DNA from: a virus
Lineage: Duplodnaviria > Heunggongvirae > Uroviricota > Caudoviricetes
Length of the DNA: 21,500 nt
Virus record (IMG/VR): IMGVR_UViG_2529292759_000004
Direction: 5' to 3' (one strand)
The translations under genes were made by a program, and so were the position numbers. Numbering within the stretch: the first letter of the stretch is position 1; each line of letters begins with the position of its first letter. Positions 1-21,500 of the stretch are shown here, one piece after another. The notes below the pieces were generated by a model. That model saw only the letters and a list, made by a program, of their open reading frames with translations, made no database searches and was not told the origin of the DNA.

Positions 1-8222: not shown

Positions 8223-8776
8223 ATTCCAAACCCCATTTGCCCCGACTCATCTTCAAGCGGTAAAGGTATTCTCCCAGAGTAAGTTATGTTCAGATGTTTA
8301 CAGAAGTAATTCCAATACCCTACCAGGTCATCTGGGTTTATGTCATCTTCGATTGGAAACGCTATTCTATCACTATAGTATCCAGCTTCTTCATAGTATA
8401 CATGGTAGTGAGCACCGTAAATGATATCTTGGTACTTCGGATGATCGACCTTGTAACTATTCGTGTGTTTGTCAAAGTGATAGGTATCTACCGCGAAAAC
8501 CCTCTTGTTATGATAGAAAGCAATAATATTTATTTTAGGGTAAGAAATCGGGTCATCAGGTTCTGAATCCTGATCTGGTTTCCATTTCAGTTCAAACTTT
8601 AGCCCTTGTATAGGTATACAATCCTCATCCAAGGGGATGATATGGGCTTGTAGCCACATATCAGAGCGACTTGGTTTCTGTTTCCATTTAACGCCAGAAA
8701 AGTTAACTATTTTTTTACAATAAAGTACTTTATCAACTTCTACTTGGCTTGGCTGATAATCATCTATTTTTGCCAA
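8219..8776 (-). CDS. Hypothetical protein (185 aa), first gene of immunity-region cargo operon
   Basis: ORF starts 40 nt after the cI stop on the same strand. The track start at 8776 is TTG (first internal ATG is codon 40), so the true start is uncertain. Tyr/His-rich segment HYHVYYEEAGYY; no family recognised. Confidence 0.65.
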   Translation of the reverse strand: MAKIDDYQPSQVEVDKVLYCKKIVNFSGVKWKQKPSRSDMWLQAHIIPLDEDCIPIQGLKFELKWKPDQDSEPDDPISYPKINIIAFYHNKRVFAVDTYHFDKHTNSYKVDHPKYQDIIYGAHYHVYYEEAGYYSDRIAFPIEDDINPDDLVGYWNYFCKHLNITYSGRIPLPLEDESGQMGFGI

Positions 8777-8815
8777 TGTTTACCGCCCTGTAAATTGTAG
8801 ATAAAAGTGGTTTCA

Positions 8816-9475
8816 TCACCCAAACGTCTCTTCAGGCCATTGGCTGGCGATAACTTTCCCCACAACGGAACAACTCTCATTGCATGGGATCATTGGGTAT
8901 TGTGGGTTTAGTGGCTGTAGAAACACCTGACCGCTATCCCTGATCAGTTTCTTGAAGGTAAATTCATCACCACCAAGTCTGGCTATGCAGAAATCGCCGG
9001 GCTCAACAGCTTGCTCAGGGTCAACCAGAATTAACATCCCGTCAGGAAAGCTGGGTTTGGAACCTGTTGGTGCGGTCATTGAGTTACCTTCAACCTCAAG
9101 CCAGAATGCAGAGTCACTGGCTTTTTTGGTTGTGCTTACCAATCTCTCCGCATCGCCTTTGGTAAAGGTTCTGAGTTCTGGAGAGAACATCCCAGCCTGA
9201 ACATGAGAAAAAACAGGGTACTCATATTGTTTTTTAACTGGGGCCGATGAGTATTCGCCAACAGGTGAAAATGTCCCGTCGTGGTTGAATGATATGTTAT
9301 CAATACCAAGGTATTTAAACACCACACCAATATCACTAAGAGATGGATGACGAGATCCGCGCAACCAGTGTCCAATCCCACCCTGCGTCATACCTAGCTC
9401 TTCGGCTAACTTCTCTTGAGTTATGCCGAGCTCTTTCATTCTGGATCTAGCCAGTTCATACCATTTCATTTTCAT
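8816..9475 (-). CDS. cI: CI-type prophage repressor (HTH_XRE N-domain plus S24/LexA-like autopeptidase C-domain)
   Basis: HTH ...[21 protein letters not shown]...; Ala-Gly site (VQAGMF); Ser (GNSMTAP) and Lys (FKKL) of the S24 dyad. Track start 9517 is TTG; ATG candidates at 9509, 9475, 9469; AAGGA SD favours 9469/9475. Confidence 0.85.
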
Positions 9476-9586
9476 GTCCTTATTATTACGCTCTGTACTG
9501 GAACCATCCATGCACAATGTGTATTTTTACTTGTATTCGCAAAGTACATATTGTATTTTTTTATTCGTGTTTACTATGGAGGGCAT
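9476..9586. promoter_or_regulatory. oR operator / pRM-pR divergent promoter region
   Basis: 111-bp intergenic region between divergent cI and cro; repeated TTGTA/TACAA half-sites and the inverted 11-mer AAAGTACATAT (9541-9551); candidate pR -35 TTGTAT (9531-9536) and -10 TATTTT (9554-9559). Confidence 0.45.
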
Positions 9587-9802
9587 ATGAGCAACCTACG
9601 AAAATATCGAGAGTCACTGAATATCTCTCAAACAACACTTGCTAAGGCAGTTGGATGCACACAGGGAGCTATCGGACATTGGGAATCTGGTCGTCGCTTC
9701 CCAGACCTTAAAACATGCCGTGCTCTTGTTGCGTGCCTAAACAAGTTAGGCGCAAAAGTCAGTCTTGATGACGTGTTCCCGCCGGAACACAAAGCCGCTT
9801 AA
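9587..9802 (+). CDS. cro: Cro-type HTH repressor (71 aa)
   Basis: ATG at 9587 preceded by GGAGG; HTH ISQTTLAKAVGCTQGAIGHWESG; divergent from cI. The track ORF from 9416 is a non-ATG extension. Confidence 0.8.
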   Translation: MSNLRKYRESLNISQTTLAKAVGCTQGAIGHWESGRRFPDLKTCRALVACLNKLGAKVSLDDVFPPEHKAA

Positions 9803-9812
9803 TAAGCGGATC

Positions 9813-9858
9813 CGCTCTTTGTAACAACGGACATTCGTCCTACGTCGCTGAAAAGCGA
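9813..9858 (+). promoter_or_regulatory. nutR: boxA CGCTCTTTG plus boxB-like hairpin UCGCU-GAAA-AGCGA
   Basis: boxA at 9813-9821, spacer hairpin GGAC-attc-GTCC (9829-9840), boxB 9845-9858, directly downstream of the cro stop. Confidence 0.55.
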
Positions 9859-9887
9859 GTTCCAAGATATCTGACCAACTAAGGCCA

Positions 9888-9905
9888 TATGCGTTTCCAC
9901 GCATA
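9888..9905 (+). terminator. Candidate tR1-region hairpin
   Basis: ATGCGT-ttcc-ACGCAT stem-loop followed by ACCTTTCAAC, between nutR and cII; weak U-tract, may be rho-dependent. Confidence 0.25.
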
Positions 9906-9943
9906 CCTTTCAACTAACTATTCACTATTGGAAATCTTAAGAA

Positions 9944-10240
9944 ATGGAAAGAACAAGTTACAGCAAACTATCACAGCGTGACGTTGATCGCGCAGAAACA
10001 GATTTACTTATCAATCTGTCAGCTATTACCCAGCGCGGTCTGGCAAAGATGATTGGCTGTCATGAATCGAAGATAAGCAGAACGGACTGGAGATTTATTG
10101 CTTCGGTCTTGTGTGCTTTCGGAATGGCATCAGACATCAGTCCGATTAGCAGGGCTTTTAAGTATGCGCTTGATGGACTCACCAATAAAAAACGCCCGGC
10201 GGCAACCGAGCGTTCTGAACAAATCCAGATGGAATTCTGA
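9944..10240 (+). CDS. cII: CII transcriptional activator (98 aa), hybrid: divergent N-terminus, lambda-type C-terminus
   Basis: C-terminal LTNKKRPAATERSEQIQMEF matches lambda CII; the N-terminal DNA-binding part differs. Confidence 0.85.
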   Translation: MERTSYSKLSQRDVDRAETDLLINLSAITQRGLAKMIGCHESKISRTDWRFIASVLCAFGMASDISPISRAFKYALDGLTNKKRPAATERSEQIQMEF

Positions 10241-10262
10241 GGTCATTACTGGATCAATCCAC
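10184..10262 (-). ncRNA. oop: oop antisense RNA (about 77 nt) overlapping the cII 3' end
   Basis: Minus-strand sequence GAUUGAUCCAGUAAUGACCUCAGAAUUCCAUCUGGAUUUGUUCAGAACGCUCGGUUGCCGCCGGGCGUUUUUUAUU closely matches lambda oop as I recall it, including the terminator hairpin and U-run. Confidence 0.7.
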
Positions 10263-10272
10263 AGGAGTCATT

Positions 10273-11172
10273 ATGACAAATACAGCAAAAATACTCAACT
10301 TCTGCAGAGGTAACTTTGCCAAACAGGAGCGTAATGTGGCAGATCTCGATGATGGTTACGCCAGACTATCAAATATGCTGCTTGAGGCTTATTCAGGCGC
10401 AGATCTGACCAAGCGACAGTTTAAAGTGCTGCTTGCCATTCTGCGTAAAACCTATGGATGGAATAAACCAATGGACAGAATCACCGATTCTCAACTTAGC
10501 GAGATTACAAAGTTACCCGTCAAACGGTGCAATGAAGCCAAGTTAGAACTCGTCAGAATGAATATTATCAAGCAGCAAGGCGGCATGTTTGGACCAAATA
10601 AAAACATCTCAGAATGGTGTATCCCTCAAAACGAGGGAAAATCCCCTAAAACGAGGGATAAAACATCCCTCAAATTGGGGGATTGCTATCCCTCAAAACA
10701 GGGGGACACAAAAGACACTATTACAAAAGAAAAAAGAAAAGATTATTCGTCAGAGAATTCTGGCGAATCCTCTGACCAGCCAGAAAACGACCTTTCTGTG
10801 GTGAAACCGGATGCTGCAATTCAGAGCGGCAGCAAGTGGGGGACAGCAGAAGACCTGACCGCCGCAGAATGGATGTTTGACATGGTGAAGACCATCGCGC
10901 CATCAGCCAGAAAACCGAATTTTGCAGGGTGGGCTAACGATATCCGCCTGATGCGTGAACGTGACGGACGTAACCATCGCGACATGTGTGTACTGTTCCG
11001 CTGGGCATGCCAGGACAACTTCTGGTCCGGTAACGTGCTGAGCCCGGCCAAACTCCGCGACAAGTGGACCCAGCTCGAAATCAACCGTAACAAGCAACAG
11101 GCAGGTGTGACAGCCTGCAAACCAAAACTCGACCTGACAAACACTGACTGGATTTACGGGGTGGATTTATGA
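10273..11172 (+). CDS. O: Replication initiator O (299 aa)
   Basis: MTNTAKILNFCRGNFAKQERNVADLDDGYARLSNMLLEAY... matches lambda O; contains the ori iterons. Confidence 0.97.
   Translation: MTNTAKILNFCRGNFAKQERNVADLDDGYARLSNMLLEAYSGADLTKRQFKVLLAILRKTYGWNKPMDRITDSQLSEITKLPVKRCNEAKLELVRMNIIKQQGGMFGPNKNISEWCIPQNEGKSPKTRDKTSLKLGDCYPSKQGDTKDTITKEKRKDYSSENSGESSDQPENDLSVVKPDAAIQSGSKWGTAEDLTAAEWMFDMVKTIAPSARKPNFAGWANDIRLMRERDGRNHRDMCVLFRWACQDNFWSGNVLSPAKLRDKWTQLEINRNKQQAGVTACKPKLDLTNTDWIYGVDL
10621..10750 (+). repeat. ori-lambda: four 18-19 bp iterons plus AT-rich unwinding region
   Basis: Iterons ATCCCTCAAAACGAGGGA (10621-10638), ATCCCCTAAAACGAGGGAT (10641-10659), ATCCCTCAAATTGGGGGAT (10665-10683), ATCCCTCAAAACAGGGGGA (10688-10706), then an A/T-rich tract to about 10750. 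Confidence 0.85.
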
Positions 11173-11870
11173 AAAACATCGCCGCACAGATGGTTAATTT
11201 TGACCGTGAGCAGATGCGTCGGATCGCCAACAACATGCCGGAACAGTACGACGAAAAGCCGCAGGTACAGCAGGTAGCGCAGATCATCAACGGTGTGTTC
11301 AGCCAGTTACTGGCAACTTTCCCGGCGAGTCTGGCTAACCGTGACCAGAACGAACTGAACGAAATCCGCCGCCAGTGGGTTCTGGCTTTCCGGGAAAACG
11401 GGATCACCACAATGGAACAGGTTAACGCAGGAATGCGCGTAGCCCGTCGGCAGAATCGACCATTTCTGCCATCACCCGGGCAGTTTGTTGCATGGTGCCG
11501 GGAAGAAGCATCCGTTATCGCCGGACTGCCAAACGTCAGCGAGCTGGTTGATATGGTTTACGAGTATTGCCGGAAGCGAGGCCTGTATCCGGATGCAGAG
11601 TCTTATCCGTGGAAATCGAACGCGCACTACTGGCTGGTTACCAACCTGTACCAGAACATGCGGGCCAATGCGCTGACTGACGCGGAATTACGACGCAAGG
11701 CTGCCGATGAACTGACCTGTATGACAGCGCGAATTAACCGTGGTGAGACGATACCTGAACCAGTAAAACAACTTCCTGTCATGGGCGGCAGACCTCTAAA
11801 TCGTGTTCAGGCGCTGGCGAAGATCGCAGAAATTAAAGCTAAGTTAGGACTGAAAGGAGCAAGTGTATGA
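11169..11870 (+). CDS. P: Replication protein P (DnaB helicase loader), 233 aa
   Basis: MKNIAAQMVNFDREQMRRIANNMPEQYDEKPQVQQVAQIINGVFSQLL... matches lambda P; ATGA overlap with the O stop. Confidence 0.97.
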   Translation: MKNIAAQMVNFDREQMRRIANNMPEQYDEKPQVQQVAQIINGVFSQLLATFPASLANRDQNELNEIRRQWVLAFRENGITTMEQVNAGMRVARRQNRPFLPSPGQFVAWCREEASVIAGLPNVSELVDMVYEYCRKRGLYPDAESYPWKSNAHYWLVTNLYQNMRANALTDAELRRKAADELTCMTARINRGETIPEPVKQLPVMGGRPLNRVQALAKIAEIKAKLGLKGASV

Positions 11871-12157
11871 CGGGCAAAGAGGCAATTATTCATTACCTGG
11901 GGACGCATAATAGCTTCTGTGCGCCGGACGTTGCCGCGCTAACAGGCGCAACAGTAACCAGCATAAATCAGGCCGCGGCTAAAATGGCACGGGCAGGTCT
12001 TCTGGTTATCGAAGGTAAGGTCTGGCGAACGGTGTATTACCGGTTTGCTACCAAGGAAGAACGGGAAGGAAAGATGAGCACGAACCTGATTTTTAAGGAG
12101 TGTCGCCAGAGTGCCACGATGAAACGGATATTGGCGGTATATGGAGTTAAAAGATGA
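11867..12157 (+). CDS. ren: Ren (96 aa)
   Basis: 96-aa ORF overlapping the P stop; matches lambda Ren in position and size. Confidence 0.85.
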   Translation: MTGKEAIIHYLGTHNSFCAPDVAALTGATVTSINQAAAKMARAGLLVIEGKVWRTVYYRFATKEEREGKMSTNLIFKECRQSATMKRILAVYGVKR

Positions 12158-12182
12158 CCATCTACATCACTGAGCTAATAAC

Positions 12183-12214
12183 AGGCCTGCAGGTAATCGC
12201 AGGCCTTTTTATTT
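12183..12214 (+). terminator. Rho-independent terminator (tR2-like) before the nin region
   Basis: Stem AGGCCTGC / GCAGGCCT with loop AGGTAATC, followed by TTTTTATTT. Confidence 0.6.
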
Positions 12215-12230
12215 GGGGGAGAGGGAAGTC

Positions 12231-12671
12231 ATGAAAAAACTAACCTTTGAAATTCGATCTCCGGCACATCAGCAAAACGCTATTCACGCAGTACAGCAAA
12301 TCCTTCCAGACCCAACCAAACCAATCGTAGTAACCATTCAGGAACGCAACCGCAGCTTAGACCAAAACAGGAAGCTATGGGCCTGCTTAGGTGACGTCTC
12401 TCGTCAGGTTGAATGGCATGGTCGCTGGCTGGATGCAGAAAGCTGGAAGTGTGTGTTTACCGCAGCATTAAAGCAGCAGGATGTTGTTCCTAACCTTGCC
12501 GGGAATGGCTTTGTGGTAATAGGCCAGTCAACCAGCAGGATGCGTGTAAGCGAATTTGCGGAGCTATTAGAGCTTATACAGGCATTCGGTACAGAGCGTG
12601 GCGTTAAGTGGTCAGACGAAGCGCGACTGGCTCTCGAATGGAAAGCGCGATGGGGAGATCGGGCTGCATGA
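12231..12671 (+). CDS. ninB: NinB (Orf recombination protein family), 146 aa
   Basis: MKKLTFEIRSPAHQQNAIHAVQQILPDPTKPIVVTIQERNRSLDQNRKLWA... matches lambda NinB; ATG at 12231 with SD GGGAGAGGGAAG. The track start 12213 is TTG. Confidence 0.9.
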   Translation: MKKLTFEIRSPAHQQNAIHAVQQILPDPTKPIVVTIQERNRSLDQNRKLWACLGDVSRQVEWHGRWLDAESWKCVFTAALKQQDVVPNLAGNGFVVIGQSTSRMRVSEFAELLELIQAFGTERGVKWSDEARLALEWKARWGDRAA

Positions 12672-13195
12672 CTATCAAATCAAATACGCCAGCACACGAC
12701 AAGGACTGCTGGCAAACGCCGCTTTGGCTTTTTGATGCACTGGATATTGAGTTTGGATTCTGGCTGGATTCGGCAGCGAGCGACAAAAATGCTCTGTGCG
12801 CTCACTGGCTAACTGAGGACGACGACGCGCTCAATTCTGAGTGGGTAAGCCACGGTGCAATCTGGAATAACCCACCGTACAGCAATATCAGGCCGTGGGT
12901 GGAAAAAGCCGCTGAGCAGTGTATACAACAGCGACAGACGGTAGTGATGCTTGTGCCAGAGGATATGTCTGTCGGATGGTTCAGCAAGGCTCTGGAGAGT
13001 GTTGACGAAGTTCGTATTATCACTGATGGACGGATTAATTTTATCGAACCATCGACAGGGCTGGAGAAGAAGGGAAACAGCAAAGGCTCCATGCTGCTGA
13101 TTTGGCGACCGTTCATCAGTCCTCGACGGATGTTTACTACCGTATCCAAAGCGGCATTGATGGCGATCGGGCAGGGCGTCAGGAGGGCTGCATGA
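12668..13195 (+). CDS. Phage N6-adenine DNA methyltransferase (Dam-like, 175 aa)
   Basis: NPPY motif ([10 protein letters not shown]) typical of N6-adenine methyltransferases; ATGA overlap with the ninB stop; no adjacent restriction endonuclease. Confidence 0.75.
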
Positions 13196-13368
13196 GACGA
13201 CAGCGACGAAGCATCACCGACATAATCTGCGAAAACTGCAAATACCTTCCAACGAAACGCTCCAGAAATAAACGCAAGCTAATCCCAAAAGAATCTGACG
13301 TAAAAACCTTCAATTACACAGCCCACCTGTGGGATATCCGGTGGCTAAGATATCGTGCGAGGAAATGA
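13192..13368 (+). CDS. ninE: NinE (58 aa)
   Basis: [62 protein letters not shown] overlap with the methyltransferase stop. Confidence 0.8.
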
Positions 13369-13712
13369 CAATGGATTATTCACAGTTAAGTGATTTTGAA
13401 ATTAACAGAATGGTAGGAGACATAATTTTTAAAGGCCTTTGGGCAAGTAAACCGGAAACATCAGGGAATAACACCAACAAATGGTATTACGGAAATGCTG
13501 ATACAACTTTTGAGCCATTAAATCATTTGCCTGACTACTGCAATGATCCGAGCGCTTCATGGCCGATTATTGAGAAATACAGGATTTCTATCTTAGACCA
13601 GTTAACTGAATGGTGTGTGGATGCAAAAGGCGTAAGCCCAATATTTGATACCAGACCTCTCCGCGCCGCCATGATTGTCTTTCTCCTGATGCAGGAGGCC
13701 AATAATGCTTAG
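13365..13712 (+). CDS. Hypothetical nin-region protein (115 aa)
   Basis: ATG at 13365 overlaps the ninE stop (ATGA); occupies the slot held by ybcO in DLP12-type prophages, but I cannot confirm the identity from sequence. Confidence 0.55.
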
Positions 13713-13899
13713 CCCATCTCAATCCCTTCAATACCTGAAAGAAAGCATAGAGCGGGCTTCAATGTGCACAGAGTGGATTCTATCTAGGTTTAGCGCATAC
13801 AGAAGATTGCCGGTAAAGGGCATGCCAAGCAAGTCGATGCTGCATATGCAAAAGAATGCGCGCTGGAAGGTATGGCGAGAACACAGGTTATGTGGCTGA
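13705..13899 (+). CDS. NinF-like small protein (64 aa)
   Basis: N-terminus [18 protein letters not shown] resembles lambda NinF; C-terminus diverges; start overlaps the previous stop. Confidence 0.5.
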
Positions 13900-13918
13900 A
13901 AGAGGGGGTTATTAAGGC

Positions 13919-14281
13919 GTGAATACCTACAGCATCACATTACCCTGGCCTCCGAGCAATAATCGCTATTACCGCCATAATCGCGGGCGCACGCACGTCA
14001 GCGCAGAGGGGCAGGCATACCGCGATAACGTCGCCCGAATCATTAAAAACGCAATGCTGGATATCGGCCTGGCTATGCCTGTGAAAATCCGCATTGAGTG
14101 CCACATGCCGGATCGCCGTCGCCGTGACCTGGATAATCTGCAAAAAGCCGCTTTTGACGCACTCACTAAAGCAGGTTTCTGGCTGGATGATGCTCAGGTC
14201 GTTGATTACCGCGTTGTGAAGATGCCTGTTACCAAAGGTGGGAGGCTGGAACTGACCATCACCGAAATGGGGAATGAATGA
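13919..14281 (+). CDS. rusA: RusA Holliday-junction resolvase (120 aa)
   Basis: [42 protein letters not shown]... matches E. coli DLP12 RusA as I recall it; GTG start at 13919. Confidence 0.9.
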
Positions 14282-14418
14282 TGTTTGAGTTTAATATGGC
14301 AGAACTTCTTCGCCACCGCTGGGGGCGTCTGCGCTTATATCGTTTCCTCGGTTCTGTTTTGACCGATTACCGAATACTGAAGAATTACGCCAAAACCCTG
14401 ACAGGAACAGGAGTATGA
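14278..14418 (+). CDS. ylcG: Small protein YlcG-like (46 aa)
   Basis: Hand translation [50 protein letters not shown] overlap with the rusA stop; below the ORF-track cutoff. Confidence 0.55.
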
Positions 14419-14503
14419 AGTCAGAGATAACAATCAACTAATACTGTTTTGTTGATTTTTGCTTGTAATTGGCGTTCTGGTCTGATTTTTGTGGAGTAAG
14501 TTG

Positions 14504-14887
14504 ATGCGTGATATTCAGATGGTTCTTGAGCGTTGGGGTGCGTGGGCGGCTAATAATCATGAAGATGTGACCTGGTCGTCCATTGCCGCCGGTTTTAAGG
14601 GATTAATTCCTTCAAAAGTAAAATCTCGCCCGCAATGTTGTGACGATGACGCGATGATCATTTGCGGGTGCATGGCCCGTCTGAAAAAGAACAACAGCGA
14701 TTTACACGATTTATTAGTAGATTATTATGTATGTGGTATGACATTCATGTCACTGGCAAGTAAGCATTGCTGCTCGGATGGTTATATCGGGAAAAGGTTA
14801 CAGAAGGCTGAGGGCATAATTGAAGGGATGTTAATGGCATTAGATATCCGGTTAGATATGGATATCGTTGCTAATAATTCTAATTGA
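14504..14887 (+). CDS. quuD: Q-type late-gene antiterminator (phage 82 / DLP12 QuuD type), 127 aa
   Basis: [60 protein letters not shown]... matches QuuD as I recall it; ATG at 14504. The track start 14489 is TTG. Confidence 0.85.
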
Positions 14888-14910
14888 TATGCAATTGTTT
14901 ACTAAAAGTT

Positions 14911-14937
14911 ATTAAAAATGGGGCGTGGAAACGCCCC
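14911..14937 (-). terminator. Candidate rho-independent terminator (minus strand)
   Basis: Hairpin GGGGCG-tggaaa-CGCCCC (14920-14937) followed on the minus strand by AUUUUUAAU; about 140 nt downstream of the nmpC stop. Confidence 0.35.
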
Positions 14938-15025
14938 CAAAATAAAGGGTAATATATAACAGAAGGTTTATATAGTAAGAAGCAAGGTAGTGCTTCTAAA
15001 GGAAGTGGCTTGAGGGCTCCACTTA

Positions 15026-15065
15026 TATGTTGCGGAGGCAAAGCCTCCCGCAACATATCTTTTTC
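15026..15065 (+). terminator. Strong rho-independent terminator (plus strand), candidate tR' downstream of Q
   Basis: 15-16 bp stem ATATGTTGCGGAGGC / GCCTCCCGCAACATAT followed by CTTTTT; convergent with the nmpC 3' end at 15076. Confidence 0.55.
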
Positions 15066-15075
15066 GTAAGTCAGA

Positions 15076-16158
15076 TTAGAACTGATAAACCAGACCTACA
15101 GCGACGATGTCGTCGGTATCAATACCAGCTGTTTTGGTAAACTTACTATCGTCAATTAAGTTGATTTTGTAATCAACAAAAGTGGACATGTTTTTATTAA
15201 AGTAGTAAGTAGCACCGACATCGACATACTTGACTAAGTCTCGGTCACCATGAACACCAAGGTCTTTACCTTTTGACTGAAGGTAAGCAACAGATGGACG
15301 CAGACCGAAGTCAAACTGATATTGTGCTACTGCTTCAAAGTTTTGTGCTTTGTTTGCAATATGGTTATTACCAAAAACGGTCATATTCTGAGTTTCAGAA
15401 TATGTGGTAGCCAGATAGATATTGTTCGCATCATATTTCAGGCCTGCAGCCCATACTTCCGCATTTTTGCCGGAGGCATTGAATTTGCTCTTACCATAGG
15501 CGACCTGACCGTCAGTGCGATCTGATTTAGCATAGGTTGCACCCACGCCGAATCCTTCATACTCATAAGTAGTGGAGAAACCGAAACCATCACCATTGGC
15601 TTCAGTTACGTCAGTGCGGTCATTTTTACCCTGATACTGAGCAGCAAAGTTCAGGCCATCGACCAGACCAAAGAAGTCGTTGTTACGATAAGTTGCAACA
15701 CCAGTAGTGCGACCAGTCATGAACACATCTGTTTGGGTCCAGGTATCACCACCGAATTCTGGCAGAACGTCAGTCCACGCACCGATGTCGTATGCTACAC
15801 CGTAGTTACGGCCGTAATCGATTGAGCCGTAATCACCAAATTTCAGGCCTGCAAATGCAAGACGGGTTTTGTCTTTGGAAGAACCTTGAGATTCAGCACG
15901 GTTGCCTTTGAATTCATATTCCCACTGACCGAAACCAGTCAGTTGATCGTTGATTTGGGTTTCACCTTTGAAGCCAAGACGGGCATAAGTAGTATCACCA
16001 TCATCTGCATCATTAGAGGAGAAGTAGTGCTTGGCATTAACTTTCCCGTATAGATCCAGCTTGTTACTGTCTTTATTATAAATTTCAGCTGCCTGAGCAG
16101 ACATCGCCATCAGTACTGATGCAGCTACAGCAGAAATTGCCACTGTTAATTTTTTCAT
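15076..16158 (-). CDS. nmpC: Outer-membrane general porin, NmpC/OmpD-like (360 aa from MKKL...)
   Basis: Signal peptide [23 protein letters not shown], then AEIYNKD...; C-terminal beta-barrel signature ending ...VGLVYQF; ATG at 16156-16158 with SD AAGGG. The track start 16218 is an upstream extension. Confidence 0.9.
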
Positions 16159-16584
16159 TGTACGCCCTTTTTTTGAACTATTATTAAAAAATGATGTCAC
16201 TGCGCGATAAATATTCATCTAATCAATGTGATTATTTCAAGATGTAAGTTTTAGTTTCTCATTTAATTTGTGAAGTAGATCTCTATTTTTATCTGAACCT
16301 TTTCTATCTAATCCTATTCATGGCTCTTGTCTGAACAAAAATAAATCTATTAGCTAATTTATATTAATGGCACTTATTTATAAGTGCTCTATAATTCTTT
16401 AGCTTAATTTAAACAAACTAAAAATAACATTGGAAATTATTAACTGGTTATTTGTTGAAGTTTTCTTATGCATTTGTGGTGGTGTTTTGAACACTCGGTG
16501 GCATTCTCACAAATATCATTTAGTAGTTTACGTACGTAAAAAATTGGTTATGCTGTTAAGAGTGGTTACTTCGTCACACAGCTT

Positions 16585-16617
16585 AAACCCGCCGTCGAGC
16601 GGGTTTTTCCATTTTTT
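16585..16617 (+). terminator. Rho-independent terminator upstream of the lysis cassette
   Basis: Stem AAACCCGC / GCGGGTTT with loop CGTCGA followed by TTTTTCCATTTTTT; lies in the AT-rich 16200-16740 intergenic region. Confidence 0.5.

Positions 16618-21500: not shown

Follow-up and report, generated by a model that had tools for sequence, protein, structure and literature searches.

Predicted CI and Cro operators in a lambdoid immunity region of probable VT2-Sakai type

The control regions described here lie in a stretch of 21,500 nucleotides from a tailed phage (Caudoviricetes; IMG/VR record IMGVR_UViG_2529292759_000004), hereafter called the window. Its genes stand in the order known from phage lambda, with divergent cI and cro genes flanking the right control region, oR, and with the left control region, oL, upstream of the antiterminator gene N; the annotated relatives agree with this reading. 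N (6761-7033, minus strand) is the first gene read from the promoter pL, matches the Pfam family N_peptide (E = 1.5e-32) and is annotated in phage PhiR57_1. The intergenic oL region separates N from two cargo genes (7470-8222 and 8219-8776, both on the minus strand), which occupy the space between oL and cI. The repressor gene cI (8816-9475, minus strand) encodes 219 amino acids with an HTH_3 N-terminal domain and a Peptidase_S24 C-terminal domain. It is separated by the 111 bp of oR (9476-9586) from cro (9587-9802, plus strand; 71 amino acids), which is followed by cII (9944-10240, plus strand) and then by O and P. The Cro protein is of the all-helical HTH_3 type, in contrast to lambda Cro, which has an alpha+beta fold.

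The two cargo genes fill the slot that rexA and rexB hold in lambda. PADLOC matches them to the candidate defence system PDC-M24 (PDC-M24B, E = 4.7e-10; PDC-M24A, E = 4.8e-4) and, in Pfam, DUF1828, with a further match to DUF6978 that is below threshold; a terminator-like hairpin lies beside them (7445-7466, minus strand). VT2-Sakai-type Stx phages have other ORFs in the same slot, and the genes between cI and oL look like exchangeable, prophage-expressed defence cargo. At the 5' end of cII, where lambda has pRE, TTGCTGTAACTTGT (9953-9966, minus strand) differs by one mismatch from the lambda CII box TTGC-N6-TTGC. Such one-mismatch boxes are not enriched in the window (22 against 29 expected), TTGCTGTAACTTGT alone is not significant, and the window has no exact box of the lambda type.

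CI is a mosaic at the level of its domains, and one may ask whether it forms mixed oligomers with lambda CI in double lysogens. The initial annotation of this DNA had stated that the repressor is not that of lambda. This is correct for the DNA-binding domain, but the C-terminal 135 residues (window 8816-9220, minus strand) match lambda CI at 134 of 135 amino acids and at 381 of 408 DNA positions. The divergent N-terminal domain aligns to the lambda repressor helix-turn-helix (PDB 1LMB and 1LLI) and is without the 14-residue arm of lambda CI. The missing arm may fit the freely varying centre of the operators described below. At what we take to be the equivalents of lambda residues, Q33 and Q44 are kept, S45 is replaced by G, A49 by H, and both N52 and N55 by R. 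In the lambda complex Q44 contacts the adenine at operator position 2; by analogy, the same contact here would fit both the A retained at this position and the covariation of helix 3 in relatives. CI and Cro share the pattern TQGxIGHW..GxR, with the recognition helix reading TQGAIGHW in Cro and TQGGIGHW in CI, as is expected if the two proteins read the same sites. PDB entry 28tn, an 82-residue "lambda repressor-like protein", is clearly homologous to Cro (E = 4.5e-17, residues 1-69) and could be used as its structural template.

Positions 7150-9850 of the window match Escherichia phages ev207, ev017, PhiR57_1 and PhiR63_2 at 100% identity. For the oL and cI-cro parts, identity is about 96.6% with the Stx1-converting phage AP005153, Stx2 phage II and the PA4-type Stx2a phages, the last of which carry the Sakai Stx2a prophage (PMC4587872). 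At the protein level, CI is identical to that of AP005153 over all 219 residues, with 100% tblastn matches in PA18, PA27 and HUN/2013, and Cro is identical over all 71 residues to ORF B58 ("putative cro") of AP005153. These identities assign the window to the VT2-Sakai or Morioka immunity type, which corresponds to Stx-phage CI clade I (PMC8951638).

Operators of this type are on record. Those of the Stx1-converting phage and of Stx2 phage II (Morioka V526) are annotated in GenBank AP005153 and AP005154, the AP005153 record listing six "putative operator" 17-mers, three at oL and three at oR. These six recur as VT2-Sakai operators in Table S1 of PMC10742460, and for putative operators of the VT2-Sakai type PMC4587872 cites Fattah et al. 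2000 (Genes Genet Syst 75:223). All six have therefore already been predicted, publicly annotated and used in published work, and the initial finding correctly rediscovered part of this set. What is added here is an unbiased recovery of the six sites, together with population and cross-genus evidence of selection.

The two control regions share the 11-mer ATATGTACTTT, located at 7231-7241 (plus strand) in oL, with its reverse complement AAAGTACATAT at 9541-9551 in oR; both copies lie where they had initially been reported. The 21.5-kb window holds no further copy of ATATGTACTTT even with one mismatch allowed, and an inverted common 11-mer was obtained in 90 of 20,000 dinucleotide-preserving shuffles of both control regions (p ~0.005). 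Identity of the common word ends at 11 bases. The 11-mer is no unit by itself: it consists of the right half-site and centre of the operator OL1 (ATA-TGTACTT plus one base) and of the mirror-image part of OR1, that is, of one outer half-site (TGTACTT) and the centre of each. It is common to both regions, and inverted, because OR1 and OL1 both start at spacer nucleotide 6 of their own predicted promoter. The expectation that phages of the same immunity would carry the 11-mer holds in part: of about 75 same-Cro loci with both regions, 31 have the exact word in each, the rest being without the exact pair. AAGTACA is found in oR in 82 of 83 same-Cro loci, and TGTACTT in oL in 72 of the 75 that hold oL. 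The exact 11-mer is thus not fixed in the VT2-Sakai immunity type, and the shorter 7-bp cores are near-universal.

The repeat unit is instead a 17-bp pseudo-palindrome of the lambda style, nAnTACnnnnnGTAnTn, present three times in each control region. A motif search for a consensus of 15-17 bp, as the initial annotation had suggested, was productive: a palindrome-constrained, seeded, EM-like de novo search, given the two intergenic regions as input and no prior information, returned exactly the same six sites in a single register at widths of 11, 13, 15, 17 and 19. Their consensus, AAGTACAAATTGTACTT, has the form AAGTACA-nnn-TGTACTT with a TAC-N5-GTA core, and its information peaks at positions 2, 4, 5 and 6 and their mirrors. 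With the full matrix, the six sites alone score above 10 bits in the window, where the next best match reaches 9.7. When each site was left out in turn, it ranked 7th or better among 21,484 window positions, most of the higher places being filled by training sites. OL1 and OR1 score 18-19 bits, compared with 14.5-15 bits for OL3, OR2 and OR3, which also have the lowest symmetry (3-4/8). A fourth site was sought in the gaps of 32-33 bp, where nothing scored above 4 bits. The bare TAC-N5-GTA pattern is not significantly enriched across the window (5 matches against 2.6 expected), and three of the five matches lie in oL or oR; it is informative only through clustering and the full 17-bp model. 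The arrangement found is a tripartite one, with three related pseudo-symmetric 17-bp sites per control region, confined to those regions.

In oR, the top-scoring site OR1 (AAGTACATATTGTATTT, 9542-9558) lies over the spacer and -10 element of the predicted promoter pR, contains the inverted 11-mer and is identical to OR1 of VT2-Sa and AP005153; it ranked 1st of 21,484 positions when left out, and its core is invariant in 37 haplotypes. OR2 (ATGCACAATGTGTATTT, 9510-9526) abuts the -35 element of the predicted promoter pRM, with its centre at about -43, and varies among haplotypes at the central positions 9-10 only. OR3 (TATTACGCTCTGTACTG, 9484-9500) overlaps the predicted pRM -10 element and spacer, and its centre is 17 nt from the cI ATG. 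Both 17-mers are identical to those of VT2-Sa. In oL, OL1 (TAGTACGATATGTACTT, 7224-7240) covers the spacer and -10 element of predicted pL, carries the 11-mer (7231-7241) and is again identical to the VT2-Sa 17-mer. OL2 (CAATACAATTTGTTGTA, 7249-7265) overlaps the predicted pL -35 element by 3 bp; it and OL3 (TATAACGCTTTGTATTT, 7282-7298) each have one mismatch to their VT2-Sa counterparts at a non-core position, 15 in OL2 and 3 in OL3. The comparison with phages carrying the same cI, which had also been proposed, thus yielded four operators identical to those of AP005153 (OR1, OR2, OR3 and OL1) and two that are one base off, in the same positions relative to cI, cro and N. The differences from AP005153 are that the window is outside a Stx phage context, has another two-gene cargo between cI and oL, and has different inter-operator spacers.

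The promoters to which these sites are referred were placed by eye and by analogy, because a scan with the sigma-70 consensus missed pL, pR and pRM alike. Predicted pR (9531-9559, plus strand) has the -35 element TTGTAT (9531-9536) and the -10 element TATTTT (9554-9559); predicted pL (7223-7251, minus strand) has TTGATC (7251-7246) and TACTAT (7228-7223); and predicted pRM (9482-9510, minus strand) has TGGATG (9510-9505) and AATAAT (9487-9482), each with a 17-bp spacer. All three agree weakly with the consensus, pR and pL in 7-8 of 12 positions. OL1 and OR1 occupy the same register in predicted pL and pR, respectively, beginning at spacer nucleotide 6. The AP005153 record annotates a "putative major rightward promoter" near pR, a "putative maintenance promoter for CI" at pRM and a promoter over OL1-OL2. 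The geometry of the operators, with the O1 sites over pL and pR, OR2 at about -43 and OR3 over pRM, fits both this annotation and the hand-read predicted promoters, none of which the scan had called. The +1 position of predicted pRM, at about 9475, is the A of the first cI ATG, which would make the cI mRNA leaderless, as it is in lambda. The start of cI reads MKMKW (9467-9475, minus strand) and offers two in-frame ATGs, of which the first coincides with the predicted pRM +1; the second is 7 nt downstream of a Shine-Dalgarno-like AAGGA motif that would be present only on longer cI transcripts, for example from pRE.

The switch shares with lambda its 17-bp pseudo-palindromes, three per region; as in lambda, the O1 sites would lie over the core promoters of pL and pR, as these are predicted here. 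The centre of OR2 at about -43 of predicted pRM compares with -42 in lambda, and the distance of 17 nt between the centre of OR3 and the cI ATG with 19 nt. The half-site is AAGTACA and not TATCACC, yet the A at position 2 and the AC at positions 5-6 are those of the lambda half-site, and the helix-turn-helix is homologous. No lambda operator, of the form TATCACCGCCAGTGGTA, is present in the window at up to three mismatches, which, together with the divergent N-terminal domain, sets the region apart from imm lambda. Spacing is also different, being 32/26 and 25/33 bp here and 24/23 and 24/20 bp in lambda; because 32 bp separate OR1 from OR2 and 33 bp OL2 from OL3, as against 23-24 bp in lambda, pairwise cooperativity of the lambda style cannot simply be assumed.

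Phage 933W likewise has a Stx-associated lambdoid switch with cI, cro, oL and oR, but its CI belongs to another clade and differs in sequence. It has two OL sites only and is without OL3 (PMC4587872; PMC10742460), and footprints of its operators with the cognate repressor are available (Tyler et al. 2004; Bullwinkle et al. 2012, PMC3317979). For the VT2-Sakai type, the literature searched yielded neither footprints nor EMSA with cognate CI or Cro; the one EMSA found used lambda CI, which bound the VT2-Sa 17-mers weakly, with a micromolar apparent Kd (PMC10742460). This immunity type is not treated in the Koudelka review (PMC5977221) or in the "bully phage" preprint.

Variation within the type was followed in 80 IMG/VR loci with identical Cro and in three GenBank phages, which gave 37 distinct oR and 38 distinct oL haplotypes that differ by many substitutions and small indels. 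Variable columns number 2 of 48 at operator positions 2, 4, 5 and 6 and their mirrors, a class picked from the information profile of the window itself and from no independent source, as compared with 14 of 54 at the other operator positions and 55 of 130 in the spacers (p = 1.7e-7 for the spacers against the first class, Fisher's exact test). Within the operators, the variable positions are 8-10 in the centre, 7 or 11 beside it, and 1, 3, 15 and 17 on the outside. The TAC at positions 4-6 does not vary at all, in any of the six sites or any haplotype. Overlapping predicted promoter hexamers (OR1 with the pR -10, OR3 with the pRM -10) could add to the conservation of the cores; OR2, OL2 and OL3 give the same pattern as OR1 and OR3.

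Related switches occur outside Escherichia. The CI of Salmonella phage 101962B_sal5 is 69% identical to that of the window, and the phage has three TAC-N5-GTA sites in oR (26 and 33 bp apart) and three in oL (25 and 30 bp), where the window has centre-to-centre spacings of 26/32 bp in oR and 25/33 bp in oL. When species-representative genomes were scanned with a Cro alignment, relatives turned up in Erwinia, Rahnella, Thorsellia, Xenorhabdus, Rosenbergiella and Avibacterium, and the de novo search was then run on each cI-cro spacer; Thorsellia was left out, since its locus was too short to find cI. In all, nine other lineages (sal5, Erwinia, Rahnella, four Xenorhabdus, Rosenbergiella and Avibacterium) have three TAC-N5-GTA sites in oR, with spacings that are mostly 25-26 and 32-34 bp; for the four Xenorhabdus the search put the middle site in another register, and it was set by hand. 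The centre of the cI-proximal site is 16-17 nt from the cI ATG in nine of ten lineages, the exception being Avibacterium. Together, the population and cross-genus data are evidence that the six sites are under selection. Two metagenomic contigs with a Cro that is 99-100% identical, JAJXBQ010000280.1 ("MAG: Segatella copri") and JAEZIN010000021.1 ("MAG: Bacillota bacterium"), are probably mis-binned E. coli prophage contigs.

Across these relatives, the operator half-site covaries with the repressor. Where the first residue of helix 3 is Q, operator position 2 is A in 23 of 27 half-sites and position 1 is G in none of the 27. Where it is K or R, the counts among 29 half-sites are 5 for A at position 2 and 14 for G at position 1 (p = 6e-7 and p = 2e-5 for the two contrasts, respectively). 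T4-A5-C6 is common to both groups.

Taken together, the window very probably holds a lambdoid immunity region of the VT2-Sakai or Stx1-phage (Morioka) type, with three predicted 17-bp operators in each control region and the 11-mer embedded in OL1 and OR1. The analysis shows directly where the sites are, that they occur nowhere else in the window, that they are conserved, and how they lie with respect to the genes and the predicted promoters. The initial annotation had put forward other units as CI and Cro binding sites, namely palindromes of 5-base TACAA/TTGTA half-sites with variable spacers, the 11-mer being a separate shared element. The strings it named do exist and were placed correctly, TACAATTTGTTGTA at 7252-7265 and TTGTA-N9-TACA at 9531-9548; the 5-base arms of TACAATTTGTTGTA are inverted repeats, although the 14-mer as a whole is an imperfect palindrome, and TACA/TGTA is the inner part of the true half-site. 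As operators, however, they are very improbable. The two examples are spaced by 4 and 9 bases and are out of register with the other sites, and the de novo search picks the TAC-N5-GTA register at every width; the predicted unit is the 17-bp site with this core, three times per region. TTGTA-N9-TACA joins the predicted pR -35 element (TTGTA at 9531-9535, with TTGCA, in the hexamer TTGCAT, in many haplotypes) to the left half of OR1, and the outer TTGTA of TACAATTTGTTGTA (7261-7265) needs a G at position 15 of OL2 that is C in most haplotypes. The proposal of candidate operators survives to the extent that the 11-mer marks the promoter-proximal OL1 and OR1 of the divergent pL and pR; the TACAA/TTGTA palindromes were in the wrong register.

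That the 11-mer lies between the predicted -35 and -10 elements of both promoters, in the same register, might mean that it is only a trace of shared descent, or of gene conversion, between the core promoters of pL and pR and has no part in repressor binding. We consider this just as improbable: the motif recurs with dyad symmetry at four positions outside those spacers (OR2, OR3, OL2 and OL3), conservation is symmetric around the centre of each site, and the layout, with a covarying half-site, is kept in distant relatives whose spacers cannot be aligned. A less remote, though still unlikely, alternative is that only some of the six 17-mers are real and that, for example, OL3 or OR3 is non-functional. 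OL3, OR2 and OR3 are indeed the lowest in symmetry and score, and 933W, with its two OL sites, offers a precedent (PMC4587872; PMC10742460). Nevertheless, each of these three is the best or second-best non-training match in the window when left out, their cores are invariant in all haplotypes, and they have counterparts at the same spacing in oL of sal5 and in oR of other lineages.

For the preferred reading, a set of six operators, the steps of regulation can be outlined by analogy with lambda. CI dimers would bind the six sites through the armless, lambda-homologous helix-turn-helix domain. Occupancy of the O1 sites, which lie over spacer and -10, would block pL and pR, and CI at OR2, near -43 of pRM, would activate transcription of cI. 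OR3, over the pRM -10 and spacer, would serve to switch pRM off at high CI and may be the preferred site of Cro, which, having the same recognition-helix residues, would bind the same operators. The order in which the sites are filled would follow from the same analogy. The C-terminal domain, being identical to that of lambda CI at 134 of 135 residues, would provide dimerisation, cooperativity and RecA-stimulated self-cleavage, all presumably in the manner of lambda.

The cI-proximal half of OR2 (window 9510-9517) reads CAC or GAC and not TAC, also in Salmonella, Erwinia, Rahnella, Xenorhabdus and Rosenbergiella, a conserved "defect" that adjoins the predicted pRM -35 element. Considering this feature and the spacing, which is kept from E. 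coli to Avibacterium with 25-26 bp between OR3 and OR2 and 32-34 bp, or about three helical turns, between OR2 and OR1, we raise the tentative possibility that the repressor, whose cooperativity domain is lambda-identical, pairs its sites in another way than lambda CI. If so, the logic of the switch would differ despite the common C-terminal domain.

Of 5,426 complete E. coli genomes, 776 have the junction of oR with cI and cro (window 9440-9640), nearly always as a single chromosomal copy, and the VT2-Sakai type is among the commoner lambdoid immunity types. The same junction is found across phage taxa, in Traversvirus Stx phages and in the Lederbergvirus vB_EcoP-683R2. In the wider family, the way in which operator positions 1-2 covary with the first residue of helix 3 could become a simple predictor of immunity specificity. 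As the VT2-Sakai type controls the induction of Stx1 and Stx2a phages of the Sakai lineage, knowledge of its operators matters for models of toxin-phage induction.

What the first reader, a model, noticed from the sequence alone, without database searches (positions are those of the whole stretch)
9813..9858. nutR mirrors nutL: boxA CGCUCUUUG, spacer hairpin GGAC-auuc-GUCC, boxB UCGCU-GAAA-AGCGA
This is the second copy of the same composite nut architecture, immediately after the cro stop. Both copies share the boxB core GCUGAAAAGC while the boxB stem ends and the spacer hairpin stem differ. That pattern (conserved loop and flanks, compensatory stem changes) argues for a functional RNA structure and not a chance match.
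Basis: seen in the sequence. Interest (0 to 1): 0.45.

Follow-up and report, generated by a model that had tools for sequence, protein, structure and literature searches.

The report
Known nutR antitermination site of prophage
This is the ordinary rightward N-utilisation (nutR) RNA site of a Shiga-toxin-phage-like lambdoid prophage.

Summary
Window 9813-9858 (+) holds boxA CGCUCUUUG, a spacer hairpin GGAC-AUUC-GUCC, a UACG linker and a boxB hairpin UCGCU-GAAA-AGCGA, starting 10 nt after the cro stop. A second copy with the same layout lies at 7177-7132 (-), between pL and N. The composite motif occurs twice where shuffles give none.

The interpretation (nutR/nutL) is supported. The phage encodes an N protein (Pfam N_peptide) that is 99% identical to VT2-Sakai N. 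The VT2-Sakai GenBank record annotates these same sequences as "putative N-utilization rightward/leftward". From the spacer hairpin to the cII start, the region equals the experimentally used H-19B nutR-tR1, apart from one deleted loop base and three SNPs.

Across about 280 related loci, both hairpins keep pairing through compensatory changes. Every phage with this N and enough flank has both sites except one, behind several different cro genes.

The one mildly new point is that this N subfamily uses a true GNRA tetraloop boxB (GAAA or GCAA). H-19B-type N proteins, which have a different arginine-rich motif, use GACAA.

Verdict: real, functional by strong inference, already known, low interest.

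The parts
9813..9858 (+). nutR as a whole: boxA, spacer with hairpin, linker and boxB
   Evidence: Sequence read. The composite motif occurs 2x against 0 expected. It is identical to the VT2-Sakai 'putative N-utilization rightward' feature, which maps to window 9813-9852.
9813..9821 (+). boxA CGCUCUUUG. This is the rrn-like type with the extra U, and it is followed by UAACAAC up to 9828.
   Evidence: The consensus rrn boxA is UGCUCUUUA and lambda boxA is CGCUCUUA (PMC2724277). GCTCTT is kept in nearly all sites of this N subfamily.
9829..9840 (+). Spacer hairpin GGAC-AUUC-GUCC, the 'reducer' type dyad of H-19B nut sites
   Evidence: It folds at -3.8 kcal/mol and is identical in H-19B nutR. Covariation across 40 distinct sites is shown, and RNAalifold recovers it.
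9841..9844 (+). Single-stranded linker UACG between the two hairpins
   Evidence: It is TACG (rarely CACG) in all 103 distinct related sites, both nutL and nutR and both loop classes.
9845..9858 (+). boxB: 5-bp stem UCGCU/AGCGA closing a GAAA (GNRA) tetraloop; presumed N-binding hairpin
   Evidence: It folds at -5.7 kcal/mol. Stem pairs 1, 2 and 5 covary (U-A/A-U/G-C; C-G/G-C; U-A/C-G/U.G). The loop is GAAA or GCAA with this ARM type and GACAA with the H-19B ARM type.
7132..7177 (-). nutL, the paralogous copy: boxA GGCUCUUUA (7177-7169), hairpin GUCGA-CUC-UCGAC (7162-7150), UACG (7149-7146), boxB UGGCU-GAAA-AGCCA (7145-7132)
   Evidence: The VT2-Sakai 'putative N-utilization leftward' feature maps to window 7177-7137.
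6761..7033 (-). N gene (90 aa). The ARM is MSRKTEFKGTAASRRRARRANLQSQEA, and the conserved C-terminus is CLPNVALYAAGYRKSKQLTAR.
   Evidence: Pfam PF25694 N_peptide, E=1.5e-32. It is 99% identical to VT2-Sakai N and 42% identical to H-19B N.
9531..9559 (+). pR (TTGTAT-17-TATTTT) with overlapping operators; source of the transcript that carries nutR
   Evidence: Placed by homology only: the region is 98% identical to the VT2-Sakai region annotated 'putative major rightward promoter'. The consensus scan did not call it.
7223..7251 (-). pL (TTGATC-17-TACTAT); source of the transcript that carries nutL and N
   Evidence: Placed by homology only: the region is 95% identical to the VT2-Sakai region annotated 'putative major leftward promoter'.
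9587..9802 (+). cro (71 aa, HTH_3). nutR begins 10 nt after its stop codon.
9881..9913 (+). tR1 region: hairpin UAUGCGU-UUCC-ACGCAUA without a U-run; the first terminator that N must override before cII
   Evidence: It folds at -9.6 kcal/mol, z -4.65. The equivalent VT2-Sakai stretch is annotated 'putative rho dependent terminator for pR transcript'. The sequence is identical to the H-19B nutR-tR1 used in Rho/N experiments (PMC3526286).

Best explanation
Window 9813-9858 is the nutR site of a VT2-Sakai/ev017-type lambdoid prophage. It acts as RNA.

**Proposed mechanism.**
1. RNA polymerase leaves pR, transcribes cro and then transcribes nutR.
2. The nascent RNA folds locally into two small hairpins.
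3. The arginine-rich N-terminus of the phage N protein (gene 7033-6761) binds the boxB hairpin, a 5-bp stem capped by a GAAA GNRA tetraloop.
4. NusB/S10 bind the rrn-like boxA, and NusA contacts N and the single-stranded spacer.
5. The spacer hairpin is a passive 'reducer'. It takes 12 nt out of the linear path, so boxA...ACAAC and UACG-boxB end up at a lambda-like distance.
6. The complex stays attached to the polymerase through the RNA loop.
7. This makes the polymerase resistant to the Rho-dependent tR1 (about 9881-9913) and to later terminators, so cII, O, P, the nin genes and Q (14489-14887) are expressed.
8. The twin site nutL (7177-7132, minus strand) does the same for the pL operon.

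**Shown here:**
- the sequences, their positions and the presence of the cognate N gene
- identity to annotated and studied homologues
- covariation of both hairpins
- co-variation of the boxB loop class with the N ARM class

**Inferred from the lambda, P22 and H-19B paradigms:**
- binding of N to boxB
- involvement of the Nus factors
- the passive role of the spacer hairpin
- read-through of tR1
For: - **Anatomy and chance:**
- **Cognate N:** PF25694, 99% identical to VT2-Sakai N.
- **Prior annotation:** AP000422.1 carries 'putative N-utilization rightward' at the same bases, plus pR, tR1 and nutL.
- **H-19B:** its nutR has the same hairpin, the same UACG and the same boxB stem. The whole stretch from the hairpin to cII differs only by one deleted loop C and 3 SNPs. 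H-19B nutR is an experimentally used N site with 'two hairpins' (spacer and boxB) that are protected by N plus NusA/G (PMC3526286).
- **Same N, different cro:** nutR is retained from boxA onward behind at least three unrelated cro C-termini. It is present in 47/47 and 10/11 loci with this N and at least 4.5 kb of flank.
- **Spacer hairpin covariation:** stems GGAC/GTCC, GGACG/CGTCC, GTCGA/TCGAC, GGTGA/TCACC, GGCGA/TTGCC and GATTC/GAATC, with loops of 3-6 nt that vary freely. Pairing is 93% against 59.5% in shuffles (0/500), slid controls give 31-51%, and 4 of 5 pairs change on both sides.
- **RNAalifold:** it returns exactly these two hairpins, with 6 of 9 pairs compensatory.
- **Specificity link:** the ARM type RRRxRRAxLQS always goes with GAAA or GCAA loops at both sites. 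The ARM type RRRERLK... (H-19B) always goes with GACAA (78/80 nutL, 62/62 nutR). L117 has an N body of the short (90-aa-type) subfamily but an H-19B-like ARM, and it has GACAA at both sites.
Against: - No experiment on this exact sequence was found. The GenBank features are labelled 'putative'.
- Rfam has no nut family, so there is no independent model hit.
- In isolation, the 61-nt RNA prefers an alternative fold that pairs boxA with the 3' arm of boxB (-16.3 kcal/mol).
- Within close relatives the nutR stems are invariant. The covariation signal therefore comes from nutL/nutR paralogues and more distant N subfamilies, which are related by descent.
- The passive 'reducer' role and the Nus-factor requirements come from my recollection of Neely & Friedman 2000. 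That paper could not be read here; only its citation was confirmed.
Confidence: 0.93

Rival explanations
1. The two hairpins are primarily part of the Rho-dependent terminator tR1. They would serve as a rut or Rho-loading and NusA-binding region, not as an N-recruitment site.
For: In H-19B the nutR spacer is the site where Rho makes its initial footprint, and it overlaps the NusA site (PMC3526286). The window sequence downstream of boxB is identical to H-19B tR1.
Against: The same architecture is duplicated at nutL directly upstream of N. The paper states that nutL has no overlapping Rho terminator. The boxB loop class tracks the N ARM class, which a pure rut element would not do. The two roles are not exclusive: nutR and rut overlap in lambda and H-19B.
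Confidence: 0.04
2. The conservation is only hitch-hiking. The segment would be carried along as part of the highly conserved cro-cII mosaic module, and the palindromes would be chance features with no RNA function.
For: From the hairpin to cII, the region is about 97-100% identical in many Stx and non-Stx phages. Invariant stems in close relatives therefore say nothing. The z-scores of the 61-nt folds are weak.
Against: The composite motif occurs twice in opposite operons where 0 is expected. Divergent relatives, with N down to about 50% identity, keep pairing through double changes. Hairpin loops vary while stems stay paired. The mosaic breakpoint sits exactly between the cro stop and boxA.
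Confidence: 0.02
3. The functional structure is the alternative long-range helix in which boxA (CGCU.UUU) pairs with the 3' half of boxB (AAA.AGCG) and encloses the spacer hairpin. This would act as a switch that masks boxA and boxB until factors bind.
For: It is the minimum-energy fold of the 61-nt nutR RNA (-16.3 kcal/mol), and a similar fold appears for nutL. In this window the first boxA base matches the boxB arm in both sites, C in nutR and G in nutL.
Against: Only 14 of 200 shuffles fold as well, giving z -1.6. Across distinct nutL-type sites the first boxA base is C 17, G 9, A 9 and T 3, so the pair is kept in only 9 of 38. RNAalifold does not predict this helix. The remaining complementarity follows automatically from the boxA consensus GCUCUUU and a boxB of the form xGCU-GAAA-AGCx. 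Local hairpins also form first during transcription.
Confidence: 0.05
4. The spacer hairpin is a sequence-specific binding site for N, a Nus factor or another phage protein, rather than a passive distance reducer.
For: The first pair G-C, the 5' flank ACAAC/ACAAT and the 3' flank UACG are nearly invariant. In H-19B the spacer is protected by N plus NusA/G and by Rho.
Against: Four of the five stem pairs change freely between at least six stem sequences. Loops range from 3 to 6 nt with no conserved base. From memory, Neely & Friedman 2000 found that deleting the dyad had little effect and that compensatory arm changes restored activity.
Confidence: 0.1

Closest known systems
nutR / nutL of Stx2 prophage VT2-Sakai (GenBank AP000422.1, features 'putative N-utilization rightward/leftward')
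   Same: N is 99% identical. The nutR and nutL sequences are identical from boxA through boxB. The positions after cro and before N are the same, and pR, pL and tR1 are homologous.
   Different: The annotated features stop inside the boxB loop (they map to window 9813-9852 and 7177-7137). The annotation is 'putative', with no experiment attached. The genes between cI and pL differ from those in the window.
nutR / nutL of Stx1 phage H-19B (AF034975; Neely & Friedman 2000, Mol Microbiol 38:1074, pmid 11123680; used by the Sen laboratory, PMC3526286 and PMC4499122)
   Same: The architecture is the same: boxA, spacer hairpin, UACG, boxB. The nutR spacer hairpin GGACAUUCGUCC is identical, as are the boxB stem UCGCU/AGCGA and the downstream tR1. 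Both hairpins are documented in the literature. The N protein belongs to the same Pfam family and has the same C-terminal RNAP-binding end.
   Different: The H-19B boxB loop is the pentaloop GACAA, whereas here it is the tetraloop GAAA, one C fewer. H-19B N is 127 aa, with the ARM RRRERLKAKALANGVLA and only 42% identity. The H-19B nutR boxA is degenerate (CGCUAUUUU) and its nutL has no boxA, whereas both boxA copies here fit the rrn-type consensus. By inference, this may mean a stronger NusB/S10 dependence than I recall being reported for H-19B.
Phage lambda nutR / nutL (boxA CGCUCUUA, 8-9 nt linear spacer, boxB GCCCU-GAARA-AGGGC)
   Same: The genomic placement and order of elements are the same. 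boxB is a 5-bp stem with a purine-rich GNRA-like loop closed by U-A. Both are recognised by an N protein with an ARM, and nutR overlaps tR1 (PMC2724277; PMC3526286).
   Different: Lambda has no hairpin in the spacer. Its boxB loop has 5 nt and folds as a GNRA tetraloop with one base extruded (Legault et al. 1998, from memory), whereas here the loop is already 4 nt. The lambda boxA lacks the extra U. Lambda N is not detectably similar outside the ARM.
Phage P22 nut sites and N (gp24)
   Same: The N C-terminal motif LPxVALYAAGYRKSKQLTAR is shared (P0094 and related). As I recall it, the P22 boxB loop GACAA equals the H-19B loop, and it becomes the loop found here when its C is removed.
   Different: The P22 ARM (GNAKTRRHERRRKLAIERD) is of a different class. 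I know of no spacer hairpin in P22, and this was not tested here.

Membership tests
Lambdoid N-utilisation (nut) site | Lies on the early transcript, downstream of pR (after cro) or pL (before N) and upstream of the first terminator | tested here: met
   nutR starts 10 nt after the cro stop and about 250 nt after pR, and it lies before tR1 and cII. nutL lies about 45 nt after pL and about 100 nt before N. The promoters are placed by homology to an annotated record, not by experiment.
Lambdoid N-utilisation (nut) site | boxA matching (C/U)GCUCUU(U)A | tested here: met
   CGCUCUUUG at 9813-9821 and GGCUCUUUA at 7177-7169. The consensus comes from PMC2724277. GCTCTT is kept in 94 of 103 distinct related sites.
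Lambdoid N-utilisation (nut) site | boxB: short stem-loop 3' of boxA with a GNRA-like purine-rich loop, with pairing maintained in evolution | tested here: met
   UCGCU-GAAA-AGCGA has a 5-bp stem. Three of its five pairs covary, and the loop is GAAA or GCAA. The loop is 4 nt rather than the 5 nt of lambda, P22 and H-19B.
Lambdoid N-utilisation (nut) site | A cognate N protein with an arginine-rich motif is encoded by the same phage, and boxB matches that N | tested here: met
   PF25694, E=1.5e-32. The loop class follows the ARM class without exception in about 250 loci, including the ARM-swap case L117.
Lambdoid N-utilisation (nut) site | Two copies per phage, nutL and nutR, with the same boxB specificity | tested here: met
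   for the window. In relatives, 47/47 and 10/11 have both copies.
Lambdoid N-utilisation (nut) site | N- and Nus-dependent read-through of downstream terminators | not testable with these tools
   This needs reporter or in vitro transcription assays. The only indirect support is the near-identity to H-19B nutR-tR1, for which such assays exist.
H-19B-type nut site with spacer 'reducer' hairpin | [quoted passage not shown] | tested here: met
   GGAC-AUUC-GUCC at 9829-9840 and GUCGA-CUC-UCGAC at 7162-7150. The nutR hairpin is identical to the one in H-19B.
H-19B-type nut site with spacer 'reducer' hairpin | Pairing matters, not the sequence of the arms | tested here: met
   Shown by comparative evidence only. 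There are at least six different stems, 4 of 5 pairs have double changes, and pairing is 93% against 59.5% in shuffles.
H-19B-type nut site with spacer 'reducer' hairpin | The hairpin is dispensable when deleted; boxA, NusB and S10 are not required (as I recall from Neely & Friedman 2000) | not testable with these tools
   The paper is not held. The well-conserved rrn-type boxA in this subfamily suggests that boxA is used here. If so, this would be a difference from H-19B.

The most novel reading that the evidence does not exclude
The N subfamily of this prophage (ARM ...SRRRxRRAxLQS...) recognises a boxB capped by a true 4-nt GNRA tetraloop, GAAA or GCAA, used interchangeably. H-19B-type N proteins (ARM RRRERLKAKALANG...) use the GACAA pentaloop. 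The nutR sites of the two types differ essentially by one loop nucleotide.

The switch has occurred on at least two different N backbones: H-19B (127 aa) and L117 (97 aa).

If this has not been described before, it is a minimal natural specificity switch for ARM-RNA recognition. It would also be a natural case in which assembly of the N-NusA complex does not need an extruded boxB loop base.
Probability: 0.3. Interest if true: 0.4.

Novelty: already known. Interest (0 to 1): 0.15.

Why it matters
**Annotation.** The result confirms that the window is the complete early-regulatory region of a lambdoid prophage with intact N, nutL and nutR. It fixes where delayed-early antitermination starts. The same 66-nt stretch is present in 755 of 5,426 complete E. 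coli genomes, including Nissle 1917 and the type strain, and RefSeq leaves it unannotated.

**Biology.** Little is added. The site type was defined in lambda decades ago, the hairpin-in-spacer variant was defined in H-19B in 2000, and this very sequence was annotated in VT2-Sakai.

**The small residue of interest.** Tetraloop and pentaloop boxB classes co-vary cleanly with the N arginine-rich motif. This could serve as a compact model for protein-RNA co-evolution. boxA is also well conserved in this subfamily, in contrast to H-19B.

Tried and rejected
- **Rfam:** a search at E<=10 over 6000-11000 found no nut, boxB or any other credible family.
- **Promoter scan:** the consensus scan did not call pR or pL. 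They were placed by homology instead.
- **PDB:** a sequence search with N gave no hit.
- **Genome-contig scan:** a scan with an N alignment gave only 11 loci, mostly C-terminal matches, and these were not used.
- **Neely & Friedman 2000 and Weisberg & Gottesman 1999:** neither could be read. Full-text searches for the 'reducer' or for a natural tetraloop boxB found nothing relevant. Statements about the 'reducer' experiments are therefore from memory.
- **Alignments:** MAFFT on all 57 full-length distinct sites misaligned the H-19B nutL copies and the pentaloop 3' arms. I replaced it with a trimmed alignment for the hairpin and anchored parsing in Python for boxB.
- **First composite-hairpin scan:** the permissive scan gave many chance hits and was tightened.
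- **Rejected hypothesis 1:** that GAAA versus GCAA tracks the ARM. The same ARM occurs with either loop, and one phage group uses GAAA at nutL and GCAA at nutR.
- **Rejected hypothesis 2:** that a conserved boxA:boxB-3' alternative helix exists.

Full report
**What is in the sequence**

One search shows the cro stop TAA at 9800-9802. It is followed by:
- CGCTCTTTG (9813-9821)
- TAACAAC
- GGAC-ATTC-GTCC (9829-9840)
- TACG (9841-9844)
- TCGCT-GAAA-AGCGA (9845-9858)

On the minus strand the same layout appears between a leftward promoter and the N gene:
- GGCTCTTTA (7177-7169)
- AACAAC
- GTCGA-CTC-TCGAC (7162-7150)
- TACG (7149-7146)
- TGGCT-GAAA-AGCCA (7145-7132)

The decamer GCTGAAAAGC occurs only at these two places, against 0.03 expected. 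The composite pattern CTCTTT-N20-30-TACGTNGCTGAAAAGC occurs twice, and none of 100 shuffles gives any match. Each of the four short hairpins folds as drawn.

**Context**

The window is the early region of a lambdoid prophage:

| Gene or feature | Coordinates |
|---|---|
| Probable integrase (not checked) | 1-1143 (-) |
| YqaJ/RecT recombination genes | 3009-4471 (-) |
| sieB | 6163-6744 (+) |
| N | 7033-6761 (-) |
| Two unknown ORFs | 8776-7470 (-) |
| cI | 9475-8816 (-) |
| cro | 9587-9802 (+) |
| cII | 9944-10240 (+) |
| O | 10273-11172 (+) |
| P | 11169-11870 (+) |
| ninB | 12213-12671 (+) |
| Q | 14489-14887 (+) |
| Porin | 15076-16218 (-) |
| Lysozyme | 16962-17459 (+) |
| Nu1 | 20001-20549 (+) |

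The 90-aa N matches Pfam PF25694 'Transcriptional antitermination N peptide' at E=1.5e-32.

The nutR and N regions are 100% identical to Escherichia phages ev017, ev207, 2G7b and PhiR11_1. They are 94-98% identical to many Stx-converting phages.

**It is already annotated**

N is 99% identical to VT2-Sakai N. The VT2-Sakai record AP000422.1 carries these features:
- 'putative N-utilization rightward', directly after cro
- 'putative rho dependent terminator for pR transcript'
- 'putative N-utilization leftward'
- pR, pL and operators

These are shown. Aligned to the window, the nut features fall on 9813-9852 and 7177-7137. The nut sequences are identical from boxA through boxB. The promoter-operator regions are 98% and 95% identical.

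**It is the near-twin of a studied site**

H-19B (AF034975) has, after its own unrelated cro end, CGCTATTTTCACAAT-GGACATTCGTCC-TACG-TCGCT-GACAA-AGCGA. From the hairpin to the cII ATG, the window differs from H-19B only by loss of the loop C and three substitutions.

H-19B nutL has a different hairpin (GATTC-GAATAT-GAATC), the same TACG and GCGCT-GACAA-AGCGC.

PMC3526286 uses H-19B nutR/tR1. It states that the site has two hairpins, spacer and boxB, and that N plus NusA/G protect the spacer and boxB while Rho protects the spacer.

The paper that described the spacer dyad is Neely & Friedman 2000. Its citation was confirmed, but the paper is not held. From memory, it showed three things:
- Breaking one arm inactivates the site, and compensatory changes restore it.
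- Deleting the dyad has little effect, hence the name 'reducer'.
- H-19B N needs NusA but not NusB, S10 or boxA.

**Comparative test**

I collected about 280 loci:
- 80 with the same N
- loci for eight N homologues of 40-82% identity
- relatives of two of them
- 80 with H-19B-type N

nutL is present in 79 of 80 loci. nutR is present in 47/47 and 10/11 loci that extend at least 4.5 kb beyond N. nutR follows at least three unrelated cro C-termini, and conservation starts at boxA.

*(b) Spacer hairpin.* There are at least six stem sequences: GGAC/GTCC, GGACG/CGTCC or TGTCC, GTCGA/TCGAC, GGTGA/TCACC, GGCGA/TTGCC and GATTC/GAATC. Loops are 3-6 nt and vary freely. On 40 distinct sites:
- 93% of cells are paired against 59.5% in shuffles (0/500).
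- 4 of 5 pairs change on both sides.
- Sliding the partner gives 31-51%.

*(c) boxB.* Pair 1 is U-A, A-U or G-C. Pair 2 is C-G (nutR type) or G-C (nutL type). Pairs 3 and 4 are invariant. Pair 5 is U-A, C-G or U.G. The change of the closing pair to C-G with the GAAA loop kept (L173) supports a 5-bp stem and a 4-nt loop.

*(d) RNAalifold.* On 18 diverse sites it returns exactly the two hairpins, with 6 of 9 pairs compensatory.

*(e) Flanks.* The linker TACG (rarely CACG) and the 5' flank ACAAC/ACAAT are nearly invariant.

**Link to N**

Aligning N homologues shows distinct arginine-rich motifs on a common C-terminus.

| N ARM type | boxB loop | Counts |
|---|---|---|
| ...RRRxRRAxLQS... (this phage and relatives down to about 50% identity) | GAAA or GCAA | all loci of this type |
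| RRRERLKAKALANG... (H-19B type) | GACAA | 78/80 nutL, 62/62 nutR |

L117 has an N body of the short (90-aa-type) subfamily but an H-19B-like ARM (RRRERLKSAAISRG). It has GACAA at both sites.

GAAA and GCAA do not track the ARM. The same ARM occurs with either loop, and one group uses GAAA at nutL and GCAA at nutR. This is what recognition of a GNRA fold would predict.

This is good indirect evidence that boxB is the N target. It is also the only part of the picture I could not find described.

**Mechanism**

By inference from the lambda, P22 and H-19B paradigms:
1. The pR transcript folds into the two local hairpins.
2. The N ARM binds the boxB GNRA loop.
3. NusB/S10 bind the rrn-type boxA. 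The window has CGCUCUUUG and GGCUCUUUA, and the rrn consensus is UGCUCUUUA.
4. NusA binds N and the single-stranded spacer.
5. The spacer hairpin shortens the path between boxA and boxB.
6. The complex makes RNA polymerase resistant to the Rho-dependent tR1 and to later terminators up to Q.

tR1 here is the hairpin at 9888-9905, which has no U-run and is annotated in VT2-Sakai.

boxA is much better conserved here than in H-19B, where nutR has CGCUAUUUU and nutL has none. This subfamily may therefore depend on NusB/S10 more than H-19B does. That is an inference.

**Rivals**

- **Pure rut/tR1 element.** This does not explain the nutL copy or the ARM-loop link, although the nutR and rut roles probably overlap.
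- **Hitch-hiking.** This is contradicted by the compensatory changes and by the mosaic boundary at boxA.
- **Alternative boxA:boxB-3' helix.** It is the minimum-energy fold but is not special (z -1.6). It lacks covariation: the discriminating pair is kept in only 9 of 38 nutL-type sites. RNAalifold does not predict it.
- **Sequence-specific role for the spacer hairpin.** This is unlikely given the free variation of stem and loop. The conserved flanks may nevertheless be contacted.

**Verdict**

The element is real and was correctly interpreted, but it is already known. The identical sequence is annotated as putative nutR in VT2-Sakai, and the architecture was characterised in H-19B. It is also very common, present in 755 of 5,426 complete E. 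coli genomes. Interest is low. The residual novelty is the co-variation of tetraloop versus pentaloop boxB with the N ARM.

Noticed in passing
window 7039-7125 (-), between nutL and the N start codon: The N leader folds into a long irregular hairpin (-39.3 kcal/mol, z -4.2, 0 of 200 shuffles as stable). Its base pairs with part of the Shine-Dalgarno GGGAGG at 7044-7039. It resembles the lambda N-leader structure, which is an RNase III site that controls N translation (from memory).
   Followed up: partly
window 10189-10298 (-), inside the 3' end of cII and the cII-O gap: A promoter-like site (TTGAGT-17-CATAAT, 10298-10270) is followed by a strong intrinsic terminator: a 12-bp stem plus a U-run at 10216-10189 (fold -28.4 kcal/mol). 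It looks like an oop-type antisense RNA of about 75 nt opposite cII. Rfam gave no hit.
   Followed up: partly
window 9795-9809 (+): The hairpin CCGCUU-AAU-AAGCGG (-7.5 kcal/mol) spans the cro stop codon. On the minus strand it was flagged as terminator-like. It travels with this cro type only; other cro types next to the same nutR lack it.
   Followed up: partly
window 7470-8776 (-): Two overlapping ORFs (185 aa with a weak DUF6978 match, and 250 aa with DUF1828) lie between cI and pL, where lambda has rexAB. They are followed by an intrinsic terminator at 7466-7445. This is a candidate lysogen-expressed exclusion or defence cassette. VT2-Sakai has different genes at this position.
   Followed up: no
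window 6163-6744 (+): A SieB superinfection-exclusion gene (PF14163, E=2.5e-22) is convergent with N, and its stop lies 17 nt from the N stop.
   Followed up: no
window 15076-16218 (-): A full-length Gram-negative porin gene (PF00267, E=2e-151) sits on the opposite strand between Q (14489-14887) and the lysis genes. It is an lc/nmpC-like moron.
   Followed up: no
L107 and L108, about 4837-4880 (+) (Salmonella prophages with N = P0050): These phages have an H-19B-type ARM and a nutR boxB UCGCU-GACAA-GGCGA. At nutL, however, the hairpin after UACG is GCUC-CGUCAAC-GAGC, which has no GNRA-like loop. This may be a degenerate or differently recognised nutL. It remains unexplained.
   Followed up: no
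L117 4968-5294 (+) and its nut sites (about 4912 on +, about 7885 on -): The N body is of the short (90-aa-type) subfamily but the ARM is H-19B-like (RRRERLKSAAISRG). Both boxB loops are GACAA, closed by C-G instead of U-A. This is a natural ARM and boxB swap.
   Followed up: partly
window 9813 and 7177 (first boxA base) against 9846 and 7144 (boxB arm): In this window the first four bases of boxA repeat the boxB 5' arm in both sites: CGCU in nutR and GGCU in nutL. This gives the alternative boxA:boxB-3' helix. The match is not conserved in relatives.
   Followed up: yes
E. coli genome hits H61-H68: The 66-nt nutR stretch is present in 755 of 5,426 complete E. coli genomes, including Nissle 1917 and ATCC 11775. 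RefSeq has no feature annotated under it.
   Followed up: no

Follow-up and report, generated by a model that had tools for sequence, protein, structure and literature searches.

The breakpoint of lambda homology inside cII of a lambdoid phage: the classical imm21-type right border, at the left edge of a shared oop/cII-tail patch

INTRODUCTION

A border of the imm21 type has been described for lambda imm21 (PMC3349717), and the record of phage 21 (AJ237660) carries annotations for oopRNA and, inside cII, for a 'border lambda immunity'. In lambda, the oop gene and the 3′ end of cII overlap by about 52 nt, and this overlap mediates antisense control (PMC5869508; PMC3349717). The C-terminal 16–20 residues of CII provide the signal for FtsH proteolysis and are needed for CII activities in lambda (PMC5869508, citing Kobiler 2002; PMC3349717). 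Lambda hy106, a lambda/P22 hybrid whose junction falls within pO, uses the opposite edge of the conserved oop patch; divergence at −19 of pO has been reported (PMC3349717).

Here we describe the immunity region of a 21.5 kb stretch of DNA, referred to below as the window, that covers the half of a lambdoid phage from int to lysis and encodes exo, bet and gam. A preliminary description of this DNA had proposed a mosaic joint inside cII and a second joint further left, which together would bracket a swapped immunity module. We located the joint in cII, compared it with the border of phage 21 and followed its recurrence in other phages and in Escherichia coli genomes. Coordinates of the features are collected in Table 1.

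Table 1. Features of the immunity region and its borders, in window coordinates
Feature	Position	Strand	Basis
End of lambda homology on the left, in the ral-sieB spacer 21 nt before the sieB ATG	6142..6143		Alignment to lambda
sieB, P22-type	6163..6744	+	Amino acid and nucleotide identity to P22
N antiterminator, Stx2-II-type	6761..7033	−	Pfam N_peptide, E 1.5e-32; 93% to Stx2 II from exactly 6761
Lambda-like island, oL to cI operon end, including Timm	7345..7466 (122 nt)		90% to lambda
Two-gene cassette, rexA/rexB position between cI and Timm	7470..8776	−	Comparator alignments
DUF1828 protein, 250 aa	7470..8222	−	PADLOC PDC-M24B, 4.7e-10
185-aa protein	8219..8776	−	PADLOC PDC-M24A, weak, 4.8e-4; Pfam DUF6978 below threshold
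cI C-terminal part (hinge and S24 cleavage/oligomerisation), lambda-like	8815..9226	−	93.4% to lambda
cI N-terminal HTH, Stx2-II-type	9227..9511	−	98–100% to Stx2 II, none to lambda
cro, 71 aa HTH, Stx2-II-type	9587..9802	+	Pfam HTH_3; 95–100% to Stx2 II
cII, 98 aa, phage-21/HK022/933W-type with lambda-identical C-terminal tail	9944..10240	+	Pfam, structure match, annotation
cII codons 1–78 (HTH and oligomerisation part)	9944..10177	+	DNA without homology to lambda, 42% aligned identity
CII box (TTGC-N6-TTGT repeat) at pRE −35, within cII codons 4–8	9953..9966	−	Pattern search
Mosaic joint (homology breakpoint versus lambda), cII codon 78/79 boundary	10177..10178		Maximum-likelihood change point; 8-phage alignment switches there
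cII codons 79–98 and stop, C-terminal tail	10178..10240	+	20/20 aa identical to lambda CII
tO, oop intrinsic terminator	stem 10216–10189; scanned T-rich tail to 10179	−	Terminator scan
oop antisense RNA gene, approximate ends	10183..10262	−	Ends inferred from phage 21 annotation
pO, predicted sigma-70 promoter of oop: TTGAGT, 17-nt spacer, CATAAT, extended −10	10298..10270	−	Promoter scan
O replication initiator with ori iterons, lambda-type	10273..11172	+	97% identity to lambda

RESULTS

The window and its relatives

Escherichia phage PhiR63_2 is 100% identical to the window, and PhiR57_1, ev017 and ev207 are 99.4–99.8% identical to it; ev207 is classified in Jouyvirus, the same genus as phage 21. 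The prophage integrated at icd in E. coli Nissle 1917 matches window 6139–17815 at 99.97% identity. Window 429–6138 is missing from Nissle 1917 via an ISEc52-associated deletion, and the endpoint of that deletion (window 6139) lies 3–4 nt from the end of lambda homology at 6142/6143 in the ral-sieB spacer, perhaps by coincidence.

Two further observations concern the flanks of the region studied here. On the left, the Rfam model Lambda_thermo (the cIII RNA thermometer) matches 5080–5138 on the minus strand with 88.5 bits, and a cIII gene is therefore present, where the annotation of ev207 shows only a long 'Kil' ORF. On the right, lambda homology ends at the ninB stop (12671) and restarts at ninE (13199), and a DNA N6-adenine methyltransferase gene (12668–13195) stands in place of lambda ninC–ninD, filling the gap of 12672–13198.

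A sharp breakpoint relative to lambda inside cII

The ORF at 9944–10240 encodes a homologue of CII, the tetrameric activator of the promoters pRE, pI and paQ. The Pfam Phage_CII profile (PF05269) matches residues 1–92 with an E value of 7e-34 and 116.4 bits, above the curated cut-off of 21.3 bits, and the solved lambda CII structures 1xwr, 1zpq and 8igr match residues 13–98 (E 9e-10). In phages identical to the window, the ORF is annotated as cII. A candidate CII box, TTGCTGTAACTTGT, at 9953–9966 on the minus strand lies as far from the start of cII as does the CII site annotated in phage 21; the count of TTGC-repeat motifs across the whole window is not above chance, and the evidence for the box is its position.

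Compared with lambda CII, the protein shows 38 identities over 88 aligned positions, 20 of them within the tail. The preliminary description had called the last 20 residues lambda-like and the first 78 or so divergent, and the alignment agrees on both counts, as the tail, LTNKKRPAATERSEQIQMEF, is identical to lambda CII at 20 of 20 residues and the first 78 residues are about 26% identical outside the tail. The locus thus resembles the lambda CII/FtsH/oop system in its Pfam family, its HTH, the TTGC-N6-TTGY box over the 5′ end of cII, the identical 20-aa tail and the presence of oop, pO and tO, and differs from it in the low identity of CII residues 1–78. By identity, the tail encoded by 10178–10240 matches the lambda FtsH degradation signal and would, from what the literature reports for lambda, act as one.

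To locate the change from divergent to lambda-like sequence, window 9500–10700 was aligned with lambda and a two-rate maximum-likelihood change point was fitted. The optimum lies at 10177/10178, with a 2-lnL support interval of 10178–10180, and the two-rate fit gains 242 lnL units over a uniform rate. Identity to lambda is 42% on the left of this point and 97% on the right; within cII alone, the left/right contrast has a Fisher p of 1e-19. On that left side, the longest run identical to lambda measures 8 nt. Gradual decay of lambda identity across 10100–10300 was looked for and none was seen, nor did the window–lambda alignment show a shoulder of intermediate identity on the left of the joint. 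A boundary of the recombination type near 10170–10180 in cII, as first proposed from the letters alone, is thereby confirmed and narrowed to one exact position, and alignment to lambda, which had been suggested for telling a sharp breakpoint from a gradual one, found it sharp. On the right of the joint, lambda homology runs for about 2.5 kb (10178–12671) at 97.3% through oop, O, P, ren and ninB, just as the preliminary description had said of the overlapping oop and the lambda-like genes downstream.

The breakpoint adjoins the end of the oop terminator

Over its 95 nt, the oop region (10178–10272) shares 96.8% identity with lambda, the three mismatches being at 10234, 10256 and 10260. The oop assignment is based on this identity, on promoter and terminator scans and on folding; an Rfam scan of the window at the gathering threshold matched Lambda_thermo only and no oop model, possibly because Rfam has none. 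The oop fold has a free energy of −28.4 kcal/mol (z = −3.1), the predicted pO corresponds in position to lambda pO, and tO sits inside the 3′ end of cII. The joint is located 1 nt past the scanned tail of tO and about 5 nt past the inferred 3′ end of oop. The part of cII that encodes the lambda-like tail is thus antisense to oop.

The same joint recurs in other phages and in E. coli genomes

The cII body (9944–10177) was found in 266 phage records, 252 of which match at 90% identity or more (21, HK022, mEp234 and Stx phages), and the oop patch in 314 records, P22-like Salmonella phages among them. Matches were present in 1887 of 5426 complete E. coli genomes, 1368 of them covering at least 80% of cII plus oop, and at least 286 E. 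coli records, CFT073 and ATCC 11775 included, match at 99% or better. All eight partial matches sampled among E. coli prophages begin at window 10178 (query base 235). The joint came up again with a chimeric query, for which 10 of 25 sampled matches begin at its base 81.

We then typed cII bodies and oop alleles in an alignment of eight phages spanning cII and oop. A single cII body, that of the window, 21, Stx2 II, 933W, HK022 and Kapi1, is found with either of two oop alleles. Allele A is carried by the window, lambda, Kapi1 and BIS08P22 and in a variant form by phage 21, and allele B by Stx2 II, 933W and HK022. Conversely, allele A is joined to three cII bodies, of the 21, lambda and P22 c1 types. 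The CII tails encoded by the two alleles are LTNKKRPAATERSEQIQMEF and ITKKKSPAATEDFKQIDMQF. Two compensatory base pairs in tO separate the alleles, a pattern that indicates selection on RNA structure.

The nearest relative of the window also changes at this point. Left of the joint, the window shares 94.8% identity with Stx2 II and cannot be aligned with lambda; right of it, identity is 96.8% with lambda and 80.9% with Stx2 II. The switch from Stx2 II to lambda across the joint is phylogenetic incongruence. On the right-hand side, relatives break either at the cII stop (Kapi1 and BIS08P22) or at the O ATG (Stx2 II and HK022). The chimeric query did not detect the fourth combination, oop allele B behind a lambda cII body, in the 5426 E. 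coli genomes; the best full-length matches had 88% identity and were the lambda body with allele A. The combination that would complete the formal four-gamete test is therefore missing.

The joint is the border already known from phage 21

Relative to phage 21, cII has no joint: phage 21 matches window 9912–12671 at 96.2% in a single blast HSP that runs unbroken across 10177/10178. Phage 21 has the same type of cII body (93.8% nucleotide identity) and the same lambda-type oop-O-P-ren-ninB downstream of it, and has its border in the same zone of oop/cII overlap. Because phage 21 itself combines a 21-type cII body with lambda-type oop-O-P-ren-ninB, the joint in the window is inherited; it is none other than the classical imm21-type right border, already known and very common.

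The two borders differ slightly in their exact position. In phage 21, 36 nt separate the strict border with lambda from the cII stop; this border falls within the tO loop, 27 nt to the right of the border in the window, because the oop of phage 21 has its own substitutions and a 3-nt insertion. The window oop, in contrast, equals lambda throughout the terminator, its three mismatches lying elsewhere in 10178–10272, and its border is therefore shifted 27 nt to the left, to the end of tO. Unlike lambda hy106, the window has no break relative to lambda on the right side of the oop patch.

The immunity genes themselves are another matter. The window cI, cro and N are of the Stx2 II type and are not the immunity genes of phage 21. 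Phage 21 matches window 1–6043 at 97.6%, its homology on the left ends at 6043, and over 6044–9911 no homology to phage 21 was found except a 75-nt nutL-like patch. The border is thus the same as that of imm21, and the immunity specificity is, judging from these genes, different.

A patchwork to the left of cII

The preliminary description had taken sieB to be lambda-like and had set a second joint between sieB and N at 6745–6760. The encoded SieB is 82% identical in amino acids to P22 SieB and 18% to lambda SieB (E 0.61), and sieB with its flanks matches P22 at 91% nucleotide identity by megablast and at 85.5% over window 5769–6824 by blastn. Since its premise was wrong, sieB being P22-type, the second joint is unsupported as a lambda boundary, and lambda homology in fact already ends at 6142/6143. 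What stands of it is a junction at 6760/6761 that exists only relative to Stx2-II-type phages, the homology of which starts at the N stop codon.

From there, N, nutL and pL/oL (6761–7467) are Stx2-II-type at 93%. The last 66 nt of N, about 22 codons (6761–6826, minus strand), are common to other N types as well (91% to HK106, 95% to 1H12 and, weakly, P22 gene 24), and this conserved C-terminal tail of N at a module edge is analogous to the tail of cII. Timm is annotated in the homologous segment of HK106, and the lambda-like island at 7345–7466 ends at the Timm hairpin, the exact left edge of the two-gene cassette.

For the cassette region (7467–8814), no homology was found in lambda, 21, Stx2 II, HK106 or P22. 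Each of the two cassette proteins has a match in PDC-M24, a candidate defence system in PADLOC, and the cassette occurs at 99% identity or more in 241 of the 5426 complete E. coli genomes (CFT073, Nissle 1917, ABU 83972 and ATCC 11775). Next to it, cI is divided at about residue 96, between HTH_3 (residues 23–70) and S24 (residues 99–221), and is a second gene with an intragenic joint relative to lambda. The oR region goes with the cI HTH domain and cro (9227–9802) in being Stx2-II-type.

One swapped immunity module of about 3.4 kb, as had been proposed, is not what these alignments show. The non-lambda interval (6143–10177) measures 4.0 kb and is interrupted by two lambda-like islands, 7345–7466 (90%) and 8815–9226 (93.4%), and the 'immunity module' is accordingly a patchwork and not one cassette. 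As in other lambdoid mosaic genomes, unalignable DNA lies between blocks above 90% identity, and the boundaries are edges of genes, domains or regulatory elements: the sieB ribosome-binding site, the N stop codon, Timm, the cI hinge and the end of tO. The window is a textbook case of lambdoid modular organisation, with nothing substantive that sets it apart.

The Nissle 1917 'phage repressor pr' is encoded by the cII region

A fragment of Nissle prophage 3 has been cloned as 'phage repressor pr' (EcN_1294; PMC5987069), and on pUC19 it cut the plating of lambda and Stx phages by more than 200-fold (PMC5987069). The cloning and qPCR primers of that study map to 9898–9916, 10247–10266, 10141–10158 and 10181–10199 of the window. 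The cloned insert corresponds to window 9898–10266, and this 369-nt Nissle fragment is 100% identical to the window. Given the primers and this identity, the published anti-phage 'repressor' is the cII ORF, predicted to encode a CII activator and not a repressor. The annotation of ev207 (LR597636) likewise labels the cII ORF 'Phage repressor'. A literature search found no paper linking Nissle prophage 3 to cII, and PMC9836094, on lambdoid co-transfer, does not mention cII.

DISCUSSION

The joint in cII is sharp, recurs at one position in many genomes and coincides with the end of tO. Very probably, the widely shared oop/cII-tail patch is a recurrent module edge at which immunity and replication modules are re-assorted. 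Position 10177/10178 would then be the left edge of a short shared patch consisting of pO-oop-tO plus, on the opposite strand, the last 20 codons of cII. The diverged cII bodies (21/HK022/933W-type, lambda-type and P22 c1-type) would move together with pRE and the immunity genes, each of them abutting the same patch, and the patch would travel with, or link to, the replication genes. Everything to the right of the edge is presumably under double constraint, one strand having to provide the oop terminator with its antisense pairing and the other the CII tail, which would explain why the edge is located where it is. The conserved patch, together with neighbouring modules, could supply homology for Red- or RecA-mediated crossovers between related phages, and selection may keep only those products that preserve both oop and the CII tail. 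A patch that is conserved and supports crossovers in this way would let the heterology edge recur at one base.

Against this explanation, the crossovers are not directly observed, and the edge could stem from one illegitimate event followed by descent. Such a single joining at the end of tO, followed by descent and by transfer of whole modules under functional selection, is the strongest of the alternatives, even if we consider it rather unlikely. It predicts a boundary at the edge of a functional unit, as seen, and it fits both the missing fourth allele combination and the lack of an intermediate-identity shoulder on the left of the joint. Without such a shoulder relative to lambda, a homeologous crossover at this exact spot is therefore not indicated; about half of the blocks in lambdoid mosaics have no shoulders (PMC2327257). 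The allele combinations speak against a single joining, since the same body with two oop alleles and one allele with three bodies require several exchanges at or near the site. In addition, the patch offers 60–95 nt at 80–100% identity, enough for Red exchange (PMC2327257), and lambda Red recombines diverged DNA efficiently and acts on DNA that differs by 22% (PMC2327257). We thus favour repeated exchange around the shared patch, with the mechanism of crossover and the reasons for its selection as its interpretive part.

Insertion of a single immunity cassette of about 3.4 kb into a lambda backbone, with joints at 6745–6760 and 10170–10180, is improbable. This reading has the position of the cII joint right, and Stx2-II-type homology does extend from 6761 to 10280, the two-gene cassette excepted. 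It fails on the left, where sieB is P22-type and lambda homology ends at 6142, and in the interior, where the lambda-like islands at 7345–7466 and 8815–9226 refute its strong form and the cassette region 7467–8814 is absent from Stx2 II. The flanks, moreover, are at least as close to phage 21 (97.6% over 1–6043), with which cII is continuous. The joint is not specific to the phage of the window, and no cassette was dropped into a lambda backbone.

Divergence without recombination, in which the cII body changed in place and the last 20 codons were kept solely through their oop coding, is very improbable. The tail and oop are indeed doubly constrained, the compensatory changes indicate selection on tO, and the CII bodies are true homologues. 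Yet the 97% identity runs 2.5 kb past oop, which dual-coding constraint cannot explain, and the nearest relative changes at the joint from Stx2 II to lambda, by which differential constraint alone is rejected. An assembly chimera or sequencing artefact at the joint, which had nothing to recommend it, is excluded by the 100% identical sequence in the independent isolates ev207, ev017, PhiR57_1 and PhiR63_2 and by the at least 286 E. coli records matching at 99% or better.

As a discovery the joint is small, in that it re-locates the known boundary of lambda imm21 hybrids. Its use is as a worked example in which each breakpoint of an immunity region falls at a functional edge: a stop codon, an operon terminator, a domain hinge in a protein or the place where an RNA terminator ends.

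It also bears on annotation, as automated calls name cII 'phage repressor' and at least one experimental paper has read cII so. As for the anti-phage effect of 'pr', it is conceivable, and we put it forward tentatively, that CII supplied in trans protects by cross-activating the lysogeny promoters pRE, pI and paQ of incoming lambdoid phages or by inhibiting their replication. A CII body common to Stx phages, a TTGC-repeat box of the lambda type and a tail and oop that match lambda would favour such action in trans.

The oop/cII tail and the O-P-ren block are 97% identical to lambda, so primers or RNA-seq reads meant for the prophage can cross-react with infecting lambdoid phages. The qPCR amplicon of 'pr' (10141–10199) straddles the mosaic joint, with its reverse primer in the lambda-identical oop/cII tail.
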